In this document: piece by piece, positions 1 to 53,368 of the stretch | Position numbering within the stretch: the stretch's first letter is position 1 | How the letters are laid out: each line of letters opens with the position of its first letter | IMG/VR virus record: IMGVR_UViG_3300030388_000656 | Location: 1 to 53,368 of that record | Strand: one strand, 5' to 3' | From: a virus | Lineage: Duplodnaviria; Caudoviricetes | DNA length: 53,368 bases | Made by a program: the position numbers and the translations under genes | Notes under the pieces: generated by a model | What the model saw: only the letters and a program-made list of their open reading frames with translations | The model's database searches: none | What the model was told of the DNA's origin: nothing

Positions 1-744
1 AGAAACTCGGACAAGAACATGTTGCAATTAAATAGTAATGAGTTAGTTAGAGCTTTTACTATGTTCGGTAGTACATTGTTTTTACAAATGAATAAAGTAA
101 TGTCAAGTACTAACAACATAATGAAGTCTTTAAAAGAAGGAGACTCTACATCAAAAGCAGGTATTAAAAAGAAAGCTGCTGCTGTAAGGGCAAAAGATGT
201 GAGAGGTTTAGCTATAAATTTAGCTGTAGCAAACATCTTATTTGTTGCTGTATCAAACATGTTTAAGCTTGCTGGTGATGATGACGATGAAGAGGAAGTA
301 ATGTCAAAACTAAAAGATGCTGCAATGGGTTTAAACTTATTGTATCAGATTCCTTTAATAGGTGGTGCAGCTGAGCTTATGATTACTAAAGCCAGAGGAG
401 AAAGAGGTTTTGGAGATGATGTAATGAACCCTTATAAAAGTATATTTAGAAAAGTATCTAAGGGTATGTCACAAGAAAGCACTTTTAAAACAGTTCAACC
501 TATTTTTGAAATGATAATTGGAGCACAGATAGATCCAGCTGTTGGTTTGTTTAATTCATTTGGTGCAGATATCGGAGAAGGAGATGGTGTTGATCGTGCT
601 TCTGAGATGGAAAACTTATATAAGATGTTAGGTATTAGTCCTTCTTATCAGCCAGCTAATGATGGTGGTGATGGAGGATCAGATAAAAGAACTACCAGAA
701 GTAGTGCTAACTCAAGTGGTAACCAAAGACAGGTAAGGAAATGA
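1..744 (+). CDS. C-terminal part of a large protein (5' truncated), probably virion/ejection protein
   Basis: Frame is open from base 1 (aga aac tcg gac aag aac atg). Helical content with amphipathic segments, like the C-termini of large phage internal proteins. Function is inferred. Confidence 0.55.
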   Translation, partial: RNSDKNMLQLNSNELVRAFTMFGSTLFLQMNKVMSSTNNIMKSLKEGDSTSKAGIKKKAAAVRAKDVRGLAINLAVANILFVAVSNMFKLAGDDDDEEEVMSKLKDAAMGLNLLYQIPLIGGAAELMITKARGERGFGDDVMNPYKSIFRKVSKGMSQESTFKTVQPIFEMIIGAQIDPAVGLFNSFGADIGEGDGVDRASEMENLYKMLGISPSYQPANDGGDGGSDKRTTRSSANSSGNQRQVRK

Positions 745-974
745 TAGACTTCAATGAAGATGCTTGTATGCGAAACAGTTACAATCTCTTATTGGGGAAG
801 AAAACTTTGGATGATTTAATTGCAGACAAAGAATGTAATCTTACTCTTATGTTCAATCCTGAAAGGAAGTACGTTAAAATGCAAGACGATGTCTATGATA
901 TTTTAATTGAATACTTTATATCCACTGAAGAGTATGAAAAATGTGCAGAGCTAACGGAGGCTAAAAATTCTTAG
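741..974 (+). CDS. Hypothetical protein with C-terminal UVR (UvrB/UvrC)-like motif
   Basis: Ends in EEYEKCAEL; ATGA overlap with the upstream gene. Confidence 0.55.
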   Translation: MIDFNEDACMRNSYNLLLGKKTLDDLIADKECNLTLMFNPERKYVKMQDDVYDILIEYFISTEEYEKCAELTEAKNS

Positions 975-1281
975 AATAATTTTTACGTTCAGCTTCTAAT
1001 TTATAATATAAGAAAGCTGAGAATCCGTTTATGTGAGAGTCGGTTGGGAAAAAATACTTCCAACCTTTTGATTTACCCCTGGCTATATAATAACAAAATG
1101 CTACTCCAACTTTACCTGTAGTCTTTACAAAATTAATTACAGCTGTGTGATCTGATGTTGGTATAACCTCGTCTACCTTAAACGATTCGTTGTTTGTGTT
1201 TAAGTCTCTATCTGTTCGAGAAAATCTTTCTGCAATTACAAGTGAGAACTTTTCTAATTCTTTAGCTATCTGTCTGTTCAT
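961..1281 (-). CDS. Hypothetical protein
   Basis: 106 aa ORF, last gene of the tightly packed - strand arm. Confidence 0.7.
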   Translation of the reverse strand: MNRQIAKELEKFSLVIAERFSRTDRDLNTNNESFKVDEVIPTSDHTAVINFVKTTGKVGVAFCYYIARGKSKGWKYFFPTDSHINGFSAFLYYKLEAERKNYSKNF

Positions 1282-1738
1282 CGTGATCTGATAATTTTTG
1301 CTGAAGCTTTTGAATGGTAGTTTTTATTTCCAGAGTTTGTTTCACTACAGATTTAAGTAAAAGGATTGCATCCAATAACATTTTTTTAGTTTCAGCTTTC
1401 ATTCGTCTTTCGTAAGTTATTAATCTATGACAGTTAGCACATCTAACGTCACATTTTTCTACCTCTTTTTTTATAGAAGCTAAGCTATAAGCTCCCTTAA
1501 CCATATCCGATACACACTTGAACTTATCCCCTCTCACATGGTCACATTCTAATAAGACTATATTTTTTTCTCCACAATCAATACAAGGATTTTCCCTTTT
1601 GTGTTGTTTAATATACTCTCTATTCTTATCTCTTTGTGTTGTGTTTCTACTTTTGCTTCTGGCTTTTATCTTTTTCTTATTGGCCTCGTAGTGTTTTTTA
1701 GAGTTTAATGCCTGATCCTTTTTATCTTTGTAAGCCAT
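1262..1738 (-). CDS. HNH endonuclease
   Basis: CIDC...ECDHVRG...KCDVRCANCHR zinc/HNH pattern. Confidence 0.8.
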   Translation of the reverse strand: MAYKDKKDQALNSKKHYEANKKKIKARSKSRNTTQRDKNREYIKQHKRENPCIDCGEKNIVLLECDHVRGDKFKCVSDMVKGAYSLASIKKEVEKCDVRCANCHRLITYERRMKAETKKMLLDAILLLKSVVKQTLEIKTTIQKLQQKLSDHDEQTDS

Positions 1739-1744
1739 TCCATT

Positions 1745-1939
1745 CTACACTTCTTCAGACATAGATTGGATTAGATCAGCTAACTCTTTAATTAAATTCT
1801 TAGCTCTCGCTTTAGCTTCCTCATGTTCCCTGTCCATTAAGTCCTCATACAAGTCATTTCCGAAGTCATGTATTCTGTCACATATATAATTAATATGTGT
1901 TATTGCTTGACTGTCTTCTTTTGATATTCTTGTAGGCAT
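1745..1939 (-). CDS. Hypothetical protein
   Basis: 64 aa ORF in operon spacing. Confidence 0.65.
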   Translation of the reverse strand: MPTRISKEDSQAITHINYICDRIHDFGNDLYEDLMDREHEEAKARAKNLIKELADLIQSMSEEV

Positions 1940-1942
1940 TTA

Positions 1943-2173
1943 TTAATCCATGGCTTTCAATAAACATTCTCCGATGGATGGGTTCACATCTTTAATTGCT
2001 TTGTAAATTCGTTTTGAAATTTGTTTTGTTGTTGTTCGTTCTTTGGGGGATGACTCCGATCCTAAGTTTGTGTACATTTCACAATCTATTTGGAGTAATT
2101 TGTCGACTTTCTTCTTGGCTGACCAGGATGTAAATGATAAAATTTTATCTATGTCATTGGATTTATAATCCAT
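1943..2173 (-). CDS. Hypothetical protein
   Basis: 76 aa ORF in operon spacing. Confidence 0.65.
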   Translation of the reverse strand: MDYKSNDIDKILSFTSWSAKKKVDKLLQIDCEMYTNLGSESSPKERTTTKQISKRIYKAIKDVNPSIGECLLKAMD

Positions 2174-2690
2174 TTATAAGAGAGTTTATTCTTTGTTCGA
2201 CTTTTTGTAATTTGTGTTCTGGAAGTCTACGATCAATTAGCTCTATAATGGAATTGTATCGTTTCCATTTATCCTTGTGAGTTTTTTGTAAATCAGTTAA
2301 CTGTTCTTGAACATTTATTACAGACAAATTTAACATTTTATTTTGATTACGCAAATCTTGAAGCTCTTTTTTTAGCTCGCCTTCCGACATTGGGAAAGGC
2401 TCAAAACTTTCGTCAGTCCATATGGCCAGGATCTCCTGGTAACTTTTATTCATATCCCTATCTGACTTTATCATCCAGGGGAATTCTTTTATTGCATGCA
2501 ACACAGTTGCGTGATTCTTTTGAAAGGCATTACCAATAGAGGTATAAGACATGTGACATTGTTGTCTTAGAATCATATAACATATAGCTCTTCCTTTTAC
2601 CAGCCGATCTGTTTTAATTCTACTTGTTATGTCTGTATTGAGATATACATTAATAATCTCAATTAGTGTTTGGATTTTAGTTTCCTTCAT
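2163..2690 (-). CDS. DnaA C-terminal (domain IV)-like HTH protein with coiled-coil tail
   Basis: GRAICYMILR...SYTSIGNAFQKNHATVLHAIK matches the DnaA domain IV pattern (R..A.YL...S...IG..F..DH.TV.HA). Confidence 0.75.
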   Translation of the reverse strand: MKETKIQTLIEIINVYLNTDITSRIKTDRLVKGRAICYMILRQQCHMSYTSIGNAFQKNHATVLHAIKEFPWMIKSDRDMNKSYQEILAIWTDESFEPFPMSEGELKKELQDLRNQNKMLNLSVINVQEQLTDLQKTHKDKWKRYNSIIELIDRRLPEHKLQKVEQRINSLINGL

Positions 2691-3009
2691 TTAATTTAAT
2701 TTTACAATTTAAGTTCATTAGGTCAAGGTATTCATTCATTGATATAAGTTGCAAGTCTGAGAGCACAATAAATTCTGATTCATCTCTAATCATTTCTAAA
2801 GCAAACGTAATTGGTTCATTGTCATCATCCATGACTATTCCTCCCAACACTGTAGAAATTAATACACTCTCTTTTACATCAGGGAAATTTTGCTCTATAA
2901 ATTTTGCAATTTTAATTCCTGTTCTTATGTCCATACCTGAGATCGTTTCGATAAACTCCTCAGCTACATCATAATCAGCCTCCCTTATATACTTCTGTTC
3001 TGCACCCAT
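2677..3009 (-). CDS. Hypothetical acidic protein
   Basis: 110 aa ORF overlapping its neighbours. Confidence 0.6.
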   Translation of the reverse strand: MGAEQKYIREADYDVAEEFIETISGMDIRTGIKIAKFIEQNFPDVKESVLISTVLGGIVMDDDNEPITFALEMIRDESEFIVLSDLQLISMNEYLDLMNLNCKIKLNEGN

Positions 3010-3223
3010 GTTTTTCTAATTCTTTTAATCTATACTCTTGTAGTTTTGATAGTTTACCAGTTGGTCTTTTCACTTCCGAGAAAAGGACATCGCATCCTGG
3101 TGGTATTGCAATCAAGTCAGGGATACCATTCTTATTAGTCTTAATAAGCTTAAGAACGTAGTACCCTTCTGACTCCAATTGCTTTATTCTTTTACTTTGT
3201 ATTTGTTGTTCTGTCATTTCCAT
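2975..3223 (-). CDS. VRR-NUC domain nuclease (putative Holliday junction resolvase)
   Basis: EQQIQ...GIPDL...FSEVK...GKLSKLQ, the VRR-NUC PD-(D/E)XK signature. Confidence 0.85.
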   Translation of the reverse strand: MEMTEQQIQSKRIKQLESEGYYVLKLIKTNKNGIPDLIAIPPGCDVLFSEVKRPTGKLSKLQEYRLKELEKHGCRTEVYKGG

Positions 3224-3398
3224 TATTTCTATAGTCCTCTAAAAAACCTAATAAAACTATTATGTTCATAGATAGAGACGATACAACTTCTACTACATCG
3301 TGAAAGTCATGAATAGATAAGTGTATGTGGCCCACTACCCAAAAAGGAATAGCTAAGTTTTGGCTGATCCATACTACTAAAAACCTAATGAACCCCAT
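3192..3398 (-). CDS. Small membrane protein
   Basis: Two hydrophobic segments. Confidence 0.55.
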   Translation of the reverse strand: MGFIRFLVVWISQNLAIPFWVVGHIHLSIHDFHDVVEVVSSLSMNIIVLLGFLEDYRNNGNDRTTNTK

Positions 3399-3407
3399 AA
3401 TACAAAT

Positions 3408-4631
3408 TTACAAAGATCTTTTAAAATGACTTAAGGTAAAATCTTTCTTCTTAATTACTGCCTTATAAATATCCTTTTCAATTCCTCCTTTACTGAAGAT
3501 CCAATACACATCAGATTCTAATCTTTCTTTGGTTGTCATCCTATCTCTTGACTGCCAGTAACTTGTAGCACTGAAGTCTATATTGTAGTACACCAGGGCA
3601 TCAGCATTTCTTAAACTTATTCCTTCACGACCTGAAACAATCTGTAATGCTATGGTTTTATTTGTGCTGTCAAAAGTAGGAAGGTCTACACATAATTCAC
3701 TTCCGTAAATTTCTTTCAAAGCACTTAGCTCCTGTTTAAATTTATAAAATATTCCAATCTTTTTTCCCTTAAATCTTTCTTTTATATATTCTGCCTTGCT
3801 ATAATCTAACACCATAGAGTTACCACTTTCAAACTTTATAGTTCCACTACACATCTGATGTACTTTAGTCATAAGTTTAACAGCTGTATCTGCGAGGATA
3901 ACTTCGTTCTGGCCCTCTACTACTAAATCTTTTTTTAGCTTGCTTATAAGGGCTAAGGTTTCTTCTTTTAGTTCTACCTCTAAAACATGTTCTGTTGTTT
4001 CTACAACAAACCCTGCCTGCTTTTGACTAAAGTTAATTGTGTAAGGTCGTAATTTTTCTATAATAGTTTTAGTTCCCTTTGAGTAATCGTTGATGTACAT
4101 GCCTCCTATCTTTTTCTTTACGATTGTAACATACTCCTTAGCAAACTGATAAAAGTTTTTGTACATAGAAAAAGGATTGCCTGGTATAAAATATACTTGA
4201 TGATACATCTGTGAGTATGACTCAGGAGTTGGTGTACCACTTAATAATATTACATAAGGCAAGGATCTTGCGATGATGTTGTTTACTTTTTTAGTTCTTC
4301 CACTTGGTTTAGGAAATGCTCCCATGCCATGAGCTTCATCACATATAACTACATCCCATCCTGTTTGCTTTACCTTGTGTAGAGACTCATAGTTTATAAC
4401 CTCTAACTCAAACTCAGGTAGAAGTAATTCAAAATCGTTTACAATACTGGAGATCGCTTTCTTCTTTGTAATAAACAAAACTTTTTTAGCTCCAATCATA
4501 TCACAAATCCCTAAGCTGGTTAAAGTTTTGCCTGTTCTAACTTCCATAGCTAAATACAGAAACTTAAACTTTTTTATTACTCCTACTCCTTGTGATATGA
4601 TTTCTTTCTGGTATTCTCTGAACTCAATCAT
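3408..4631 (-). CDS. SNF2-like superfamily 2 helicase
   Basis: Q motif REYQ, Walker A variant EVRTGKT, DEAH, SGTP, GISL, QSRDR. Start moved to ATG 4631 (MIEFREYQ), which forms an ATGA overlap with the primase stop. Confidence 0.85.
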   Translation of the reverse strand: MIEFREYQKEIISQGVGVIKKFKFLYLAMEVRTGKTLTSLGICDMIGAKKVLFITKKKAISSIVNDFELLLPEFELEVINYESLHKVKQTGWDVVICDEAHGMGAFPKPSGRTKKVNNIIARSLPYVILLSGTPTPESYSQMYHQVYFIPGNPFSMYKNFYQFAKEYVTIVKKKIGGMYINDYSKGTKTIIEKLRPYTINFSQKQAGFVVETTEHVLEVELKEETLALISKLKKDLVVEGQNEVILADTAVKLMTKVHQMCSGTIKFESGNSMVLDYSKAEYIKERFKGKKIGIFYKFKQELSALKEIYGSELCVDLPTFDSTNKTIALQIVSGREGISLRNADALVYYNIDFSATSYWQSRDRMTTKERLESDVYWIFSKGGIEKDIYKAVIKKKDFTLSHFKRSL

Positions 4632-7039
4632 ATACCTAACGATTCCTGTTTGATATAGTGAGACTTTCGTACAAACTCTATCCATCTTCCTATACCATCT
4701 CTACCTTCTAATGCTTTACACTCATGTTTAAATTCTGCATAAGACATTAGCCATTTACCAAATTCATTTCTGTTTACTGAGTCTCTACTCTTTGGAGCAT
4801 AGTCTGGGTATTCATCAACAAAGTCTAAGAATAAATCATTCTTATATATTCTATGGTCAGTTACAAGCTTTGGATGTGGTTTGCCATCTATAACTCCACA
4901 CCATTCTATAAATGAATAAGAAGTATTCGCTGCGAAGGTTCGAGTCTTTTGATTTATAAAATCACTTTTCAGTAGCCCTTTGTCTAAATATAATTGGAGG
5001 TTTGTAATCATGTAGTTATCAAACTGACACCAGTCATTGTCATCCCACTCTCCAAACATTAGTTTACCAAACTCTACCAGTGGTGTAAACTCTTTGGTAT
5101 AGAATTGATTTAATTCTAACTCCCATTTTCTTCGAGCAAATGAATTTCCTTTTCCTTTTATTGCATAGTTTGTAGTGATGGCAACCTTTGGAGATTTACT
5201 AAATGGAATCTTAATCGCATCCTTGTTTTTCTTCTCTAAGGTTAAACCTTCAGTGACAACACTAAAAAGTCTTTCAAAATTAAAGTTCTTTTTTACATCA
5301 TCAAAACAAAGTATCTGAGTATCTGCTGATACTAATTGATAAGCAAATGATTTCTCAAAGTTAAAAGACTTACCATCTATAACTACCATCTTCTTCATGT
5401 GAGAGATAGCAGTCATGTATAGTCCTTTACCTGTTCCACCTTCTGGATTGTCTGATATTATTTCATCATTCAATATTGTAGCTGGGCAATAAGATAAATT
5501 TTTCCAGCCATGCAATAGAAATCCTATAGTAGATTCCATTGACTTAGTTCTGTGAGGATCGCTACCAGCAATATTATTTACAAATGTTTTAAAGTCACAG
5601 CTTGTGATGTCGCAAAGGTCAAACACTCTATTTATAACATGGTCTTTCCAGACGTATCCACCTAAGTCTAAATAATCTATTGGAGTTACTGCATCCTTAG
5701 TAATTTTTACTGCACAATTTGTGTAATATAAGTAAGCAGTATCTTTTGTGTCAGCAATAAAGTAAACACTGATAGAAGATAGTAGAGTTAAGAACTCTTC
5801 TCTAAAATATCTTGTACACTCTGCAAAGTAATTATATATACTGGTGTCATCTACTTCCAATAAGTATTCTAAAACGAAATCTTTAATCTCTTTCTCGTTT
5901 GCGTGTTCAATTAAGTTGTTGGTTACTTTAACGAATACATAACTTTTACTTCCTTCAGGGCTGAACTTGTAGAATCCATTATCTTCTAAGAAGTTTTTGA
6001 AAGACATGTGTATTATTTTAACCACACCCTTTTCACTTTTGTTCCAGAATTTCTGTTCATCTAATTCTTCCTCAAATCTCCTTAGGACATTATCAATTAC
6101 TACATCATCTATAGAGGTCTCATCTTCCAGTGTGTTTTTGATTTCACTATTAGACAATCCCCTTCTCATCTTTGCTTTTACTGAGTTAACTCTTTCTTCA
6201 TCTTCGTAATACTTAGTTCCAAAGTTTTGTTTCTGGGCATAAGCAGACTTGATTGTTCTTTTTAGTTCTCCAGAAGTAAAGTCTTTTGATGTGAAAGGAC
6301 TCATTACATATTCAGCTAAAGTTTGAGTAACTCCAAAGTCATTAAACGCTGAAGCTAATATGTATATATTATTATTTCTTTCTCCATCTTTGAATCCGTA
6401 CTTTCTTTCCCACCACTTCATTAAGATTTCTACAATCTTATTCTCATCAGTGATAGGAATAGTCTGTACATCTTTATGTTTTATTACTTCTTGGTATTGT
6501 TGTTCTGTTATTTGATTGAATACACTTGACTGCTCATTAATAAAAATTAATGGATCATATGATTCATAACAAACTCTCGATACATTTCTACATGCCTTAT
6601 CAAAGTATTCGCTGTCGTAATGTACCTGTAGTGAATTAAAGAATTTTATATGTGTTTCATCTTCAGCTGGTATCTTAACCAATACTTTCAATCCCAATCC
6701 ACTGGGAGATATGAATACTGAATATGTGTATCTGTCTTTAGTTAGTCTTTCTTTTTCCTCTAACATTTGTTTTTCTGAAGGAAAATTGTCGAAGTCTAAA
6801 CATATCAACCCACTATGTAAAGTGATTGAAGAGTCATTTCTTTTAGTAAATTTACCACTAAAACAAATTGCTGGTAGTGATTGCTTTAATTGATTTCTTA
6901 TTTCTTTATCTGATTCTGATCGTATTGATCTTACTATGTCTTGTGATGCTCCCTGTTTTATTCTTTCTATTATTATACTTACATCTCTATAAAAAGGTTG
7001 AGCAGTATCTTTGATGTCCTTAAATATTGTTATTTCCAT
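4628..7039 (-). CDS. Primase-helicase (BT4734/VirE-N-like N-terminus, PriCT-like linker, C-terminal NTPase)
   Basis: KQSLPAICFSG...HSGLICLDFD...FISPSGLGLK...DKACRNVSRVCY (VirE-N/BT4734-like); GERNN (PriCT-like); Walker A GGTGKG and Walker B LCFDD. Confidence 0.85.
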   Translation of the reverse strand: MEITIFKDIKDTAQPFYRDVSIIIERIKQGASQDIVRSIRSESDKEIRNQLKQSLPAICFSGKFTKRNDSSITLHSGLICLDFDNFPSEKQMLEEKERLTKDRYTYSVFISPSGLGLKVLVKIPAEDETHIKFFNSLQVHYDSEYFDKACRNVSRVCYESYDPLIFINEQSSVFNQITEQQYQEVIKHKDVQTIPITDENKIVEILMKWWERKYGFKDGERNNNIYILASAFNDFGVTQTLAEYVMSPFTSKDFTSGELKRTIKSAYAQKQNFGTKYYEDEERVNSVKAKMRRGLSNSEIKNTLEDETSIDDVVIDNVLRRFEEELDEQKFWNKSEKGVVKIIHMSFKNFLEDNGFYKFSPEGSKSYVFVKVTNNLIEHANEKEIKDFVLEYLLEVDDTSIYNYFAECTRYFREEFLTLLSSISVYFIADTKDTAYLYYTNCAVKITKDAVTPIDYLDLGGYVWKDHVINRVFDLCDITSCDFKTFVNNIAGSDPHRTKSMESTIGFLLHGWKNLSYCPATILNDEIISDNPEGGTGKGLYMTAISHMKKMVVIDGKSFNFEKSFAYQLVSADTQILCFDDVKKNFNFERLFSVVTEGLTLEKKNKDAIKIPFSKSPKVAITTNYAIKGKGNSFARRKWELELNQFYTKEFTPLVEFGKLMFGEWDDNDWCQFDNYMITNLQLYLDKGLLKSDFINQKTRTFAANTSYSFIEWCGVIDGKPHPKLVTDHRIYKNDLFLDFVDEYPDYAPKSRDSVNRNEFGKWLMSYAEFKHECKALEGRDGIGRWIEFVRKSHYIKQESLGI

Positions 7040-7090
7040 TTTGGTATGTTGATTGAATTTGATTGTTTACTTGATTAACTACTTCTTTTT

Positions 7091-7194
7091 ATGTTAGAAT
7101 GTTGAATAAAATTAAAAAATAGAAAAGAGTATAAAGATATATATATAGTATACTACTAACCTACTAAAATGTAAAAACTTTAACACTTCGACAT
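7091..7194. promoter_or_regulatory. Origin-like element copy A (15 bp inverted arms around an AT-rich core)
   Basis: Arms atgttagaatgttga (7091-7105) and ttaacacttcgacat (7180-7194), 74 bp spacer containing atatatatatagt. Same geometry as 14967-15070. Lies directly upstream of the primase gene. Confidence 0.55.
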
Positions 7195-7229
7195 AAAAAA
7201 AAGAAAAAGAAAGGGGGAATTACCCCCCT
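7195..7229 (-). terminator. Intrinsic terminator after the SSB-like gene
   Basis: - strand agggggg-taatt-cccccttt hairpin followed by a long T tract. Confidence 0.75.
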
Positions 7230-7250
7230 AACTTATTCAGTTTGGTCTAA

Positions 7251-7511
7251 CTAAAATGGTAAATCCTCATTAGGCTGAGGAGCTTCTTCCTTTTTAGCTT
7301 CAGGTTTAAAGGTGTCAATAGCAACATAATGTGTTTTACCATATTCATCTGCCCCACCTTTCTTAGAAGATACATTAAGTTTAATGTACTTCTTTCCGTT
7401 GTACTCGAACATGTGTTCTTGAGGTAAGTCTGTTAGACATACACTGCAAGAGATCATGTTACCATCGAACTTGGAAACTCCGTTTCCAACATAGATTTTT
7501 TCTTCTGCCAT
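7251..7511 (-). CDS. Putative single-stranded DNA-binding protein
   Basis: Small beta-rich protein with acidic C-terminal tail NEDLPF; adjacent to the SSAP and exonuclease genes. Confidence 0.6.
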   Translation of the reverse strand: MAEEKIYVGNGVSKFDGNMISCSVCLTDLPQEHMFEYNGKKYIKLNVSSKKGGADEYGKTHYVAIDTFKPEAKKEEAPQPNEDLPF

Positions 7512-7513
7512 AA

Positions 7514-7711
7514 TTAAATTGTTTTGTAGATTAATTTTTCCAACTGATTCATTGTAGCTTCCATGAGATTGTCTCTTTCAGCCTGAGTGTTGAGGTCGGT
7601 TGGAATTTGCAACCACACCACTCGTTTGTTTTTATTAAAGGGTTTCTTTAATAATATAGTTTTGAATATCTTCTTCAGCATCTTCTTTATAAAATTTATT
7701 AAACACTTCAA
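7514..7711 (-). CDS. Hypothetical protein (start uncertain)
   Basis: Fills the gap between the exonuclease and SSB-like genes. Confidence 0.5.
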   Translation of the reverse strand: MKCLINFIKKMLKKIFKTILLKKPFNKNKRVVWLQIPTDLNTQAERDNLMEATMNQLEKLIYKTI

Positions 7712-8405
7712 TTGCTTTCTCTACTTTTTCTTTTCCGTATTGCAGGAATGTTTCTGATGGATAGTATATACCTAACTCCAGAGTTGTTTTGTCAACTACA
7801 TAAAACACCATAGGCTTATTAAAAAACTGCTGGTATAAATATGCTTGGCTGTCGTAATTATATTTCCTTGCACTATACTTAAAGTCTTTTATGTTTCCAG
7901 TAGTTTTTAGATCAATGAGAAAGTCTTTACCAACTATGTCGGCTTTTCCTTTCCACATCATTCCAGCAACCTCCTGAAGAGCTGGTACTTCAAATTGATT
8001 ATCTTCAGAATAGATAGCATCATAGAACTCTAAATTATTGTTCATTGAAGCTATAGCTTTATCTGTTTCCTCTTTTTCTTTAGTAAGCATCATTAACTCT
8101 CTACCATGCTCCTGAATCTCTTCTTTATATTTCTTAGTATTCCTGCTGGATGCATCGATACTTATAAATTCATCATTGTCTATTTTTAAGGGTTCTAATA
8201 TAGCTGTGTGAAAATACCTGCCTATAAGCATAGGCTTTGTTATCTCTTTAGGTTTTCTAAAGCTTTTAGGATCATTAAGTAAAGTAATGATGTCAGAGTT
8301 AGATAAGAACTGCTGACCAAACTTACCATAGTATTGGTCATCATCTTTTAGTTTCTCTTTAATTTCAGAAACTAATTTTTCGTTATAGTTGGGAGGCACT
8401 TTCAT
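7635..8405 (-). CDS. PD-(D/E)XK exonuclease (RecE/ExoVIII C-terminal, DUF3799-like)
   Basis: LSNSDI, GRYFHTAILEP, KGKADI...IDLKTT, YDSQAYLY motifs. Confidence 0.85.
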   Translation of the reverse strand: MKVPPNYNEKLVSEIKEKLKDDDQYYGKFGQQFLSNSDIITLLNDPKSFRKPKEITKPMLIGRYFHTAILEPLKIDNDEFISIDASSRNTKKYKEEIQEHGRELMMLTKEKEETDKAIASMNNNLEFYDAIYSEDNQFEVPALQEVAGMMWKGKADIVGKDFLIDLKTTGNIKDFKYSARKYNYDSQAYLYQQFFNKPMVFYVVDKTTLELGIYYPSETFLQYGKEKVEKAIEVFNKFYKEDAEEDIQNYIIKETL

Positions 8406-9022
8406 TACTTAATAGATTTAGAAAGCTCCTTCTTAACTACAGCTTTAATGTTATACTTAACCTCTAAGTTTTTGATAATCTTAGGCAATCCTAACTCTTT
8501 GTTCTTAGCAATATAGCTCAAAACTTTTACCCAGTTAGTATCTCCAATATTTAACTCAACATGTGTTGATGTTTTAGGTACTGGTGACTTACTTACTGGC
8601 TGAGGTGTTGGTTGCTTAATCGTTTGCATCGTGTCCTCTCCAATCCATAAACTTAATCCTAATCCATGCATTGCAATTGCTTTAGCAGTAGATCTCTGGA
8701 TTGTTGTATTTACATCCATTGAAGTTACCTTCTCAATAGGTATAGAATTGTTTCTATAGTCCATTACTGGTAGGTAATCAATATGCTCCATGTCATCAAT
8801 AGTAATACCTACTTTACAATATGCAGTTTTACCATCAGTAAAAAAGTTTAGTCCAGTATGCTCTGATTCATATACAACTCTTTGTGCAGATGGATGTGCA
8901 GTTTTAATTAAGCTCCATGCTGAAGCCCATGACAGGTAACTGAATTTACCTTTCTTTTCGATTTTATCCTTTACAGATATGGAAGCAAGTTCCTTAAAAT
9001 AATTTTTCTTCTCTGTTGCCAT
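8405..9022 (-). CDS. Sak3/DUF1071-like single-strand annealing protein
   Basis: IEKKGKFSYLSWASAW, YLPVMDYRN, QRSTAKAIAMHGLGLSLW motifs. Confidence 0.85.
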   Translation of the reverse strand: MATEKKNYFKELASISVKDKIEKKGKFSYLSWASAWSLIKTAHPSAQRVVYESEHTGLNFFTDGKTAYCKVGITIDDMEHIDYLPVMDYRNNSIPIEKVTSMDVNTTIQRSTAKAIAMHGLGLSLWIGEDTMQTIKQPTPQPVSKSPVPKTSTHVELNIGDTNWVKVLSYIAKNKELGLPKIIKNLEVKYNIKAVVKKELSKSIK

Positions 9023-9425
9023 AATTGATTTGATTTAATTTATTTAATTTTAGTTGTTTATTTGCATATTTTTTAAGCAAAATCTCTCTGCTTGTCTTGA
9101 GTCTTTGTATGTGCTTATCGTTCTTTCTGGTATTGACTTCACTTCTGATTTTGTTCTCAATCAAATCCAGCTTTCTTTTATAGTTGTGCATCGATAATCT
9201 GATTCCTCCTTCTTTCCAGCCGAAGTCATAAAAGAATTTGTATTCCTCTTCATTGCATTCCTGAAAGTAATCTCCACTCCTGCCACAATTTAATATCTCA
9301 GTTTTTGAGCCAAACTTCTGGAGCTTTACTCCATTGTTTATAACACCAACACCATTAGGCATATTAACTTTCATAGCTACTATGTCATTAAGTGACTGAT
9401 CATATATGTCTTCTAAATTATACAT
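8994..9425 (-). CDS. Hypothetical protein
   Basis: Start moved to ATG 9425 (MYNLEDIY) to avoid a long overlap with 9418-9711. Confidence 0.6.
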   Translation of the reverse strand: MYNLEDIYDQSLNDIVAMKVNMPNGVGVINNGVKLQKFGSKTEILNCGRSGDYFQECNEEEYKFFYDFGWKEGGIRLSMHNYKRKLDLIENKIRSEVNTRKNDKHIQRLKTSREILLKKYANKQLKLNKLNQINYGNREEKLF

Positions 9426-9711
9426 TCTGAAGTTTGTTAACCACCTCCTGAAAGTCTTGGTCAGATTCAATAAGTTCTTTTGCTTTTTTATATCCATGGA
9501 TGATTGTAGAATGAGTTGTTGTATGCCCATGCTCCTCCAAGAATCTTTGTATGTATGATATTCTGATTGGTCTTTCCATACATAAGTAGTATAGCATCTG
9601 TCTTGCATCTACAATATCCCTACGTTTAGTTTTAGTAAACATCTGGTCTAATGATAGATGAAATTGGTCTGCTATTGCTGATGCATATGCATCAAAAATG
9701 TCTTTTTTCAT
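9418..9711 (-). CDS. DnaA C-terminal (domain IV)-like HTH protein
   Basis: TKRRDIVDARQMLYYLC...HSTIIHG. Confidence 0.75.
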   Translation of the reverse strand: MKKDIFDAYASAIADQFHLSLDQMFTKTKRRDIVDARQMLYYLCMERPIRISYIQRFLEEHGHTTTHSTIIHGYKKAKELIESDQDFQEVVNKLQNV

Positions 9712-9740
9712 TTGGTTGATTTGATTTAATTTGTAGATGG

Positions 9741-9772
9741 CTAAAGTAATTCTTTTTCAATTAATACGCAAA
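9741..9772 (-). promoter_or_regulatory. Bacteroidota-type promoter for the replication operon
   Basis: - strand TTTG-N20-TACTTTAG, one mismatch to the TAnnTTTG -7 box. Confidence 0.6.
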
Positions 9773-9778
9773 TTATGT

Positions 9779-10015
9779 TCAACTTTTCTTTATCCAGTCT
9801 ATTTCAAACTTAAGATGATTAATCGCTTTTTCAATATCTTCGATATGCTTTGCCTTGTTATTCATTCCTTCTTCTGTCTTCTTGCCACAGCGTAATAAAT
9901 AGCTGGTTGCAGTTCCTACATTGTATGACAAGCTCCAGTCTTCAATGACCTTCCTTGCTTCATAGCCATACACTTTCCCTATATAATAGGATGGTACATC
10001 AATTTTCTCACTCAT
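9779..10015 (-). CDS. DUF3310 (SaV-like) protein
   Basis: PSYY...EARKVI...YNVGTATSYLLRCGKK...EDIEKAINHL. Confidence 0.75.
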   Translation of the reverse strand: MSEKIDVPSYYIGKVYGYEARKVIEDWSLSYNVGTATSYLLRCGKKTEEGMNNKAKHIEDIEKAINHLKFEIDWIKKS

Positions 10016-10224
10016 TTCTTTTTAAATCTAAATTGTGACATATCATTATTGATTGTCATCGGCTTTCTGTATAACGGAATAAGAGAGGTAAACTTGTCGT
10101 TATCCTCTCTCCTTCCACTATTCTTAAAATAATCATCAAACTCAATTACATTACTCCTGTAGTTGTCTTCGAATTCTTTTAGTCTTTTGTACTCTTCTAT
10201 AAATTCTCTGGTATCTGGACTCAT
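10012..10224 (-). CDS. Hypothetical protein
   Basis: 70 aa ORF with ATGA overlaps on both sides. Confidence 0.65.
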   Translation of the reverse strand: MSPDTREFIEEYKRLKEFEDNYRSNVIEFDDYFKNSGRREDNDKFTSLIPLYRKPMTINNDMSQFRFKKK

Positions 10225-10823
10225 TCGACAATGATGTGTCTTTTACTCTCTTCTCTGATGTATTTTTTAGCTTCAACTAATGAAGTACCTAAAAACTCCA
10301 TACCCCACCAGTCGCAGTAGTATCCTATTCCACCATCGTAGTTTGGATGCTCATCTAATAACTTAGATAGATGGTATGTTTTCTTCTTATAAGTGTATTC
10401 AATTTCTTCATCAAAGTTTGGTTCATCGTATTCATCGTGCATAATCTGTTCTCCATTTTCATACTCCATCTCTCCTCCCCAGCCATTTTCTTCTTCCCAA
10501 TGGTAAATGAAGTCTGGAAAGTCCTTACTAAATAATTCAATGATGTTCATTCCAATACAGCTCCATGCTGAAGAGAAATTAATAGATCCCTCGTTTATGT
10601 CTATTTCGATGTCGTAACATCCCCATTTTGTATTCCAGTTATGAAGTCTCCATTCATACCATTTATGGTCTGCATCTCCCTTGTTTATCTCTGGAAGATA
10701 GTGTCTACATAAAGCTACTGGTTCTTCAGAATTCAATGTACTTTCCCAGTACTTTAGAATGTCTCTTTGTTTAGTGGTCATATCGTTACCGATTTGGATT
10801 CCACTCATTACATGATTTGGCAT
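10221..10823 (-). CDS. Api92/YubB-like ferredoxin-like domain protein
   Basis: MPNH start, WYEWRLHNWNTKW, FSSAW, WEEE..WGG motifs. Confidence 0.65.
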   Translation of the reverse strand: MPNHVMSGIQIGNDMTTKQRDILKYWESTLNSEEPVALCRHYLPEINKGDADHKWYEWRLHNWNTKWGCYDIEIDINEGSINFSSAWSCIGMNIIELFSKDFPDFIYHWEEENGWGGEMEYENGEQIMHDEYDEPNFDEEIEYTYKKKTYHLSKLLDEHPNYDGGIGYYCDWWGMEFLGTSLVEAKKYIREESKRHIIVE

Positions 10824-10842
10824 AATAGTTTTTGATTTTATT

Positions 10843-10895
10843 TATACTGACTACCTTTCGGTAGTTTCGGATACTGAATCCATCATCAGAGTATA
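10843..10895 (-). ncRNA. Type I hammerhead ribozyme HHR-1
   Basis: - strand RNA: UAUACU CUGAUGA U GGAU-UCAGU-AUCC GAA A CUACC-GAAA-GGUAG U C ^ AGUAUA. Full catalytic core, three perfectly paired stems, GUC cleavage triplet (cut between 10849 and 10848). Confidence 0.93.
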
Positions 10896-10896
10896 T

Positions 10897-11175
10897 TTAC
10901 AAGTGTCCTCCATACCCATTGGGAAGTTGGAATCTCCACTCGCTGTCGCTTTCTGGTTCGTTCATTCCTTCGTGGTCATGAACCCCACTACCAAACACAA
11001 TCTCAGTTTGGTTAATTAAATTATCTAAGACATCTACCCAGCTGTCTTCTATACTCATTAGGTAATCTGAAACATCTTCTTCTTTGATGTTCTCTGGTAG
11101 CTCTACCTCAATCTCGGTGTATTTATGATACACACTTCTCTGTTGTATTGTTACTGAATTTTTAGCCATTTCCAT
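10897..11175 (-). CDS. Hypothetical acidic early protein
   Basis: 92 aa ORF; stop codon ends 1 nt before HHR-1. Confidence 0.7.
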   Translation of the reverse strand: MEMAKNSVTIQQRSVYHKYTEIEVELPENIKEEDVSDYLMSIEDSWVDVLDNLINQTEIVFGSGVHDHEGMNEPESDSEWRFQLPNGYGGHL

Positions 11176-11390
11176 AGTTTTTCGGTTAAACTTAATTTAG
11201 GTACACAACCATATGATTCAAAGATTACATCCAGACTATTTATTTCTAATTCAATAAAGTGTTCTGAGTGTGGTGTGAAATCAAATGCTCCTGTTGTTGC
11301 GTTGTACTCTACTGCTTGCTCATCATACTTGTGATGGCACATCTCTTCAGCTATGTAGCGTTTGAGATTTTGTAATTCTACTTCATCCAT
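11151..11390 (-). CDS. Hypothetical early protein
   Basis: 79 aa ORF downstream of the promoter at 11431-11462. Confidence 0.65.
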   Translation of the reverse strand: MDEVELQNLKRYIAEEMCHHKYDEQAVEYNATTGAFDFTPHSEHFIELEINSLDVIFESYGCVPKLSLTEKLWKWLKIQ

Positions 11391-11430
11391 GTTGTTTAAT
11401 TTAATTTAATTAATAGTTATTTTATGTTCA

Positions 11431-11462
11431 CAAAAGTATTAAATACTTAGCTTAAATCCAAA
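11431..11462 (-). promoter_or_regulatory. Bacteroidota consensus promoter
   Basis: - strand TTTG-N20-TACTTTTG, a perfect -33/-7 match. Confidence 0.75.
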
Positions 11463-11654
11463 TTATACTCCGTAAATTAATTTGAGTAATATCCACAGGA
11501 GGTAAGACACTATAAGAAGGAAAACAGATGCTCCCAGTCCAAATACTAATGCCTCCAGTAGGAACTTAGATGGGTTCTTCTGGATTCTTTCCCAGTCAGT
11601 ATCCTCCTTGTAGTTGTCGTACTTCTTGTCGATTTTGTTTATTCTATCTTTCAT
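11463..11654 (-). CDS. Small membrane protein
   Basis: Long hydrophobic C-terminal segment. Confidence 0.6.
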   Translation of the reverse strand: MKDRINKIDKKYDNYKEDTDWERIQKNPSKFLLEALVFGLGASVFLLIVSYLLWILLKLIYGV

Positions 11655-11878
11655 AATCCTTGTCTTTTCTCATCAGCTAAGTCTTCTAAATAAGACTCAT
11701 GCCTGTTGACATTATACTCATCTTCATCAATGATTTCGCACTCATCTTTGCACTCATCACAGATGTAGCATCCTTCTACCTCTTCGTTCTCTTCAAACTC
11801 TTCGTATCCAGCTCCACAGCAAGTACTAACTTCCTCTGAGTAATCTGGAGAGGCTAATTTCCAATTGTCGTAATTCAT
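11651..11878 (-). CDS. Acidic zinc-ribbon-like protein
   Basis: STCCGA...CYICDECKDEC. Confidence 0.6.
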   Translation of the reverse strand: MNYDNWKLASPDYSEEVSTCCGAGYEEFEENEEVEGCYICDECKDECEIIDEDEYNVNRHESYLEDLADEKRQGL

Positions 11879-11888
11879 ATCTATTTAT

Positions 11889-12020
11889 TTATTTGTACCA
11901 ACCATAGGTCGGTAGTTTCTTGCATTGTCTTGTACTACTGCAAGAGATTAATGATAACAGCACAACCAAACAATATGTGTATGCCATGAGTTTTAAAAAT
12001 ACCTTTGTTGAGTTTTTCAT
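11889..12020 (-). CDS. 43 aa putative lipoprotein (missing from the ORF track)
   Basis: MKNSTKVFLKLMAYTYCLVVLLSLISC-SSTRQCKKLPTYGWYK; lipobox LISC; fills the intergenic gap exactly. Confidence 0.6.
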   Translation of the reverse strand: MKNSTKVFLKLMAYTYCLVVLLSLISCSSTRQCKKLPTYGWYK

Positions 12021-12022
12021 AT

Positions 12023-12325
12023 CTAAAATGGAAGTTCGTTAAAGCTATTTTCTATCTGGTCTGAATACCTTTTGAATATTTCATTCCAGTCAATACACTT
12101 GATATCTTCATACTCAAATTGCTCGCTGTCTACCAGTGACATGAATTCCGTTAAAGGATTGTCAAAGTTAGACTTATTGTCCAGAATAACACATAGTCTG
12201 TAAGTCTGTACATTTTTGTAGCCATAGAACTTCTCTTCTATGTCGTTCTTTTCTTTGGTAAGGTTCTCTACCAGTTCTTTGTACTTATTGATGTCTTCAA
12301 TAAGGTTCTTTGCAGTTAAATCCAT
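12023..12325 (-). CDS. Hypothetical protein with N-terminal coiled coil and C-terminal ELPF
   Basis: 100 aa ORF. Confidence 0.65.
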   Translation of the reverse strand: MDLTAKNLIEDINKYKELVENLTKEKNDIEEKFYGYKNVQTYRLCVILDNKSNFDNPLTEFMSLVDSEQFEYEDIKCIDWNEIFKRYSDQIENSFNELPF

Positions 12326-12346
12326 AGATCTATTTATTTAGGTTTT

Positions 12347-12394
12347 GAGGAACATCCCTCTACCACGAAATCCCCACTAATTTCTTAGTGAGGC
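12347..12394 (-). ncRNA. Unrecognised two-hairpin structured motif, copy B1
   Basis: - strand G CCUCACUAA-GAAA-UUAGUGGGG AUUUCGUGGUA GAGGG-AUGU-UCCUC; covaries with the copy at 13390-13436. Confidence 0.6.
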
Positions 12395-12395
12395 A

Positions 12396-12435
12396 TGGGT
12401 ACGTTATCGTATCCTTCTGGGTACGTTATCGTATC
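12396..12435. repeat. 18 bp perfect direct repeat x2 (22 bp period)
   Basis: tgggtacgttatcgtatc at 12396-12413 and 12418-12435. Confidence 0.9.
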
Positions 12436-12659
12436 TATTTTACTGGTTTCCTTCCTACATGATTGAAAAGGATGTAAAGACTATCTGTCTTATGCTGGTA
12501 CTCATTGTAGGTCTTTTGCAACTCGTAGTCAATTCGTTCTCTCTCCATTAATTGTAGCGTTGAGAATTTATATGAACTACATGATTGTAGTAAAAATGAT
12601 ACAGCCAGAACTACAAATGCATATCGCATGTAGTAAGTGAAAATTGTTTTTAAACTCAT
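12435..12659 (-). CDS. Putative lipoprotein
   Basis: Hydrophobic signal ending LLQSC, followed by SS. Confidence 0.6.
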   Translation of the reverse strand: MSLKTIFTYYMRYAFVVLAVSFLLQSCSSYKFSTLQLMERERIDYELQKTYNEYQHKTDSLYILFNHVGRKPVK

Positions 12660-12660
12660 C

Positions 12661-13008
12661 TTAGTTGTTTGTATTAGTTATTATTGCTTGCTCTTCTTCT
12701 GTATACTCTTGGATGTCTACCAGTTTACCATCTATCTCTTCGTACTGGATATCTTCATCCTCTACCCAGTCTGTCCAGTAATAAATCTCATCGTTGTAAG
12801 CCCATTCCATTAATTCTTCATCAGTCATCTTGCTTGGGTACAGCTGGTTTCCATCTTCATCCTCTGCTGTAAAATCTTGACCTCTCAAGGTGTCAATTAA
12901 GTCCTTGTCATTTGCAATATACTCGTGGTCGTTGTACAGGTAACCTTCGTTCATACCCTCTCCAGTTATACCACATTGTCTTGCCCAAAAAATTCTTTCT
13001 TTACTCAT
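12661..13008 (-). CDS. Hypothetical acidic early protein
   Basis: Start moved to ATG 13008 (MSKERIFW) because the track start at 13080 lies inside HHR-2. Confidence 0.7.
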   Translation of the reverse strand: MSKERIFWARQCGITGEGMNEGYLYNDHEYIANDKDLIDTLRGQDFTAEDEDGNQLYPSKMTDEELMEWAYNDEIYYWTDWVEDEDIQYEEIDGKLVDIQEYTEEEQAIITNTNN

Positions 13009-13036
13009 CTTATTTGAATTAGTTTGTATCATTATT

Positions 13037-13089
13037 GATAGTGACTGCCAGCTGGCAGTTTCGGATATTAAATCCATCATCAGACTATC
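13037..13089 (-). ncRNA. Type I hammerhead ribozyme HHR-2
   Basis: - strand RNA: GAUAGU CUGAUGA U GGAU-UUAAU-AUCC GAA A CUGCC-AGCU-GGCAG U C ^ ACUAUC. Full core with compensatory changes relative to HHR-1; cut between 13043 and 13042. Confidence 0.93.
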
Positions 13090-13372
13090 TGCTTCCCTCC
13101 ATGCAGTCTTTAAACATTATCCAGTCAGATACTTTCATGTCTTCAAATATCACATGTCCAAGCACGCTTACTAACTCCTCTTTCATTGTAGTTTGTGCCA
13201 TGATTAATCTAAGTTTTGGATAGTAGATACCTCCCATTTCATATGAGATTTTCTCTTCATCTTCTGGAGTTAATGTGTCTTTGATTCTGATACAATTCAT
13301 CTCTCTCTGAATTAACTCATTTCTGAAATCGTGCTTTAACATCTGTACTTGGTTTAAAATCTTTGCGTTCAT
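13085..13372 (-). CDS. Hypothetical early protein
   Basis: 95 aa ORF; its TAG stop lies within stem I of HHR-2. Confidence 0.7.
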   Translation of the reverse strand: MNAKILNQVQMLKHDFRNELIQREMNCIRIKDTLTPEDEEKISYEMGGIYYPKLRLIMAQTTMKEELVSVLGHVIFEDMKVSDWIMFKDCMEGSR

Positions 13373-13389
13373 GTCTTTAATTTTAGTTT

Positions 13390-13436
13390 AGGAATAGTCC
13401 TGTACCACGAAATCCTCGCATATTTCTATGCAAGGC
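13390..13436 (-). ncRNA. Unrecognised two-hairpin structured motif, copy B2
   Basis: - strand G CCUUGCAUA-GAAA-UAUGCGAGG AUUUCGUGGUA C AGGA-CUAU-UCCU. Confidence 0.6.
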
Positions 13437-13455
13437 TTTCTCTGGAGAGGGGTTT

Positions 13456-13752
13456 CTACGATATTCTCGGCACAACAGCATCATCATCTGGGTTGTTTGC
13501 ACTTTCATATATACCTATGAAGTCATGCACTACATCCGTTAACCTGTGCTTACTGAGTCTATTCATTCCGTATTTTGTTACTTCCTCTACCCATTCTTGA
13601 TTGGTTTCTACTACTTGTTTGAGCATGTCTCTTACTGGCTTATTCTCTTGCTTAGAGATTTCTAACATCCAGTTCATAGGCATGAGAATATCTAATCTCA
13701 TTACTAATTCTTGTCTCTTTTGTTGTGCTAAAATTTGATTGGAAATATGCAT
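13456..13752 (-). CDS. Hypothetical early protein
   Basis: 98 aa ORF. Confidence 0.65.
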   Translation of the reverse strand: MHISNQILAQQKRQELVMRLDILMPMNWMLEISKQENKPVRDMLKQVVETNQEWVEEVTKYGMNRLSKHRLTDVVHDFIGIYESANNPDDDAVVPRIS

Positions 13753-13772
13753 GGTGTTTTTGGTTTATTAGA

Positions 13773-14033
13773 TTAGTATAATTCTGATTTCTCGATGTTC
13801 TTGATTTCGTATTTTGGTAGCTCTTCGCAGTACTCTGAGTACTTGTTAAATGAATGCTCACACTTTCTGTCGATTTGTCTCAACTCCTTAGAATCGTATT
13901 CACATACGTTCTCATCTAAGTTGTCATAGACTAAGTCTCTGGTGTTATTGAATGCGTTGTGCTTTACCAACCAGTTAACTGCCTTAGTTACCAGTGGCTG
14001 ATTTTTAGACTTGATAGCTGTAAATTTACTCAT
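13773..14033 (-). CDS. Hypothetical protein, first gene of the early operon
   Basis: 86 aa ORF about 40 bp downstream of a -7 box. Confidence 0.7.
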   Translation of the reverse strand: MSKFTAIKSKNQPLVTKAVNWLVKHNAFNNTRDLVYDNLDENVCEYDSKELRQIDRKCEHSFNKYSEYCEELPKYEIKNIEKSELY

Positions 14034-14073
14034 GATTTATTAGGATTAGATTAATACTTGTTTATTATATGTG

Positions 14074-14081
14074 CAAATATA
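14074..14081 (-). promoter_or_regulatory. Bacteroidota -7 box for the early operon
   Basis: - strand TATATTTG. Confidence 0.65.
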
Positions 14082-14129
14082 GTTTAATTAATCTATATAT
14101 CTACTATGATTCTCACTTAATCTATTGTT

Positions 14130-14530
14130 CCAGTATCAAATCATGTTCACTTCTGGTGTGCATCAAGGGTTTATCTGGGGTAAAACTTATTGTTTTGTTT
14201 ATGTATTCTGGGGTTCGATGGGGTATTAAGAGAGACTTCTCTCTCTCTATATTAGAGTTATATGCTCTCCAGTACAGCACAATACACACTTATCTGGGGG
14301 AAAGGTGTGGAATCTGGTGCTTATATCGTGGTATGCTGGAGCTACAGCGTAACGTGGAACGGATGAGAGGTTGTGGTGCTGGTGCTGGGGCTGGGGGGGT
14401 GTGACTGGCAGGTCAGAAAAAGACGAAAGGTCTGCTCTGGGATTTTCAAAATCGATAAGGGGGGGTTCGATTTTTTTCTCGTTTGGTAAACGCAGTATGG
14501 AACGTATTCTGGGGGGGAATGCTCAACCCC
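14130..14530. other. Non-coding G-rich/CTGG-rich region between the divergent arms (candidate genome end or packaging region)
   Basis: 12 CTGG + 2 CCAG, three G7 runs, inverted repeat aaaatcga...tcgatttt (14448-14474). Confidence 0.5.
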
Positions 14531-14552
14531 TATACATCTAAAAAAATTTTAT

Positions 14553-14560
14553 TATCTTTG
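14553..14560 (+). promoter_or_regulatory. -7 box TATCTTTG
   Basis: Exact TAnnTTTG upstream of ATG 14597. Confidence 0.7.
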
Positions 14561-14596
14561 TCAAATAAACAGCAGTTAAAAATAAAAATATATATC

Positions 14597-14818
14597 ATGG
14601 CTAAAAAGAAAAGTACAACCTCGGATTACGTTAACGGTCTTTATGTAAAAGATGGTAGGTTAATTAATGATAGACCTGATGGTGAAACAGGAATCGCACA
14701 GGCATCTCGTCTAAGACAAGAGATGAAAAAACAATATAAAATAGATTCCATCGCTGATGGTATAGAGCGTGCTGAGATGCGAAAAGATATGAAAGCGAAG
14801 TTCGGCTTCGGCTTTTAA
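14597..14818 (+). CDS. Hypothetical 73 aa protein (MAKKKSTT...)
   Basis: Start moved to ATG 14597, after the promoter; followed by a terminator. Confidence 0.7.
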   Translation: MAKKKSTTSDYVNGLYVKDGRLINDRPDGETGIAQASRLRQEMKKQYKIDSIADGIERAEMRKDMKAKFGFGF

Positions 14819-14841
14819 GATTTCCAATTGTTGTTTTGTAG

Positions 14842-14875
14842 AAAGAGTTGAGCTTAGGTTTGACTCTTTTTTTTT
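14842..14875 (+). terminator. Intrinsic terminator
   Basis: agagttgagc-ttag-gtttgactct followed by a T tract. Confidence 0.75.
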
Positions 14876-14966
14876 GATCTATGTTATAAGCCGACACAAC
14901 TGTGTTGAACTCTGTGTTATACTTATCTCTTCTAACTTACTGATTCTTATCTCTTTCTATTTATTT

Positions 14967-15070
14967 ATGTTGAAGTGTTAATCTTTTTCTAAATTTAAGA
15001 AAAGAAAATTAAATATATATATAGTTAGTCTATAGTAGTCTAAACCAAAAAAACATTAACATACTAACAT
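14967..15070. promoter_or_regulatory. Origin-like element copy B
   Basis: Arms atgttgaagtgttaa (14967-14981) and ttaacatactaacat (15056-15070), 74 bp spacer with atatatatatagt at the same offset as in copy A. Confidence 0.55.
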
Positions 15071-15093
15071 CACTCTTATAAGTTATATTTTTG

Positions 15094-15101
15094 TATCTTT
15101 G
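15094..15101 (+). promoter_or_regulatory. -7 box TATCTTTG for groEL
   Basis: Exact match 20 bp before the ATG. Confidence 0.7.
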
Positions 15102-15121
15102 TAAAAATTAAATCTACTATA

Positions 15122-16768
15122 ATGGAACAAGGATACATTCCTAAAGACCTCAGCTTTGATGATGAGGCAAGGAACAAATTGATAAGTGGGATTACTAAAA
15201 TCTCCAAAGCAGTTAAGAGTACGTTAGGGCCAAGAGGTCAAACTGTTTTAATAGAATCAACAGAACATTTACAGGGGTTAACTATTACAAAGGATGGAGT
15301 TACTGTCGCTAAGTCAGTACACCTTGATGATCCTATTGAGAACCTTGCAGTTCGTATGATGAAGCAAGCTTCTGAGAAGACTGCTAATGTTGCTGGAGAT
15401 GGAACTACTACAGCTATTGTATTGACTGAAGCTATTGTCCAGGCAGGAATGAAATGGATCAAGCCTTATCATAATGTAACTGACATTGTTAGATACATAA
15501 GAGAGGACTCTGATGTTATTATAGAGAACATTAGGAATAGATCATTAGAGGTTACTGATGATATGTTAAAAGACATTGCAGCTATATCAGCTAACAATGA
15601 TTATGAGTTAGGAGATATTATCTCTGAAGCATATCAACAAGTTGGTAAGGATGGGATAGTAACAGTTGAGAGATCTCAAACTGACAAGACATATTCAGAG
15701 GTTACTAATGGAATAAGAATAGATAGAGGTTATACTTCTCCTATGTTTATTAATGATCAAAGAAAAGATGAATGTATTATGGAAGGTGTTAAGGTTTTAA
15801 TCTGCGACACTGAGATTCATAACATACTTCAAATAGAGAATATACTTAAACCAATTATTAATGCAGGAGATAAACTTTTAATTATCGGAACTTGTGCTGG
15901 CAATGTTATAAATACATTAGCAGCAAATGTTCAACGTAATGGATTAAAGTTTTGTAACATCATGCCTCCTTCATTTGGATACAAGACTCATGAGTTAATG
16001 CAGGATATTGCATTTGCTACTGGAGCTAAATACTTTTCAGAAAAGACTGGAGATGATTTATCTATTATAACTATGGCAGACTTGGGTTATGCTGATAAGA
16101 TTATAGTAGGCAAGTCATCTACTGTTATTATAAAGCAAGGAGATATTAGTGATGAGACATCTTCAAGAGTAGCAGAGCTACGAGATCAACAAGAAAGACT
16201 TACAGCAAAACATGAGAAGGACTTTATCAATGAAAGGATTGCTTCTTTAGTTGGAGGGATAGGTTGTATATATGTTGGGGCTACATCTGATATAGAACAA
16301 AAAGAAAAATTTGACAGAGTCGATGACTCTGTCTGTGCAGTACGTTCAGCTCTACAAGAAGGAGTTGTTCCTGGTGGAGGATTATTGTTATATGATTTCT
16401 CAAGACACTTCGGTTGTAACTGTGAAGATGCAGTATCTGAAAAGATAGATGAAGACCAGGCAGCAGAAATGATTATGAGAGAAGCTTTGAAAGCTCCACT
16501 AAAACAAATCCTTGCTAATGCTGGGCTTGATGAAAAGGAAGTTATGTCAGAGATATATACTGATGCTATGTTAGGAACATTAGATGATGCTCCTGAAGTA
16601 CCAGAAAATAACAGAGGCTATGATGTGGTAGGTAAACAATACGGAGATATGTTTGAGATGGGTATTGTTGATCCAGCCAAAGTAACGAAAGAAGCTTTGC
16701 TTAATGCAATTAGTGTTGCAACAACTATACTAACTACTAACGCAATCATAACACATAAACGAGCATGA
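15122..16768 (+). CDS. groEL: Phage-encoded group I chaperonin GroEL
   Basis: AVKSTLGPRG, ITKDGVTVAK, AGDGTTTA, IDRGYTSP, ERIASL.GG, GVVPGGG, GIVDPAKV. Confidence 0.97.
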   Translation: MEQGYIPKDLSFDDEARNKLISGITKISKAVKSTLGPRGQTVLIESTEHLQGLTITKDGVTVAKSVHLDDPIENLAVRMMKQASEKTANVAGDGTTTAIVLTEAIVQAGMKWIKPYHNVTDIVRYIREDSDVIIENIRNRSLEVTDDMLKDIAAISANNDYELGDIISEAYQQVGKDGIVTVERSQTDKTYSEVTNGIRIDRGYTSPMFINDQRKDECIMEGVKVLICDTEIHNILQIENILKPIINAGDKLLIIGTCAGNVINTLAANVQRNGLKFCNIMPPSFGYKTHELMQDIAFATGAKYFSEKTGDDLSIITMADLGYADKIIVGKSSTVIIKQGDISDETSSRVAELRDQQERLTAKHEKDFINERIASLVGGIGCIYVGATSDIEQKEKFDRVDDSVCAVRSALQEGVVPGGGLLLYDFSRHFGCNCEDAVSEKIDEDQAAEMIMREALKAPLKQILANAGLDEKEVMSEIYTDAMLGTLDDAPEVPENNRGYDVVGKQYGDMFEMGIVDPAKVTKEALLNAISVATTILTTNAIITHKRA

Positions 16769-17022
16769 AGCCAATAGGAAAATATATTGTAATCAAAACT
16801 ATTAAAGAAGAACTAAAGACAGAGTCTGGACTTCTTCTGTCTGCACAAGATGCAGATGGTTTTAGATATCGTAAAGGTATTGTGATTGAGCAAGGAACAA
16901 ATGTTTCTGATATAAAAAAAGATGATGTTATCTATTATGATAAATCTGCTGGACATGAAATGTTAATCGAAGACAATCCTTATACTGTGATTACTGAGAG
17001 AGATGTCGTTGTTGTCTTGTAA
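16765..17022 (+). CDS. groES: Co-chaperonin GroES
   Basis: MKPIGKYIVI...KTESGLLL (mobile loop)...GIVIEQG...ERDVVVVL; ATGA overlap with groEL. Confidence 0.9.
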   Translation: MKPIGKYIVIKTIKEELKTESGLLLSAQDADGFRYRKGIVIEQGTNVSDIKKDDVIYYDKSAGHEMLIEDNPYTVITERDVVVVL

Positions 17023-17461
17023 ACTGATTCATTTCTATAATCATATTACGATAAACCTTATCCATATAGGAAGCATCATGTCTAAATAAAGGGTTGGCCT
17101 TAGGGCCTTCTCCTATTTCTTCTCCATTAAGTTTCTTATATAATGTGTTGATCAAACGCTTTCCTTTATATGATAGCTCATATAGAGTAGATTCTTTACC
17201 CTCTCTTTTTCTCCAGATAGTTATCCATCCTTCTTTCAAGAGTCTATGAAATCTTGGCTCATCCCAGGACATACATTCCTCGAATTCTTTGAATTTTGTT
17301 TTGTTAAATATCTGCTCTCCATATAGAAAAAACAACATATCTATATCAGGAGTTCCGACTTTGTACTTGGCTTTAGCCCAGTACCTTATCACCCTCCAGT
17401 ACTTCATGTAATCATGTGAGGGTTGAACTCTATCGTAATTTTTCCGAACTATATTTGGCAT
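16991..17461 (-). CDS. Putative winged-helix (MarR-like) DNA-binding protein
   Basis: RLLKEGWI...LYELSYKGKRL wing motif; the only - strand gene in the + arm. Confidence 0.55.
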   Translation of the reverse strand: MPNIVRKNYDRVQPSHDYMKYWRVIRYWAKAKYKVGTPDIDMLFFLYGEQIFNKTKFKEFEECMSWDEPRFHRLLKEGWITIWRKREGKESTLYELSYKGKRLINTLYKKLNGEEIGEGPKANPLFRHDASYMDKVYRNMIIEMNQFTRQQRHLSQ

Positions 17462-17474
17462 TAAATTAAATTTG

Positions 17475-17496
17475 TATCTTTGTAATCACAAAACTA
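17475..17496. promoter_or_regulatory. Face-to-face -7 boxes
   Basis: + strand TATCTTTG at 17475-17482 and - strand TAGTTTTG at 17489-17496. Confidence 0.55.
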
Positions 17497-17510
17497 ATAA
17501 AAATAAAGTT

Positions 17511-17642
17511 ATGCCAAATCCAAATAAAGGTGCAAAGATTAAAAAAGTTAAATCTTTAAACGACAAATTAAAGAAAGGAATTATAACTCCTAAGGAGTAT
17601 AGAGAATCAATGCCTTTGGCAACTTCACCTAAAGTAAAATAA
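17511..17642 (+). CDS. 43 aa basic microprotein (not in track)
   Basis: MPNPNKGAKIKKVKSLNDKLKKGIITPKEYRESMPLATSPKVK; follows a promoter. Confidence 0.55.
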   Translation: MPNPNKGAKIKKVKSLNDKLKKGIITPKEYRESMPLATSPKVK

Positions 17643-17646
17643 AGTT

Positions 17647-18414
17647 ATGGCAGACAAGAATAATCCAAGAGGAACAACAAAAGCAGTTAGACGTAGAACT
17701 CCAACCAGCTTAGATCCTATTAGAGATGAAAAAATCGCAAGAAGTTTAGCTAAGCTTAAGAAGAGAAGAGATAAGAAGCAGGCTAACGCAACCAAAAGAC
17801 TTAACGAAAAAAAAGCAAAGAACTTAGCTTCTACTACAAAGGGTGTTAAGAAGATGAAAGCTAAAAAAGCTAAGCTTGATGTCAAGAAAGCTGAGAAAGA
17901 TGCGAAGCTTGAGAGCAAAGGACAGAAGGCTATAGGCAGAGCAACAAAGAAATTAGAACGCAAGGCTGAAAGAAACGATAAGAAAGTTACTAAGGCTAAA
18001 GCTAAAAGCACAAAGAAGCTTGCTAAAATAAAAAGCAAAGTTGTTCAAGCCAAGGGTGAAGATAAAACTGCATATCAAAAAAGAGTTGATGCAGCCCAAA
18101 AGGGTAGAAAAGAAAAATCTAAAGCTGTACTTGATAAGTTAGCATTAGATAGAAAGAGTTCTAAAGAAAAGATTGAAAAGAATCTAAAGGGTAGAACAGA
18201 CCGATTAGCTGAAAGAACTAAAGACAATGCATCTGATACTAAAGCTGACAAAACGAAAGCTGGTGATAAAATGCTAAAGAGAACTGTTAGAAATGCTAAC
18301 AGAACTAAATCAGCTGAAAGTAGATACGCTAAAGGGAATGCTCGTAGAAAAGCAAGTAGAGCAAATGCAACAAAGAGGAAGTCACTCCGAAGATGGGATC
18401 AGACTTGGGGATAG
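17647..18414 (+). CDS. Lys/Ala/Arg-rich histone H1-like protein
   Basis: Extreme K/A/R composition; function inferred from composition only. Confidence 0.65.
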   Translation: MADKNNPRGTTKAVRRRTPTSLDPIRDEKIARSLAKLKKRRDKKQANATKRLNEKKAKNLASTTKGVKKMKAKKAKLDVKKAEKDAKLESKGQKAIGRATKKLERKAERNDKKVTKAKAKSTKKLAKIKSKVVQAKGEDKTAYQKRVDAAQKGRKEKSKAVLDKLALDRKSSKEKIEKNLKGRTDRLAERTKDNASDTKADKTKAGDKMLKRTVRNANRTKSAESRYAKGNARRKASRANATKRKSLRRWDQTWG

Positions 18415-18428
18415 TAATAAATAATTAT

Positions 18429-18436
18429 TATCTTTG
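18429..18436 (+). promoter_or_regulatory. -7 box TATCTTTG
   Basis: Exact match upstream of 18458. Confidence 0.7.
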
Positions 18437-18457
18437 TAAAATAAATAAATATATCAA

Positions 18458-18664
18458 ATGAAAAATCAAGGTTACAATTCAAGACTCGATGAGTCATTAG
18501 CTGCAAAGAATGGGAAGAAGTCTCAATCTATGAAGTCTCGTAGAAACGAATCTAAAGCTATGTCATCAAAAGAGTACGGTCATGCATATGGTGGAGATCA
18601 CAATATGTCTTATGAGTGTATCAACAATGTTGGTAAGAAGATGACTGCTCGAATTAAAAAATAA
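18458..18664 (+). CDS. Small basic protein
   Basis: QGYNSRLDESL...RRNESK; TAATG-coupled to the next gene. Confidence 0.7.
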   Translation: MKNQGYNSRLDESLAAKNGKKSQSMKSRRNESKAMSSKEYGHAYGGDHNMSYECINNVGKKMTARIKK

Positions 18665-18861
18665 TGGCTGGCAGGACTAAGAAAAAGTTTCCTGAAGTCA
18701 AAAAAGCTAACGAAGGTAAGTTTACCAAGTGGGCTATGAATAACGGATTCAAGAGTGCATGTAGTGCAGCTTCTGCTGTTATGAAGAATACAAAAAAGTA
18801 TTCTGATACAATAGTAAAGCAGGCTAACTATGCTAATAATTTTGGATGTAAAAGTAAATAA
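18664..18861 (+). CDS. Small basic protein
   Basis: EGKFTKWA...KQANYANNF. Confidence 0.7.
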   Translation: MAGRTKKKFPEVKKANEGKFTKWAMNNGFKSACSAASAVMKNTKKYSDTIVKQANYANNFGCKSK

Positions 18862-18862
18862 A

Positions 18863-19000
18863 ATGGGAAAGCTATTAATAAAAATAGGAATGTGGATGCA
18901 AGCAGTATGGTGCAAATTTCAATGTGCATGGAACTTGTCTGTAGCTAAATTATTATTTAAAGTGGCCAACTGCCCTAATAAACTTTGCACTTGTAAATAA
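18863..19000 (+). CDS. 45 aa Cys-rich microprotein (not in track)
   Basis: MGKLLIKIGMWMQAVWCKFQCAWNLSVAKLLFKVANCPNKLCTCK; TAATG-coupled. Confidence 0.6.
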   Translation: MGKLLIKIGMWMQAVWCKFQCAWNLSVAKLLFKVANCPNKLCTCK

Positions 19001-19167
19001 TGAAACGAACACGATCAAGAGGTTTGGGTGATACTATTGAAAAAATTACAACTGCAACAGGAATTAAAAAAGTAGTTGAAACTGTAGCTAAAGCAACAGG
19101 ATCAGGTTGTGGTTGCAACAAAAGAAAGGATGCTTTAAATAGAGCATTCCCTTACGATAATAAATAA
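19000..19167 (+). CDS. 55 aa protein with GLGD...CGC motif (not in track)
   Basis: MKRTRSRGLGDTIEKITTATGIKKVVETVAKATGSGCGCNKRKDALNRAFPYDNK. Confidence 0.7.
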   Translation: MKRTRSRGLGDTIEKITTATGIKKVVETVAKATGSGCGCNKRKDALNRAFPYDNK

Positions 19168-19175
19168 AAAAAAAG

Positions 19176-19688
19176 ATGTCATACCAAAAATTACAAGTTA
19201 GTCAATCGTTAAAAGTTATTCCTTCTAACGATGTCATGATTCCAAATCCAGATAGTTTAATCTTAATACAAGAGACTGGAGACTTCACTAAAGCAAATGA
19301 AGTAACAGTTGCAGCTGGAGGCCTATTAACAATGGGTATTCTACAAGGTGCTATTGTATATAACTTAGGAGCTAATATAGCATACTATGTATTATCAGTT
19401 GACAGCGATACAGTCATGACCTTAAGTGGTGGTGGTGTTGGTGGAGCTGGAAATGTATTTAATATATTTAACTCAGTTGCATCTCAACCATGTGTTTTAT
19501 ACTCAGGATCAGGTGGAGATATTATAGCTGTAATGGCTCAAGACACTAACTATGCTTCACAAGGAGCAGTAGGACATTTATCTCCTACATTATTTGTATC
19601 AGTTCCAGTTGGAACATTTATGCCTACCCAGGTTATTCAGGTAATTGAAACCAGAACAACAGCAGAAAATATTATTGCTCTTTGGTAA
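19176..19688 (+). CDS. Hypothetical beta-rich protein, possibly virion
   Basis: LYSGSGGDI...GTFMPTQV...T.AENIIALW. Confidence 0.7.
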   Translation: MSYQKLQVSQSLKVIPSNDVMIPNPDSLILIQETGDFTKANEVTVAAGGLLTMGILQGAIVYNLGANIAYYVLSVDSDTVMTLSGGGVGGAGNVFNIFNSVASQPCVLYSGSGGDIIAVMAQDTNYASQGAVGHLSPTLFVSVPVGTFMPTQVIQVIETRTTAENIIALW

Positions 19689-19793
19689 AAAATTACTAAC
19701 ACATTTATATATCTTAAAGAATGGAATGGACAGAAAATAATACATGGGATGGCAGAACCGAATGGGTTCAGACCTCATCTTATACAATAAAAA

Positions 19794-19967
19794 ATGACTA
19801 AGGAATTGAAAGATACAGTAGAAGTTGCAGTAGCTAACGCAAGTGCGTTGGGCTTAACTCTCACTCAAGCAAACGACATATTACAGTTTATATCACTAAC
19901 CTTAGCCATAGCATTTACAGTTTGGAAATTCAGCAGAGGTTATAAAAAAAATGAGAAAGATAAGTAA
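19794..19967 (+). CDS. Putative holin-like membrane protein (57 aa, not in track)
   Basis: Hydrophobic segments with a basic C-terminal tail; overlaps the amidase start. Confidence 0.55.
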   Translation: MTKELKDTVEVAVANASALGLTLTQANDILQFISLTLAIAFTVWKFSRGYKKNEKDK

Positions 19968-20361
19968 ACTTATAGTTCATTGTTCTGCCACAAGAGAAGG
20001 GCAAGAAATATCAGCTGCTACTATTGATGATTGGCATAAGAAGAGAGGCTGGTCAGGAATAGGTTATCATTTTGTAATAGGATTAAACGGACTAATAGAA
20101 TACGGAAGACCAGTCAGTAAGATGGGTGCTCATGTTAGAGGTCACAATAAAAGTAGCATAGGAATTTGTTACATAGGAGGTGTAGAGTTAGATGGTAAAA
20201 CTCCATGTGATACTCGAACAGAAGAACAGAAATGTTCTTTATACCATCTACTTATAGTATTAAAAAAATTACATCCTGAAGCTGTGGTACATGGTCATCG
20301 GGATTTTTCAGCTAAAGCATGTCCATCATTTGATGCGACAGAAGAGTATAAAAATTTATAA
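19951..20361 (+). CDS. Endolysin, N-acetylmuramoyl-L-alanine amidase (Amidase_2, T7 lysozyme-like)
   Basis: VHCSAT, GWSGIGYH, GAHVRGHN, GICYIGG, GHRDF..KACPSFD. Confidence 0.93.
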   Translation: MRKISKLIVHCSATREGQEISAATIDDWHKKRGWSGIGYHFVIGLNGLIEYGRPVSKMGAHVRGHNKSSIGICYIGGVELDGKTPCDTRTEEQKCSLYHLLIVLKKLHPEAVVHGHRDFSAKACPSFDATEEYKNL

Positions 20362-20362
20362 C

Positions 20363-20488
20363 ATGGCAAAAAAAGTAAGTTGGATGTATGGTGGCAAAAA
20401 GTATAGTGGAACTTTTATTAGAGAAACTAAAACTCACACTTATGCAAGAACTACAAACGGAAAAATTAAAACTATAAAAAAGAAATAA
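20363..20488 (+). CDS. 41 aa basic microprotein
   Basis: MAKKVSWMYGGKKYSGTFIRETKTHTYARTTNGKIKTIKKK; start moved to 20363. Confidence 0.6.
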   Translation: MAKKVSWMYGGKKYSGTFIRETKTHTYARTTNGKIKTIKKK

Positions 20489-20556
20489 TGAGCAAAATGA
20501 AAACTAAGGCTAAGCCAAAACCAAAGCCGAAACCAAAACCAAAACCAAGTTACTAA
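20488..20556 (+). CDS. 22 aa (KP)6 peptide (not in track)
   Basis: MSKMKTKAKPKPKPKPKPKPSY; TAATG-coupled at both ends. Confidence 0.55.
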   Translation: MSKMKTKAKPKPKPKPKPKPSY

Positions 20557-20675
20557 TGGCAAAAGCATTTAAGATACATAATATGTATAGTAAGACAGGT
20601 ATTAAGAAAGTAGCTAAAACTATGAAAGATCATGTTGCCTTAAAGAAAAAAGGTTACACTCATAAAAAGAAGTAA
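20556..20675 (+). CDS. 39 aa basic microprotein (not in track)
   Basis: MAKAFKIHNMYSKTGIKKVAKTMKDHVALKKKGYTHKKK; TAATG-coupled at both ends. Confidence 0.6.
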   Translation: MAKAFKIHNMYSKTGIKKVAKTMKDHVALKKKGYTHKKK

Positions 20676-20929
20676 TGGCAACTCCCAGGAAAGGTAAAGC
20701 AAAAGTAAAAGTAACTGCTTCTGGAAAGAGAGTGAGTTATGGTCAGGCAGGAAAAGCTAAAGGTGGTGGATCAAGAGTAAAGCCTGGTACATCTAAAGGC
20801 GATGCTTATTGTGCAAGAAGCTATGGAATAAAAATGGGATTGTCTATAGGAAAAAGAAATGATCCTAATACTCCAAACAACTTATCTCGTAAGAGATGGA
20901 AGTGTGTGGGTAAAAAATCAAAACGATAA
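20675..20929 (+). CDS. Small basic protein
   Basis: KRVSYGQAG...AYCARS...LSRKRWKC. Confidence 0.7.
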   Translation: MATPRKGKAKVKVTASGKRVSYGQAGKAKGGGSRVKPGTSKGDAYCARSYGIKMGLSIGKRNDPNTPNNLSRKRWKCVGKKSKR

Positions 20930-21321
20930 TGAGCTGGTGGACTAAAATATTTGGTAGTGGTGCTGTTAGTATAGCTGGTAAAGTAGCTGACATAGCTGAT
21001 AGATTTATTCAGACAAAAGAAGAGAAGGCTGAGTTTGAGATTATGATTAAAAAATTATTTCTTGAAGCTGAATCTGAAATGCAAAAGAATGTAACTGAAC
21101 GCTGGAAAACAGATCTCACCAGCGATTCATGGCTCAGCAAGAATGTAAGACCTATGACTCTTATATTTTTAGTCACATGTACTATGCTTTTAGTTTTTAT
21201 AGATGCAGGATCTATTGACTTTGTAGTTGAAGATAAATGGACTTCACTTTTAGAAATTGTTTTAATTACTGTAATTGCTTCTTATTTTGGAGGCAGGTCA
21301 TGGGAAAAAATTAAAAAATGA
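20929..21321 (+). CDS. Holin (GTA 3TM holin-like)
   Basis: RWKTD..SDSWLSKNVRP, transmembrane segments, YFGGRSWEK. Confidence 0.8.
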   Translation: MSWWTKIFGSGAVSIAGKVADIADRFIQTKEEKAEFEIMIKKLFLEAESEMQKNVTERWKTDLTSDSWLSKNVRPMTLIFLVTCTMLLVFIDAGSIDFVVEDKWTSLLEIVLITVIASYFGGRSWEKIKK

Positions 21322-21875
21322 TATCCAAACATCATAGTGATGAAATAAAAGATTGGGTATTAAACAACTTAGACTTTCTTAAAAGTCAACCTAACAGTAA
21401 ACCAAAGGGCCACCGAGGTGTAGTCTTTGGAATAAACGAATTACAATCCCCTACTAAAAAAAATTTATTATTAGAAAATAATTTTCCTTTCAATGCATTG
21501 AAAGCAATAGAGGAAGAGATGTCTATTAAGTTTAACATACTTACTCATAGTAATACTGTTAACTGGGCAGACTTAGGTATTATGATTTTATATAGTGAGG
21601 CAGGATATAAATGTAAAATACATACAGATGATTCTGATAATAAGAACATATATACTACAAGATTAAATGTTTTACTTAGTAAACCAGAATCTGGAGGCGA
21701 ACCTATAATAGATAAGAAGACTATATATATAAAAGAGAATGAACCTTGGATTTGTGTTGCAGGAAGGTATGAGCATTCTACTGTAAAAACAAAAGGAAAA
21801 ACCCCAAGAATACTATTGTCATATGGGTATGATGTACCTCGAAACTTACTTGAGGCATTGAATTTTTTAAATTAA
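21318..21875 (+). CDS. 2OG-Fe(II) oxygenase superfamily protein
   Basis: HTD (HxD), GGE, distal H (EHST), then R.LLS. Confidence 0.75.
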   Translation: MISKHHSDEIKDWVLNNLDFLKSQPNSKPKGHRGVVFGINELQSPTKKNLLLENNFPFNALKAIEEEMSIKFNILTHSNTVNWADLGIMILYSEAGYKCKIHTDDSDNKNIYTTRLNVLLSKPESGGEPIIDKKTIYIKENEPWICVAGRYEHSTVKTKGKTPRILLSYGYDVPRNLLEALNFLN

Positions 21876-21896
21876 AAACATACCCATAATTTTTCT

Positions 21897-21904
21897 TATC
21901 TTTG
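21897..21904 (+). promoter_or_regulatory. -7 box TATCTTTG
   Basis: Exact match upstream of 21928. Confidence 0.7.
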
Positions 21905-21927
21905 CAGTATAACTAAAATCATTTAAA

Positions 21928-22176
21928 ATGAGCGACAACTTAAATCCAGAAGAATTACAAAGTCTTCAAACTTTAACATCTGAATTCAATAAGATCAAAA
22001 CTTCATTGGGAGATCTTGAACTACAAAAACATGGAATGTGTTTGAGAGTAGAAAATATTAAGATAGAGTTTCAAGCATTAGAAGCAGGACTAACAGATAA
22101 GTATGGTAAAGATTCTGTTATCAATATGGAAACAGGAGAGGTTAAAGAGAAGGAAGTTTTAGAAGAAGGTAAATAA
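21928..22176 (+). CDS. Small acidic coiled-coil protein, paralog of 27971-28237
   Basis: Shares EL.S.Q..T..FN..K..LGD.EL.K...YGKD..IN.ETGEVKEKEV. Confidence 0.75.
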   Translation: MSDNLNPEELQSLQTLTSEFNKIKTSLGDLELQKHGMCLRVENIKIEFQALEAGLTDKYGKDSVINMETGEVKEKEVLEEGK

Positions 22177-22185
22177 TAATATTAT

Positions 22186-22911
22186 ATGAGAATTGAAACA
22201 TATCCAATAGTAGCAGCAGTCTTAGGTCAAGATAGACTTTTAGGAACACAAGCTGTTACTGAAGCGACTAAGAATTTTACAATTGATCAGTTAGTTAATT
22301 TCATTAACATTACTTCAGCTGTAGATTCACAGACATTAAGATATAAGTTTCAAGTTCTTGGATCAGGAATTGACCAGGCCAAAGGCACATTTACATTTGC
22401 AGCTGGAGGTAGTACTGTTAATTTTGCTGATGTTACAGGTTTTAAATTAAGTTCATATAGTTTACGATATTTATCTCAGGGTGCAGCTACAGACATTTCT
22501 GCATTCTATACAAAAATCATATCTACTCAAGTATTTATTAGTAACACCAAAGACATTAGTCAGTTTGGTGTATACACTTGGAATAGTGCAGTTCAAGCAG
22601 GTTCTGAAGAGTTTTACAATATAGGTTTAACCCCAGTTGCAACTCAAGGAACACTTAAAAGAGATAGCGAATATTTTATATCTTTGCTGTCATGGGATGT
22701 AAGTGCAGGAGGTGGAGACAAGAACTTTGTGTTTACACAAGGAACACCAGCTTTAGTATGGACTGTCCAACATGATTTAAACAAGTTCCCTTCTGTTTCA
22801 GTTGTGAATTCGTTGAATGAAATAGTATATGGTAAAGTAGATTATATAGACAAAAATAAATTAACAGTGACTTTTGCTGCTGCCTTTTCTGGTGCTGCAT
22901 ATTGTAACTAA
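22186..22911 (+). CDS. Putative virion fibre/adaptor protein
   Basis: N-terminus resembles that of 28247; C-terminal WTVQHDLNKFPSVSV domain resembles the C-terminus of 22939 (WTIEHNWGTRNV). Confidence 0.6.
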   Translation: MRIETYPIVAAVLGQDRLLGTQAVTEATKNFTIDQLVNFINITSAVDSQTLRYKFQVLGSGIDQAKGTFTFAAGGSTVNFADVTGFKLSSYSLRYLSQGAATDISAFYTKIISTQVFISNTKDISQFGVYTWNSAVQAGSEEFYNIGLTPVATQGTLKRDSEYFISLLSWDVSAGGGDKNFVFTQGTPALVWTVQHDLNKFPSVSVVNSLNEIVYGKVDYIDKNKLTVTFAAAFSGAAYCN

Positions 22912-22938
22912 AACCTTAACAAACAAAAAAAATCAATT

Positions 22939-25023
22939 ATGGCAATTCAGTTTTTAGATGCAATAGATTTAACAGGGTTAGAGATAACCAATGTCTTATT
23001 GCAAAGTTCAGCAGGTACACCTGCTTCATTCCTGGGAGCAGGACAAATCGTTTATGATTCATCAGCAGGTACTATTAAGTACTATGATGGTATAGCAGGA
23101 GCTTGGGTAGAGTTAGATGGTAACGGTGCAGTGTCATCAATAGTAGCTGGTACAGGTATCGCTATTAGTGGAGGTACAGGAAACGTAACAGTAAACGTAG
23201 ACTACGCAGGTGCAGACAATGCAATTTTAGCAGCAGTAGCTGCTGATCCAGTAGCAGCAGATACAATCTGGTTTTCTGATGCAACTGATAGTGCTATCAA
23301 AAAAGCTTTAGTATCAGCATTACCTTTCAGCAATAACGCAGGAAGTGTAACAGAGGTTACTTCTTCAGACACAACATTTATTGCAGCAACAGGTGCAGCA
23401 TCTATAACTTCATCAGGTGATTTAAACTTTGGATTAAGTGCATCAGGAACTCCAAGTGCAACAACTTATTTAAGAGGTGATAATTCTTGGGCAACTATTG
23501 CAGCAGGATTTGCAGGATTTAAAATAACAGATGGTACAAATCCATTTGATGTTGGATCAGGAGAGTCAGTTGACATCACAAGTTCAGGATCAATAGTAAT
23601 TGATACTTCAACTGCTTTGATTGTTAAAATGGATCTTTCAACTACTGGAGTAACAGCAGGTGATTATACAAGTGCTAACATTACAGTTGATGCTCAAGGT
23701 AGAATTACAGCAGCAGACAATGGTACAGCAGGTACTATGACAAGCTTTGATGTTTCAGCAGACTCTGGAACTACGCAAAAGATTAGCAATGGTGACGAAT
23801 TAAAAATATTAGGTACTGCTCCAATTAGTACAGCAGCAAGTGCTACAGATACAGTTACAATAACTCACGATGCTTTTGGTACAGCAGGAACATATGCTTA
23901 TCCAAGTTCAGTAGTTACAAATGCTACTGGTCACATTACAAGTATAGTGGCTGGAGCTGCACCAGGAACAATGTCTGCTTTCAAATTAGCAGGTGACACT
24001 GGAACTGCTCAAGCAGTTGAAAATGGTGATACACTAAGTGTATTAGGTTCTAAAGGAATTGACACAGTAGTATCAGCTGATGATACAATTACTGTTAATC
24101 TTGACTTATGTGAAATAGATACTCAAGCTGGAGATTTTTCAGGTGAAGATTCTATTATAATTTGTGATTCTAAAGCAGGTGCAAATGGTAAAGTACTTCC
24201 TGGTAAAATTTCTCTATCAATGTTCGGTGCTCCAACAGCAACGCTTCCGATGGGAACTAATAAAATATCAGGGCTTGTAGATCCTACAGCAGCACAAGAA
24301 GCAGCTACAAAAAATTATGTAGATACAACTTTTGCAGGTTCAGGAGCATTAATTTTCCAAGGAGGATACGATGCAACAAGTGCAGCACCAACAGGAGCAG
24401 CAGTTCTTAAAGGATTTACTTATGCAGTAACAGTAGCAGGTTCAGGAGATCCAGAAGGATTTTGGAATCCAACATTAGAGGTTGGTGATTTAGTTATTGC
24501 TAACATAAACAATCCACAGACAGCAGCAGATTGGACAGAGATTAACAAGAACATTGATGTTGCATCTGCAACTATTCAAGGTATTGCAAACTTCCCAACA
24601 GCAGGTGGATTATCTGTTTCAGCTGGAGCAGTAAGTTTACCAGGAGTAGGTACAGCAGTTACAAATTTAGGTTCAGCAGCTAAGTCTTTAAAAATCTCAA
24701 CAGATGCTAAAGGAAGAGTTACAGCAGCAACTGCTCAAGACATTAGTATTGCAGCTACTCAGGTAAAAGATTTCTGTGCAGAAGTAGATTCATGTAACTC
24801 AACTGCCAACAACAAAACAGGTGTTGTGGGAGATGCTAAGTCTTGGACTATTGAGCATAACTGGGGAACACGAAATGTAGTATTAAATGTGTATAACAAC
24901 AAGGGAGAATATAACGATGTCTTTGTAAGTGTATCAAGACCAGATGTTAATAATGTAACATTCAGTGTTGCTAAAGATGTTGGTGCTGAAGCTCTTGCTT
25001 ATACGTTACAAAGAGTATCATAA
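22939..25023 (+). CDS. Tail/head fibre protein
   Basis: G/A/T/S-rich; repeats ITVDAQGRITAA, MTSF..ADSGT.Q...NGD, AATKNYVD. Confidence 0.75.
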   Translation: MAIQFLDAIDLTGLEITNVLLQSSAGTPASFLGAGQIVYDSSAGTIKYYDGIAGAWVELDGNGAVSSIVAGTGIAISGGTGNVTVNVDYAGADNAILAAVAADPVAADTIWFSDATDSAIKKALVSALPFSNNAGSVTEVTSSDTTFIAATGAASITSSGDLNFGLSASGTPSATTYLRGDNSWATIAAGFAGFKITDGTNPFDVGSGESVDITSSGSIVIDTSTALIVKMDLSTTGVTAGDYTSANITVDAQGRITAADNGTAGTMTSFDVSADSGTTQKISNGDELKILGTAPISTAASATDTVTITHDAFGTAGTYAYPSSVVTNATGHITSIVAGAAPGTMSAFKLAGDTGTAQAVENGDTLSVLGSKGIDTVVSADDTITVNLDLCEIDTQAGDFSGEDSIIICDSKAGANGKVLPGKISLSMFGAPTATLPMGTNKISGLVDPTAAQEAATKNYVDTTFAGSGALIFQGGYDATSAAPTGAAVLKGFTYAVTVAGSGDPEGFWNPTLEVGDLVIANINNPQTAADWTEINKNIDVASATIQGIANFPTAGGLSVSAGAVSLPGVGTAVTNLGSAAKSLKISTDAKGRVTAATAQDISIAATQVKDFCAEVDSCNSTANNKTGVVGDAKSWTIEHNWGTRNVVLNVYNNKGEYNDVFVSVSRPDVNNVTFSVAKDVGAEALAYTLQRVS

Positions 25024-25026
25024 ATT

Positions 25027-27918
<2,892 letters not shown>

Positions 27919-27935
27919 AAGAAAAAATAAAATAC

Positions 27936-27943
27936 TATCTTTG
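27936..27943 (+). promoter_or_regulatory. -7 box TATCTTTG
   Basis: Exact match upstream of 27971. Confidence 0.7.
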
Positions 27944-27970
27944 TACTTAATATAATTAAATAAAATCAAA

Positions 27971-28237
27971 ATGAAAAAATCAAACGAAACAAAGCAGCTT
28001 ACAGAAGCAGAATTAACTTCAATCCAGTCAATGACTAACGCTTTTAATCTTTTAAAAATAAAATTAGGAGATTATGAATTAATGAAGCAAGAGACTTTAG
28101 AAAAAATTGCTGAGGTAAAAACAGCATATGCTAAAGTAGAACTTGAACTTCAAGAAGTGTATGGTAAAGATGTTGAGATAAACATCGAGACAGGAGAGGT
28201 TAAAGAAAAAGAAGTAAAGCTGGAAGAAGTAAAATAA
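27971..28237 (+). CDS. Small acidic coiled-coil protein, paralog of 21928-22176
   Basis: Visible alignment to 21928-22176. Confidence 0.75.
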   Translation: MKKSNETKQLTEAELTSIQSMTNAFNLLKIKLGDYELMKQETLEKIAEVKTAYAKVELELQEVYGKDVEINIETGEVKEKEVKLEEVK

Positions 28238-28246
28238 AAAACAGCA

Positions 28247-31105
28247 ATGGCAAGAATTGAAAATACTACGGTCTACCCTACGGTCACACCAGCAATGGAT
28301 GACCTTTTAATCGCTACAGATGTTAGTGACAATAATAAGACAGTTACGTTTTTAGTAAGTAGTCTTTCAGGTGGAGCAGCAGTACTTCAAGGCTTGCAAT
28401 CAGTTTTAGATACATCTAATACAGCAACTCAAAATATTACTTTAACAGGTAATATTGAATTAGTAGGAGGATATATTGACTTATGTCAGCTATATGCTTC
28501 AGGTGCTACAGGAGCTGCTGGACAAGTATTAACTTCAGGTGGAGCAGCAGGATGTGTTACCTGGACAACTCCAGGAGCAGGTGGTGGAGGATGTTGTACA
28601 CTTCAACAAACTACTGATGCAGGAGCATCAACCACAAACACTATTACAACTACTGGTGATTTAATAATGAATGGAGTTAATTCTCAATTCAATTTAAATA
28701 ACGGAAGTGATATAGTTTTATCTTCTACAAGCACATTAACTTTTGTTACTGGATCTACTATAACTGATTCAGCTGGTGCTACAGGATCTACAGGATATGT
28801 ATTAACATGGAATGGTACTGGTGTTACTTGGGCAGCTCCAGCAGCTTCGGCTTGCTGTACTTTACAAGAAACTCTAACTGCTGGCAATACAGCCACAGCA
28901 ATAGGTATTGATTTTGTAGGGCCAAGTACAACAAACTTTAATGCAAGTGCTTCAATTATTTCTGCTGGTGGAAACACTTTTAGTGGAACAAATACATTCT
29001 CAGGAACATTAGATATTGATGGAACTGTTGAAGATGGAGTTGGAAGTGTAGGTACAGCAGGACAAATATTAAGCTCGACAGGCTCAGGTGTAGCTTGGAT
29101 AGCTAATAGTGGTGTTCCAAATTTACAGGCAGTTTTAACTGCTGGAGATACAGCTGTAGAAGATATTAATCTAACAGGTATTATTGATCTAACAGGAAGT
29201 TTAGTATTAGGTAGTTCAACTACTGTTAGTGCAAACGGATCAGTAGGAACTGTTGGGCAGTATTTAACAGCAACAGCAACAGGAGTTGAATGGACATCAA
29301 CAGCTGCGTGTTGTAATTTAAACGACACACTAACTGTAGGAGCTACTTCTGCGTTAGATATTACAATGACAGGTTCTGCTAATATAACAGCACCTTCTAT
29401 GACTCCAGCTATATTGATTGCAAATAATGGAGCAGGAACAGCTGGTCAAATACTTTCAGCAACTGCTTCAGGAATTCAATGGGTAGATAACAATGCTACA
29501 GGAATGACTTCATTCTTTATGCAGGGTGATGGTGGTACTCTTCAGACAATAACTGATGGAAACACTTTTCAATTACTGGGTGATACTGGTATAACAACTA
29601 CAGCTGTAAATTTAGATACTTTAAAAATAGATCTTGATGATACAGCAGTAACACCAGGATCTTATACTTACGCATCTATAACTGTAGACCAACAAGGTAG
29701 ATTAACAGCAGCTTCTAATGGAGCATCTCCTTCATTACCTACAACTTATGATTTAGCTTCAGTACAAAACGGAACTGGATCTCAGATACAATTAATACCA
29801 AGTGCTGGTGTTACAGATATTGTAGATATTATAGCTGGTACAAACATTACAATTGCTGATACTGGTAGCAGTCTTACTATATCAGCTGCATCGGCAGCTG
29901 GAATGACAAGCTTTAAAGTTGAAGGTGACTCAGCAAATACTCAAGATATAACTAATGGTAATACTATTAAGTTTGAAGGAGGAACAGGACTTAGCAGTTT
30001 AGTAAGTGCTACAGATACTGTTACTTTTAAAATAGATGATACAGGAGTTGCATCAGCATCTTATACTAATGCTAACATAAGTGTAAATGCTCAAGGGCAA
30101 ATAGTAGCAGCTTCTAATGGATCAGCAGCAGGAGGAGGAACAGCAACTTATACAAGTGCTCAGAATGGTGTTGATGTAGATATGACTTATCTACAATCTA
30201 ATCCAGCTTTAACTAATGTAGTTAAATTAGTAGCAGGTACAAATATTACATTAACTGACAATGGTAGTAATCAAATAACTATTGATGCTGCTGGTGGTGG
30301 TAGTGGAATGACCTCGTTTAAATTAGAGGGTAGTTCAGGAATTACACAAAACATTACTAATGGTAATACAGTAAGAATACTTCAAGGAACTGGTATTCAA
30401 ACTGTTGCAAGTAATACAGATACTGTTACAGTAACTAATACAGGTGTAACATCTGTTGCTGCTGGTAGTGGTATAAGTCTAAGTGGAAGTACTGGTGCTG
30501 TAACTATAACTGCAACTGGTAGTGGATCAAAAAGTCAATCACATTATTTTAGAAGATCGTTCTATAATAGGGATTTACAGAACAAGTTTAACTACCCTTA
30601 TTATATTTTTGAAGATCCAATTTTTCCACAGTTCCCAGCTCCAGTTCTTGGGCGAGTATCAAATGATATAATTCAGGATCAAATTCAAGATCCTGCTACA
30701 GTAGCTCCATCAGTGGGTGGTATACTATTAAACGCATCTTTATATAGTGGCCCAAAAACACATTGTGTTACTGGGTACAGAGATCTTTGTAGTGTAACAG
30801 TTAGACTTGTTTCAGATATAAAAGAATTTGAAATAAGACTTTATAAAGCTGAGATGTGTTTACCAGCAGGTACTCAAAAATTATGGACTTTAATTTCTGA
30901 ATGTAAATTTGTTCCTGGAGCGAATGACACTAATAGAGCATTACTTTGTTGTGATATGGATCTTGCTAAGGCAACAACTAATAGCAAAAGGTTTGATACC
31001 GATGATGCGTTAATGCTGGTTTTATATACAACTGGAAATGGCGATGATCTTGGATTTATAAACGGAGAGATTTCGTATGAGATGCTTGATGGAAATGCTA
31101 TGTAA
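28247..31105 (+). CDS. Tail/head fibre protein
   Basis: Repeats LQ..L..G, GTAGQIL.....G..W, GMTSF...GD....Q.IT.GNT, ITVDQQGRLTAA. Confidence 0.75.
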   Translation: MARIENTTVYPTVTPAMDDLLIATDVSDNNKTVTFLVSSLSGGAAVLQGLQSVLDTSNTATQNITLTGNIELVGGYIDLCQLYASGATGAAGQVLTSGGAAGCVTWTTPGAGGGGCCTLQQTTDAGASTTNTITTTGDLIMNGVNSQFNLNNGSDIVLSSTSTLTFVTGSTITDSAGATGSTGYVLTWNGTGVTWAAPAASACCTLQETLTAGNTATAIGIDFVGPSTTNFNASASIISAGGNTFSGTNTFSGTLDIDGTVEDGVGSVGTAGQILSSTGSGVAWIANSGVPNLQAVLTAGDTAVEDINLTGIIDLTGSLVLGSSTTVSANGSVGTVGQYLTATATGVEWTSTAACCNLNDTLTVGATSALDITMTGSANITAPSMTPAILIANNGAGTAGQILSATASGIQWVDNNATGMTSFFMQGDGGTLQTITDGNTFQLLGDTGITTTAVNLDTLKIDLDDTAVTPGSYTYASITVDQQGRLTAASNGASPSLPTTYDLASVQNGTGSQIQLIPSAGVTDIVDIIAGTNITIADTGSSLTISAASAAGMTSFKVEGDSANTQDITNGNTIKFEGGTGLSSLVSATDTVTFKIDDTGVASASYTNANISVNAQGQIVAASNGSAAGGGTATYTSAQNGVDVDMTYLQSNPALTNVVKLVAGTNITLTDNGSNQITIDAAGGGSGMTSFKLEGSSGITQNITNGNTVRILQGTGIQTVASNTDTVTVTNTGVTSVAAGSGISLSGSTGAVTITATGSGSKSQSHYFRRSFYNRDLQNKFNYPYYIFEDPIFPQFPAPVLGRVSNDIIQDQIQDPATVAPSVGGILLNASLYSGPKTHCVTGYRDLCSVTVRLVSDIKEFEIRLYKAEMCLPAGTQKLWTLISECKFVPGANDTNRALLCCDMDLAKATTNSKRFDTDDALMLVLYTTGNGDDLGFINGEISYEMLDGNAM

Positions 31106-31138
31106 ATTAAATTTAAATTTAAATTAAAATAAAATGAA

Positions 31139-31357
31139 ATGGATATTAGAAAAATATCAGTCGGAGCAGATTACAAGTCTGGAGCAATGCATTACATTAA
31201 AGGCCAAGAAGTTTTAGGAGGCAGTCATACTATTCATTTAATTCAAGCTCAAGAAAGATCTTTTAGGATTTGGATTATAAAAGACGAAAAGGTTTATGTG
31301 TGGAAAGAGTTTTTATCAACTCTACCTATATCGTTAGAGTATAACATAAACTTTTAA
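31139..31357 (+). CDS. Hypothetical protein
   Basis: IRKISVG.DYK..AMHY..GQ; TAATG-coupled to the next gene. Confidence 0.7.
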   Translation: MDIRKISVGADYKSGAMHYIKGQEVLGGSHTIHLIQAQERSFRIWIIKDEKVYVWKEFLSTLPISLEYNINF

Positions 31358-31920
31358 TGAGATCTCCGAATTGCTTTATTGTAACTCCTAAAGATAATAG
31401 GAGATATGATAATAAGAAAGAGATTGGTGGAATGGAATTTATCACCAGCGTTTCTGAAGAAGATCATACTGTATCAAATCGTTTTGCAACCGTTATAGAG
31501 TTGCCTATAAACTATGAAGGCCCTATCTCAAAGGGAGACACTTTATTAGTTCATCACAATGTTTTCAAGTTTTATAATGATGTGAAAGGTCGCAGACAAA
31601 GTGGCCGAAGTTTCTTAAAAGAAAATTTATTTTTAGTTGACAACGATCAATTCTTTATGTACCATAATGGTGATAAGTGGATGGCTTGGGGAAAATATTG
31701 TTTTATAAAGCCTGTTGATGTAAAAGAATCCTATATATTTAAAGGGTGTAGTGAAGAACCTTTATATGGTATTGTTAAATACATTAATCAAGAGCTCTTA
31801 AATTTAGGAGTAAACGAGGGTGATTCAATTTCTTTTCAGCCTGATAGCGAATACGAATTTAATGTTGAGGGAGAGAAACTATATAGAATGTTTACAGACA
31901 ACATAACAATGCTTGTATGA
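31357..31920 (+). CDS. GroES-like (tandem co-chaperonin fold) protein
   Basis: Two GroES-like units: FIVTP...GG.EF...ATVIELP...GDTLLV and CFIKP...GIVKY...GVNEGDSI.F...EFNVEGEKLY. Confidence 0.55.
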   Translation: MRSPNCFIVTPKDNRRYDNKKEIGGMEFITSVSEEDHTVSNRFATVIELPINYEGPISKGDTLLVHHNVFKFYNDVKGRRQSGRSFLKENLFLVDNDQFFMYHNGDKWMAWGKYCFIKPVDVKESYIFKGCSEEPLYGIVKYINQELLNLGVNEGDSISFQPDSEYEFNVEGEKLYRMFTDNITMLV

Positions 31921-32489
31921 TATATGTAATAGATAATTTTGTAGATCAAGACCTATTTGATATCGGTAAAGAATATTTAGACAAAGGAGAGTGGATTGAT
32001 CAAAAGGCAGGTGATAAGAGTTTTTATGTTCAAAGCTCTCCAGAGTCGTTTAATGATTATGTTTTAGACAAGCTATCGATAAAAGAGGGTAAACCATTAC
32101 AAAATATATTAAGCTTCTTTAGAATGTCTAATAACGAATTAGACACAAGTTGGAGAATTCATGCTGATTCTAAAATTAATGGAGAGAAACCTGATAGAGC
32201 TATTGTATTATGTATGTCTCCAAGAGAATTAGAAGAACTACATGGAACAGCTTTCTGGGAACATGATGTATATGGTAGTACAATACCAAAAGATTTTACA
32301 GACGAACAGTTTGACAAGATGATAACTGAAGACTCTGAGCAAATAGAAAAATGGAGATTAGCTTCTGTGGTAGGTTATGAGCAGAACCGATTAATTTCTT
32401 ATCCTTCAGATTACTTTCATAGTAAATATCCAAACAAGTCTTGGAAAGAAGGTAGAGCAATTTTCGTAATGTTTTATAAATACATATAA
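31917..32489 (+). CDS. 2OG-Fe(II) oxygenase-like protein (DUF6445-like)
   Basis: YVIDNF, IHAD (HxD), GTAFW, NRLISY...FHS, GR. Confidence 0.7.
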   Translation: MIYVIDNFVDQDLFDIGKEYLDKGEWIDQKAGDKSFYVQSSPESFNDYVLDKLSIKEGKPLQNILSFFRMSNNELDTSWRIHADSKINGEKPDRAIVLCMSPRELEELHGTAFWEHDVYGSTIPKDFTDEQFDKMITEDSEQIEKWRLASVVGYEQNRLISYPSDYFHSKYPNKSWKEGRAIFVMFYKYI

Positions 32490-32767
32490 TGGATATAAAG
32501 GAACTTAAGTTAAGTATAATTGAAGCAGGAGAAAAAGCTGTTAAACAATTAATTAGAGTAGCTAAAGAAGATATTATTAAATACGAAGCAGAAGATCCTT
32601 TAGCAGCTGATAGATTAAAAAACGCAGCAGCTACTAAAAAATTATGCATCATGGATGCTTTTGAAATATTAAAAAGAATAGAAGAAGAGAGAGCTCTTCT
32701 TAACGGAACTGTAACTGAAAAGAAAAACAATACACCAAGAGGATTTGCTGAATCAAGATCAAAATAA
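32489..32767 (+). CDS. Hypothetical protein, candidate terminase small subunit
   Basis: Helical 92 aa protein overlapping the terminase large subunit start; positional inference. Confidence 0.45.
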   Translation: MDIKELKLSIIEAGEKAVKQLIRVAKEDIIKYEAEDPLAADRLKNAAATKKLCIMDAFEILKRIEEERALLNGTVTEKKNNTPRGFAESRSK

Positions 32768-34991
32768 ATTATATAAAGTTTTAACAAACTACATTCCTAA
32801 ATCTGTTTTAGTAAATAAAAACAGGGCAAGAACTTGGCTCTATGGTTATAACGAAAAGTATAATTTAGTTATTATATCTAAAACTGGACAGGTAGGTAAT
32901 GTTATAGATATCAATGGGTTACAGATAGGATTACCTCCAGCACCTAAGGAAGTATATAGTCGCTCTTCAAAAAAAGAAGAACAATACTGGGAGACAGTTC
33001 CTTTAGTTCGAGATCTAAGTAGAATTAAATCTATATTTCAGTGGCACGATACTCCAGATGAGTTTAAGTCTCAATGGGTAGACTTCATAGAAGAAGAATT
33101 TAATAGAAGAGAAGAAGGTCATTGGTTTATGAATAATGGAAATCCTGTTTATATAACAGGAACTCATTATATGTATTTACAATGGACTAAGATTGATATA
33201 GGTAATCCAGATTTTAGAGAAGCAAATAGAATATTTTATATTTTCTGGGAAGCATGCAAAGCTGACAAGAGAAGTTTTGGAATGTGTTACTTAAAAATTA
33301 GACGTTCTGGATTTTCTTTTATGAGTTCATGTGAAGGAGTAAACAAAGCAACTATTACTAAAGATGCTCGTATTGGAATATTATCTAAAACAGGTAGTGA
33401 TGCCAAAAAAATGTTTACTGATAAAGTTGTTCCTATCTCAAATAACTATCCATTCTTTTTTAAACCCATACAAGATGGTATGGATAAACCAAAAACAGAA
33501 TTAGCATATAGAGTTCCTGCATCTAAGATTACTAAAAAGAATATGCACACTTTAGCTGATGAAGAGTTAGAGGGATTAGATACAACTATTGACTGGAAAA
33601 ATACAGGAGACAATAGTTATGATGGTGAGAAATTACAATTACTACTTCATGATGAAAGTGGTAAATGGGAAAAGCCTGATAATATATTAAACAACTGGAG
33701 GGTTACAAAAACATGTCTCAGGTTAGGTAGTAGAATTATAGGTAAGTGTATGATGGGATCTACTTCTAATGCCTTAGATAAAGGTGGTAGAAACTTTAAA
33801 GCATTATATGAAGATTCTTTTCCAACCAAACGAAATGCAAATGGTCAAACCAAAAGTGGATTGTATTGTTTATTTGTTCCTATGGAATGGAACTTTGAGG
33901 GATATATAGATCGCTATGGAATGCCAATACTTACTACTCCTGCAAAACCTGTTATAGGAATTGATGGAGAGGTAATAACTTTAGGGGCTATAGATTACTG
34001 GACAAATGAAGTAGAGTCTTTGTCTCAAGATCCAGATGCATTAAATGAATTTTATAGACAGTTTCCAAGAACAGAGTCTCATGCTTTTAGAGATGAGAGT
34101 AAACAATCTTTATTTAATCTTACAAAGATTTATCAGCAAATAGATTATAACGATTCTTTAATAATGCCTCATCACATAACAAGAGGTTCTTTTAGCTGGA
34201 AGAATGGAATAAAAGATACTGAAGTTATTTGGAGTCCAAACAAAGATGGTAGATTTATTGTAAGCTGGACACCTCCACCACACTTGCAAAACAAACAGTT
34301 TGAGGAAAGAGGAATGAAGAAACCAGGGAATGAATCTATTGGTTCATTTGGTTGTGATTCATATGACATATCAGGAGTGGTTGTTGGTAAAGGATCTAAT
34401 GGATCTTTACATGGTCTTACTAAATTCAATATGTCTGAAGCTCCAAGTAATCATTTTTTCTTAGAGTATATAGCCAGACCTCAGACAGCAGAAATATTTT
34501 TTGAGGAAGTATTAATGGCTTGTATATTTTATGGTATGCCTATATTATGTGAGAACAATAAACCTCGTTTATTATATCATTTTAAGAACAGAGGATACAG
34601 AGGATATTCATTAAATAGGCCAGACAAAACATACACTAAACTTTCTAAAACAGAAAGAGAATTAGGTGGTATACCAAACAGTTCAGAAGATGTAAAACAA
34701 TCGCATGCTTCAGCTATAGAATCGTATATTGAAAAATATGTTGGTGTTGATTTTAATGGAGATAATCGTGATCCAGGAGACATGGGAGACATGTATTTTG
34801 GAAGGACATTAGAAGACTGGGCAAAATTTGATATTAGTAATAGAACAAAGTTTGATGCAGCGATTAGTTCAGGGTTAGCTATCATGGCTAACCAGAAACA
34901 CTTATACACACCATCTAAACAAAAATCAAAAATAAGTATTAACTTTGCAAGATATAATAACAAGAATACACTAAGTAAAATAATTACATGA
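32745..34991 (+). CDS. terL: Terminase large subunit
   Basis: Walker A variant KIRRSGFS, Walker B LLLHDESGK, coupling motif GST, RQFP...AF, nuclease motif FGCDSY. Confidence 0.88.
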   Translation: MLNQDQNKLYKVLTNYIPKSVLVNKNRARTWLYGYNEKYNLVIISKTGQVGNVIDINGLQIGLPPAPKEVYSRSSKKEEQYWETVPLVRDLSRIKSIFQWHDTPDEFKSQWVDFIEEEFNRREEGHWFMNNGNPVYITGTHYMYLQWTKIDIGNPDFREANRIFYIFWEACKADKRSFGMCYLKIRRSGFSFMSSCEGVNKATITKDARIGILSKTGSDAKKMFTDKVVPISNNYPFFFKPIQDGMDKPKTELAYRVPASKITKKNMHTLADEELEGLDTTIDWKNTGDNSYDGEKLQLLLHDESGKWEKPDNILNNWRVTKTCLRLGSRIIGKCMMGSTSNALDKGGRNFKALYEDSFPTKRNANGQTKSGLYCLFVPMEWNFEGYIDRYGMPILTTPAKPVIGIDGEVITLGAIDYWTNEVESLSQDPDALNEFYRQFPRTESHAFRDESKQSLFNLTKIYQQIDYNDSLIMPHHITRGSFSWKNGIKDTEVIWSPNKDGRFIVSWTPPPHLQNKQFEERGMKKPGNESIGSFGCDSYDISGVVVGKGSNGSLHGLTKFNMSEAPSNHFFLEYIARPQTAEIFFEEVLMACIFYGMPILCENNKPRLLYHFKNRGYRGYSLNRPDKTYTKLSKTERELGGIPNSSEDVKQSHASAIESYIEKYVGVDFNGDNRDPGDMGDMYFGRTLEDWAKFDISNRTKFDAAISSGLAIMANQKHLYTPSKQKSKISINFARYNNKNTLSKIIT

Positions 34992-37417
34992 AAGCAGTCA
35001 CAATAGATATACAATCTGCTGCGTTCCCTGATCAGTTCGTATCCGATAAACAAAAAGCTTCTAAGGAGTTCGGATTACAAGTCGGTCAAGCTATACAATA
35101 TGAATGGTTTAGAAAGGATGGCATGAATTGTAGATTTTATTCTCAATGGGCCGATTTCAATAGACTAAGATTATATGCGAGGGGAGAGCAGTCAGTAGGA
35201 AAGTACAAAAACGAATTAGCAGTAGATGGAGATTTGTCTTATCTAAATTTAGACTGGACTCCTGTTCCTATTATCCCAAAATTTGTGGACATAGTAGTCA
35301 ACGGAATGTCAGATAGATTGTTTAAAGTTAATTGTGTATCTCAAGATGCAATGTCTGCTGAGAAGCGAAATGATTTCCAGAAGATGGTGGAGGTTAATGT
35401 AGCTGCTCAAGATTTATTTCACCAGGTAGAAAAAGATTTTAACATGGAGGTGTTTCAGGTTGATCCTAAAACTTTACCTCAGAGTGATGCAGAGATGGAA
35501 TTATATATGCAGCTTAACTATAAGCCAGCTATAGAAATTGCAAACGAAATTGCTATCAATACTATGTTCGAGGAAAGTCATTATGTAGATACTCGTAAAA
35601 GAGTTGATATGGACTTAACTACACTGGGTATTGGTATAAGTAAACATTCATTTTTACCAGGAGCAGGGGTTCAAGTAGATTACGTTGATCCTGCGAATGT
35701 AGTTTATAGTTATACAGAAGATCCATACTTTAAGGATTGCTTTTATTGGGGCGAGATTAAAACAGTTCCAATTTCAGAAGTAATAAAAATAGATCCAGAA
35801 TTGACAGAAGAAGATATGGAAGAGATATCCAAGTATAGTCAATCTTGGTATGACCATTACAATGTAGCATATGAGAACAGCATGTTCCATAGAGATACTT
35901 GTACTCTTTTATATTTTAATTACAAGTCTACTAATAGTTTTGTATACAAGAAAAAGAAAACTGCTGAAGGTACTTTTAAGACAGTAGAAAAAGACGATGA
36001 GTTTAATCCACCACAAGAGATGATGGAGGAACAAGGCTTTGAAAGAATAGAAAAACGAATTGATGTTTGGTATGAGGGTGTAATGGTAATGGGTAGTAAT
36101 TTACTTATTCAATGGCAGATGATGGAGAATATGGTTAGACCTAATTCAGCAAGTCAAAATGCTATGCCTAATTATGTAGCCTGTGCTCCAAGAATGTATA
36201 AAGGTTCATTAGATTCTTTAGTTAAAAGAATGATTCCTTTTGCTGATTTAATTCAGATAACACATTTAAAAATACAACAAGTAGTTTCTAAGGTAGTTCC
36301 AGATGGAGTCTTTATAGATGCCGATGGATTAAGTGAAGTAGATTTAGGAACAGGAAATGCTTATGATCCATCAGATGCTTTACGACTTTACTTCCAGACA
36401 GGTAGTGTAGTTGGTAGAAGCTATACTCAAGATGGAGATTTTAATAATGCTAAAGTTCCTATTACACAATTAAATTCTAATAGTGGTCAAGGTAAAATGC
36501 AAATGCTTATTGGTAACTATAATCATTATTTAAATATGATTAGACAAGTTACTGGACTTAACGAAGCAAGAGATGCATCAATGCCAGATCCTAATTCATT
36601 AGTTGGTGTACAGAAACTTGCAGCATTAAATTCTAATGTAGCAACCAGACATATTTTAAACTCAAGTCTTTATATAACTAAGACTTTAGCAGAATGTTTA
36701 TCTATAAGAACAGCTGATGTATTAGAGTACGCAGACTTTAAAGATGAGTTTGCTATGCAGATTGGTAAATATAACTTAGGTATAATAGAGGATATAAGAA
36801 ATTTATACATATATGATTTTGGAATCTTTATTGAAATGTCACCTGATGAAGAAGAGAAAGCTCAGCTTGAGCAGAACATTCAGATGGCTTTACAAAAAGG
36901 TGGTATTGACCTGGAGGATGCTATTGACATCAGAACTATTAACAATCTTAAGATGGCTAATCAACTCTTAAAAGTTAAGAGAAAACAAAAAGCTACAGAA
37001 GAACAACAACAAAAAATGCAAGCTCAAGCTATGCAAGGAGAACAACAACAACAACTCCAGGCAGCAGCAGCACAAGCTAAGATGCAACAAACTCAAGCTG
37101 AAATACAAGCTAAGATTCAAGTCAAACAAGCAGAAATTGCTTTTGAAATTGAGAAGCAAACTAATGAAGCTGAATTAAAACGTAGGCTTATGGATGTTGA
37201 GTTTAATTATCAAATGCAGTTAAAAGGAATGGCAGAATCTCAAATTGATCAAAGAGAGAATCAAAGAGAGGAAGCTAAATCAAGTCGTATAAGTCAAGCA
37301 AATACACAACAATCTAAAATGATAACACAAAGGAAAACAGGTGGACAGCCTATAAACTTTGAGTCTAATGAAGATAGTTTGGATGGGTTTGATCTATCTG
37401 AGTTTAATCCAAGATAG
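34988..37417 (+). CDS. Portal protein
   Basis: 809 aa after terL; IIPKFVDIVVNG motif, TGLNEARD, Q-rich helical C-terminal barrel. Confidence 0.8.
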   Translation: MKAVTIDIQSAAFPDQFVSDKQKASKEFGLQVGQAIQYEWFRKDGMNCRFYSQWADFNRLRLYARGEQSVGKYKNELAVDGDLSYLNLDWTPVPIIPKFVDIVVNGMSDRLFKVNCVSQDAMSAEKRNDFQKMVEVNVAAQDLFHQVEKDFNMEVFQVDPKTLPQSDAEMELYMQLNYKPAIEIANEIAINTMFEESHYVDTRKRVDMDLTTLGIGISKHSFLPGAGVQVDYVDPANVVYSYTEDPYFKDCFYWGEIKTVPISEVIKIDPELTEEDMEEISKYSQSWYDHYNVAYENSMFHRDTCTLLYFNYKSTNSFVYKKKKTAEGTFKTVEKDDEFNPPQEMMEEQGFERIEKRIDVWYEGVMVMGSNLLIQWQMMENMVRPNSASQNAMPNYVACAPRMYKGSLDSLVKRMIPFADLIQITHLKIQQVVSKVVPDGVFIDADGLSEVDLGTGNAYDPSDALRLYFQTGSVVGRSYTQDGDFNNAKVPITQLNSNSGQGKMQMLIGNYNHYLNMIRQVTGLNEARDASMPDPNSLVGVQKLAALNSNVATRHILNSSLYITKTLAECLSIRTADVLEYADFKDEFAMQIGKYNLGIIEDIRNLYIYDFGIFIEMSPDEEEKAQLEQNIQMALQKGGIDLEDAIDIRTINNLKMANQLLKVKRKQKATEEQQQKMQAQAMQGEQQQQLQAAAAQAKMQQTQAEIQAKIQVKQAEIAFEIEKQTNEAELKRRLMDVEFNYQMQLKGMAESQIDQRENQREEAKSSRISQANTQQSKMITQRKTGGQPINFESNEDSLDGFDLSEFNPR

Positions 37418-37445
37418 TGGCTTAAGAATTAAATTAAATTAGTAT

Positions 37446-37453
37446 TAACTTTG
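37446..37453 (+). promoter_or_regulatory. -7 box TAACTTTG
   Basis: TAnnTTTG upstream of the scaffold/capsid genes. Confidence 0.65.
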
Positions 37454-37468
37454 TAAAAATTAAATCAA

Positions 37469-38605
37469 ATGGAAAATCAAAAAATCGTTGTAAAAGAAGT
37501 CACAGGACTTGAAGAGAAATCATCTCAAGAAATTGAGCAAGCTTTACTTGCAAAACATGAAGAGAAATTCTCAGTAAAAGATGAATCAACTACGTCAGAT
37601 GAACCTGTAGTAGTTAACGAAATAAAGGAAGAAGCTAAAGCTGAAACCCAAGAAGCTCCCTCATCTGAGTTAAAAGATGAAGACGTTCTTTCTTATATAA
37701 AGAGTAGATATGATAAAGATATCAATTCGGTAGATGAGTTATTTGAAACGAAAGAATCAAATGAAACTTTACCAGAAGATGTTGCAGCATATTTTAAGTA
37801 CAAAAAAGAAACTGGTCGTGGAATTGAAGACTTTGTAAAATTACAAAAAGACTTTGAGGATATGGACAGCGACCAAGTGTTGACTGCTTTCTATTCATCT
37901 ACCGAAGAAGGGTTAGATGCTATAGACATTCAAGATATTATTGAGGATAAGTTTTCTTATGATGAAGATTTAGATGATCCAAAGGATATTAAGAAAATTC
38001 AGTTAGCAAAAAAACGAGAACTTGTAAAAGCTAAAAAGTTTTTGAATGAACAAAAAGATAAATATAAAACTCCTCTTGAGTCAAGTGGGGGTGGATTATC
38101 TGATGAGGACAAACAAAAATATGATAGCTATAAAAGTTATATAGAGGAATCAAAAACCACTCAAGAAGCACAGCAAAGAAGGTATGATTATTTTCTCAAT
38201 AAAACCGATGAGGTTTTTAACGATGAATTCAAAGGTTTTGAGTTCAATGTCGGAGAGAGTACATTTACTTTTAAGCCTGGTGATAGAACTGAGCTAAAAA
38301 ACAGACAATCAGATGTAAATAATTTCGTGAACAAGTTCATGGATGAAAAAACAGGAATGATTAATGATGCGAAGGGATACCACAAAGCTATGTCGGTTGC
38401 AATGAACATAGACAAGTTTGCTGAATTTTTCTACAATCAAGGGGTGACTGCGACTGTAGATAATGTAAGTAAAAAATCTAAAAACATTAATATGAATGTG
38501 CGACAAGCACCTGGTATTAGAGCTAAGGATGGTCTACAAATTAAAGCAGTTGGCGATACGAGTAGTGGAAGAGGACTCAAAATTAGAAGTATAAAAAATA
38601 ATTAA
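37469..38605 (+). CDS. Putative capsid scaffolding protein
   Basis: Acidic and helical, lies between portal and major capsid genes. Confidence 0.6.
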   Translation: MENQKIVVKEVTGLEEKSSQEIEQALLAKHEEKFSVKDESTTSDEPVVVNEIKEEAKAETQEAPSSELKDEDVLSYIKSRYDKDINSVDELFETKESNETLPEDVAAYFKYKKETGRGIEDFVKLQKDFEDMDSDQVLTAFYSSTEEGLDAIDIQDIIEDKFSYDEDLDDPKDIKKIQLAKKRELVKAKKFLNEQKDKYKTPLESSGGGLSDEDKQKYDSYKSYIEESKTTQEAQQRRYDYFLNKTDEVFNDEFKGFEFNVGESTFTFKPGDRTELKNRQSDVNNFVNKFMDEKTGMINDAKGYHKAMSVAMNIDKFAEFFYNQGVTATVDNVSKKSKNINMNVRQAPGIRAKDGLQIKAVGDTSSGRGLKIRSIKNN

Positions 38606-38624
38606 TAATTAAAAATTTAAAAAA

Positions 38625-40043
38625 ATGGCAGTACAAGGCTTACCAGGATTTGATCTACAACCCTCTTCGGAGAGAGTAGCACTTCCTTCAAATTACATTA
38701 CCAACTTCGATTTCTTAAATCAATATCTTCCAGATACATACGAGAAAGAATTTGAGCGTTATGGTAATAGAACAGTAGCATCATTCTTAAGAATGGTTGG
38801 TGCTGAGATGCCTACTAATTCAGATATGATCAAATGGGCTGAACAAGGTAGATTGCATACAAAATATGTAGATGTAACTTTAGCAGTAACAGGTGGTACT
38901 GTAGGTGTATTAACAGTTAATGATGTATTAAATCCAATAGGATCTAACATCGCTGTTAGAATTGGACAGACTATCTTTCTTTCTGACAATACTCCAGGAT
39001 CAGTTATCAGTAACAAAGCTGTTGTAACAGGTGTTACACAGAATACTATTACTGTAGCATTCTATGAGATCGCAGCAGTAGTTCCAGCAACTCCTTCAAA
39101 ATTAACTGTAATGATTTACGGTTCTGAATTTGCGAAAGGAACATCTGGAATGGTTGATTCATTAGAAGCAAACGATGTTTTCTTTGATAACAAACCAATC
39201 ATCATCAAGGATACTTACGAAGTAAGTGGTTCTGACATGGCACAAATTGGATGGGTTGAAATTCAAACTGAGAATGGTGGATCAGGGTACTTATGGTACA
39301 TGAAGTCTGAGCACGAAACTCGTTTACGTTTTGAAGATTATCTTGAAACAGCTATGATTGAAGCAGTACCAGCAGCTCCAGGTTCAGGTGCAGAAGCAGC
39401 TTTATCTACATCAGCAGCAGGTGCAGGAATAATCAATGCAGGTTCTGAAGGTGTATTCTATGTGGTAAACAATAGAGGAAATGTTTGGGGTGGTGGAAAT
39501 CCAGTTACTCTTGCAGGTTTCGATACTGTTATCCAAAGACTTGATAAGCAAGGTGCTATTGAAGAAAATGTAATTTTCGTTGATAGACAATTCTCTTTTG
39601 ATATAGATGATATGTTAGCAGCACAAAACTCTTACGGAGCAGGTGGTACTTCATATGGTTTATTTGATAACGATGAGGATATGGCTTTAAACTTAGGTTT
39701 CACAGGATTCCGTAGAGGTTATGATTTCTACAAGTCTGATTGGAAATACCTAAACGATGCTTCAATGAGAGGTGATATCGTTGGTGGAAAAGTTGGTGGG
39801 CTTTTAGTTCCTGCTGGTTCTACATCTGTTTATGATCAAGTAATGGGCAAGAATGCTAAGAGACCATTCTTACATGTTCGTTACAGAGCATCAGAAACTG
39901 AAGACAGACGTTACAAAACTTGGATTACTGGTTCTGCTGGTGGTGCAAGAACATCTTCTTTAGATGCAATGCAAGTGAATTTCTTAAGTGAAAGAGCTGT
40001 ATGTACTTTAGGTGCAAACAACTTCTTTATCTTCAAGGACTAA
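38625..40043 (+). CDS. Major capsid protein
   Basis: 472 aa; position after portal and scaffold; WAEQGRL and IIKDTYEVSGSD motifs; strong downstream terminator. Confidence 0.8.
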   Translation: MAVQGLPGFDLQPSSERVALPSNYITNFDFLNQYLPDTYEKEFERYGNRTVASFLRMVGAEMPTNSDMIKWAEQGRLHTKYVDVTLAVTGGTVGVLTVNDVLNPIGSNIAVRIGQTIFLSDNTPGSVISNKAVVTGVTQNTITVAFYEIAAVVPATPSKLTVMIYGSEFAKGTSGMVDSLEANDVFFDNKPIIIKDTYEVSGSDMAQIGWVEIQTENGGSGYLWYMKSEHETRLRFEDYLETAMIEAVPAAPGSGAEAALSTSAAGAGIINAGSEGVFYVVNNRGNVWGGGNPVTLAGFDTVIQRLDKQGAIEENVIFVDRQFSFDIDDMLAAQNSYGAGGTSYGLFDNDEDMALNLGFTGFRRGYDFYKSDWKYLNDASMRGDIVGGKVGGLLVPAGSTSVYDQVMGKNAKRPFLHVRYRASETEDRRYKTWITGSAGGARTSSLDAMQVNFLSERAVCTLGANNFFIFKD

Positions 40044-40054
40044 TTAGTTAATTG

Positions 40055-40088
40055 AAGGGGAGGCTTAAACTCCTCCCCTTTTTTTTTT
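40055..40088 (+). terminator. Intrinsic terminator
   Basis: aaggggagg-cttaaact-cctcccctt followed by a T tract. Confidence 0.85.
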
Positions 40089-40111
40089 AAATCAAATTAA
40101 ATTATAATAAA

Positions 40112-40855
40112 ATGAAAAAAAGTAAAACAATCGTAGCTAAAAACTACAAGTTAATGTCAAACGCTACACCTTTAGCGTACATGTTATCCTCTCACCATTC
40201 TAAGAGATCTAATCTTTTATACTTCGATGAAGAGTCAGGAACTAACCGAGCACTATGTTATGCTCGAAATCAAAAATCTCCTTTTCAAGATGCTCATGAT
40301 GGCAATGCCATTTTAGAGCCTATTGTTTTTGAAGATGGATTTTTACATGTAATAAAACAAAATCAAGTTCTTCAAGAATTTCTATCTTACCATCCTGGTA
40401 ACGGATCTATTTTTGAGGAAGTTAACACAGCAAGAGATGCTCAAGAAGAATTGGATGTTGAAACCATTATCTTAGAAGCTCAAATACAAGCTCGTGATTT
40501 ATCTATAGAAAAACTTGCAACTGTAGGAAGAGTTCTTATGGGTGCTGCTGTAGATACTATGAGTACAGCTGAATTAAAAAGAGATGTATTAGTATTCTCA
40601 AGAAACAATCCTATGGAGTTTATGGAAATTTTAGAAGATCCTACATTACAAATTCAAGATGATGTAGTTCGATTATTTCAAGGAGGATTTTTAACTTTAA
40701 GGAATCAATCAAAAGACGTTTACTTCAACACTAAAACTAACAAGAAAAAAATGATATCAGTTCCTTTTGGTGAAGAGCCAGAATACATGGTAGCAAGTTA
40801 TTTTAAAACTGATGAAGGAGTAGAGGTTTACAAGCTTTTAAAGAAACTTATTTAA
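40112..40855 (+). CDS. Hypothetical conserved phage protein
   Basis: 247 aa ORF between two terminators. Confidence 0.75.
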   Translation: MKKSKTIVAKNYKLMSNATPLAYMLSSHHSKRSNLLYFDEESGTNRALCYARNQKSPFQDAHDGNAILEPIVFEDGFLHVIKQNQVLQEFLSYHPGNGSIFEEVNTARDAQEELDVETIILEAQIQARDLSIEKLATVGRVLMGAAVDTMSTAELKRDVLVFSRNNPMEFMEILEDPTLQIQDDVVRLFQGGFLTLRNQSKDVYFNTKTNKKKMISVPFGEEPEYMVASYFKTDEGVEVYKLLKKLI

Positions 40856-40873
40856 TTAAGACTTTATGAAATT

Positions 40874-40903
40874 AAGAGCACCCTAATAAGGGTGTTTTTT
40901 TTT
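40874..40903 (+). terminator. Intrinsic terminator
   Basis: gcaccct-aata-agggtgt followed by a T tract. Confidence 0.8.
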
Positions 40904-40906
40904 ATC

Positions 40907-40914
40907 TATCTTTG
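40907..40914 (+). promoter_or_regulatory. -7 box TATCTTTG
   Basis: Exact match. Confidence 0.7.
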
Positions 40915-40947
40915 TGTATTATTAATCCATTAAAACCTTTTTATAAA

Positions 40948-41226
40948 ATGGCAAAATTTCTAAAAATTACGAATGCTCCTATCACTGGTCAATTGATCAG
41001 TCTTGATGGAGTTAAAGCAGTAGGTACAGCCTCTGCTACAGCAGCAGTAGTAACAATCGACTATGTTGATGGAACTACTACAACAATCACAACAGCAGCT
41101 CAGGTTGGGCATGATGTTTACAATGCAATTGTAAACTCACAGGAAACAGCTTTAGCTACTTCTTGGCAGAATCCTTATTATGAGTTGAATCTACCAAGAG
41201 CAGTGACAAGTATTTTGAATGCATAA
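40948..41226 (+). CDS. 92 aa Ala/Thr-rich protein, candidate virion decoration protein
   Basis: Start moved to ATG 40948 (MAKFLKIT); has its own promoter and terminator. Confidence 0.65.
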   Translation: MAKFLKITNAPITGQLISLDGVKAVGTASATAAVVTIDYVDGTTTTITTAAQVGHDVYNAIVNSQETALATSWQNPYYELNLPRAVTSILNA

Positions 41227-41249
41227 TAGCTGTATTTTTTGATTTAAAG

Positions 41250-41285
41250 AGAGGCCTACAAAAAAAGTAGGCCTCTTTTTTTTTT
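41250..41285 (+). terminator. Intrinsic terminator
   Basis: agaggcctac-aaaaaaa-gtaggcctct followed by a T tract. Confidence 0.85.
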
Positions 41286-41287
41286 AT

Positions 41288-41295
41288 TATCTTTG
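41288..41295 (+). promoter_or_regulatory. -7 box TATCTTTG
   Basis: Exact match upstream of 41314. Confidence 0.7.
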
Positions 41296-41313
41296 TAGAA
41301 ATGTTTATATAAT

Positions 41314-42267
41314 ATGGCAGCATCAATAAATGAAGTAAGAAATACTGTATTGGCGATAGCGAATAAAAATAACTATGGATATATATCTCCACAAGATTTT
41401 AACCTATACGCTAAGCAAGCTCAAATGGACATGTTTGAGGATTATTTCTATCAATATAATAATTGGATTAATAAAGAAAACTCCAGAACTTCTGGTACTG
41501 GATATGCCGATATAGTAAAAGGTTTAGTAGAGGTTCTTGATAGTTTTTCTACTCAGGTTTTTTTAGCTCAAGCCAATGCTAATCAGTTTAATTTACCTTT
41601 AGATTATTATCTAATTAATAAATTGTTTTTCTATTCAGTTCCTTTATTTACAGGAACTTGTGCTGGGCCAGTTGCAAATCAATTAATAGATCCAACAGCT
41701 GTAGGATGGACAACCATACCTGCTTCAGCACCAACACCTAACATAGGTACTATCGTAGTAAACACTACTACATTTCAACAAGCATATGTAACTGGAGTTG
41801 TTAATACAACCACAGTAACACTGAGTGCTGATATATTTTTAGCAGTAGGTAATACTTATATTATATATTCTAATACAAAAATTAAAGAAGTAGAAAGAGT
41901 CAGTCAAAATAAAATATTTCAATTAACAAGTTCTATGTTGACTGCACCTTCAAGAACTTATCCTGCTTATGTATTAGGTGGTAATACAGTAACAGTATAT
42001 CCCTCTACAATAATGAATGCAGGTGATGTTCAAGCACAATATGTAAGATACCCTCTTGATCCAAGATGGACATGGCAAGCTTTAGTGGGAGGAGAACCTT
42101 TGTTTGATGAGACAGCTATTGACTTTCAAGAGTTTGAATTGCCTGACTCAGATGAGCCTACATTAATTGCAAAGATCTGTCAATACATAGGTATTGAAAT
42201 TAGGGAAGAAATGGTCTACTCATTTGGATCAAGTCAAGAACAAATAGAAACTCAAGAAAGTAGTTAA
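41314..42267 (+). CDS. Structural protein (tail ring/adaptor-like)
   Basis: NK...GYISPQDFNLYA.QAQ N-terminus, Y.R.P..P.W and FELP motifs; position after capsid genes. Confidence 0.6.
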   Translation: MAASINEVRNTVLAIANKNNYGYISPQDFNLYAKQAQMDMFEDYFYQYNNWINKENSRTSGTGYADIVKGLVEVLDSFSTQVFLAQANANQFNLPLDYYLINKLFFYSVPLFTGTCAGPVANQLIDPTAVGWTTIPASAPTPNIGTIVVNTTTFQQAYVTGVVNTTTVTLSADIFLAVGNTYIIYSNTKIKEVERVSQNKIFQLTSSMLTAPSRTYPAYVLGGNTVTVYPSTIMNAGDVQAQYVRYPLDPRWTWQALVGGEPLFDETAIDFQEFELPDSDEPTLIAKICQYIGIEIREEMVYSFGSSQEQIETQESS

Positions 42268-42269
42268 TT

Positions 42270-43190
42270 ATGGCATATATTACAGATTATCAATATTACG
42301 AAAACAGTCAACAAGTACCTACTGATGCTAACTGGGGATCATATCAATATGTTTCTTTAGAAGACATAGTAAATAACTTTATGTTGATCTATCAGGGAAA
42401 CCATGAGATAGTAAATAATCTAAATCGTTATCAAGTTTTGTTTCATGCTAAGCGTGGAATACAAGAGTTGAATTACGATGCGATGAAAGAAATTAAAATT
42501 TTAGAATTAAAGGTTTGTGATCAGTTAAGATTTGTGCTTCCTCAAGATTATGTAAACTGGGTAAGAATTTCTTTAATGGAAAATGGCATGCTATTTCCTA
42601 TGACTGAAAACATTCAAACAAACTGGAGTGGTGCATACTTACAGGATCATGATTGTCGAATATTATTTGATATTGATGGGAATGTATTAAAGCCTCACAA
42701 TTCTTTCTTTGACATAAAAAGATTAGCTGGTACTCAACAAAATATGTACTTAGGTAGTGGCCCTTATAATGGACAGATGGGATGGAATGTAGATGGCAAT
42801 TGGTGTTTTGATTATAATGTTGGAGATAGATTTGGATTAAATACTGAGACAGCAAATGCTAACCCTACTTTTAGTATAGATAAAAAAGGGGGAGTTATTA
42901 ATTTTAATTCTGGAATGAACAATAAGTTTGTGGTTTTAGAATATGTTTCTGATGGATTGGAAAGTGGAGATGACTCAAGCGTAAGTGTAAATAAACTATT
43001 TGAAGAATTCATATATGCGTATATTCGATATTCTATTTTAAATGGCAGGTTTGGAGTGCAAGAGTATGTTGTAAACAGAGCAAGAAAAGACAAAGCTTCT
43101 TTGCTTAGAAATGCAAAATTAAGATTAAGTAACATACACCCTGGTAGACTTTTACAGAACCTAAGAGGCCAGGACAAATGGATAAAGTAA
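42270..43190 (+). CDS. Structural protein (tail ring/adaptor-like)
   Basis: HAKRGIQEL.YD, LPQDYVNWVRIS, LEYVSDGL. Confidence 0.6.
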   Translation: MAYITDYQYYENSQQVPTDANWGSYQYVSLEDIVNNFMLIYQGNHEIVNNLNRYQVLFHAKRGIQELNYDAMKEIKILELKVCDQLRFVLPQDYVNWVRISLMENGMLFPMTENIQTNWSGAYLQDHDCRILFDIDGNVLKPHNSFFDIKRLAGTQQNMYLGSGPYNGQMGWNVDGNWCFDYNVGDRFGLNTETANANPTFSIDKKGGVINFNSGMNNKFVVLEYVSDGLESGDDSSVSVNKLFEEFIYAYIRYSILNGRFGVQEYVVNRARKDKASLLRNAKLRLSNIHPGRLLQNLRGQDKWIK

Positions 43191-43191
43191 T

Positions 43192-46100
43192 ATGGCAGAT
43201 ATTAGAACAAATTTTATAGCAGGAAGAATGAACAAAAGTGTTGATGAACGATTAGTTCCTCAAGGCGAATATGTTAATGCTTTAAATGTTAGGTTAGGAT
43301 CTACAGAAGCTACCGAAATAGGTGCAGTTGAAAATTCTAAAGGAAATACTCAACTTACTTTTTTAGAATACAATGGTAATCCTTTGTCTAATCCACCAAG
43401 TAATCAAGACAGGACTACATTTTGTCTTGGTACATTTGAAGATGGAATAAACGAAACTATATATTGGTTTATACATGACTCAAATAATATTTCTTCACCA
43501 ACTGGTAAGGTAGATTTAATTGTTTCATTTGATACCAATACTAACACTACAACATATCATGTTGTTAGTACTTCTGTTTTAAACTTTGATCCTGAATTTT
43601 TAGTTACAGGAGTAAACAAAATTGAGAACTTATTATTTTTTACAGACGATAAAAATCCACCAAGAACTATTAACGTAAAAAGAAATTACGATGATCCAGT
43701 TGCAGGTGTTGATGGTATTGAAGAAGAAGATATAAATGTTGTAGTAAAGCCTCCTGGTTTTGAAGACTCGGTAGGTGGTAACATTCCTCTTCCTGTTCCA
43801 GGTGTAATTCCTGCAAGTTTCCCAGGTGATGAAAATTATATGGAGACACGATTTTTAGCTTTTGCTTATAGATATAGGTATACAGATGGAGGATACAGTG
43901 CTACTTCATTATTCTCTAAGCCATCTTTTCAACCCAGAGCATTTAGGTTTGATTTAGATAACTTTAATAATGCAGGAATGATTAACCGTTTTAACGGTGC
44001 TAACATTACTTTTTCCACTGGCTCTAAAAGAGTTACACAAGTGGATTTACTTTATAAAGAAAGTACATCTAATGTTATCTATGTAATAGAACGATATAAC
44101 AAAAAAGATTTAGGTTGGGCAAACGATGTAATTCAAAATTTAACTTTTACTAATAGTAAAATATTTACAACTTTAGGATCAGATGAATTACTAAGACAAT
44201 ATGACAATGTTCCAAGGATAGCAAAAGCTCAAACGATTCAAGGTAATAGATTGATTTACGGAAATTATGTAGATGGTTATGATATTACAAATAATAACAA
44301 TCAAAAAATTCCTATTGTATATACTACAGAACATGTAGTAGAAGAGATTGGTGGTGTAGGATTTGCACCTCCAGTATCTTCTCAGGGTATTGCATATAGT
44401 GTTGGATCTGGTACAGGTAATGTATCAGTGCCAAATTCTAAATTAACCTTTGACCTGAGTGTTTTAGACTTTCCTGTTTTAGCAGGACTAACACTTAATT
44501 TTGATGTTAATGTAGATTCTGCAACAGGAGTAAGTGGAGGTAATCCAAAAGTAACTGGGCCTTTAGGTGATTCAACATTTAATAACACTGGGCCTTTTAG
44601 TTTAACATGGAGCTTTACTGCAACTCAAACATATAACAGTATGTCTGATTTGGTTACCTCTACTCAGTTTCAACAACCAATAGGGGTTACAGCTCAAGCT
44701 AACTATCAACCTTTAATACCTGTTAATTTATCAAATCAAGGAGGAACATTAACTGACAGATTTAACTCTGCTGTTATTGCTCCACCATCTACACCTTTAC
44801 AGATAATAAACAGTTCTATTTCATCTGGATGTGCTACTCCAAACCCACCAGCTACTGCTATTTGTACTCAGCAAGGTTTTGGTTATGGAACTACATCAAC
44901 AGGATTCTTTATTCAATTGCCTGCAATACAAATGTATGCTGAAACAGATACTGGTGGTGTTATTACTGAACAAACAAGTCAAGTAGAATATTTTAAGTTT
45001 AACGATTTTTCAAGTACAGGTGGTTATCTTTTAACTGCTGATACTTATAGTTTACATAGTAACAGGGATTACGAAACAGGTATTGTATACATGGATAATT
45101 ATGGTAGAGCTTCTACTGTATTAGTTTCTAATGACAATACTATATTTGTTCCTTCGGCTAATTCTCCTGACAAAAACACATGTAAAGTAACACTATCAAA
45201 CTTACCTCCTTATTGGGCAGACAAATATAAATTTGTTATGAAGCCAAGTGAAGGTACATATCAAACTATTTATTCAGCTTTATATTATGAAGATCCTAAA
45301 GATCCTTCAGTATTCTGGTTTAAATTAGAAGGAGATAATACAAGTATTGCACAGACAGGAATGAATCTAATTGTTAAGGTAGATACATTAGGGCCTGTAA
45401 ACACTGAAGTAACTTGTAAGATATTAGAAATAAAAGCCTGGGGTGTTGATGAATTTTTCCCAGGATCAGGAAGTACTACTCCAAGTGTAGCAGGTTTATA
45501 TATGTGTATAAAGCCAGGTGGTTTTAATACAGCTATAGCTGATGATGCAACTATTGCTTATGGAAATAAATCATCTTCTTCTAACAGCACAAATTGTAAT
45601 CTTTCAAATAGTTATGATTTAAACTTCCCTGCAACAAGTGGATCTTCTGGCCCTTATGATTTGCCAGCAGGATCAAGTGTAAGAGTTAGCATTGATAACT
45701 GGAGAGGTCAAAAAGGAAGTAACTGTGGAAGTAGAAAATATAGATTTGACGAAACATTTACTGTAAGTCAAGATTATCCTAACTTCTATTTATGGTGGTA
45801 TGGAGATAATGTAGATATGACTACTGGTTCAGTTGATGGTATGAGTTGTACTCAACATTTAAATAATGGGAATGGGCCATATACAAGTAATGGTTCTGTT
45901 CCTTCAAGTTGTTTTGTTACAAAATTATTTTGTTTTACAAGTGGTACAGATTTATTTTTTAGAAATAGATGTGGAATACCAAGATGTTCAAGTTTCTGGG
46001 GAGATAAAAGACCTGGTCATGTTGGAACAAGAATTGAAGTTACCAGAGGTGGTGGTTTAATTGTATGGGAAACAGAACCAAATGAAGTAGATCCTAATTT

Positions 46101-48000
46101 ATTTTATGATGCTTCAGATATGTACGACATATATGTTGATCCAGCAGATTCAAAACGATATCATAAATCTGGGTTATCTGCTTCTGACGTAAGTCAAACT
46201 GCGAGTACTAATTTAGAGGTGACTTTAGCTTTTGCTAATTGTTTTACATTTGGTAATGGAGTTGAAAGTTTTAGAATTACAGATTCTCCAGCAACTAAAA
46301 GTTTTCTTTTAGGAGAAAGAGTTTTAGCAGTATCTAATCAAGACTTTAAAGAGGCTAATAGATTTGCTGGTTTGACATACAGTGGAGTATTTAGTGGCAA
46401 TGCAAACTCTAATAATTTAAATGAATTTAATTTAGGGTTAGTAAACTACAAAGATTGCGAAACTTCTTTTGGGCCAATACAACTTTTGTATTCTCGTGAA
46501 ACAGATATACTATGTCTACAAGAAGATAGAGTATCTTATGTATTAGCCAGTAAAAATGTTATTACTGATTCAACAGGAGGTGGTGCTATAGCATCTGTTC
46601 CTCAAGTCTTAGGAACTCAAATAGCTCGTATAGAAGAATATGGTATTAGTTTTAATCCTGAAAGCTTTGCAGCTTGGGGAGCTGATATGTTTTTTACGGA
46701 TGCTAAGAGATCGGCAGTTATTAATCTAAGAGGAACATCAAAAGGAAATGATCAGATGCAAATTATTTCTGAGTCTGGAATGCGTTCATGGTTTAGAGAC
46801 CAATTTGCAGAACAACTTCATACTCAAAAATTAGGAGGCTTTGATCCTTACATGAATGAATATGTATTAAATACTAATGGTAGAGCTATACCATTTCCTA
46901 AACCTGATAGTCCATGTGGAACTACGCTTACTCAAACACAAGCTACTAATCCATTAAGCTATCAAGTAAATGTAGGAGAGTCTGTTGGTACAATAGATGT
47001 TCCATACACTATTACTTCAGGTAGTATTACTGTTGAAGTGGTTTGGAATGGAATAGTCAATACGACTGGTGTTGTAAGTTCTTCTGGTACATTATCTTTT
47101 AACAAGACAGCTGGTACACCAAATGTTGTAGATGTATTAGTTACACCATTAGCAACTGCTTCTTATGGAGTTACAGTAAATTGTCCTCCAACAAATGACT
47201 TAACAGTTGTAAGGGTTGTGTTATCTTCAAGTACCAGCAATGGTTTGTTTATTCATTTTGAATATAACTGGAGTGATGGATCAAATGCATCACCATCGGT
47301 GAATAATTTAGCTTCATTAGATCTTACTAATCCTACTGAATATTTAAGTCAAACAGGACAAGCTTCAGTTGGTGTATTCCCTTACTCAGGATCGTCAATA
47401 AAGATGGCCTCTGTAAAACAAGGATTTGATGACTTTAACTTTGATCCACTAACAAACAAGTTTAGGTGGTTATCGTCTAATACACTTTATCCAAATACAG
47501 CAGCAGGAATGTCAGCGTTATTAGCTGCAAATCCAGCAGAGATTACTCCAATTACAAATCCACAAACTGATATGTATCAGGCAGTAGTAGCGACTAATGC
47601 TATTTCAATGCCTGTAAATAATAGTTACTTATATCTGGTGTGGGATTTAAGAGAAGTAAATAATGCAAGTCTTTGTTATTCTACTACAAGTCCTTTAGAT
47701 GCTTGTTGTAATTGTATACCAGCATGTACATCAGGATTCTTTGGGCCAGTACAAAATACTCAAGCTTTAGCATGTACAACTAATACCACGACTCCTGGAA
47801 GTAATAATTGGAGCTGGAATGGTACAGGCAGTACTCCTCAAATTGGAGAGGTTGTCTATACTGATTTATCGTGTGGTGTTTTAGGTGCTCCAACAGCACC
47901 AAGTGGTTACTATATAACAAATATAATAGCAACTACTGGAGCTAATGATTGGGTTCAATTAAATAATTATGGGCAGGTTATAGGATCTGGATCATGTTAA
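43192..48000 (+). CDS. Tail nozzle/muzzle ('stabilization protein'-like) with Cys-rich C-terminal domains
   Basis: GRMNKSVDERLVP.GEY..A.N N-terminus, NRLIYGNY, GNGVES, GGFDPY..EY. Confidence 0.65.
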   Translation: MADIRTNFIAGRMNKSVDERLVPQGEYVNALNVRLGSTEATEIGAVENSKGNTQLTFLEYNGNPLSNPPSNQDRTTFCLGTFEDGINETIYWFIHDSNNISSPTGKVDLIVSFDTNTNTTTYHVVSTSVLNFDPEFLVTGVNKIENLLFFTDDKNPPRTINVKRNYDDPVAGVDGIEEEDINVVVKPPGFEDSVGGNIPLPVPGVIPASFPGDENYMETRFLAFAYRYRYTDGGYSATSLFSKPSFQPRAFRFDLDNFNNAGMINRFNGANITFSTGSKRVTQVDLLYKESTSNVIYVIERYNKKDLGWANDVIQNLTFTNSKIFTTLGSDELLRQYDNVPRIAKAQTIQGNRLIYGNYVDGYDITNNNNQKIPIVYTTEHVVEEIGGVGFAPPVSSQGIAYSVGSGTGNVSVPNSKLTFDLSVLDFPVLAGLTLNFDVNVDSATGVSGGNPKVTGPLGDSTFNNTGPFSLTWSFTATQTYNSMSDLVTSTQFQQPIGVTAQANYQPLIPVNLSNQGGTLTDRFNSAVIAPPSTPLQIINSSISSGCATPNPPATAICTQQGFGYGTTSTGFFIQLPAIQMYAETDTGGVITEQTSQVEYFKFNDFSSTGGYLLTADTYSLHSNRDYETGIVYMDNYGRASTVLVSNDNTIFVPSANSPDKNTCKVTLSNLPPYWADKYKFVMKPSEGTYQTIYSALYYEDPKDPSVFWFKLEGDNTSIAQTGMNLIVKVDTLGPVNTEVTCKILEIKAWGVDEFFPGSGSTTPSVAGLYMCIKPGGFNTAIADDATIAYGNKSSSSNSTNCNLSNSYDLNFPATSGSSGPYDLPAGSSVRVSIDNWRGQKGSNCGSRKYRFDETFTVSQDYPNFYLWWYGDNVDMTTGSVDGMSCTQHLNNGNGPYTSNGSVPSSCFVTKLFCFTSGTDLFFRNRCGIPRCSSFWGDKRPGHVGTRIEVTRGGGLIVWETEPNEVDPNLFYDASDMYDIYVDPADSKRYHKSGLSASDVSQTASTNLEVTLAFANCFTFGNGVESFRITDSPATKSFLLGERVLAVSNQDFKEANRFAGLTYSGVFSGNANSNNLNEFNLGLVNYKDCETSFGPIQLLYSRETDILCLQEDRVSYVLASKNVITDSTGGGAIASVPQVLGTQIARIEEYGISFNPESFAAWGADMFFTDAKRSAVINLRGTSKGNDQMQIISESGMRSWFRDQFAEQLHTQKLGGFDPYMNEYVLNTNGRAIPFPKPDSPCGTTLTQTQATNPLSYQVNVGESVGTIDVPYTITSGSITVEVVWNGIVNTTGVVSSSGTLSFNKTAGTPNVVDVLVTPLATASYGVTVNCPPTNDLTVVRVVLSSSTSNGLFIHFEYNWSDGSNASPSVNNLASLDLTNPTEYLSQTGQASVGVFPYSGSSIKMASVKQGFDDFNFDPLTNKFRWLSSNTLYPNTAAGMSALLAANPAEITPITNPQTDMYQAVVATNAISMPVNNSYLYLVWDLREVNNASLCYSTTSPLDACCNCIPACTSGFFGPVQNTQALACTTNTTTPGSNNWSWNGTGSTPQIGEVVYTDLSCGVLGAPTAPSGYYITNIIATTGANDWVQLNNYGQVIGSGSC

Positions 48001-48013
48001 AAATTAAATAGAT

Positions 48014-48961
48014 ATGGCTACATTAGGAAATTATTTTTACGATGGAAACAGTTTTGCACTTGCATCTGTTCTTTGTTTAGATTCTCAATTACAAACTACA
48101 GCCCCAGATGGATGGTATTCTCAGGGTGGTATATATAGACAAATGGCAGCAGGTCTTTTAGGAACTGTTCAGAATTGTGTTTCATGTCTATATGGTTGTA
48201 ATTCTCAAGCAGTTTCAAATTCAGGATCAAGTGCTTTGTATGGTCAATTCAAATTAGTGGTTGATGTAGGCACAGGATCTGGTGCAGTGTTAGCTGAGTT
48301 TTTTGTTTCTAACAATAGTGCTGTAAGATGTACATGGACTTATTCTGGTTTATCAGCATCTGAATATTCTTCTCCTGTTCAAGGTTATTGTGAGGGTTTA
48401 ATTGGTGATGAAAACATTACAGGAATTACAAATTCTACTGGTAGTGGAGGAAGCTCTTATGTAGGAACTAATTATAATTATCAAAATGGTCAATGGGTAG
48501 GTGGTGGCTCACCAACTTGGGGGCCTTATAGCAATCAATCCTCTGGAGGTGTAACTTTATTTCCTGGTGGAAATTTTGGTACATCTATAATGGTTATACC
48601 AAAACCTAATTCATCACCTAATACTATTGAGTTTGTAATGGATATGCCTTCAGGCAGTGGTACTAATGATTGGGATTTTACTTTAAAAGTAAATTGTCCT
48701 AACGGACTAATACCTTTAAACGTAGATTCTAATAGTGGTATAGATTGCCAAGATGCTTGTACGAATACATTAAACCCTCAGGTTATTTATAGAGCTATAG
48801 TATCAGGAACTGTTCCAATGCCAGCAGTAAATGACTGGGTATTTTCAGATGCTAATGGAGTAATAGAATGGGCAGATGGTTTTTGGAGGGTAGTTGTAAA
48901 TGGTGCTAACTATTGTATGACTACACAAAATTCAGTAATAACTAACTTTACACCTTGTTAA
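48014..48961 (+). CDS. Cys/Gly-rich putative virion or receptor-binding protein
   Basis: APDGWY, ADGFW and V.CP motifs shared with the C-terminus of 43192. Confidence 0.55.
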   Translation: MATLGNYFYDGNSFALASVLCLDSQLQTTAPDGWYSQGGIYRQMAAGLLGTVQNCVSCLYGCNSQAVSNSGSSALYGQFKLVVDVGTGSGAVLAEFFVSNNSAVRCTWTYSGLSASEYSSPVQGYCEGLIGDENITGITNSTGSGGSSYVGTNYNYQNGQWVGGGSPTWGPYSNQSSGGVTLFPGGNFGTSIMVIPKPNSSPNTIEFVMDMPSGSGTNDWDFTLKVNCPNGLIPLNVDSNSGIDCQDACTNTLNPQVIYRAIVSGTVPMPAVNDWVFSDANGVIEWADGFWRVVVNGANYCMTTQNSVITNFTPC

Positions 48962-49741
48962 ATGGCAGCACAATCAAACGACTCATATACATTATCATAT
49001 AGCGAATCCTCTAAGGGATGGCCTTCTTTTTATTCTTATCTACCTGACATGATGGTAGGTATGAATAGTTATTTTTATAGCTTTAGAAATGGAGATTTAT
49101 ATAGACACAATACTAATACCACAAGAAACAATTATTATAATGAACAATTTCTATCTGAGATAACTTCTGTCTTTAATGTAGAACCACAGACTATTAAACT
49201 TTTTAAGACAATGTCTTACGAGAGTGACACAGCTTGGACTTGTACATCTTTGTTTACAGAGCTAAGTTCAGGATCAATGCTTGATACATATTTTGTTCAG
49301 AAAGAAAGAGAATGGTTTACATACTTAAGAGCAAATGAAAACACTATAAATTTTAGCATGAGATCTGCAAATGGTATAGGAACTTGTAGTACAATTACAG
49401 GTGTACCAGGAGCTCTCATAGTTCAGTTCCCTATATCACCAGGTAGTATTTTAAGTGTAGGAGATTATGTTTATGCAACTACTGCTGCTATTTATTTTGG
49501 ACAGGTTACTAATGTAGATAGAGTTAACAACACAATTACAGTTGACGAATCAGTCAATAGCCCACAAGGAATAGCAGGTGTTGTGCCAGCTAATAATGTG
49601 TTTATTGTATTTATAAAAAATGCAGTAGCAGCATCGTCTGGTGCTCGTGGATACTTCATGCAGTTTACGCTAACAAATTCAGATACTATTCCAGTTGAGT
49701 TATTTTCTATAGGTAGTAGTGTGATGAAAAGTTTTCCTTAG
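48962..49741 (+). CDS. Tail protein, probable detached C-terminal part of the muzzle protein
   Basis: TLSYSE..KGWPSFYSY.P...LYRHN...K.FKT..YE...GARGYFM. Confidence 0.55.
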   Translation: MAAQSNDSYTLSYSESSKGWPSFYSYLPDMMVGMNSYFYSFRNGDLYRHNTNTTRNNYYNEQFLSEITSVFNVEPQTIKLFKTMSYESDTAWTCTSLFTELSSGSMLDTYFVQKEREWFTYLRANENTINFSMRSANGIGTCSTITGVPGALIVQFPISPGSILSVGDYVYATTAAIYFGQVTNVDRVNNTITVDESVNSPQGIAGVVPANNVFIVFIKNAVAASSGARGYFMQFTLTNSDTIPVELFSIGSSVMKSFP

Positions 49742-49748
49742 AATTTAT

Positions 49749-49756
49749 TATCTTTG
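49749..49756 (+). promoter_or_regulatory. -7 box TATCTTTG
   Basis: Exact match only 5 bp before ATG 49762, implying a near-leaderless transcript. Confidence 0.6.
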
Positions 49757-49761
49757 CAGTA

Positions 49762-50172
49762 ATGGAATTAAATATAATAAAGCTTAAGGATTCTGATTAC
49801 GATAATATTCTGTGCAAATGGTGGAAAGACTGGGGATGGTCAGCACCCTCTAAAGACTTTTTACCAGAAGATGGATCAGGTGGGTTTATTGTTTACGATA
49901 ACGAGACTCCAATATGTGCAGGATTTATGTATATTACAAATTCAAAAGCAGTATGGTGTGACTGGATTATATCCAATCTATACTACAAAGATCGACAAAA
50001 AAGAAAACAAGCTTTGCAGTTACTAATCGAAACGATTAGTAATAAAGCTGTAGAGTTAGACAAGAAATATGTTTATGCTTTAATTAAAAACAAACCTTTA
50101 ATTAACGTATATAAAAAAGTAGGCTTTGTTGAAGGGAGTACCTACACCCATGAAATGATTAAAACGATATAA
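49762..50172 (+). CDS. GNAT-like acetyltransferase
   Basis: GFIV....ICAGF...W.DWIISN...LINVYKKVGF. Confidence 0.65.
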   Translation: MELNIIKLKDSDYDNILCKWWKDWGWSAPSKDFLPEDGSGGFIVYDNETPICAGFMYITNSKAVWCDWIISNLYYKDRQKRKQALQLLIETISNKAVELDKKYVYALIKNKPLINVYKKVGFVEGSTYTHEMIKTI

Positions 50173-50173
50173 T

Positions 50174-51178
50174 ATGGCAGCAGTAACAGCAGCAGTAGTT
50201 GGAATAGGATCAGCAGTAGTAAGTACTGGGATGAGTTTTTCAGCAGCTGCAAAAGCAAAGAGAGCAGGAGAAGCAGCTCGAAAGGAAGCTAAGCAAGCAA
50301 TGGTTGATGCAAAAGCAAAAGCATCAAAAGATTTTTACGAAGGACTTAATGTTCCTTTAGATGCATATGAAGCAGAGTTTGAAAACAACTTGGCTGTAGC
50401 TCAACAAAACACAGAAGCTTTACAAGAAGGAGATGCAAGGTCTTTAGCAGCAGGTGTTGGTAGAGTAGGTGCAGCAGCAGGAGCTAACGCTGAGCAAACT
50501 CGTATTGCAATGGGTGAACAGATTTCTGATTTACAAGCAACTAAAGCTCAGTCTAAAGATGCAGTTAATCAGCAGCTATTAGAAATGGATGTAGCTAATG
50601 CCAAAGAACAAAAACAAATTGCAGCTGAAGCAGATCTTAATAGATCTAAAAACATTCAAGCTGGTATTGCTGGGATAGGTAGTTCTGTTAATGCAATTGC
50701 AGGAGCTGTACCATTATTTACTGGTGCAGGTAAAGCAGCAAAAGCAGCAGCAGGAGCAGCAGGATCTATATCAGGTAACATGCTTTCTGGTTTAAAATCA
50801 AACCAACCTGGAGGATTAAGCCTTAATAGTTTTAATCCAGGTGGAGGTCTTGGAGGTGGAAACACTGGAGGCTTTGGAGGTGGCTTACTGAGTCAACAAC
50901 AAAACTCTATGTTTAGTAATAAGTTTTCAGGTGGTTTCAATACCTTTACACCAGGCTTTAACTCAGGAATTTATTCTGATAGAAGGTTAAAAGAAAATAT
51001 TGAATTGATAGGTAAATCACCAAGTGGTTTAAACATATACAGTTTTAAATATAAAGGAAAAAAAGGAGTATATCAAGGAGTTATGTCTGACGAAATTAGT
51101 CCAAAGGCTGTTGTTAAAACAGGAGAATATGATATGGTTAATTATAATATGATTGACGTAGAATTTAAAGAAATATAA
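50174..51178 (+). CDS. Putative ejection protein with C-terminal Peptidase_S74 intramolecular chaperone domain
   Basis: Ala-rich helical body, Gly-rich linker, then SDRRLKENI...G.NIYSFKY. Confidence 0.7.
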   Translation: MAAVTAAVVGIGSAVVSTGMSFSAAAKAKRAGEAARKEAKQAMVDAKAKASKDFYEGLNVPLDAYEAEFENNLAVAQQNTEALQEGDARSLAAGVGRVGAAAGANAEQTRIAMGEQISDLQATKAQSKDAVNQQLLEMDVANAKEQKQIAAEADLNRSKNIQAGIAGIGSSVNAIAGAVPLFTGAGKAAKAAAGAAGSISGNMLSGLKSNQPGGLSLNSFNPGGGLGGGNTGGFGGGLLSQQQNSMFSNKFSGGFNTFTPGFNSGIYSDRRLKENIELIGKSPSGLNIYSFKYKGKKGVYQGVMSDEISPKAVVKTGEYDMVNYNMIDVEFKEI

Positions 51179-51179
51179 T

Positions 51180-53129
51180 ATGGCTATTGTAGATGTAACT
51201 AAAGCAAAAAGGGATATAAACTTTGACACTTTTGTAGAACAGAAAGAAGGAACAAGATTAGACTGGCAGCAAGAAGCTAAGAAAATTAGCGATGCATTTA
51301 CAGGTGTAGCAGACGATAGAGCAAAGAGAAAGAAAGACATTGATGATGATACTAAAAAGAACATCGATGCCTTAAATGATATTGATCAACTGGATAATAA
51401 AACATTAATGGATATGACCATTGATGGAACTAATTCAGCAGCCAATGTTATTTATGATGCAGAACAGAAAATGAAACGAGGAGAAATGAGACCTCAGGAT
51501 TTTCAGAAGTTAAAGAACAATGTAAGTTCAGGGTTTACTCAGTTTCAAAAGAATGCTAAATCATGGGATACAGACTTTCAAAGATTTACAGAAAGACTTG
51601 AGGGTGGAGAGTCAAGTTCATTAGAACAATACTTAGGGGAAAGAATGGAAGCATTTGGTAACCTTAAAAATATGCAGTTAGTTACAAACCCTGACACAGG
51701 GAATTTAGCATTTGGTAGAGTTGATGAGAACGGAGTTCTTATGACAGGGCCAGATGATTTAATTAGTATTAATAGAATGACTGCTATTAGTAAGCAAGAA
51801 ATTAATAAAGTAGATGTAGGTAAAGTTACTAATGATACTGCAACAGAATTAGGTGATTACATAAAAGCTGGTAATGCAGGATCAATGGGCAAAGATGGAA
51901 GCTCAAGAGCTGTAGTTACTATTGAAGACTTTATGAATACACCACAAGCTGAGAAATATTTATCAGATAAAGCTAAATCTATTACAGCAAGTCCTTATGA
52001 AACAGGAAGTGTATTGGCTGATAATGGTGTGCAGAATTCAGCTGGAGAAAGTTTTGAAGGTGGTACTCAAGAAGAGTTTGATAAATGGGCAACTGACAAT
52101 CCAGACTCTGATGCAGCAAATCCTATTATAGTAATGGGATACAAAAAGAATGGTGTTCAAGTAGAGCCAGCTATTACAGATGAGCAGCAAGCAGCAGCAG
52201 AAGGATTTATTACAAGATCATTACGAGCTAAGTTAGGTCGTGAAGAGAAGATGGTTGAAAGTTCTTACAAGCCTAATCCAAAAACTAACTACCAAATAAA
52301 AGGAGATAGAGATAAAGAGAAAGCTTCTAACTTGTATCTGACTGTTAAAGACTTTGTTGGTGGAGATGCAGCAACCTCTTCAGGAGCTGCAACACAACTA
52401 TCTAACTCAATTAACCAACAGAATCTTGGTAAGGCTGGATATAATCCAATACAGGAAATGAAAAGAGTAGGAGATGAGTTCATTATATATAGAGCAGGTC
52501 AAGAGCCTGTTAAAATTAGTGCGTTTGCTCCTGATGGTAAAACTCCATTAACTGGTGATGATATCGGTGGAGCTGTTTGGGATCAAGTAACAAGTGGAGA
52601 TTACTCATGGGAAGAAGCGAAAGGTGATAGGTCTGTTGGAGATAAAGGTAAAGGAGATGCTTCTGGTACACGAGTTAGTACTAAGACAATTGAACAGCCA
52701 GACTTTGCTACAGACATTCTTATAGATGGTAAAGCTAAAAGTATTAAAACAGCTGTTGAGGATATTCCTGGAATGGGAGGAACTTGGCCTAACAATAATG
52801 TTGTAGAAGTTGCGAAGAGCTACCAGAATGTTTTACAAGAAGTATTCAAAAACAAAAATACTCCAGGCTTATCAGCAGCATTTAAAGGAGAAGAAATTAA
52901 GGTAATTCAAAACCCTGATGAGAAAAATAATTTAATATTCCAAATTGGAAAAGCTACATTTAAATATCCAGAAGATGTTCCTGGTTATAAAGATGGTGCA
53001 TTAGCTACTGACTTTAAGTACGATGAAGGAAGTGACATTTGGCCACAAATAGAATTATTTATTTCTAAGCAGATTAAAATAAAAAAAGGTGGTAAAGGTG
53101 ATGGTAAGAAGAAGTTACCTGGAACATAA
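51180..53129 (+). CDS. Putative internal virion/ejection protein
   Basis: 649 aa, helical; positional inference. Confidence 0.55.
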   Translation: MAIVDVTKAKRDINFDTFVEQKEGTRLDWQQEAKKISDAFTGVADDRAKRKKDIDDDTKKNIDALNDIDQLDNKTLMDMTIDGTNSAANVIYDAEQKMKRGEMRPQDFQKLKNNVSSGFTQFQKNAKSWDTDFQRFTERLEGGESSSLEQYLGERMEAFGNLKNMQLVTNPDTGNLAFGRVDENGVLMTGPDDLISINRMTAISKQEINKVDVGKVTNDTATELGDYIKAGNAGSMGKDGSSRAVVTIEDFMNTPQAEKYLSDKAKSITASPYETGSVLADNGVQNSAGESFEGGTQEEFDKWATDNPDSDAANPIIVMGYKKNGVQVEPAITDEQQAAAEGFITRSLRAKLGREEKMVESSYKPNPKTNYQIKGDRDKEKASNLYLTVKDFVGGDAATSSGAATQLSNSINQQNLGKAGYNPIQEMKRVGDEFIIYRAGQEPVKISAFAPDGKTPLTGDDIGGAVWDQVTSGDYSWEEAKGDRSVGDKGKGDASGTRVSTKTIEQPDFATDILIDGKAKSIKTAVEDIPGMGGTWPNNNVVEVAKSYQNVLQEVFKNKNTPGLSAAFKGEEIKVIQNPDEKNNLIFQIGKATFKYPEDVPGYKDGALATDFKYDEGSDIWPQIELFISKQIKIKKGGKGDGKKKLPGT

Positions 53130-53142
53130 TATATAAATAAAG

Positions 53143-53368
53143 ATGAACGAGAAAATACAAAAGTTATTTGATGCACTAAAAGGGGAATATGAATTAGGAA
53201 CCTTTGAAGAATTTAATGCTTATTTAGCAGATGACAAAAAGCGTAAACTTTTTTATGAAGAAATTATTGCACCAAACTTTGAGGTTGAAAGCCTTGATCT
53301 TTTTGAACAAGCCTATGGCTTAAAAAAAAAAGACGATACCGAAATTTTTACGCAGGAAGAGGAAGTTA
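53143..53368 (+). CDS. N-terminus of a large protein (3' truncated)
   Basis: MNEKIQKLFDALKGEYELGTFEEF...; frame open to the window end. Confidence 0.65.
   Translation, partial: MNEKIQKLFDALKGEYELGTFEEFNAYLADDKKRKLFYEEIIAPNFEVESLDLFEQAYGLKKKDDTEIFTQEEEV

Follow-up and report, generated by a model that had tools for sequence, protein, structure and literature searches.

Type I hammerhead ribozymes are the usual kind in bacteria and bacteriophages, where their role is still described as open (PMC6155905, PMC6765202, PMC13725137, the last from 2026). Clustered hammerheads of prophages were reported to cleave in vitro within their native polycistronic transcripts of ~2 kb; three tandem arrangements were cleaved in vitro, and it was proposed that such ribozymes cut long transcripts into single-gene or operon-length mRNAs (Perreault 2011, PMC3088659). 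According to the same report, the identities of the genes flanking the hammerheads are not constant. Natural deviations from the consensus core have also been described. The CChMVd(+) hammerhead carries an extra A10 between A9 and G10.1 (De la Pena and Flores 2001, summarised in PMC3705267), the change of this residue to U raised the rate of cleavage in trans 3-4 fold while C or G was detrimental (PMC3705267), and the minimal hammerheads of Penelope elements conserve a nucleotide at the same place (PMC4209133). In linear RNA viruses, type I hammerheads of UTRs and intergenic regions are reported to enable translation; they fill a short intergenic region and cut a few nucleotides before the next start codon, and the survey in question set aside its DNA bacteriophage hits as already described (PMC13725137).

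The stretch of DNA analysed here, called the window throughout, is a 53,368-bp virus record estimated to be 88% complete; the DNA runs that contain it are marine and marine-sediment metagenomes, and no RNA run is listed among the sequencing runs containing it. As in the prophage and phage clusters of Perreault 2011 (PMC3088659), several co-oriented hammerheads lie between genes of varying identity, and the kind is thus one already known from phages. The cases tested in that report were from bacterial prophages (Clostridium scindens, Azorhizobium, Agrobacterium) and comprised types I, II and III, whereas those described below are all of type I with an extra U and come from an uncultured marine phage.

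Two type I hammerheads in the window

An earlier note on this DNA had proposed a type I hammerhead (HHR-1) at 10843-10895 on the − strand. Each element that it listed lies at the position given for it and all consensus core positions are present; judged by its sequence, HHR-1 is confirmed as a real hammerhead, correct to the base. A second copy (HHR-2) was first seen with a loose core pattern, as a near-identical core at 13043-13083 (−). Both have type I topology, with stem I open and stems II and III capped by loops. The parts of the two elements and the genes next to them are as follows (all on the − strand).

10843-10895: HHR-1, complete type I hammerhead, 53 nt
10895-10890 with 10848-10843: HHR-1 stem I, 6 bp, open (UAUACU, AGUAUA)
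10889-10883: HHR-1 core, C3-A9 (CUGAUGA)
10882: HHR-1 extra U
10881-10878 with 10872-10869: HHR-1 stem II, 4 bp (GGAU, AUCC)
10877-10873: HHR-1 loop II (UCAGU)
10868-10866: HHR-1 G12-A14 (GAA)
10865-10860 with 10855-10850: HHR-1 stem III, 6 bp (ACUACC, GGUAGU); A15.1-U16.1 is A10865-U10850
10859-10856: HHR-1 loop III (GAAA)
10849: HHR-1 C17; predicted cut 10849/10848
10896: unpaired conserved A directly 5' of HHR-1 stem I, the single nucleotide after the stop TAA
10841-10842: unpaired conserved AA directly 3' of HHR-1 stem I
10824-10848: predicted A-rich 5'-OH leader of the downstream mRNA, 25 nt from predicted cut to ATG
10897-11175: gene upstream of HHR-1, 92 aa, no family; stop TAA at 10899-10897
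10221-10823: gene downstream of HHR-1, 200 aa, weak Api92-like ferredoxin-like domain (PF18406)
13037-13089: HHR-2, same 53-nt build as HHR-1
13089-13084 with 13042-13037: HHR-2 stem I (GAUAGU, ACUAUC)
13083-13077: HHR-2 core (CUGAUGA)
13076: HHR-2 extra U
13075-13072 with 13066-13063: HHR-2 stem II (GGAU, AUCC)
13071-13067: HHR-2 loop II (UUAAU)
13062-13060: HHR-2 G12-A14 (GAA)
13059-13054 with 13049-13044: HHR-2 stem III (ACUGCC, GGCAGU; AGCU between the strands); A15.1-U16.1 is A13059-U13044
13043: HHR-2 C17
13090 and 13036: HHR-2 flanking A residues
13085-13372: gene upstream of HHR-2, 95 aa; stop TAG at 13087-13085, inside the 5' strand of stem I
12661-13008: gene downstream of HHR-2; its listed start, 13080, lies in the ribozyme core

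The stem I sequences of HHR-1 and HHR-2 are wholly different yet paired, and their stems III differ by a paired change from A-U to G-C. The window was scanned with a structural descriptor (stem I of at least 4 bp, CUGANGA, 0-1 inserted nucleotides, stem II of at least 3 bp, GAA, an A...U stem III of at least 4 bp and H17). Exactly two sites were found, 10843-10895 (−) and 13037-13089 (−), both with stems of 6, 4 and 6 bp and one inserted U; 300 dinucleotide-preserving shuffles gave one site in all. A covariance model built from relatives (see below) scored the two sites at 68.2 and 69.7 bits, values that are partly by construction since both were among the 18 training rows, and the next best site of the window at 12.0 bits.

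Isolated HHR-1 (63 nt) folds into the three-way junction in both the minimum-energy (MFE) and the centroid structure (−13.3 kcal/mol, z = −2.23), and 6 of 200 shuffles fold as well. Stem I of HHR-1 is the weakest in the family, with one G-C pair; its outer pair is U-A, where 36 of the 40 rows of the alignment A2 described below have G-C. Folding was also computed in a 181-nt context, a calculation that leaves out co-transcriptional folding and tertiary contacts. In the minimum-energy fold of HHR-1, stem III alone survives (MFE frequency 0.026), stem II being lost because its 5' strand pairs with GGAAUCC inside the downstream gene. HHR-2 keeps stems II and III in its fold (MFE frequency 0.002, z only −0.89). 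Both ensembles are very diffuse.

Rfam models and distribution

The check with Rfam hammerhead models that the earlier note had suggested turned out negative. At gathering thresholds the whole window gave 0 hits and 13 of the 24 contigs with relatives gave no hammerhead hit, their sole hit being a DUF805b RNA (RF02914; 38.9 bits against a threshold of 35.6) at 250-282 (−) of L005, a contig that also has four hammerheads. Under permissive settings the only hammerhead-type match of HHR-1 was RAGATH-1-hammerhead (RF03152; 21.1 bits, gathering threshold 56.3, E = 0.16), HHR-2 had no hammerhead match and the remainder was snoRNA-type noise. The models Hammerhead_1, _3, _II, HH9 and HH10 gave no match at E ≤ 10 for HHR-1, HHR-2 or a no-insert sibling. 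RAGATH-1 resembles HHR-1 in being of type I with a short stem I, a CUGAUGA...GAAAC core and a long stem III. Membership of HHR-1 was rejected on the score (21.1 versus 56.3 bits) and on mismatched pairs in the upstream (5' accessory) hairpin; HHR-2 does not match at all. Since the no-insert sibling, which has a canonical core, is missed as well, the extra U is not the reason, and we attribute the result to a gap in the models. We read the Rfam result as a probable false negative, the gathering threshold being operational rather than defining for a ribozyme.

Among GenBank phages nothing matches positions 9000-14000 of the window, and blastn of a 66-nt stretch with HHR-2 against 50,697 deposited phage records returned only two chance-level hits (E = 6). 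The exact form had 0 matches in one genome per species from 185,579 prokaryote species. A looser pattern, for whose 17 fixed bases we calculate ~70 chance matches, found at least 120 stretches in prokaryote genome contigs; among the matches listed, 7 of 120 loci pass the descriptor and ~4 are convincing, all of them on metagenome-assembled contigs. We did not find this subfamily, or phage hammerheads with an extra U, described in the literature, although the supplementary alignments of Perreault 2011 may include it.

Conservation and covariation among relatives

Relatives were collected with the pattern CTGATGATGGATNNNNNATCCGAAAC, in which nothing is specified beyond the core, the U, stem II and the two opening bases of stem III. 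Besides the two sites in the window's own record, it matched 26 sites on 24 uncultured IMG/VR viral contigs. At all 26 the free flanks close a stem I of at least 6 bp and a stem III of at least 4 bp that has U16.1 and then H17 at its end, while a laxer rule was satisfied by 199 of 5000 random anchors. Among the 28 sites (26 matches and the two window copies), stem I takes 14 different sequences and stem III takes 17, with C at H17 in 27 sites and A in one. A looser viral scan returned at least 117 stretches, mostly chance matches that are not hammerheads, and some further members were gained. Over 143 loci, the descriptor gave 93 hits (78 unique) among the matches listed.

Two alignments were made. 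A1 consists of the 18 distinct hits with the exact 53-nt layout of the window copies, drawn without gaps from the 93 hits among the matches listed. All of its 288 cells in the three-stem structure are paired, a figure that is partly by construction as the rows were chosen by a descriptor demanding pairing (the 26/26 closure test is the unbiased one). In A1, 12 of 16 pairs are changed on both sides, and the covariation score is 0.819 against 0.171 in shuffled alignments (0 of 500 shuffles reach it) and at most 0.125 in slid controls. A2 was obtained by running the A1 covariance model over the window and contigs L001-L024 (48 hits, 40 distinct rows). Here 99.3% of 602 cells are paired and compensatory change is seen at 14 of the 16 pairs; again no shuffle in 500 reaches the score. 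The only pairs that never vary are G10.1-C11.1 (39/39) and A15.1-U16.1 (38/38 rows with letters), which are the two kept by the hammerhead consensus. C3, U4, G5, A6, G8, A9, G12, A13 and A14 are invariant in all 40 distinct rows and N7 is the sole varying core position (U in 31, C in 6, A in 3), counts that lean towards consensus as the model penalises core changes. The heavy compensatory change in all three stems of the relatives supports the type I hammerhead reading.

In two metagenome runs (X9 and X10), contigs resemble the window over the HHR-1 ribozyme alone and diverge beyond it; they were matched at a likeness setting of 80% and belong to other organisms. Their variants of HHR-1 include one that lacks the extra U, two stem II pairs altered on both sides (10880 with 10870 and 10879 with 10871) and a matched insertion on both strands of stem III.

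The hammerheads of one contig all lie on the same strand (among the matches listed). We also observed that one stem I sequence can be reused by all 3-5 hammerheads within a contig, with differing stems II and III: GGTTAA/TTAACC in L005, L006 and L008, GATTAA or GATTAG in L014 and L016, and GCACAT in L059. Such reuse would give all downstream mRNAs of that phage the same first six nucleotides; HHR-1 and HHR-2 do not share stem I. Long insertions in stem III (~50-75 nt in all), possibly an extra folded domain, are found at L006:10499-10604, L014:3000-3105, L022:8854-8952 and L077:2359-2452.

The extra U and the residues around stem I

In both window copies one U (10882, 13076) stands between A9 and G10.1, and the G10.1-C11.1 pair is present. 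A nucleotide at this place is U in 27 of the 27 A2 rows that have one and is absent in 13 rows, a count to be read in the light of collecting patterns that fixed the extra U. At the sites with C, A or G at N7, which these patterns could not select, it is U in 5 of 5 among the matches listed (L006:11081, L015:10635, L059:4065, L059:5095 and L254). Forms with and without the insert but with the same stem II coexist on one contig in L008, L014 and L022. The extra U departs from the consensus core, and to judge by the published cases it is a documented natural deviation (PMC3705267, PMC4209133). Like the CChMVd(+) and Penelope hammerheads described there, those studied here have one unpaired nucleotide between A9 and G10.1, which in our case is always U. 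However, CChMVd is a type III viroid ribozyme and the Penelope ribozymes are those of eukaryotic retroelements, thought to be dimeric, whereas the present ones are monomeric, of type I and encoded in phage DNA, with a stable 6-bp stem III and no-insert siblings on the same contigs.

Residues next to stem I and in loop II were counted in 50 members, among the matches listed, whose stem I has 6 bp and whose stem II hairpin is 13 nt long. Directly 5' of stem I, 48 of 49 members have an A; directly 3' of it, 50 of 50 have an A, which is followed by another A in 37 of 49. Loop II has the form U-N-A-R-U (U 50/50, any nucleotide, A 49/50, then A, U or G, and U 48/50). Both window copies conform (A10896, A10842 and UCAGU in HHR-1; A13090, A13036 and UUAAU in HHR-2). 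The earlier note was correct that HHR-1 begins 1 nt past the stop of 10897-11175 (TAA at 10899-10897, A at 10896, stem I from 10895), and this nucleotide is the nearly invariant A of the family, not a spacer.

We infer that these conserved unpaired residues, the flanking A and loop II, may form a tertiary contact, because a 6-bp helix I with a 4-bp helix II is the geometry of canonical type I hammerheads with touching loops. In canonical metazoan type I hammerheads, likewise, helix I has 6 bp before unpaired nucleotides and helix II has 4 bp (PMC4209133, PMC6155905), and conserved unpaired residues occupy the same places as the A on each side of stem I and the U-N-A-R-U of loop II. They differ in that stem I here ends at unpaired residues, with no closed internal loop, and in that a long, stable stem III here takes the place of one of 1-2 bp; the loop contact of the present family is a predicted one. 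Watson-Crick pairing of loop II with the A-rich 3' flank into a pseudoknot was considered by eye and rejected: HHR-2 fits it partly and HHR-1 poorly.

Position between stop and start codons

Placement was analysed for the 84 of 93 descriptor hits with stems of at least 5, 4 and 4 bp, reduced to 76 by removal of duplicate contexts (among the matches listed), with ~3000 random positions on the same strands as control. In 69 of 76 an upstream ORF of at least 40 codons ends within −30 to +12 nt of the ribozyme 5' end (random, 0.213), in 60 of 76 an ATG opening an ORF of at least 40 aa lies 8-45 nt past the cut (random, 0.194), and both hold in 55 of 76 (random, 0.040). Leaders are mostly 18-45 nt in the family (among the matches listed). 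Often the ribozyme itself supplies the stop codon, either through a TAA where stem I ends or through the UGA in its core. The linear RNA viruses mentioned above show a comparable arrangement (PMC13725137), but they are eukaryotic and depend on cap-independent translation, in contrast to a DNA phage with bacterial translation.

Most flanking proteins are not related to one another (144 of them form 113 clusters, 92 being singletons, among the matches listed), in agreement with the inconstant gene identities reported in Perreault 2011; none of the four proteins flanking the window copies has a relative among the 144. The cut proposed at 10849/10848 leaves, by position, a leader of 25 nt (C17 at 10849, ATG at 10823), the cut itself being predicted; HHR-1 is followed by AAUAAAAUCAAAAACUAUU and then by the ATG of 10221-10823. 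The product of this gene had been called YubB/Api92-like. The Api92-like part is marginal (PF18406, DUF1281_C, 21.8 bits against a cut-off of 22.8, E = 1.8e-4), and YubB was returned by no search. The gene also matches phrog_12644, of unknown function (E = 2.7e-10), and a homologue search with the protein found no relative.

HHR-2 comes after the third small ORF of the − strand block. Its core together with the extra U, CUGAUGAUGG, contains two in-frame AUGs and two in-frame UGAs, and the ORF listed as 12661-13080 starts inside it (13077-13080). Because of these AUGs and UGA stops, gene callers extend the downstream ORF into the ribozyme and set its start wrongly. The start candidates are ATG 13032 (10-nt leader) and ATG 13008 (34-nt leader), the second of which aligns with the start of a homologue in contig L264 (54% identity). 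This related phage has no hammerhead before the homologous gene; it has hammerheads at 1216-1265 and 3311-3359 (+), at other gene junctions, and thus ribozyme positions shift between related phages. Both L264 hammerheads are of the no-insert form, and the second, with a score of only 26.2 bits, has an unusual beginning of stem II, an A in place of the expected G10.1.

Window genes run on the − strand from ~14033 down to 961 and on the + strand from 14069 on, and both hammerheads are on the coding strand of the − block. Among the genes of this block are the following.

9418-9711 (−): DnaA-C helix-turn-helix protein
8405-9022 (−): Sak single-strand annealing protein
7635-8405 (−): exonuclease VIII-like protein
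4628-7039 (−): BT4734-like primase (BT4734-like N-terminal domain, 76.5 bits)
3408-4685 (−): SNF2 helicase

The block would be an early replication and recombination module, 'early' being deduced from gene content. Promoter-like sites between 8000 and 20000 were not above chance (41, against 48.2 in shuffles), and a terminator scan of the same region found none at either ribozyme. Taken together, the BT4734-like domain and leaders devoid of a Shine-Dalgarno-like sequence may point to a host in the Bacteroidota, whereas AGGAG follows sibling ribozymes on other contigs. In run X10, a contig of depth 18.4 (39 letters on its shorter side) joins 10500 to 12364, skipping 1863 bases with HHR-1 and about seven small ORFs, and may stem from a relative without this block or be an artefact of the 80% likeness setting. 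In a metatranscriptome library (X22), a 166-nt contig matches 10941-11103, inside ORF 10897-11175, with one differing letter; as DNA can occur in such libraries, this is no evidence of transcription or of transcript ends.

Proposed mechanism and alternative explanations

We consider it likely that both elements are genuine type I hammerheads, transcribed as part of a long early message of the − strand, which they would cut into separate mRNAs. Folding would follow as soon as the polymerase has released the 53 nt of a ribozyme with the flanking A at either end, and the ribozyme would cut itself after C17 (10849 in HHR-1, 13043 in HHR-2). By established hammerhead chemistry, the upstream cistron would retain its stop codon and finish with the complete, structured ribozyme, which carries a 2',3'-cyclic phosphate at its 3' end, so that the mRNA of 10897-11175 would keep the body of HHR-1, and the downstream cistron would begin with a 5'-OH and a short, unstructured, A-rich leader (25 nt after HHR-1, 10 or 34 nt after HHR-2). 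The short AU-rich stem I is proposed to let the products part, which would make the cut effectively irreversible. An operon transcript would in this way become separate mRNAs with uncoupled stability and translation, presumably to the benefit of the phage.

So short a motif in AT-rich intergenic DNA, for which no Rfam model reaches threshold, might be suspected of matching the hammerhead consensus by chance; this explanation is refuted by the shuffles (one descriptor match in 300, against two observed) and by the relatives, where 26 of 26 close both free stems and 14 of 16 pairs are compensatory, and its probability is close to nil. It is quite unlikely that the extra U has produced a catalytically slow or dead hammerhead shape, serving as a structured 3' end or a protein-binding site between cistrons. 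The insertion does sit inside the core junction, natural core insertions of low activity are reported (e.g. A6a, saltern variants; Perreault 2011, PMC3088659) and competing folds arise in longer context. Yet all catalytic positions stay the same in 40 of 40 rows although the stems drift freely, a pattern that would be difficult to account for if there were no catalysis; forms with and without the insert share their stem II on one contig (L014, L008, L022), and U at the same position raised the activity of CChMVd(+) (PMC3705267).

Mobility of the ribozyme provides another explanation, which we regard as unlikely: a selfish cassette, spreading within and between phages with or without a small gene, could persist because it is harmless. 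It would account for the unrelated flanking genes (92 singletons in the 113 clusters of 144 proteins, among the matches listed), for the shifted position in L264 and for the reuse of stem I (e.g. GGUUAA/UUAACC in L005, L006 and L008), as expected from intragenomic copying, and self-cleaving ribozymes are common in selfish elements (Perreault 2011, PMC3088659). Against it, the strict placement (55/76 versus 4%, among the matches listed) and the gene-aligned orientation speak for selection at the level of the mRNA; the two window copies have no repeats, integrase or transposase beside them, and they have only core and stem II in common and not their flanks. We find it very improbable that the pair serves to excise a 2194-nt RNA (13042 to 10849) that is circularised, or spliced out, by the reverse reaction or by an RtcB-type host ligase. 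Two co-oriented hammerheads would leave 5'-OH and 2',3'-cyclic phosphate ends, which are ligation substrates by established chemistry, and the possibility was raised in Perreault 2011 (PMC3088659); however, that report sought spliced or circular products and describes none as detected. Moreover, UAUACU of HHR-1 and ACUAUC of HHR-2 pair at only 4 of 6 positions, which would make ribozyme-templated joining poor, and the fragment holds ordinary genes, each with its own start.

Within the favoured reading, cutting of the − strand message into separate mRNAs, a more specific version may be put forward tentatively, although we think it rather doubtful: the family may be a translation-gated mRNA cutter. 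Among the 69 of 76 members with a nearby stop (matches listed), most stops abut the ribozyme or sit inside it, so that a terminating ribosome would have to unfold the ribozyme, the cut could occur only in ribosome-free intervals and it would report translation of the upstream gene. If this were true, the design would hinge on the type I layout: the ribozyme would stay on the upstream mRNA as a protective 3' cap, and each downstream mRNA would receive a uniform, unstructured 5'-OH leader resisting 5'-monophosphate-dependent decay. The family would then be a natural counterpart of engineered ribozyme insulators, with the invariant flanking A and the U-N-A-R-U loop II as a previously undescribed open-ended tertiary clamp.

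Implications

By their sequences, HHR-1 and HHR-2 are two clean examples added to the known phage hammerheads. The marks of their subfamily are the U that follows A9, the invariant A residues beside stem I, a loop II of the form U-N-A-R-U and a strict position between stop and start codons. As this coherent phage subfamily is undetected by every Rfam hammerhead model run, automated annotation misses it, and recognition of the ribozyme corrects gene starts, as at 13080. The function of genome-encoded hammerheads in bacteria and phages has been called an open question (PMC6765202, PMC6155905). The positional rule found here, stop codon, ribozyme, leader of ~18-45 nt and start codon, makes 'mRNA processing' a testable design.

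Follow-up and report, generated by a model that had tools for sequence, protein, structure and literature searches.

Predicted hammerhead ribozymes and a second structured RNA motif share one intergenic niche in the early arm of a tailed phage and its relatives

Between the small genes of its early arm, the phage sequence studied here (the window, i.e., the whole analysed stretch of 53,368 nucleotides) carries two hammerhead-like elements, HHR-1 and HHR-2, and two copies of a second structured motif, termed motif B. This raises the question of whether these are RNA elements under selection and, if so, whether they could divide the early transcript. The arm in question encodes a primase, a SNF2 helicase, an exonuclease and a Sak annealing protein, with the terminase, portal and tail genes on the other strand, and it is considered early because of this gene content. 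The region at 10.8-14.1 kb is best explained as the hypervariable front of this early (replication) arm, consisting of small genes without known family, and the phage as a marine one whose relatives infect Flavobacteriia.

The gene order given by an earlier, sequence-only reading agrees with the ORF list and runs, in transcription order, from two genes to B2, one gene, HHR-2, two genes, a direct repeat with B1, four genes, a promoter-like site, two genes and HHR-1. Covariance models were built for the hammerhead (R1) and for motif B (R2), and their matches are included in the following list:

14074-14081, minus strand: promoter-like -7 box TATATTTG, heading the early arm
13773-14033, minus strand: early ORF 1, 86 aa, no family
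13456-13752, minus strand: early ORF 2, 98 aa, no family
13390-13447, minus strand: motif B2 (R2 match 13402-13447, 45.1 bits, E = 2.4e-10), with P2 13436-13414, AUUU linker 13413-13410, P1 3′ strand 13409-13405, UA 13404-13403 and P3 13402-13390
13085-13372, minus strand: early ORF 3, 95 aa, stop codon TAG (13087-13085) within stem I of HHR-2
13036-13090, minus strand: HHR-2, type I hammerhead (R1 match 61.4 bits, E = 1.1e-13; also a descriptor match), with stem I 13089-13084 paired with 13042-13037, core 13083-13077, extra U 13076, stem II 13075-13063, GAA 13062-13060, stem III 13059-13044 and C17 13043
12661-13008, minus strand: early ORF 4, 115 aa from the ATG at 13008
12435-12659, minus strand: early ORF 5, 74 aa
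12435-12418 and 12413-12396, minus strand: 18-nt direct repeat, copies 4 nt apart
12347-12405, minus strand: motif B1 (R2 match 12360-12405, 58.0 bits, E = 2.2e-14), with P1 5′ strand 12398-12394, P2 12393-12372, AUUU 12371-12368, P1 3′ strand 12367-12363, UA 12362-12361 and P3 12360-12347
11463-12325, minus strand: four small early ORFs of 100, 43, 75 and 63 aa
11431-11462, minus strand: promoter-like site, TTTG-N20-TACTTTTG
10897-11390, minus strand: two early ORFs of 79 and 92 aa, stop codon TAA (10899-10897) 1 nt before stem I of HHR-1
10842-10896, minus strand: HHR-1, type I hammerhead (R1 match 59.2 bits, E = 5e-13; also a descriptor match), with stem I 10895-10890 paired with 10848-10843, core CUGAUGA 10889-10883, extra U 10882, stem II 10881-10869, GAA 10868-10866, stem III 10865-10850 and C17 10849
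10221-10823, minus strand: gene following HHR-1, 200 aa, which matches DUF1281_C weakly, under the Pfam cut-off

A longer frame of early ORF 4, from 13080, starts within the HHR-2 core, and the N-terminus of early ORF 5 looks lipoprotein-like when read by eye. Three of the four small ORFs at 11463-12325 were scanned (all except the 43-aa ORF) and gave no family match. The promoter-like strings reported at 14074 and 11431 are present and resemble what we take to be the Bacteroidota promoter consensus. Compared with shuffled sequence, strings of these kinds show no enrichment; the TTTG-N20-TACTTTTG type numbers 8 in the window against 3.35 expected.

Both hammerhead-like elements possess the complete core (CUGAUGA, G10.1-C11.1, GAA, A15.1-U16.1 and C17) surrounded by three helices, with loops on stems II and III; as stem I is open, they are of type I. 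Cuts are predicted between C 10849 and A 10848 in HHR-1 and between C 13043 and A 13042 in HHR-2, whose minimum-energy structure is the three-helix fold (z = -2.9). The pattern CTGATGA-N(8-30)-CGAAAC matches the window twice, namely at HHR-1 and HHR-2, with 0.03 matches expected from shuffles and two reached in 0 of 100. An extra U between A9 and G10.1 occurs in both window hammerheads, and no more than 4 of the 32 distinct members of the family have it; it is a natural hammerhead variant, and a U at this place sped up a viroid hammerhead (PMC3705267). An Rfam cmscan of the window returned no hammerhead family at the gathering threshold or at E ≤ 10, and RF00163 gave E > 10 for each of the two elements. 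Since a fully canonical relative without the extra U was also missed, the Rfam test seems insensitive to this subfamily, and the misses seem to reflect a narrow model.

Evidence from relatives supports the same assignment. A structural descriptor, applied to both strands of related loci (2.18 Mb), found 32 distinct hammerheads, all of which share the primase gene's strand, with 0 on the other. For the covariation analysis 28 of these were used, the four longer than 62 nt being dropped. Their stems are paired in 98.7% of cells, a value that arises partly by construction because the descriptor demanded pairing, whereas neither the strand bias nor the range of pair types does. In this descriptor-chosen set, 12 of 14 pairs have changed on both sides, pair 17-33 is G-C in 28/28 and pair 37-60 is A-U in 27/28; covariation amounts to 0.787 vs. 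0.168 in shuffles (0/500 reach 0.787) and to at most 0.09 with slid partners. R1 gave 47 matches in 1.40 Mb (83 related loci and the window), all of them in coding orientation. Among 42 whole related records, 26 contain R1 matches, on one strand per record. Almost every copy retains an intact catalytic core. Judged by sequence, elements of the HHR-1/HHR-2 type are almost certainly genuine members of the hammerhead class.

Motif B is an extended hairpin, in which P2 (9-10 bp) is followed on its 3′ side by an (A/U)UUU linker, by the second strand of an enclosing P1 of about 5 bp and by UA; a further hairpin, P3, is often present and optional. The base of P2, the U-run and UA are near-invariant, and the loop is mostly of 4 nt (GAAA), many loops being GNRA-like. 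The core GGATTTCGTGGTA occurs exactly twice in the window (12361-12373 and 13403-13415). RNAfold predicts the P1-bulge-P2 hairpin for B1 and B2 with z-scores of -3.4 and -3.75, respectively, and the minimum-energy fold of B1 comprises P1, a 4-nt bulge, P2 and P3. In B2, P1 is irregular, as the simple register pairs 3/5 and pairing of CCA/UGG together with GAAA/UUUC gives the better fit; about one third of motif B copies, B2 included, are without a clean P1 in the simple register. The direct repeat does not belong to the motif: it is absent from every other listed copy and in one related locus (L096) lies within an ORF. The end of its second copy supplies the P1 5′ strand of B1.

The R2 model gave 58 matches in the 83 related loci and the window, again on the coding strand only. 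With a seed picked by a hairpin rule, P2 pairs in 99% of cells and 7 of its 9 pairs have changed on both sides. R2 matches beyond the seed rule carry CUAGG, UUGGG, CGUAG or CGUGU, with compensating changes in the upstream partner. In 29 of 44 distinct copies, P1 has a 5-nt partner that pairs completely and lies at most 14 nt away, compared to 30% after shuffling; mean P1 pairing is 4.61 vs. 4.22 ± 0.07 with permuted partners (reached in 0/1000 permutations), and 3 of 5 P1 pairs have changed on both sides in 16 chosen copies. Furthermore, 28 of 35 copies conserve a U-G pair, which is possible only in RNA of the motif's coding strand. Identical P2 sequences recur among phages with primases only ~68% identical and unrelated flanks. 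Motif B is thus very probably an RNA structure under selection, and the claim that both motifs are real, conserved RNA elements is borne out by covariance models with strong stem covariation.

Motif B (129 nt searched) matched no Rfam family at E ≤ 10, and we regard it as an undescribed RNA motif. Like pistol, hatchet and twister, it is a small RNA near phage genes that co-occurs with hammerheads; of these, pistol combines three stems with a 6-bp pseudoknot formed by its P1 loop, hatchet has conserved bulges in an arrangement of four stems, and twister is built on a double pseudoknot (PMC6154101). Motif B was considered as one of these and rejected, having only P1, P2 and an optional P3, a loop of ~4 nt that is too short for such a pseudoknot, and no Rfam match.

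All four window elements lie between genes in coding orientation, 19-35 nt upstream of the next ATG, as had been proposed; the individual distances are 19 nt for HHR-1, 28 for HHR-2, 35 for B1 (from GUGGUA) and 30 for B2. When R1 and R2 were run on both strands of the whole window, significant matches appeared at these four sites only, and a further weak motif B match lies at 6852-6889 (E = 0.36). The same placement prevails among relatives, with median distances to the next ATG of 20 nt for hammerheads and 33 nt for motif B. Random placement in relatives had been set beforehand as the outcome to count against the idea; it was not seen, because 105/105 elements (47 hammerheads and 58 motif B copies in the 83 related loci and the window) are on the early coding strand and 0/105 lie within an ORF, which confirms the expected confinement to early intergenic positions. 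In whole related records the elements cluster in one zone of ~6 kb or less.

Moreover, the two motifs replace each other. In 6 of 21 multi-member clusters of orthologous downstream genes, a hammerhead stands upstream in some phages and motif B in others, and therefore the two fill one niche. In the clearest example the downstream genes are 64-75% identical, and relatives of the 200-aa gene behind HHR-1 (10221-10823) have motif B upstream in other phages. The alternation of hammerheads and motif B, which had caught the eye in this genome, is a coincidence: neighbouring pairs differ in 27/56 cases vs. 26.7 expected. Up to three motif B copies occur per operon, and in locus L136 one copy directly adjoins a hammerhead. 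As 11 of 42 related records have neither a hammerhead nor motif B, the modules can be dispensed with at any one junction; relatives that lack both have other structured intergenic elements, likewise repeated, at similar sites. As a separate observation, the early arm of locus L067 contains an apparent 3′ part of a tRNA between repeated hairpins.

Taking the sequence, fold, covariation, placement and interchangeability of the elements as established, we propose with moderate confidence that the early transcript is divided by cis-acting RNA modules, the hammerhead and motif B. A polycistronic transcript would be divided every one to four genes, each module lying directly 3′ of a stop codon and about 20-35 nt 5′ of the next start codon. 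The hammerheads are predicted to cut themselves after C17, also in vivo, so that the upstream mRNA would end in the ribozyme's two stable hairpins and a 2′,3′-cyclic phosphate, and the downstream mRNA would start with a 5′-OH and a short A-rich leader. Motif B could serve in the same niche as a further mRNA-segmenting or end-protecting element, most likely as an extended hairpin that a host or phage endonuclease would cut in or beside the U-rich bulge. Effects of the elements on mRNA stability or translation may follow, and the conserved modules probably double as junctions for the exchange of early-gene cassettes.

That hammerheads segment polycistronic phage RNA is an idea already in print. 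Perreault et al. (2011) described clustered hammerheads in prophages and phages, situated on one strand and flanking single genes or short variable gene blocks, proposed that long phage transcripts are processed to gene-length mRNAs, and showed in vitro cleavage for three tandem arrangements (PMC3088659). Compared to the arrangements described there, the copies found here come from marine Flavobacteriia-type phages and are all of type I with a 6-bp open stem I. Their position is tightly fixed, with the stop codon touching stem I and the ATG ~20 nt beyond, and their niche is common to a second, non-hammerhead motif.

The role of motif B as a nuclease processing or stabilising site is put forward as a plausible but tentative reading. 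RNase III sites of the T7 early transcript are bulged intercistronic hairpins in which an asymmetric internal loop separates an upper from a lower stem, and in sib/tI retroregulation of lambda, read-through extends a terminator hairpin into a nuclease site. The order of P2, U-run and then P1 in motif B resembles both in layout, and by this analogy cleavage at motif B may be envisaged. A hairpin for RNase III spans about two helical turns, mainly double-stranded, and the cut site frequently lies in an internal loop. Motif B, with P1 of ~5-8 bp, P2 of 9-10 bp and an asymmetric loop between them, has a shorter helix than the T7 and sib sites; its total of ~14-18 bp is at the low end for this type and short for a classical site. 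Furthermore, the abutment of motif B and a hammerhead in L136 would be redundant if both simply cut. In mitochondria, tRNAs between the cistrons of polycistronic transcripts define the cut points; the likeness lies in structured RNAs between cistrons, here a ribozyme and a hairpin motif instead of tRNAs.

A further counterpoint is that P2 and the U-run resemble a weak intrinsic terminator. Motif B could accordingly be a leaky terminator or pause site, which steps transcription down and leaves hairpin 3′ ends upstream, with the hammerheads as a separate device. Every copy has a P2 of 9-10 bp with a G-C-rich base, a GNRA-type loop and then UUU(U), 3-5 U being present, and in the most frequent tail, UUUUGGUG, 5 of 8 positions are U, the minimum that the simple terminator scan asks for. 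We nevertheless consider this unlikely. B1 and B2 were not called by that scan, and the phage's own clear terminator (7229-7212) has a much longer U-rich tail. The P1 3′ strand, which lies beyond the U-run, covaries with the upstream strand, which argues for selection on the read-through RNA. Finally, a terminator standing in for a hammerhead at an orthologous junction would require a new promoter.

It is similarly improbable that the elements are mainly DNA or selfish junction modules mediating the exchange of ORFan cassettes, with RNA cleavage incidental, an explanation that is in any case compatible with the RNA-module one. At 10.8-14.3 kb, it is mainly the elements themselves that resemble the DNA of relatives, forming islands of similarity inside an otherwise unalignable region. 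Orthologous genes have different elements and different upstream neighbours at shared junctions, and the composite junction of L136 could be seen in the same light. In T4-type phages, short conserved intergenic motifs named PeSL flank variable ORFans in hyperplastic early regions and are described as points of cassette exchange (PMC4122927). Like these, the elements studied here sit at the boundaries of variable genes and coincide with similarity islands, and the earlier suggestion of recombination points gains support; the elements may have a role in recombination. However, a PeSL, as described there, combines a promoter with a terminator-like stem-loop, and here a ribozyme and a covarying bulged hairpin are found, with no promoter consensus detected inside the elements on reading the motif B listing. 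Compensatory changes, U-G pairs and the absolute strand bias show selection on RNA folds, to which the integrity of the hammerhead core adds.

Somewhat less probable still is that motif B is bound by a phage or host protein and not cleaved, e.g., as a translational operator, a nut-like antitermination site or a chaperone site. Conservation of motif B in sequence and not in pairing alone would suit such a site, as would the identical P2 in diverged phages, the near-invariant P2 base, U-run and UA, and the many GNRA-like loops. On the other hand, there is no candidate RNA-binding protein among the early ORFs scanned. With up to three copies per operon, a position always just 5′ of a start codon and interchangeability with a ribozyme, a processing role fits better than a single regulatory site.

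Self-cleavage of motif B itself is very unlikely. The motif shares niche, strand and spacing with the hammerheads, replaces them at orthologous junctions and matches no known family, and it could have been found by hammerhead association, just as pistol, hatchet, twister and twister-sister were found via hammerhead and twister contexts (PMC6154101). According to a review, every natural small nucleolytic ribozyme has a tertiary core formed by conserved unpaired nucleotides that link its helices (PMC6765202). Motif B, however, is only a bulged hairpin in which hardly any unpaired nucleotides are conserved, P3 is optional and no pseudoknot or multi-helix junction was seen. A solitary CRISPR-repeat mimic, i.e., an RNA anti-CRISPR, would likewise be a hairpin with a short tail in phage intergenic DNA (PMC10651486), and is far-fetched here, as the 29-base motif B consensus pattern has 0 matches in the genomes of 185,579 species, a looser 18-base pattern yielded single matches and no multi-copy locus among the matches listed, strong motif B was present in 2 of 80 model-scanned loci (three copies in total, both loci being metagenome-assembled contigs), and neither an array nor a host CRISPR repeat matching motif B was found.

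The division of the early transcript by hammerhead and motif B modules consequently is the explanation we favour. A wider version, which we regard as a long shot, would see one fixed niche served by an interchangeable toolkit of type I hammerheads, motif B, a three-helix motif C and lineage-specific hairpins, in which B or C would represent a new self-cleaving class or a new dedicated nuclease signal. If this were true, these phages would have arrived at convergent ways to cut an mRNA at one place, with modules that also drive the shuffling of early-gene cassettes.

Hammerhead ribozymes and a second, unrelated RNA fold (motif B) occupy the same kind of intergenic site in the early arm of this phage and its relatives, where they replace each other upstream of related genes. 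The record itself (53,368 bp, linear, completeness estimate 88%) is organised as two divergent arms: from ~15 kb onwards, genes for terminase, portal, virion and tail-fibre proteins occupy the plus strand, and the minus strand, read downwards from ~14.07 kb, opens with a dozen small ORFs lacking a family match (Pfam on ten early ORFs gave none above cut-off), followed by a Sak single-strand annealing protein, a PDDEXK exonuclease, a primase-like protein and an SNF2-type helicase. It is this gene content that leads us to call the minus arm early. The elements and neighbouring features in the window are:

10842-10896, minus strand: HHR-1, type I hammerhead
13036-13090, minus strand: HHR-2, type I hammerhead
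12347-12405, minus strand: B1, copy of motif B
13390-13447, minus strand: B2, copy of motif B
7212-7229, minus strand: terminator-like hairpin, strong and followed by a long U-rich tail; the primase gene (7039-4628) lies downstream
15122-16768, plus strand: Cpn60/GroEL-family chaperonin (548 aa, Pfam E = 3.7e-62), the first plus-strand ORF of at least 120 aa listed, adjoining the divergent promoter region

A tblastn search with the primase matched 36 phage records, named mostly as Flavobacterium, Nonlabens, Polaribacter, Cellulophaga and Maribacter phages, and the DNA runs containing the region are marine; on these grounds the window likely belongs to a marine phage of Flavobacteriia. The region had no blastn match in 50,697 phage records, and a related-locus search with the 200-aa protein encoded downstream of HHR-1 gave no confirmed relative. 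Runs containing this phage reach 0.87-0.99 of its sampled words; none of the runs listed for the region is an RNA run, and contigs from four metatranscriptome runs of the same samples covered it with a few short pieces (e.g., 10941-11103) that lack usable ends and are uninformative on expression or cleavage.

On the minus strand, HHR-1 and HHR-2 each show all the parts of a type I hammerhead: an open 6-bp stem I, CUGAUGA, stem II (4 bp, 5-nt loop), GAA, stem III (6 bp, starting with A-U and closed by a tetraloop), C17 and the 3' strand of stem I. Where the copies differ in stems I and III, the changes are compensatory. The core pattern is present twice in the window, where 0.03 occurrences would be expected. 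Hammerheads as a class are established to self-cleave, leaving 2',3'-cyclic phosphate and 5'-OH ends; since their cores are intact, these copies would be expected to do the same. Each carries one extra U between A9 and G10.1, a position where an additional nucleotide is a known natural variant (PMC3705267; also PMC4209133) and where a U gave a faster rate in a viroid hammerhead (PMC3705267). The stem I sequences of HHR-1 and HHR-2 are not cross-compatible.

Rfam scans of the whole window (gathering score), of the 3.5-kb region (E ≤ 10) and of short stretches, one of 91 nt (E ≤ 10), covering HHR-2, B1, a canonical relative and motif C (a further repeated structure), returned neither a hammerhead nor another credible family, only chance snoRNA-like matches, and the hammerhead model RF00163 searched directly had no match at E ≤ 10. 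Because the fully canonical hammerhead of the related locus L006 was also missed, we treat this as insensitivity of the model to this hammerhead subfamily, which does not explain the result fully.

Related loci were collected by protein searches with Sak (33 viral-contig loci) and the primase (the best 80 of 230). Across all loci collected (2.18 Mb), a structural descriptor found 32 distinct hammerheads, each on the same strand as the primase gene, with none on the other strand. An alignment of 28 of them (four longer than 62 nt were left out) has 98.7% of its cells paired, a value partly built in because the descriptor required pairing. Not built in are the strand bias and the diversity of pair types: both sides change in 12 of 14 pairs, and covariation reaches 0.787, compared with 0.168 for shuffled alignments (0 of 500 reach it) and at most 0.09 with slid partners. 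The covariance model made from the hammerheads, searched on both strands of the window and 83 non-redundant loci (1.40 Mb), gave 47 matches at E ≤ 0.017, every one on the coding strand. On 42 whole related records (at least 40 kb), matches appeared in 26, clustered and on a single strand per record; one record holds eight, seven within ~4.4 kb at one contig end and one at the other.

Several individual loci add detail. The closest relative of the window by primase identity, L071, has a hammerhead with a ~90-nt insertion in stem III (576-719, plus strand), which we read by eye and the covariance model missed, so that the numbers given for records lacking hammerheads are upper bounds. In L083 (218-1301, plus strand), three hammerheads with identical stem I lie ~505 nt apart, with a fourth model match further upstream; in principle, a unit cut out between two hammerheads with a common stem I might re-pair its ends and form a circle. 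A CUGAUGA...GAA stretch adjoining a closed hairpin, likewise read by eye, in L075 (819-929, plus strand) might represent a type III hammerhead whose stem II is poor.

The second motif is best described from its copies. B1 and B2 have in common an exact 13-mer found nowhere else in the window. A 16-base pattern retrieved 34 loci from viral contigs, two of them true (L006 and L017, with the same sequence) and the others falling within an unrelated coding sequence; in L006 and L017 the elements follow in the order motif B, hammerhead, motif B, as in the window. From 35 distinct copies gathered by a hairpin-plus-tail rule, the main hairpin P2 has 99% of its cells paired, with changes on both sides in 7 of 9 pairs. 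A U-G pair is kept in P2 of 28 of the 35, so that the fold is possible only in coding-strand RNA. The covariance model built for motif B gave 58 matches at E ≤ 0.014, again all on the coding strand and many outside the seed rule.

An enclosing stem, P1, emerges from the five bases after the U-run, which vary (CGUGG, GGUGG, AGUGG, CUAGG, UUGGG, CGUAG, CGUGU) in step with a five-base stretch lying 0-8 nt upstream of P2. In a register-limited test, 29 of 44 distinct copies paired fully, compared with 30% after shuffling, and the mean number of paired positions was 4.61 against 4.22 ± 0.07 with permuted partners, a mean that none of 1000 permutations attained. Among 16 copies picked for similar spacing, both sides change in 3 of 5 pairs. 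A looser test, taking the longest helix anywhere nearby (5.96 against 5.69), was too permissive to be informative. Roughly a third of the copies, including B2, have no clean P1 in the simple register; for B2, RNAfold pairs CCA with UGG and GAAA with UUUC instead. From the pairing tests of P2 and P1, the layout is P1, a spacer of 0-8 nt, P2, (A/U)UUU, the 3' strand of P1 and a near-invariant UA, after which about half of the copies form a third hairpin and the rest an A/C-rich stretch. In five loci (L083, L076, L045, L119 and L110), motif B is preceded by a G/U-rich stretch with complementarity to the A/C-rich leader before the next ATG; it is absent from the window copies, and the two stretches could form an outer helix or represent terminal inverted repeats.

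On the 42 whole records the motif B model matched in 19. All 13 records with strong matches of both kinds carry motif B and hammerheads on the same strand; a weak match on the opposite strand (16.9 bits) is probably false. Neither element was found in 11 of the 42, an upper bound as regards hammerhead absence.

As to what motif B might be, it has no Rfam match. The reading as an extended hairpin that is processed by an endonuclease or protects an RNA end is drawn by analogy with such systems, namely the RNase III sites of T7 and the sib element of lambda, and we hold it tentatively, at a little under an even chance. A terminator scan called neither B1 nor B2, and the clear terminator of this phage has a much longer U-rich tail. 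A mimic of a CRISPR repeat was rejected as far as tested: the consensus pattern had no match in genomes of 185,579 species, a looser pattern gave single matches only, among the matches listed, and among 80 loci scanned with the covariance model convincing copies lay in two metagenome-assembled contigs. The pistol, hatchet and twister ribozymes were discarded since their defining architectures, as described in PMC6154101, are absent.

The placement of both elements is uniform. None of the 105 model matches (47 hammerheads and 58 copies of motif B, all on the coding strand) lies inside an ORF. The start of a hammerhead usually lies no more than a few bases from the stop codon of the preceding gene, the median distance to the next ATG is 20 nt after hammerheads and 33 nt after motif B, and neighbouring elements are spaced by a median of 906 nt. 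The sequence-only reading, which had proposed an early operon punctuated by alternating ribozymes and a second motif that may segment its mRNA, is confirmed in its observation of both elements, and its interpretation is supported in part: coding-strand intergenic placement extends to the relatives, and strict alternation does not, as 27 of 56 neighbouring pairs are of unlike type where 26.7 ± 2.3 would be expected, and orders such as HHHBBB and BBHB (H, hammerhead; B, motif B) occur. The direct repeat that it had placed with B1 is not part of motif B, as comparison of the copies demonstrated. This 18-nt repeat upstream of B1 (12396-12435, minus strand) is conserved in L096 (402-442), there inside an ORF, and may be a remnant of a gene end rather than an RNA signal.

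The two elements interchange. Clustering the products of the genes that directly follow the elements gave 21 clusters of more than one member, and in six of these the gene has a hammerhead upstream in some phages and motif B in others. The gene after HHR-1, for instance, is preceded by motif B in four relatives (31-47% identity). In the clearest swap, the downstream genes are 64-75% identical; the element ahead of them is motif B in L126, whereas L125 and L136 have a hammerhead there, and the genes upstream of the junction are unrelated. A composite junction occurs in L136 (1298-1440, plus strand), where motif B runs directly into a hammerhead with a long stem III. Because a ribozyme and an unrelated fold replace each other, any shared function is limited to what both can do.

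At the nucleotide level, the window from 10.8 to 14.3 kb has sparse blastn similarity to related loci, most of it within the elements: ~15 loci match B1 at 79-94%, their flanks being devoid of similarity, and three match B2 at 90-95%. From ~9.8 kb onwards most related loci align to the window. This element-confined similarity marks the elements as candidate cassette junctions and resembles the PeSL picture described for T4-type phages (PMC4122927).

In relatives that lack both elements, comparable sites are taken by other repeated intergenic structures. Motif C of L097 (2254-4600, plus strand), a record without a match to the hammerhead or motif B model, has five intergenic copies, each just after a stop codon and ~35 nt ahead of an ATG, with an outer helix around two hairpins, one of them bearing a conserved 8-nt loop; compensatory changes between copies are visible, and a narrow-window scan gave no Rfam match. 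In L075 (832-9470, plus strand), likewise without a match to either model, one conserved 7-bp hairpin with a tetraloop recurs in eight intergenic early-arm copies, one terminator-like with a U-rich tail and others extended by covarying lower stems. In L067 (2127-7180, plus strand), a different short hairpin is present in five intergenic copies and another 16-nt motif in two, also intergenic; two of the hairpins flank the apparent 3' part of a tRNA.

A candidate also exists in a cultured phage. The hammerhead model matched Flavobacterium phage vB_FspP_elemoE_10-3D at 27094-27153 (34.1 bits, E = 5e-7), between small hypothetical genes and with an ATG 24 nt further on; the activity of this candidate is uncertain because its stem II is poor. 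In the record of this phage, MT497078.1, an annotated opposite-strand ORF of 35 aa (27080-27187; L290:1581-1688), probably spurious, overlaps the candidate hammerhead. Motif B had no match in the named phage records MW202828.1, MT497078.1 and PP540027.1.

Multiple hammerheads flanking phage genes were published in 2011, when processing of long phage transcripts by them was already proposed and in vitro cleavage was shown for three tandem sets (PMC3088659); the Perreault 2011 alignments might already hold relatives of those described here. The biological purpose of bacterial and phage hammerheads was still called open in 2019 (PMC6765202). The new content is motif B and its interchangeability with the ribozyme. 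It supplies a well-supported new RNA motif, with 58 copies and covariation in two helices, and a cultured relative with a candidate hammerhead in the same context makes the question accessible to ordinary infection experiments. Making or protecting mRNA ends between cistrons is one candidate function that both elements could share, and their exchange in front of the same genes, at an unchanged distance, provides a natural experiment that is unusually clean.

Follow-up and report, generated by a model that had tools for sequence, protein, structure and literature searches.

An intercistronic element, referred to here as B, is present in two copies (B1 and B2) on the minus strand of the window, the whole 53,368-base stretch of viral DNA that was analysed. 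Judged by comparison of related sequences, the B motif is a previously uncatalogued covarying RNA hairpin, set against the models of Rfam 15 (RAGATH-6 and RAGATH-18 included). The phage clade carrying it is marine and has relatives that infect Flavobacteriia, and the same comparison indicates that, at five orthologous gene junctions, B and type-I hammerheads take each other's place. The B motif is probably another means of cutting or punctuating the long early phage mRNA. The reading we favour, with a probability of about 40%, is that B is an intercistronic mRNA processing signal, most likely subject to protein-dependent (RNase III-like) cleavage.

The covariance model R1 matched B1 (12347–12398) with 55.1 bits (E 1.7e-9) and B2 (13390–13445) with 39.6 bits (E 4.3e-6), both on the minus strand, and a repeat search of the window found 74% identity between the two over 50-nt stretches. 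The likeness of B1 and B2 is far beyond chance, and their architecture recurs in relatives and covaries. In B1, the 5′ strand of an outer helix, P1 (CCAUG, 12398–12394), is followed by a 9-bp stem, P2 (CCUCACUAA / UUAGUGGGG, 12393–12372), with a conserved CCUCA/UGGGG base and a GAAA loop at 12384–12381. AUUU (12371–12368), the 3′ strand of P1 (CGUGG, 12367–12363), an invariant UA (12362–12361) and an optional hairpin, P3 (GAGGG-AUGU-UCCUC, 12360–12347), complete the element, and the ATG of a 100-aa ORF (12323–12325) lies 35 nt past the UA. The MFE fold of B2 includes a lower helix in which CCA..GAAA (13445–13443 and 13440–13437) pairs with UUUC.UGG (13412–13405). The 9-bp P2 of B2 (CCUUGCAUA / UAUGCGAGG, 13435–13414) has a GAAA loop at 13426–13423 and is of a CCUUG/CGAGG subtype also present in loci L170 and L181; UA (13404–13403), an optional P3 (AGGA-CUAU-UCCU, 13401–13390) and the ATG of a 95-aa ORF (13370–13372), 30 nt past the UA, follow. 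All of these features are on the minus strand.

Each P2 stem contains one U.G pair, the third pair in B1 and the fourth in B2, whose plus-strand counterpart is C.A. Folding z-scores were −2.0 for B1 and −3.8 for B2 on the minus strand, compared with −1.5 and −1.5 on the plus strand, in agreement with the proposal in the first-pass annotation that this pair is usable on the minus strand only. The 11-mer AUUUCGUGGUA, described there as an invariant linker between two hairpins, occurs exactly twice in the 53,368 bases, once in B1 (12371–12361) and once in B2 (13413–13403). It is indeed identical in these two copies but varies across the family, where its middle CGUGG has 12 versions.

The RNA is predicted to be one long irregular hairpin, in which P1 surrounds the 9-bp P2 with a U-rich internal loop between them. 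This replaces the anatomy of two hairpins plus a linker, as the linker is mostly the 3′ strand of P1: a perfect 5-bp partner was found 0–8 nt upstream of P2 in 30 of 51 distinct copies, against 6.7 ± 2.2 (maximum 16) when the partners were permuted 2000 times. In a simple 5-mer test, the other 21 copies have a P1 with 3–4 of 5 pairs. P1 is about 5–7 bp long and free in sequence (CCACG/CGUGG, CCUAG/CUAGG, CCACC/GGUGG, CCCAA/UUGGG, ACACG/CGUGU and CCUAC/GUAGG were found), and several versions coexist within one genome. In P2, the CCUC/GGGG base with its U.G wobble is conserved, while the loops, of 4–8 nt, are unrelated in sequence. MFE folds gave the P1 plus P2 rod in most of 55 copies, with no P1 in L115:810. 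The nine base pairs of P2, a purine–W closing position, the 3-nt U region and the 5–7 bp of P1 together make about 18–20 stacked positions, or approximately two helical turns.

Covariation in homologues, set as a refuting check in the first-pass annotation, was found for both P1 and P2. The covariation score was 0.384 compared with 0.153 in shuffles (none of 500 reached the observed value) and at most 0.083 in slid controls, and 85.1% of cells were paired against 70.7% in shuffles. P2 was 98.5% paired, with both sides changing in five of its nine pairs. About 19 positions of the element are near-invariant. A purine just 5′ of P2 and UA just 3′ of P1 were present in all 51 distinct cores, and UUUU or AUUU just 3′ of P2 in 47 of the 51. 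The geometry of the UUU is variable; it is bulged in B1, lies opposite 1–3 U in most copies and is Watson–Crick paired with AAA or AGA in B2 and in L057, L085 and L087. The second hairpin of the earlier description, P3, is dispensable; it was found in only 24 of 54 distinct copies and is absent from the other 30. Examination by eye for a K-turn found no tandem G.A beyond the bulge, and a long-range helix joining the A/C-rich leader to a T/G-rich tract that follows the stop codon was seen in some folds only.

The family counts 51 distinct cores, drawn from contigs of uncultivated marine phages. Model R1 gave 63 matches (39 distinct) from 31 sources and a further 34 matches in 16 of 79 GroEL-phage loci. 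When whole records were searched, a match was found in all 28 related viral records, each with the same architecture, and B1 and B2 can be regarded as real members of a strand-specific covarying element. Five phage records that are 98–100% complete have three copies each, spanning 1.3–1.9 kb in the early operon, and none elsewhere. Three rows were left out of the counts: L125:5675-5717:- lies antisense to a true copy, L169:1-38:- is truncated where its contig ends, and L127:12304-12351:- has a poor stem (19.8 bits).

A first scan with the pattern GAAA-N9-ATTTCGTGGTA retrieved 99 stretches, of which only five had a paired stem (in L057, L061, L085, L087 and L094); the others were taken to be chance matches. 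The motif was absent by pattern scan from 185,579 species genomes, the two pattern matches, at the same place in two Pelagimonas MAGs, being attributed to chance because both lie within a 759-aa ORF. No motif-bearing arrays of the kind expected of a CRISPR-repeat mimic were found in the scanned genome contigs. A blastn search of GenBank phages with one family member gave no match, and no copy was found in 27 kb, including the early region, of the closest GenBank phage, MW202828 (primase 62.9% identical in amino acids), where no score exceeded 8.5 bits when filters were off. A literature search retrieved no description of the B motif; the RAGATH motifs compared with it were those in Rfam. No RNA run was among the sequencing runs listed as containing the stretch, and reads from two RNA and two DNA runs, compared with it, yielded one 166-nt RNA contig that lies within an ORF and contains no ends.

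The lack of a match to the hammerhead, twister, pistol, hatchet or HDV consensus, noted in the first-pass annotation, was supported with covariance models. A cmscan with Rfam 15 (4227 models, at the gathering score and at E ≤ 10) gave no match to B1 or B2, either in the whole window or in 12300–13500, and none to the three B copies of L061 (8700–10700). The same scans missed the hammerheads that can be read by eye, RF00163 reaching 25.9 bits on one only, and the sensitivity of these scans for short motifs is therefore poor. Hatchet, pistol and twister-sister are small RNAs known from phage-like contexts next to hammerheads, and their individual models were run on five records (G000, G001, G003, G009 and G019) that together hold 14 R1 matches at E ≤ 0.01. 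Pistol (RF02679) and twister-sister (RF02681) gave no matches at E ≤ 10, and hatchet (RF02678) gave two weak matches (12.1 and 10 bits), neither of them at a B site.

All copies are on the sense strand, in the orientation of the genes. In 52 of 54 copies, an ORF of at least 40 aa starts downstream on the same strand (median 33 nt), with 19–42 nt between the copy and the start codon, and the upstream stop codon is a median of 14.5 nt before P1. The layout is one of small ORFs alternating with B elements or hammerheads. The copies flank small, variable ORFs, gene content between copies varies among relatives, and assemblies often end at a B element (L057, L107 and L169). These observations would suit an element acting as DNA, either a hairpin-type single-strand promoter or a boundary repeat for the shuffling of early gene cassettes, for which the promoter-stem-loop cassettes of T4-type phages provide an analogue. 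This appears very unlikely. The U.G pairs, and a P1 that itself contains G.U (CUACC/GGUGG), pair on the sense strand only, different P1 versions are found within one genome, and the orientation is always that of the genes. The hairpin-type promoter listed in the first-pass annotation was not upheld. An N4-type promoter for a virion RNA polymerase would call for a hairpin extruded on the template strand and a phage gene for the polymerase, but the wobbles are sense-only and a PHROGs scan of 10 window ORFs found no RNA polymerase family. The variable 3′ strand of P1 rules out a fixed −10-like box, including an ECF-type −10 box, and the element lacks the TAnnTTTG of a Bacteroidota sigma-A promoter.

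B and hammerheads share operons, strand and intercistronic sites, which substantiates the earlier statement that B occurs in the same context as ribozymes. One type-I hammerhead lies between B2 and B1 (13037–13089, minus strand; CUGAUGA, stem II, GAAA, stem III, GUC and stem I), with an extra U before stem II; it was found by eye and by script and was not reported by Rfam. A second (10844–10894, minus strand) is upstream of a 200-aa ORF whose orthologue in L201 has a B element upstream. Hammerheads are on the same strand as B in 11 B-bearing loci. Of the 43 loci whose early flank extended for 5 kb or more, 10 had both elements, one had B only, 14 had hammerheads only and 18 had neither (Fisher p = 0.012, with the kinship of the loci ignored). 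In five gene families, the upstream element is B in some phages and a hammerhead in others, the leaders at these junctions measuring 19–37 nt with B and 18–32 nt with a hammerhead. These five were retained from seven mixed gene clusters, cluster 0 (dissimilar proteins) and cluster 51 (paralogues in one phage) having been set aside.

Hammerheads are self-cleaving, and sharing their niche and exchanging with them at five orthologous junctions would also fit a new class of small self-cleaving ribozyme, in which the rod of P1, U-rich loop and P2 cuts itself, alone or as two docked copies. Guilt by association with known ribozymes is how twister-sister, pistol and hatchet were found, and the association of B with hammerhead-bearing phages, the approximately 19 near-invariant positions, which include the U.G wobble and the unpaired UA, and the position of B outside the known classes by the Rfam and the hatchet, pistol and twister-sister models all point the same way. 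We nevertheless consider self-cleavage unlikely, as B has neither a multi-helix junction nor a conserved pseudoknot, the P2 loops vary freely and the conserved unpaired bases are only U, U, U, U, A and one purine. The lack of a fixed geometry in the U loop (bulged, facing U or paired) and of the third hairpin in 30 of 54 copies also count against it. A broader formulation, in which B is either a new tiny self-cleaving RNA class or a dedicated nuclease-recruiting signal, and serves as a hammerhead-interchangeable cutter of early mRNA into single-gene messages, is similarly doubtful.

The conserved parts of B, a G+C-rich stem base with UUUU or AUUU directly after it, below a stem top and loop that are free, would also suit an intrinsic terminator. 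A leaky terminator or attenuator could grade transcription of the early operon, perhaps overridden by an antitermination factor, and several copies do occur in series in each early operon. At least five U were found within the 8 nt 3′ of P2 in 31 of 51 copies (3 U in 2 copies, 4 U in 18, 5 U in 29 and 6 U in 2). In a terminator, no constraint is expected past the U tract, yet the covarying 3′ strand of P1 lies beyond it, where it would be absent from any terminated RNA, and all 51 copies retain the UA that follows P1. Intrinsic terminators may be alike in the G+C-rich stem base and the 3–4 U but are unlike B in having no P1 across the U tract, and the U run of B is short compared with the nine to ten or so U of the clear terminators seen in this phage (40060–40090 and 14840–14881). 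Neither B1 nor B2 was called in a terminator scan. The next gene always begins within about 33 nt, leaving no room for a promoter, and hammerheads, which do not terminate, can substitute for B. Termination is improbable as the function of B.

A protein might instead bind B without cutting it, at a translational operator for the downstream gene or at a TAR- or boxB-like site where an elongation or antitermination factor is loaded, or B might be no more than a fixed structural insulator or stability hairpin. Conserved sequence inside helices and a U-rich bulge between helices are typical of protein sites, the placing 19–42 nt before start codons is consistent, and the clade has many conserved small proteins to which no function has been assigned. 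Such a role seems rather unlikely, given that the distance to the ATG varies and a hairpin is sometimes interposed, that the P2 loops are unconserved, unlike those of boxB or TAR, and that replacement by a hammerhead is hard to explain without cleavage. Three copies are found in series in one operon, within about 2 kb and each after a gene, rather than one per promoter, an arrangement that, with the differing P2 loops, also separates B from lambda nut and HK022 put.

The same intercistronic niche and the ability to replace hammerheads lead us to read B as a signal for mRNA punctuation or processing. Of the possibilities listed in the first-pass annotation, a processing element is the best supported, because B replaces hammerheads upstream of orthologous genes. 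The family, fold, covariation, strand specificity, position and interchange are observed, and cleavage itself, with its site and its enzyme, is inferred. B would act in cis on the polycistronic early mRNA, where a protein would most likely cut it at or beside either the UA or the U-rich loop, the best candidate being a double-strand-specific endonuclease of the host (RNase III-like) and the alternative a phage factor. The upstream cistron would be left with a protective 3′ hairpin, and the downstream cistron with a short A-rich leader of about 20–35 nt, like that left by hammerhead cutting.

Several observations sit less easily with this processing signal. RNase III is not known to depend on a particular sequence, and the approximately 19 nearly fixed positions would be better explained by a sequence-specific protein or by a catalytic core. 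The helix is also short for this enzyme where P1 is weak. Among 10 clade-wide proteins obtained from clustered ORFs of the B loci, Pfam recognised no nuclease, RNase or RNA-binding family. P2 with its UUUU also resembles a weak intrinsic terminator.

Perreault et al. 2011 (PMC3088659) proposed that the processing of long phage transcripts is the task of multiple hammerheads flanking prophage genes, and a 2019 review (PMC6765202) states that more work is needed on the purpose of intergenic phage ribozymes. In sister phages, an unrelated second RNA element takes the place of the hammerhead upstream of the same genes. This replacement amounts to a natural swap experiment, in which the features shared by the two elements should be those that the phage requires, possibly a defined 5′ end, a hairpin at the 3′ end or an insulated start region. 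To our knowledge, initiation in Flavobacteriia is not led by Shine-Dalgarno sequences. Self-cleavage would make B a new class of ribozyme whose fold is unusually simple. Cutting by a host enzyme would make it the first intercistronic processing signal to be described for phages of Bacteroidota, and B would also offer a compact component for designing operons in Flavobacteriia. Rfam-based annotation misses both the B motif and plain type-I hammerheads in these phages.

Among known systems, B resembles the RAGATH-type RNAs, which are defined by recurrence next to known self-cleaving ribozymes, as B recurs beside hammerheads; in a comparison with those included in Rfam, it matches neither RAGATH-6 (RF02686) nor RAGATH-18 (RF03064). 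The type-I phage hammerheads have in common with B the operons, strand, intercistronic position and a similar distance to the next ATG. They differ in having a CUGANGA...GAAA core at a three-way junction, with an NUH cleavage triplet; no such core was found in B, a single rod-like hairpin of two stacked helices whose cleavage is putative. In the early mRNA of phage T7, host RNase III cuts between cistrons at irregular hairpins with an internal loop. The hairpins of T7 and of the lambda leader belong to phages of another host phylum and have no sequence relationship to B, the sequence of which is conserved far beyond what RNase III is known to need. B is built like them, as an irregular intercistronic hairpin of approximately two turns with an internal loop, in several copies per early operon, and its putative cleavage would likewise give the upstream message a hairpin at its 3′ end.

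The two copies of the hairpin motif in the window, B1 (12347–12398, minus strand) and B2 (13390–13445, minus strand), each contain the 9-bp GAAA-capped stem, the 11-mer and the short second hairpin described in the first-pass annotation. As also reported there, the stem differs in sequence between the two while its pairing is kept, and folding confirmed that the minus strand folds better than the plus strand because each stem holds one U·G pair. The shared 11-mer, AUUUCGUGGUA, occurs exactly twice in the window, at B1 and B2. The proposed anatomy of two hairpins joined by an invariant linker was not borne out. The 11-mer is common to B1 and B2, but its middle varies across the family (12 versions among 51 distinct copies) and pairs with sequence immediately upstream of the capped stem, so that the structure is one long hairpin, with an outer helix (P1) and the inner capped stem (P2). 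A UA follows P1, and the distance from it to the ATG downstream is 35 nt in B1 and 30 nt in B2. The second hairpin (P3), downstream of the UA, is present in B1 and B2 but was found in only 24 of 54 distinct copies. Immediately upstream of B1 (12395–12436, minus strand) is a direct repeat of 18 nt, GAUACGAUAACGUACCCA, in two copies 4 nt apart, the second of which provides the 5' side of the B1 outer helix. In one marine DNA run (X8; one contig, depth approximately 6), a T>C change at 13398 (plus strand) converts AGGA to AGGG in the optional hairpin of B2; A-U becomes G·U and the pair is therefore retained.

P1 is CCAUG/CGUGG in B1, and elsewhere in the family CCACG/CGUGG, CCUAG/CUAGG, CCACC/GGUGG, CCCAA/UUGGG, ACACG/CGUGU, CCUAC/GUAGG and CUACC/GGUGG were found. 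A perfect 5-bp P1 partner was present 0–8 nt upstream in 30 of the 51 distinct copies, compared with a mean of 6.7 ± 2.2 (maximum 16) when partners were permuted among copies (2000 permutations) and 11 in a reversed-strand control. In an alignment fitted to the model, which favours the structure, 85.1% of cells were paired versus 70.7% in shuffles, and the covariation score was 0.384 versus 0.153 when shuffled (0 of 500 shuffles reached that value) and no more than 0.083 with slid partners. P2 was 98.5% paired, with both sides changing in five of its nine pairs. Because P1 is separated from P2 by a spacer of 0–7 nt, its pairing in one fixed register reached only 62.4%. In B1 the UUU that separates P2 from P1 forms a bulge; most copies place 1–3 U opposite it, and in B2 and three related viral loci (L057, L085 and L087) it pairs with AAA or AGA. 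The common denominator of the family is therefore a rod of approximately 18–20 stacked positions. The element is very probably a genuine conserved RNA structure, and it is strand-specific and under selection. Roles at the DNA level are disfavoured, as the wobble pairs form on the sense strand only and different P1 versions coexist in one genome. In many members (e.g. L061:10560–10660 and L104:10440–10560) a T/G-rich tract resembling TAATTTGTTTTGTTT follows the upstream stop codon and is the complement of the A/C-rich leader that precedes the next ATG; the two form a further outer helix in some folds, and this would hide the start region.

A scan of viral contigs for the loop plus the 11-mer returned 99 stretches, only five with a complementary stem, and one of these five contigs carried two more copies with a different 'linker', UUUUCUAGGUA. 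A second pattern with two linker positions free returned 29 stretches and, by script, 29 distinct foreign matches, all of which except L127 had, by eye, complementary arms and an ATG 20–40 nt downstream. A covariance model built on 25 copies gave 63 matches from 31 sources, 39 of them distinct, though such counts still contain close relatives. When whole records were searched, the motif was found in 28 of 28, and five phage records rated 98–100% complete had three copies each within 1.3–1.9 kb and none elsewhere. The window phage encodes a GroEL-like chaperonin (15122–16768 and neighbours, plus strand) common to 80 related viral loci at 47–85% identity, and a Cpn10 homologue is also present in its relatives. 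Among 79 loci gathered via GroEL, independently of the motif, 16 contained 34 model matches, all on the strand that does not carry groEL, which is also the arrangement in the window; the B2 subtype (CCUUG/CGAGG) was represented among them, as were other variants of the stem base. A divergent copy (34.7 bits) was found at 9557–9602 (minus strand) of L094, from a record labelled as a giant-virus bin (G025), and differs from nearly all others in having no same-strand ORF of at least 40 aa within 200 nt downstream. A blastn search detected no copy among GenBank phages, none was found in the closest GenBank relative, and a strict pattern did not find the motif in 185,579 species genomes, where two hits, both inside an ORF, were chance matches.

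A purine before P2 and the UA after P1 were present in all 51 distinct cores, and UUUU or AUUU followed P2 in 47 of the 51. The P2 base was CCUCA in 35 copies, and the variants keep pairing and the U·G wobble at pair 3 or 4, while the P2 loops are free (4–8 nt of unrelated sequence). Ascertainment accounts for some of this conservation, as CCTCA, TGGGG and GGTA were fixed in two of the search patterns; the same pattern was seen in 18 distinct model-found copies from the GroEL loci. Conservation of sequence this strong points to either a catalytic role or a partner that recognises specific sequence.

The element is confined to early intercistronic spacers. The window (53,368 bases; a viral record with a completeness rating of 88%) has on its minus strand, from approximately 14,030 down to approximately 1,260, a run of small ORFs that leads into replication genes (primase/helicase, helicase, exonuclease and a Sak-type annealing protein). 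By tblastn, relatives of the primase have Flavobacterium, Nonlabens, Polaribacter, Cellulophaga and Maribacter as hosts, and the DNA runs containing the stretch are marine. Among the sequencing runs listed as containing it there was no RNA run, and contigs built from sequencing reads gave no RNA ends. Promoter-like sites of the form TTG-N(17–23)-TAnnTTTG, a pattern that can be read as that of Bacteroidota promoters, are found at 14539–14588 (plus strand, in the divergent region that separates the early operon from the GroEL side), 18415–18464 (plus strand) and 11431–11461 (minus strand). Copies sit near the start of the early operon, within its first few kb, where small ORFs are separated by the element or a type-I hammerhead. 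A same-strand ORF of at least 40 aa lies downstream in 52 of 54 distinct copies at a median of 33 nt (range 5–122 nt), the shortest gap reflecting an ATG within the optional hairpin and the longest a copy with a hammerhead directly after it. The upstream stop codon is 0–34 nt before P1 (median 14.5 nt; 40 copies with a callable upstream ORF).

The suggestion that the motif shares its context with ribozymes held: 17 hammerheads, called by a custom script (core plus three stems) rather than a curated model, were found in 11 loci bearing the element, always on its strand. The window has two of type I (13037–13089 and 10844–10894, both minus strand), each with one additional U after the CUGAUGA core, ahead of stem II. 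A sequence like a hammerhead 3' half (GAAAC plus stem III), with no CUGAUGA upstream, is found at 11888–11919 (minus strand), where a 43-aa ORF ends and shortly ahead of the following ATG; it may be what remains of a hammerhead. Among 43 GroEL-set loci whose early flank spanned 5 kb or more, 10 had both element and hammerhead, one the element only, 14 a hammerhead only and 18 neither (Fisher p = 0.012, with weaker real support because several loci are near-identical). Most telling are five gene families for which the RNA directly upstream is the element in certain phages and a hammerhead in other phages: the MKILELFSG... gene (element in L106, L115 and L116; hammerhead in L201), the MNKIE.KWT... 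gene (L115 and L116; L201), the MGTRSLTHF... gene (L117; L201), the MPNHV... gene, which is the window's 200-aa ORF (L201; window, L168 and L198), and the ...CYELSKNNVL... gene (L105; L061, L103 and L109). Distances to the ATG are similar in either case, and the element is interchangeable with a self-cleaving ribozyme. At L103:1301–1438 (plus strand) a copy lies immediately before a hammerhead with a long stem III insertion; in sister contigs L061 and L109 a small ORF, missing in L103, lies between them. A leaky terminator explains part of the data, namely the conserved stem base and U run, but does not account for the invariant UA, for a helix that covaries past the U run or for hammerheads taking the element's place. 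A non-cutting protein site or insulator also fits in part, agreeing with the conservation, but accounts less easily for the exchange with hammerheads.

No known family was matched: Rfam 15 was negative at the copies searched, at gathering score and at E ≤ 10, and the hatchet, pistol and twister-sister models found nothing at the element's sites in five records. This negative is weaker than it appears because the same searches failed to report hammerheads, including both in the window and a textbook example at L061:9558–9609, and the Rfam hammerhead model (RF00163) scored only one, in a relative, at 25.9 bits. RAGATH-6 and RAGATH-18 are among the Rfam families (PMC13085918). Literature searches found no account of the motif, the RAGATH comparison covering the Rfam-listed families.

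Like the hammerhead, the element would separate the cistrons of the early transcript. Self-cleavage, to which the strong conservation could point, appears unlikely; a plain rod with free loops and a weak U-rich middle of no fixed geometry favours cleavage by a protein. We put the probability of protein-dependent processing of the early transcript at the element at about 0.4. T7-type RNase III sites, which are processing sites, are its obvious analogue, and the strength of the sequence conservation is the main weakness of an RNase III version. The element's G-G / W-U-U also resembles the RNase E/G preference, and together these two likenesses favour a protein as the cleaving agent.

What the first reader, a model, noticed from the sequence alone, without database searches (positions are those of the whole stretch)
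13037..13089. Second hammerhead ribozyme (HHR-2) covaries with HHR-1 and overlaps a stop codon
Seen: same 53 nt length and identical core to HHR-1. Stem I has changed (GAUAGU/ACUAUC versus UAUACU/AGUAUA) and stem III has changed (CUGCC/GGCAG versus CUACC/GGUAG) with all pairs preserved, which indicates selection on structure. Both copies have the extra U after CUGAUGA, a UYARU loop II, and AAUAA directly after stem I. The UAG stop of 13085-13372 is part of stem I. Inference: a terminating ribosome could modulate folding, coupling cleavage to translation. The loop II/AAUAA pair is a candidate tertiary contact.
Basis: partly seen in the sequence, partly recalled or inferred. Interest (0 to 1): 0.88.

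Follow-up and report, generated by a model that had tools for sequence, protein, structure and literature searches.

The report
Two hammerhead ribozymes in phage operon
A marine phage carries two genuine self-cutting hammerhead RNA motifs between small early genes, each starting at the end of the gene before it; this arrangement is already known from phages, and here it is seen in a sequence variant that the standard RNA library misses.

Summary
Window 13037-13089 and 10843-10895, both on the minus strand, each encode a 53-nt type I hammerhead with a complete catalytic core. Each has an extra U after CUGAUGA, a GUC cleavage triplet, and three compensatory pair changes between the copies. The UAG of ORF 13085-13372 lies inside stem I.

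A covariance model built without the window's sequences scores them 70.1 and 68.4 bits (E about 1e-16). Nothing else in the window reaches E 1. Rfam 15 finds neither.

They belong to a large class found in viral contigs: 48 model hits in the window plus 24 viral loci, with 99.7% of cells paired. Members often occur as 2-4 clustered copies.

Across 113 sites with an upstream ORF, the stop lies upstream of stem I in 64, overlaps stem I in 20 and is a core UGA in 27. The next start codon lies a median 29 nt after the cleavage site. Stop overlap is therefore the family rule, not a peculiarity of this copy.

AAUAA is not conserved; only the first A is. No Watson-Crick loop II/tail helix holds.

The most likely role is self-cleavage that separates a polycistronic early mRNA, as published for prophage hammerheads in 2011. 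Translation coupling remains untested. This is a new member of a known kind, of moderate interest.

The parts
13037..13089 (-). HHR-2, a type I hammerhead. Stem I 5' strand 13089-13084; core CUGAUGA 13083-13077; extra U 13076; stem II with loop 13075-13063; GAA 13062-13060; stem III with loop 13059-13044 (A15.1 = 13059, U16.1 = 13044); C17 = 13043; stem I 3' strand 13042-13037.
   Evidence: Direct reading; fold; R2 70.1 bits, E 7.7e-17.
13042..13043 (-). Predicted HHR-2 cleavage site, between C17 (13043) and A1.1 (13042). The upstream fragment would end in a 2',3'-cyclic phosphate and the downstream fragment would start with a 5'-OH.
   Evidence: Position follows from the hammerhead consensus (GUC triplet). 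Cleavage itself was not tested.
13032..13036 (-). AAUAA tail after HHR-2 stem I. Its last A starts an in-frame AUG (13032-13030).
   Evidence: The first A is conserved in 19 of 20 rows of A2.
13085..13372 (-). Upstream ORF (95 aa). Its UAG stop (13087-13085) lies inside HHR-2 stem I.
   Evidence: A 97-aa homologue at 71% identity shows it is a real gene.
12661..13008 (-). ORF downstream of HHR-2 (115 aa from AUG 13008, or 8 codons longer from AUG 13032). The leader after cleavage would be 34 or 10 nt.
   Evidence: No family match.
10843..10895 (-). HHR-1, the sister type I hammerhead. C17 = 10849, with cleavage between 10849 and 10848.
   Evidence: R2 68.4 bits, E 2.3e-16.
10897..11175 (-). 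ORF upstream of HHR-1 (92 aa). Its UAA stop (10899-10897) ends 1 nt before stem I.
10221..10823 (-). ORF downstream of HHR-1 (200 aa). Its AUG lies 25 nt after the cleavage site.
   Evidence: It gives weak hits to phrog_12644 and phrog_20518, and to PF18406 below the cut-off.
10849..13042 (-). The 2194-nt segment between the two cleavage sites. It carries 8 small ORFs, which I selected from the list.
   Evidence: That it forms a single transcript is inferred, not shown.

Best explanation
Both elements are active type I hammerhead ribozymes encoded on the sense strand of a run of small early genes in a marine phage, probably of Flavobacteriaceae. When the polycistronic RNA is made, each ribozyme folds and cuts itself 3' of C17 (13043|13042 and 10849|10848). 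The upstream message keeps its stop codon and ends in the compact ribozyme body with a 2',3'-cyclic phosphate. The downstream message starts with a 5'-OH, the six released stem I bases and a short A-rich leader before its AUG. The ribozymes therefore act as gene separators: they split one transcript into pieces whose stability and translation no longer depend on each other. Shown here: the motif, its selection, and its placement rule. Inferred: cleavage in the cell, and its effect on stability and translation.
For: Every core base required by the published filter is present, and the pairs next to the core are G10.1-C11.1, A1.1-U2.1 and A15.1-U16.1 (criteria from a passage of PMC3088659).

The independent model R2 gives E 7.7e-17 and 2.3e-16.

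A scan that constrained only the core and stem II found 26 sites in 24 viral loci. All 26, plus the window's two, can form stem I and stem III (two of them use a G-U pair).

On the 48 model hits, 99.7% of 652 cells are paired, 14 of 16 pairs show double changes, and 0 of 500 shuffles reach the observed values.

Placement: an ORF of at least 40 codons on the same strand ends within -150 to +20 nt of the ribozyme's first base in 113 of 117 sites, and its stop lies within -9 to +8 nt of the first stem I base in at least 89 of those 113. The next start codon lies a median 29 nt after the cut, with an interquartile range of 22-33, n=101.

Copies cluster: 3-4 within 1.2-2.7 kb in four of five whole viral records, alternating with ORFs in L010.

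In print: multiple hammerheads flank genes in prophages, cleave during in vitro transcription, and one triple set cleaves when expressed in E. coli. Processing of long phage transcripts was proposed there (PMC3088659 passages; PMC6155905 and PMC6765202 passages).
Against: No cleavage or expression data exist for this phage. No RNA run holds the region, and contigs cannot show RNA ends.

No Rfam hammerhead model matches, even at E 10.

No clear tertiary contact was found, so the cleavage rate at cellular Mg2+ is uncertain.

In 147-nt contexts the predicted fold keeps stems II and III but replaces the weak stem I with other pairings.

Transcript boundaries are not defined. A promoter-like match lies between the two ribozymes at 11431-11462(-), though such matches are not clearly enriched: 8 found against 3.35 expected.

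The closest sequenced relative by terminase (72.9% identity) has no hit, so the elements are dispensable.

The family counts come from pattern-selected, partly related sites.
Confidence: 0.7

Rival explanations
1. Ribosome-gated ribozyme. The stop codon sits at or inside the 5' edge of the ribozyme, so a terminating ribosome covers stem I and the core. Translation of the upstream ORF would then time cleavage, block it, or help release the cut product.
For: The stop lies upstream of stem I in 64 sites (most often at -3 to -7, in my reading of the rows), overlaps it in 20 and is a core UGA in 27, out of 113. Only 2 ORFs run deeper into the ribozyme. HHR-2 has UAG in stem I, and HHR-1 has UAA 1 nt before it. 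Stem I is the weakest helix and is lost in longer predicted folds.
Against: Compact intergenic spacing explains the same pattern. The motif itself supplies stops, with two in-frame UGAs in the core and often UAA in stem I, so any ORF reaching it in those frames must end there. No alternative structure is shared by the two copies. Nothing here measures cleavage with or without translation.
Confidence: 0.15
2. Leader-making element. The purpose of cleavage is to create a free 5' end 20-35 nt before the next AUG, turning on translation of the downstream ORF. This would suit hosts such as Flavobacteriia, which I recall initiate without a strong Shine-Dalgarno signal.
For: The distance from the cut to the next start is narrow: median 29 nt, interquartile range 22-33, n=101. 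Leaders in the window's class are A-rich. The closest cultured relatives infect Flavobacteriaceae. Ribozymes that support translation of downstream ORFs are reported for RNA viruses of fungi and plants (PMC13725137, abstract and passages).
Against: The GC-rich sister class, which I judge likely to come from other hosts, shows a similar stop placement in the rows. The spacing may simply be the minimum room for a ribosome-binding region. No reporter data exist.
Confidence: 0.2
3. Circular or spliced RNA. The two cuts release a 2194-nt RNA with 5'-OH and cyclic-phosphate ends, which is ligated into a circle by the ribozyme's reverse reaction or by a host ligase.
For: In a type I ribozyme the catalytic body stays on the fragment that carries the cyclic phosphate (PMC3088659 discussion passage). 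In other phages, neighbouring copies share the same stem I, for example in L010, L130 and L090. That would let the ends of an excised piece dock together.
Against: In this window the two stem I helices are not interchangeable. The 5' end left by HHR-2 pairs with the HHR-1 strand at only 4 of 6 positions, with a mismatch next to the cut (hand comparison). The authors of PMC3088659 state they could not detect circular or spliced products.
Confidence: 0.04
4. DNA-level role. The repeated ~55-bp units mark cassette boundaries and promote recombination or shuffling of small accessory genes. Any RNA cleavage would be secondary.
For: Distribution among relatives is patchy: present in three Elemovirus records, and absent from the 72.9% terminase relative and from three Cellulophaga and Tenacibaculum phages. 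Flanked ORFs are small and lack family matches. A review notes the same (PMC6155905 passage). L013 holds two identical HHR copies whose downstream leaders agree over the first 20 or so bases shown.
Against: Compensatory changes preserve RNA helices, which DNA recombination would not require. The element is always on the sense strand of the flanking genes, in 113 of 117 sites. The window's two copies share only about 79% identity, with identical runs of at most 15 nt (hand count).
Confidence: 0.08

Closest known systems
Type I, II and III hammerheads flanking genes in prophages and phages (Perreault et al. 2011, PMC3088659; passages read)
   Same: A consensus core, three helices, an intergenic position on the sense strand, and several copies close together around single genes or short gene blocks. 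The proposed role is processing of long phage transcripts.
   Different: The window's copies carry an extra U between A9 and G10.1. They show no Watson-Crick pseudoknot of the kind that paper found in about 40% of hammerheads. They sit in an uncultured marine phage contig rather than a prophage. I could not see that paper's supplementary alignments, so I cannot say whether this exact variant is listed there.
Rfam Hammerhead_1 (RF00163)
   Same: Type I topology and the same catalytic core.
   Different: The 45-position model gives no match up to E 10 on the window, although two candidates were scored. The whole Rfam library finds no family at all in ten other loci, where my descriptor finds more than 20 type I sites.
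Hammerheads with a nucleotide inserted between positions 9 and 10.1: CChMVd (+) strand, and hammerheads of Penelope-like elements
   Same: One extra base at the same place. A review states that changing the viroid's extra A to U raised the trans-cleaving rate 3-4 fold (PMC3705267 passage). A conserved nucleotide at this position is reported in Penelope-like-element hammerheads (PMC4209133 passage).
   Different: Those are a type III viroid ribozyme and eukaryotic retroelement ribozymes. Here the insertion occurs in a phage type I ribozyme, and copies with and without it sit side by side in the same phage.
[quoted passage not shown]
   Same: A type I ribozyme with a long helix III placed just before an ORF. 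Those authors likewise report no typical loop-loop contact.
   Different: Those are RNA virus genomes of fungi and plants, where the ribozymes make subgenomic RNAs and aid translation in eukaryotic cells. This one is in a bacterial dsDNA phage.
Retrozymes and viroid-like circular RNAs
   Same: A pair of hammerheads in the same orientation bracketing a segment.
   Different: Those use type III ribozymes with compatible ends and are known as circles. Here the two stem I helices are not interchangeable (4 of 6 pairs), and the segment is 2.2 kb of protein-coding RNA.

Membership tests
Hammerhead ribozyme | Conserved core: C3 U4 G5 A6 N7 G8 A9, G12 A13 A14, the A15.1-U16.1 pair, and H17 | tested here: met
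   Read directly in both copies. The only departure is one extra U between A9 and G10.1.
Hammerhead ribozyme | Three helices around the core, with no mispair next to the core (10.1-11.1, 1.1-2.1, 15.1-16.1) | tested here: met
   The pairs are G-C, A-U and A-U. The minimum-free-energy fold is the junction. Family covariation holds in 14 of 16 pairs.
Hammerhead ribozyme | Site-specific self-cleavage 3' of position 17 | not testable with these tools
   This needs an in vitro or in vivo assay. RNA contigs gave no information.
Hammerhead ribozyme | Tertiary contact between stem I and loop II, needed for fast cleavage at low Mg2+ | tested here: inconclusive
   The three-pair loop II/tail helix is paired in 53% of cells. 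The single pair between columns 28 and 59 is U-A 17, G-C 1, other 2. The A before stem I is invariant in 20 of 20 rows, and the A after it is present in 19 of 20.
Hammerhead type I topology | Stem I open; stems II and III closed by loops | tested here: met
Rfam Hammerhead_1 (RF00163) and the other Rfam hammerhead models | Score at or above the family's gathering threshold | tested here: not met
   No match at gathering, none at E 10 on the whole window or on a 151-nt piece, and none for RF00163 alone at E 10.
Phage gene-flanking hammerhead arrangement (PMC3088659) | Two or more hammerheads close together on the sense strand around small genes | tested here: met
   Two copies lie 2194 nt apart on the strand of all flanking ORFs. 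The same holds in related records.
Ribozyme-bracketed circular RNA (retrozyme-like) | Ends left by the two cuts can re-form one ribozyme helix | tested here: not met
   Cross-pairing of the HHR-2 3' strand with the HHR-1 5' strand gives 4 of 6 pairs, with a mismatch at 1.2-2.2 (hand comparison).

The most novel reading that the evidence does not exclude
The ribozyme is placed by rule at the upstream stop codon so that the terminating ribosome takes part in the reaction. While a ribosome sits on the stop it prevents folding. When a ribosome reaches a ribozyme that has already cut, it unwinds the 6-bp stem I and drives off the downstream product. Cleavage, product release and the fate of the next gene's message would then be set by how heavily the upstream ORF is translated. 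This would be a translation-coupled ribozyme switch common to a large class of phage hammerheads.
Probability: 0.12. Interest if true: 0.8.

Novelty: new member of a known kind. Interest (0 to 1): 0.42.

Why it matters
What phage and bacterial hammerheads are for is still described as an open question in the reviews read here (passages). This locus adds three usable points:

- A well-defined type I variant is abundant in viral contigs but invisible to Rfam 15, so routine annotation misses it. In one cultured phage record a 35-aa ORF is annotated over it on the opposite strand.
- A placement rule was measured on about a hundred sites: the stop codon sits at the ribozyme's 5' edge and the next start about 29 nt after the cut. 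This turns loose ideas about mRNA processing into specific tests.
- A related copy exists in cultured Flavobacterium phages (Elemovirus), so those tests can be done in a laboratory host.

Tried and rejected
**Rfam.** No hammerhead family matched at gathering, at E 10 on the window, on a 151-nt piece, or for RF00163 alone. None matched in ten other ribozyme-bearing loci. I do not read this as evidence against a hammerhead, because the core and covariation are direct.

**Similarity and family searches on the region.**
- blastn of 10000-14000 against the phage collection found no match.
- PHROGs and Pfam on the small flanking ORFs gave nothing useful.

**Expression.** No RNA holder is listed. Laying two RNA runs gave one 166-nt contig at 10941-11103 in X22, nothing in X24, and nothing over either ribozyme. 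This gives no verdict.

**Population variation.** DNA contigs of X7 and X8 covering the ribozymes showed no differences, so they add no information on covariation.

**Orthologous loci.**
- Searches with the 95-aa ORF found none.
- A search with the 200-aa ORF found none.

**Prokaryote genomes.**
- The exact class pattern gave 0 hits.
- The looser pattern gave 120 loci. Among the 80 listed and searched, only 3 model matches turned up, in 2 loci. The other 40 were not searched.

**Structure tests.**
- A Watson-Crick pseudoknot between loop II and the tail was rejected as a helix.
- Longer folds of 147 nt gave alternative pairings of the stem I strands that differ between the two copies, with z-scores of -1.6 and -1.8. 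I treat these as noise.

**Promoters.** The sigma-70-type scan found fewer sites than the shuffles. A recalled Bacteroidota-type motif gave 8 sites against 3.35 expected. Transcript starts are not defined.

**Circular RNA reading.** Considered and put low; see the rival explanations.

**Work left undone.** A planned table of base frequencies around stem I was lost with the script machine. Supplementary files of PMC3088659, which hold its alignments, could not be seen. They may already list this variant and may describe stop-codon proximity. My text searches for that point found no paper stating it.

Full report
**What is there.** On the minus strand, 13089->13037 and 10895->10843 each read as a complete type I hammerhead. 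The parts, in order, are:
- a 6-bp stem I;
- the core CUGAUGA;
- one extra U;
- a 4-bp stem II (GGAU/AUCC) closed by a 5-nt loop;
- GAAA;
- a 6-bp stem III counting A15.1-U16.1, closed by a 4-nt loop;
- U and C17;
- the 3' strand of stem I.

Both are 53 nt long and both are followed by AAUAA. Two stem I pairs and one stem III pair differ between the copies, each by a change on both sides. The UAG that ends ORF 13085..13372(-) occupies 13087-13085, inside the stem I 5' strand. The UAA that ends ORF 10897..11175(-) stops 1 nt before HHR-1. Each 53-mer, alone or with 10-nt flanks, folds into the three-way junction as its minimum-free-energy structure. It only omits that the element is on the minus strand.

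**More than chance.**
- Rfam 15 reports no hammerhead at gathering, at E 10 on the whole window, or on a 151-nt piece.
- RF00163 searched alone scored two candidates but returned nothing up to E 10.
- I built a model (R2) from 18 gapless relatives taken from other loci, with no window sequence in it. It scores HHR-2 at 70.1 bits (E 7.7e-17) and HHR-1 at 68.4 bits (E 2.3e-16), and finds nothing else in the window up to E 1.
- With the sister model R1 and filters off, the third-best site reaches only 12.7 bits.

**A large family in viral contigs.**
- A pattern fixing only the core, the extra U and the window's stem II found 26 sites in 24 viral loci. All of them, plus the window's two, can form stem I and a stem III of varied length and sequence. 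Stems I and III were not part of that pattern, so this test is not circular.
My descriptor script found 133 type I sites across all the sequences then held, 111 of them unique and a few spurious.
- Two sub-classes stand out.
  - One is AT-rich. It has a 6-bp stem I flanked by A on both sides and a U-N-A-N-U loop II. The window's copies belong to it.
  - The other is GC-rich. Its loop II (..GGC..) can pair with its tail (AGCCA or AACCA). This is the pseudoknot type described in PMC3088659 (passages).
- On the 20-row gapless alignment A2, all 320 cells pair and 13 of 16 pairs show double changes. Those rows were chosen by a descriptor that demands pairing.
- On 48 model hits in the window plus the 24 first-scan loci, 99.7% of 652 cells pair and 14 of 16 pairs show double changes. 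Sliding the partners by 1-3 columns drops pairing to 19.5-43%. That alignment is fitted to the model.
- Copies with and without the extra U occur in the same phage.

**Placement rule.** I analysed 117 sites with distinct contexts.
- Of these, 113 have an ORF of at least 40 codons on the same strand that ends within -150 to +20 nt of the ribozyme's first base.
- The stop lies upstream of stem I in 64, overlaps the stem I 5' strand in 20, and is a UGA of CUGAUGA in 27. It lies deeper in 1 and after the cut in 1.
- The median offset of the stop's first base from the first stem I base is -3, with quartiles -6 and +5. At least 89 of the 113 fall within -9 to +8.
- Of 105 sites with enough downstream sequence (12 were dropped for short flanks), 101 have an ORF of at least 50 codons starting within 200 nt of the cut. 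The median distance is 29 nt, with quartiles 22 and 33.
- In L010 the ORF/ribozyme/ORF alternation can be read directly.
- In five whole viral records, four hold 3-4 copies within 1.2-2.7 kb, all on one strand.
- Caveats:
  - The sites are pattern-selected and partly related.
  - The motif itself carries stops in one or two frames.
  - I had no matched control of ribozyme-free gaps.

**Tertiary contact.**
- AAUAA as such occurs in 4 of 20 rows of A2. The first tail base is A in 19 of 20 and the second in 14 of 20 (hand counts).
- The base before stem I is A in 20 of 20 rows, and in 18 of 18 rows of A1.
- In the 28 pattern-selected sites, loop II has U1 and A3 fixed, while positions 2 and 4 take several bases. 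UYARU is therefore a property of this pair of copies only.
- A three-pair Watson-Crick helix between the 3' half of loop II and the tail is paired in 53% of cells.
- Its outer pair, last loop base with first tail base, is U-A in 17 rows, G-C in 1 (L125) and unpaired in 2.
- That single double change is a hint, not evidence. A-rich leaders are also expected for another reason: the likely hosts are Flavobacteriia, which I recall lack a strong Shine-Dalgarno signal.

**The phage.** The window is a whole viral record of 53,368 bases, estimated 88% complete.
- The minus-strand arm holds a primase/helicase-like protein, an SNF2-type helicase, a PDDEXK-like protein and a Sak single-strand annealing protein. 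The plus-strand side holds a GroEL-like chaperonin, terminase, portal and structural proteins.
- The terminase is 72.9% identical to that of an uncultured podovirus. It is 45.6% identical to Flavobacterium phages of the genus Elemovirus and 36-39% identical to Cellulophaga phages.
- DNA runs that hold the region are marine.
- R2 finds one related hammerhead in elemoA_7-9A at 17282-17352(-), scoring 41.5 bits. It sits in a block of small minus-strand ORFs.
  - An unannotated 19-codon ORF ends with a UAG overlapping stem I.
  - The next AUG lies 28 nt after the cut.
  - The record annotates a 35-aa ORF on the opposite strand over the ribozyme.
- elemoD and elemoF each have one copy at 27.9 bits.
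- The 72.9% relative, phi38:1, phi13:2 and Gundel_1 have none.
- The exact class pattern is absent from 185,579 representative prokaryote genomes.

**Expression.** No RNA run holds the stretch. The two RNA runs laid gave one short contig inside ORF 10897..11175 and nothing at the ribozymes. This is no evidence either way.

**Comparison with what is known.**
- PMC3088659 (passages) reports hundreds of bacterial hammerheads near prophage genes.
  - Multiple copies flank single genes or short blocks.
  - The copies cleave in vitro in about 2-kb transcripts, and one set cleaves in E. coli.
  - The authors suggest that long phage transcripts are cut into gene-length mRNAs.
  - They also state that circular or spliced products were not detected.
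- Reviews say such motifs flank small non-conserved ORFs and that their role remains open (PMC6155905 and PMC6765202 passages). They also say that type I, II and III hammerheads all occur in phages (PMC7761336).
- An extra base between A9 and G10.1 is known in a viroid hammerhead, where U at that place raised the trans-cleaving rate. It is also known in hammerheads of Penelope-like elements.
- I found no paper stating the stop-codon rule. Supplements were closed.

**Mechanism.** The best-supported reading is constitutive self-cleavage that separates genes of a polycistronic early transcript.
- The upstream piece keeps its stop codon and ends in a structured ribozyme body with a cyclic phosphate.
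- The downstream piece begins with a 5'-OH and a short leader.
- From general knowledge of bacterial RNA decay, such ends should slow 3' exonucleases and 5'-monophosphate-dependent nucleases. This step is inferred, not shown.
- The ribosome-coupling idea is compatible with the placement rule but is not demanded by it.
- A circle from the 2194-nt segment is unlikely here, because the two stem I helices cross-pair at only 4 of 6 positions.

**Verdict.** This is a real, well-supported hammerhead pair and a new member of a known kind. Its value lies in the Rfam gap, the measured placement rule and the link to a cultured phage-host pair. Interest is 0.42.

Noticed in passing
L262 3276-3383 (MT497017.1 17275-17382, + strand): In the cultured Flavobacterium phage elemoA_7-9A, a 35-aa hypothetical CDS is annotated on the opposite strand exactly over the hammerhead found by R2 (17282-17352, minus strand). 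It is probably a spurious gene call covering an unannotated ribozyme.
   Followed up: partly
L010, L130, L090, L138, L047, L024, L013 (sites listed): Neighbouring hammerheads within one phage often share the same stem I sequence: three copies in L010, four in L130 and three in L090 as printed. This is unlike the window's pair. Identical stem I would let the ends of an excised piece re-form a ribozyme, a precondition for circles or for exchange in trans.
   Followed up: no
Many loci, e.g. L032, L037, L052, L068: A GC-rich sister class has stem I CCCGC/GCGGG, a loop II containing GGC and a tail AGCCA or AACCA, which fits a loop II/tail pseudoknot. It also carries the extra U.
   Followed up: no
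L008 10499-10604 (minus strand): This hammerhead has the same core and stem II as the window's, but with a 69-nt stem III domain and a GUA cleavage triplet.
   Followed up: no
window 15122-16768 (+): The phage encodes a GroEL-like chaperonin (Pfam Cpn60_TCP1, E 3.7e-62). The related Elemovirus record annotates a cpn10 next to its terminase.
   Followed up: no
window 25027-27918 (+): A 963-aa protein with collagen triple-helix repeats (Pfam PF01391, E 1.1e-50, six stretches). My guess is that it is a fibre or decoration protein.
   Followed up: no
window 13030-13080 (-): The frame opened by the AUG inside the HHR-2 core (13080) stays open through the whole ribozyme into the downstream gene, so the ORF listing reports ORF 12661..13080. 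The same frame in HHR-1 hits a UAG in stem III, so this looks accidental.
   Followed up: partly
window 11431-11462 (-): A TTTG-N20-TAnnTTTG promoter-like match lies in the 72-nt gap between ORFs 11463..11654 and 11151..11390, between the two ribozymes. There are 8 such matches in the window against 3.35 expected.
   Followed up: no
window 7208-7229 (-): A strong terminator-like hairpin (7 pairs, 5 of them G-C, followed by a T run). It may end the minus-strand early unit that contains both ribozymes.
   Followed up: no
window 16046-16127 (+): A long hairpin inside the chaperonin gene gives a weak Rfam hit to mir-7131 (30.7 bits against a gathering score of 74). It is probably chance.
   Followed up: no
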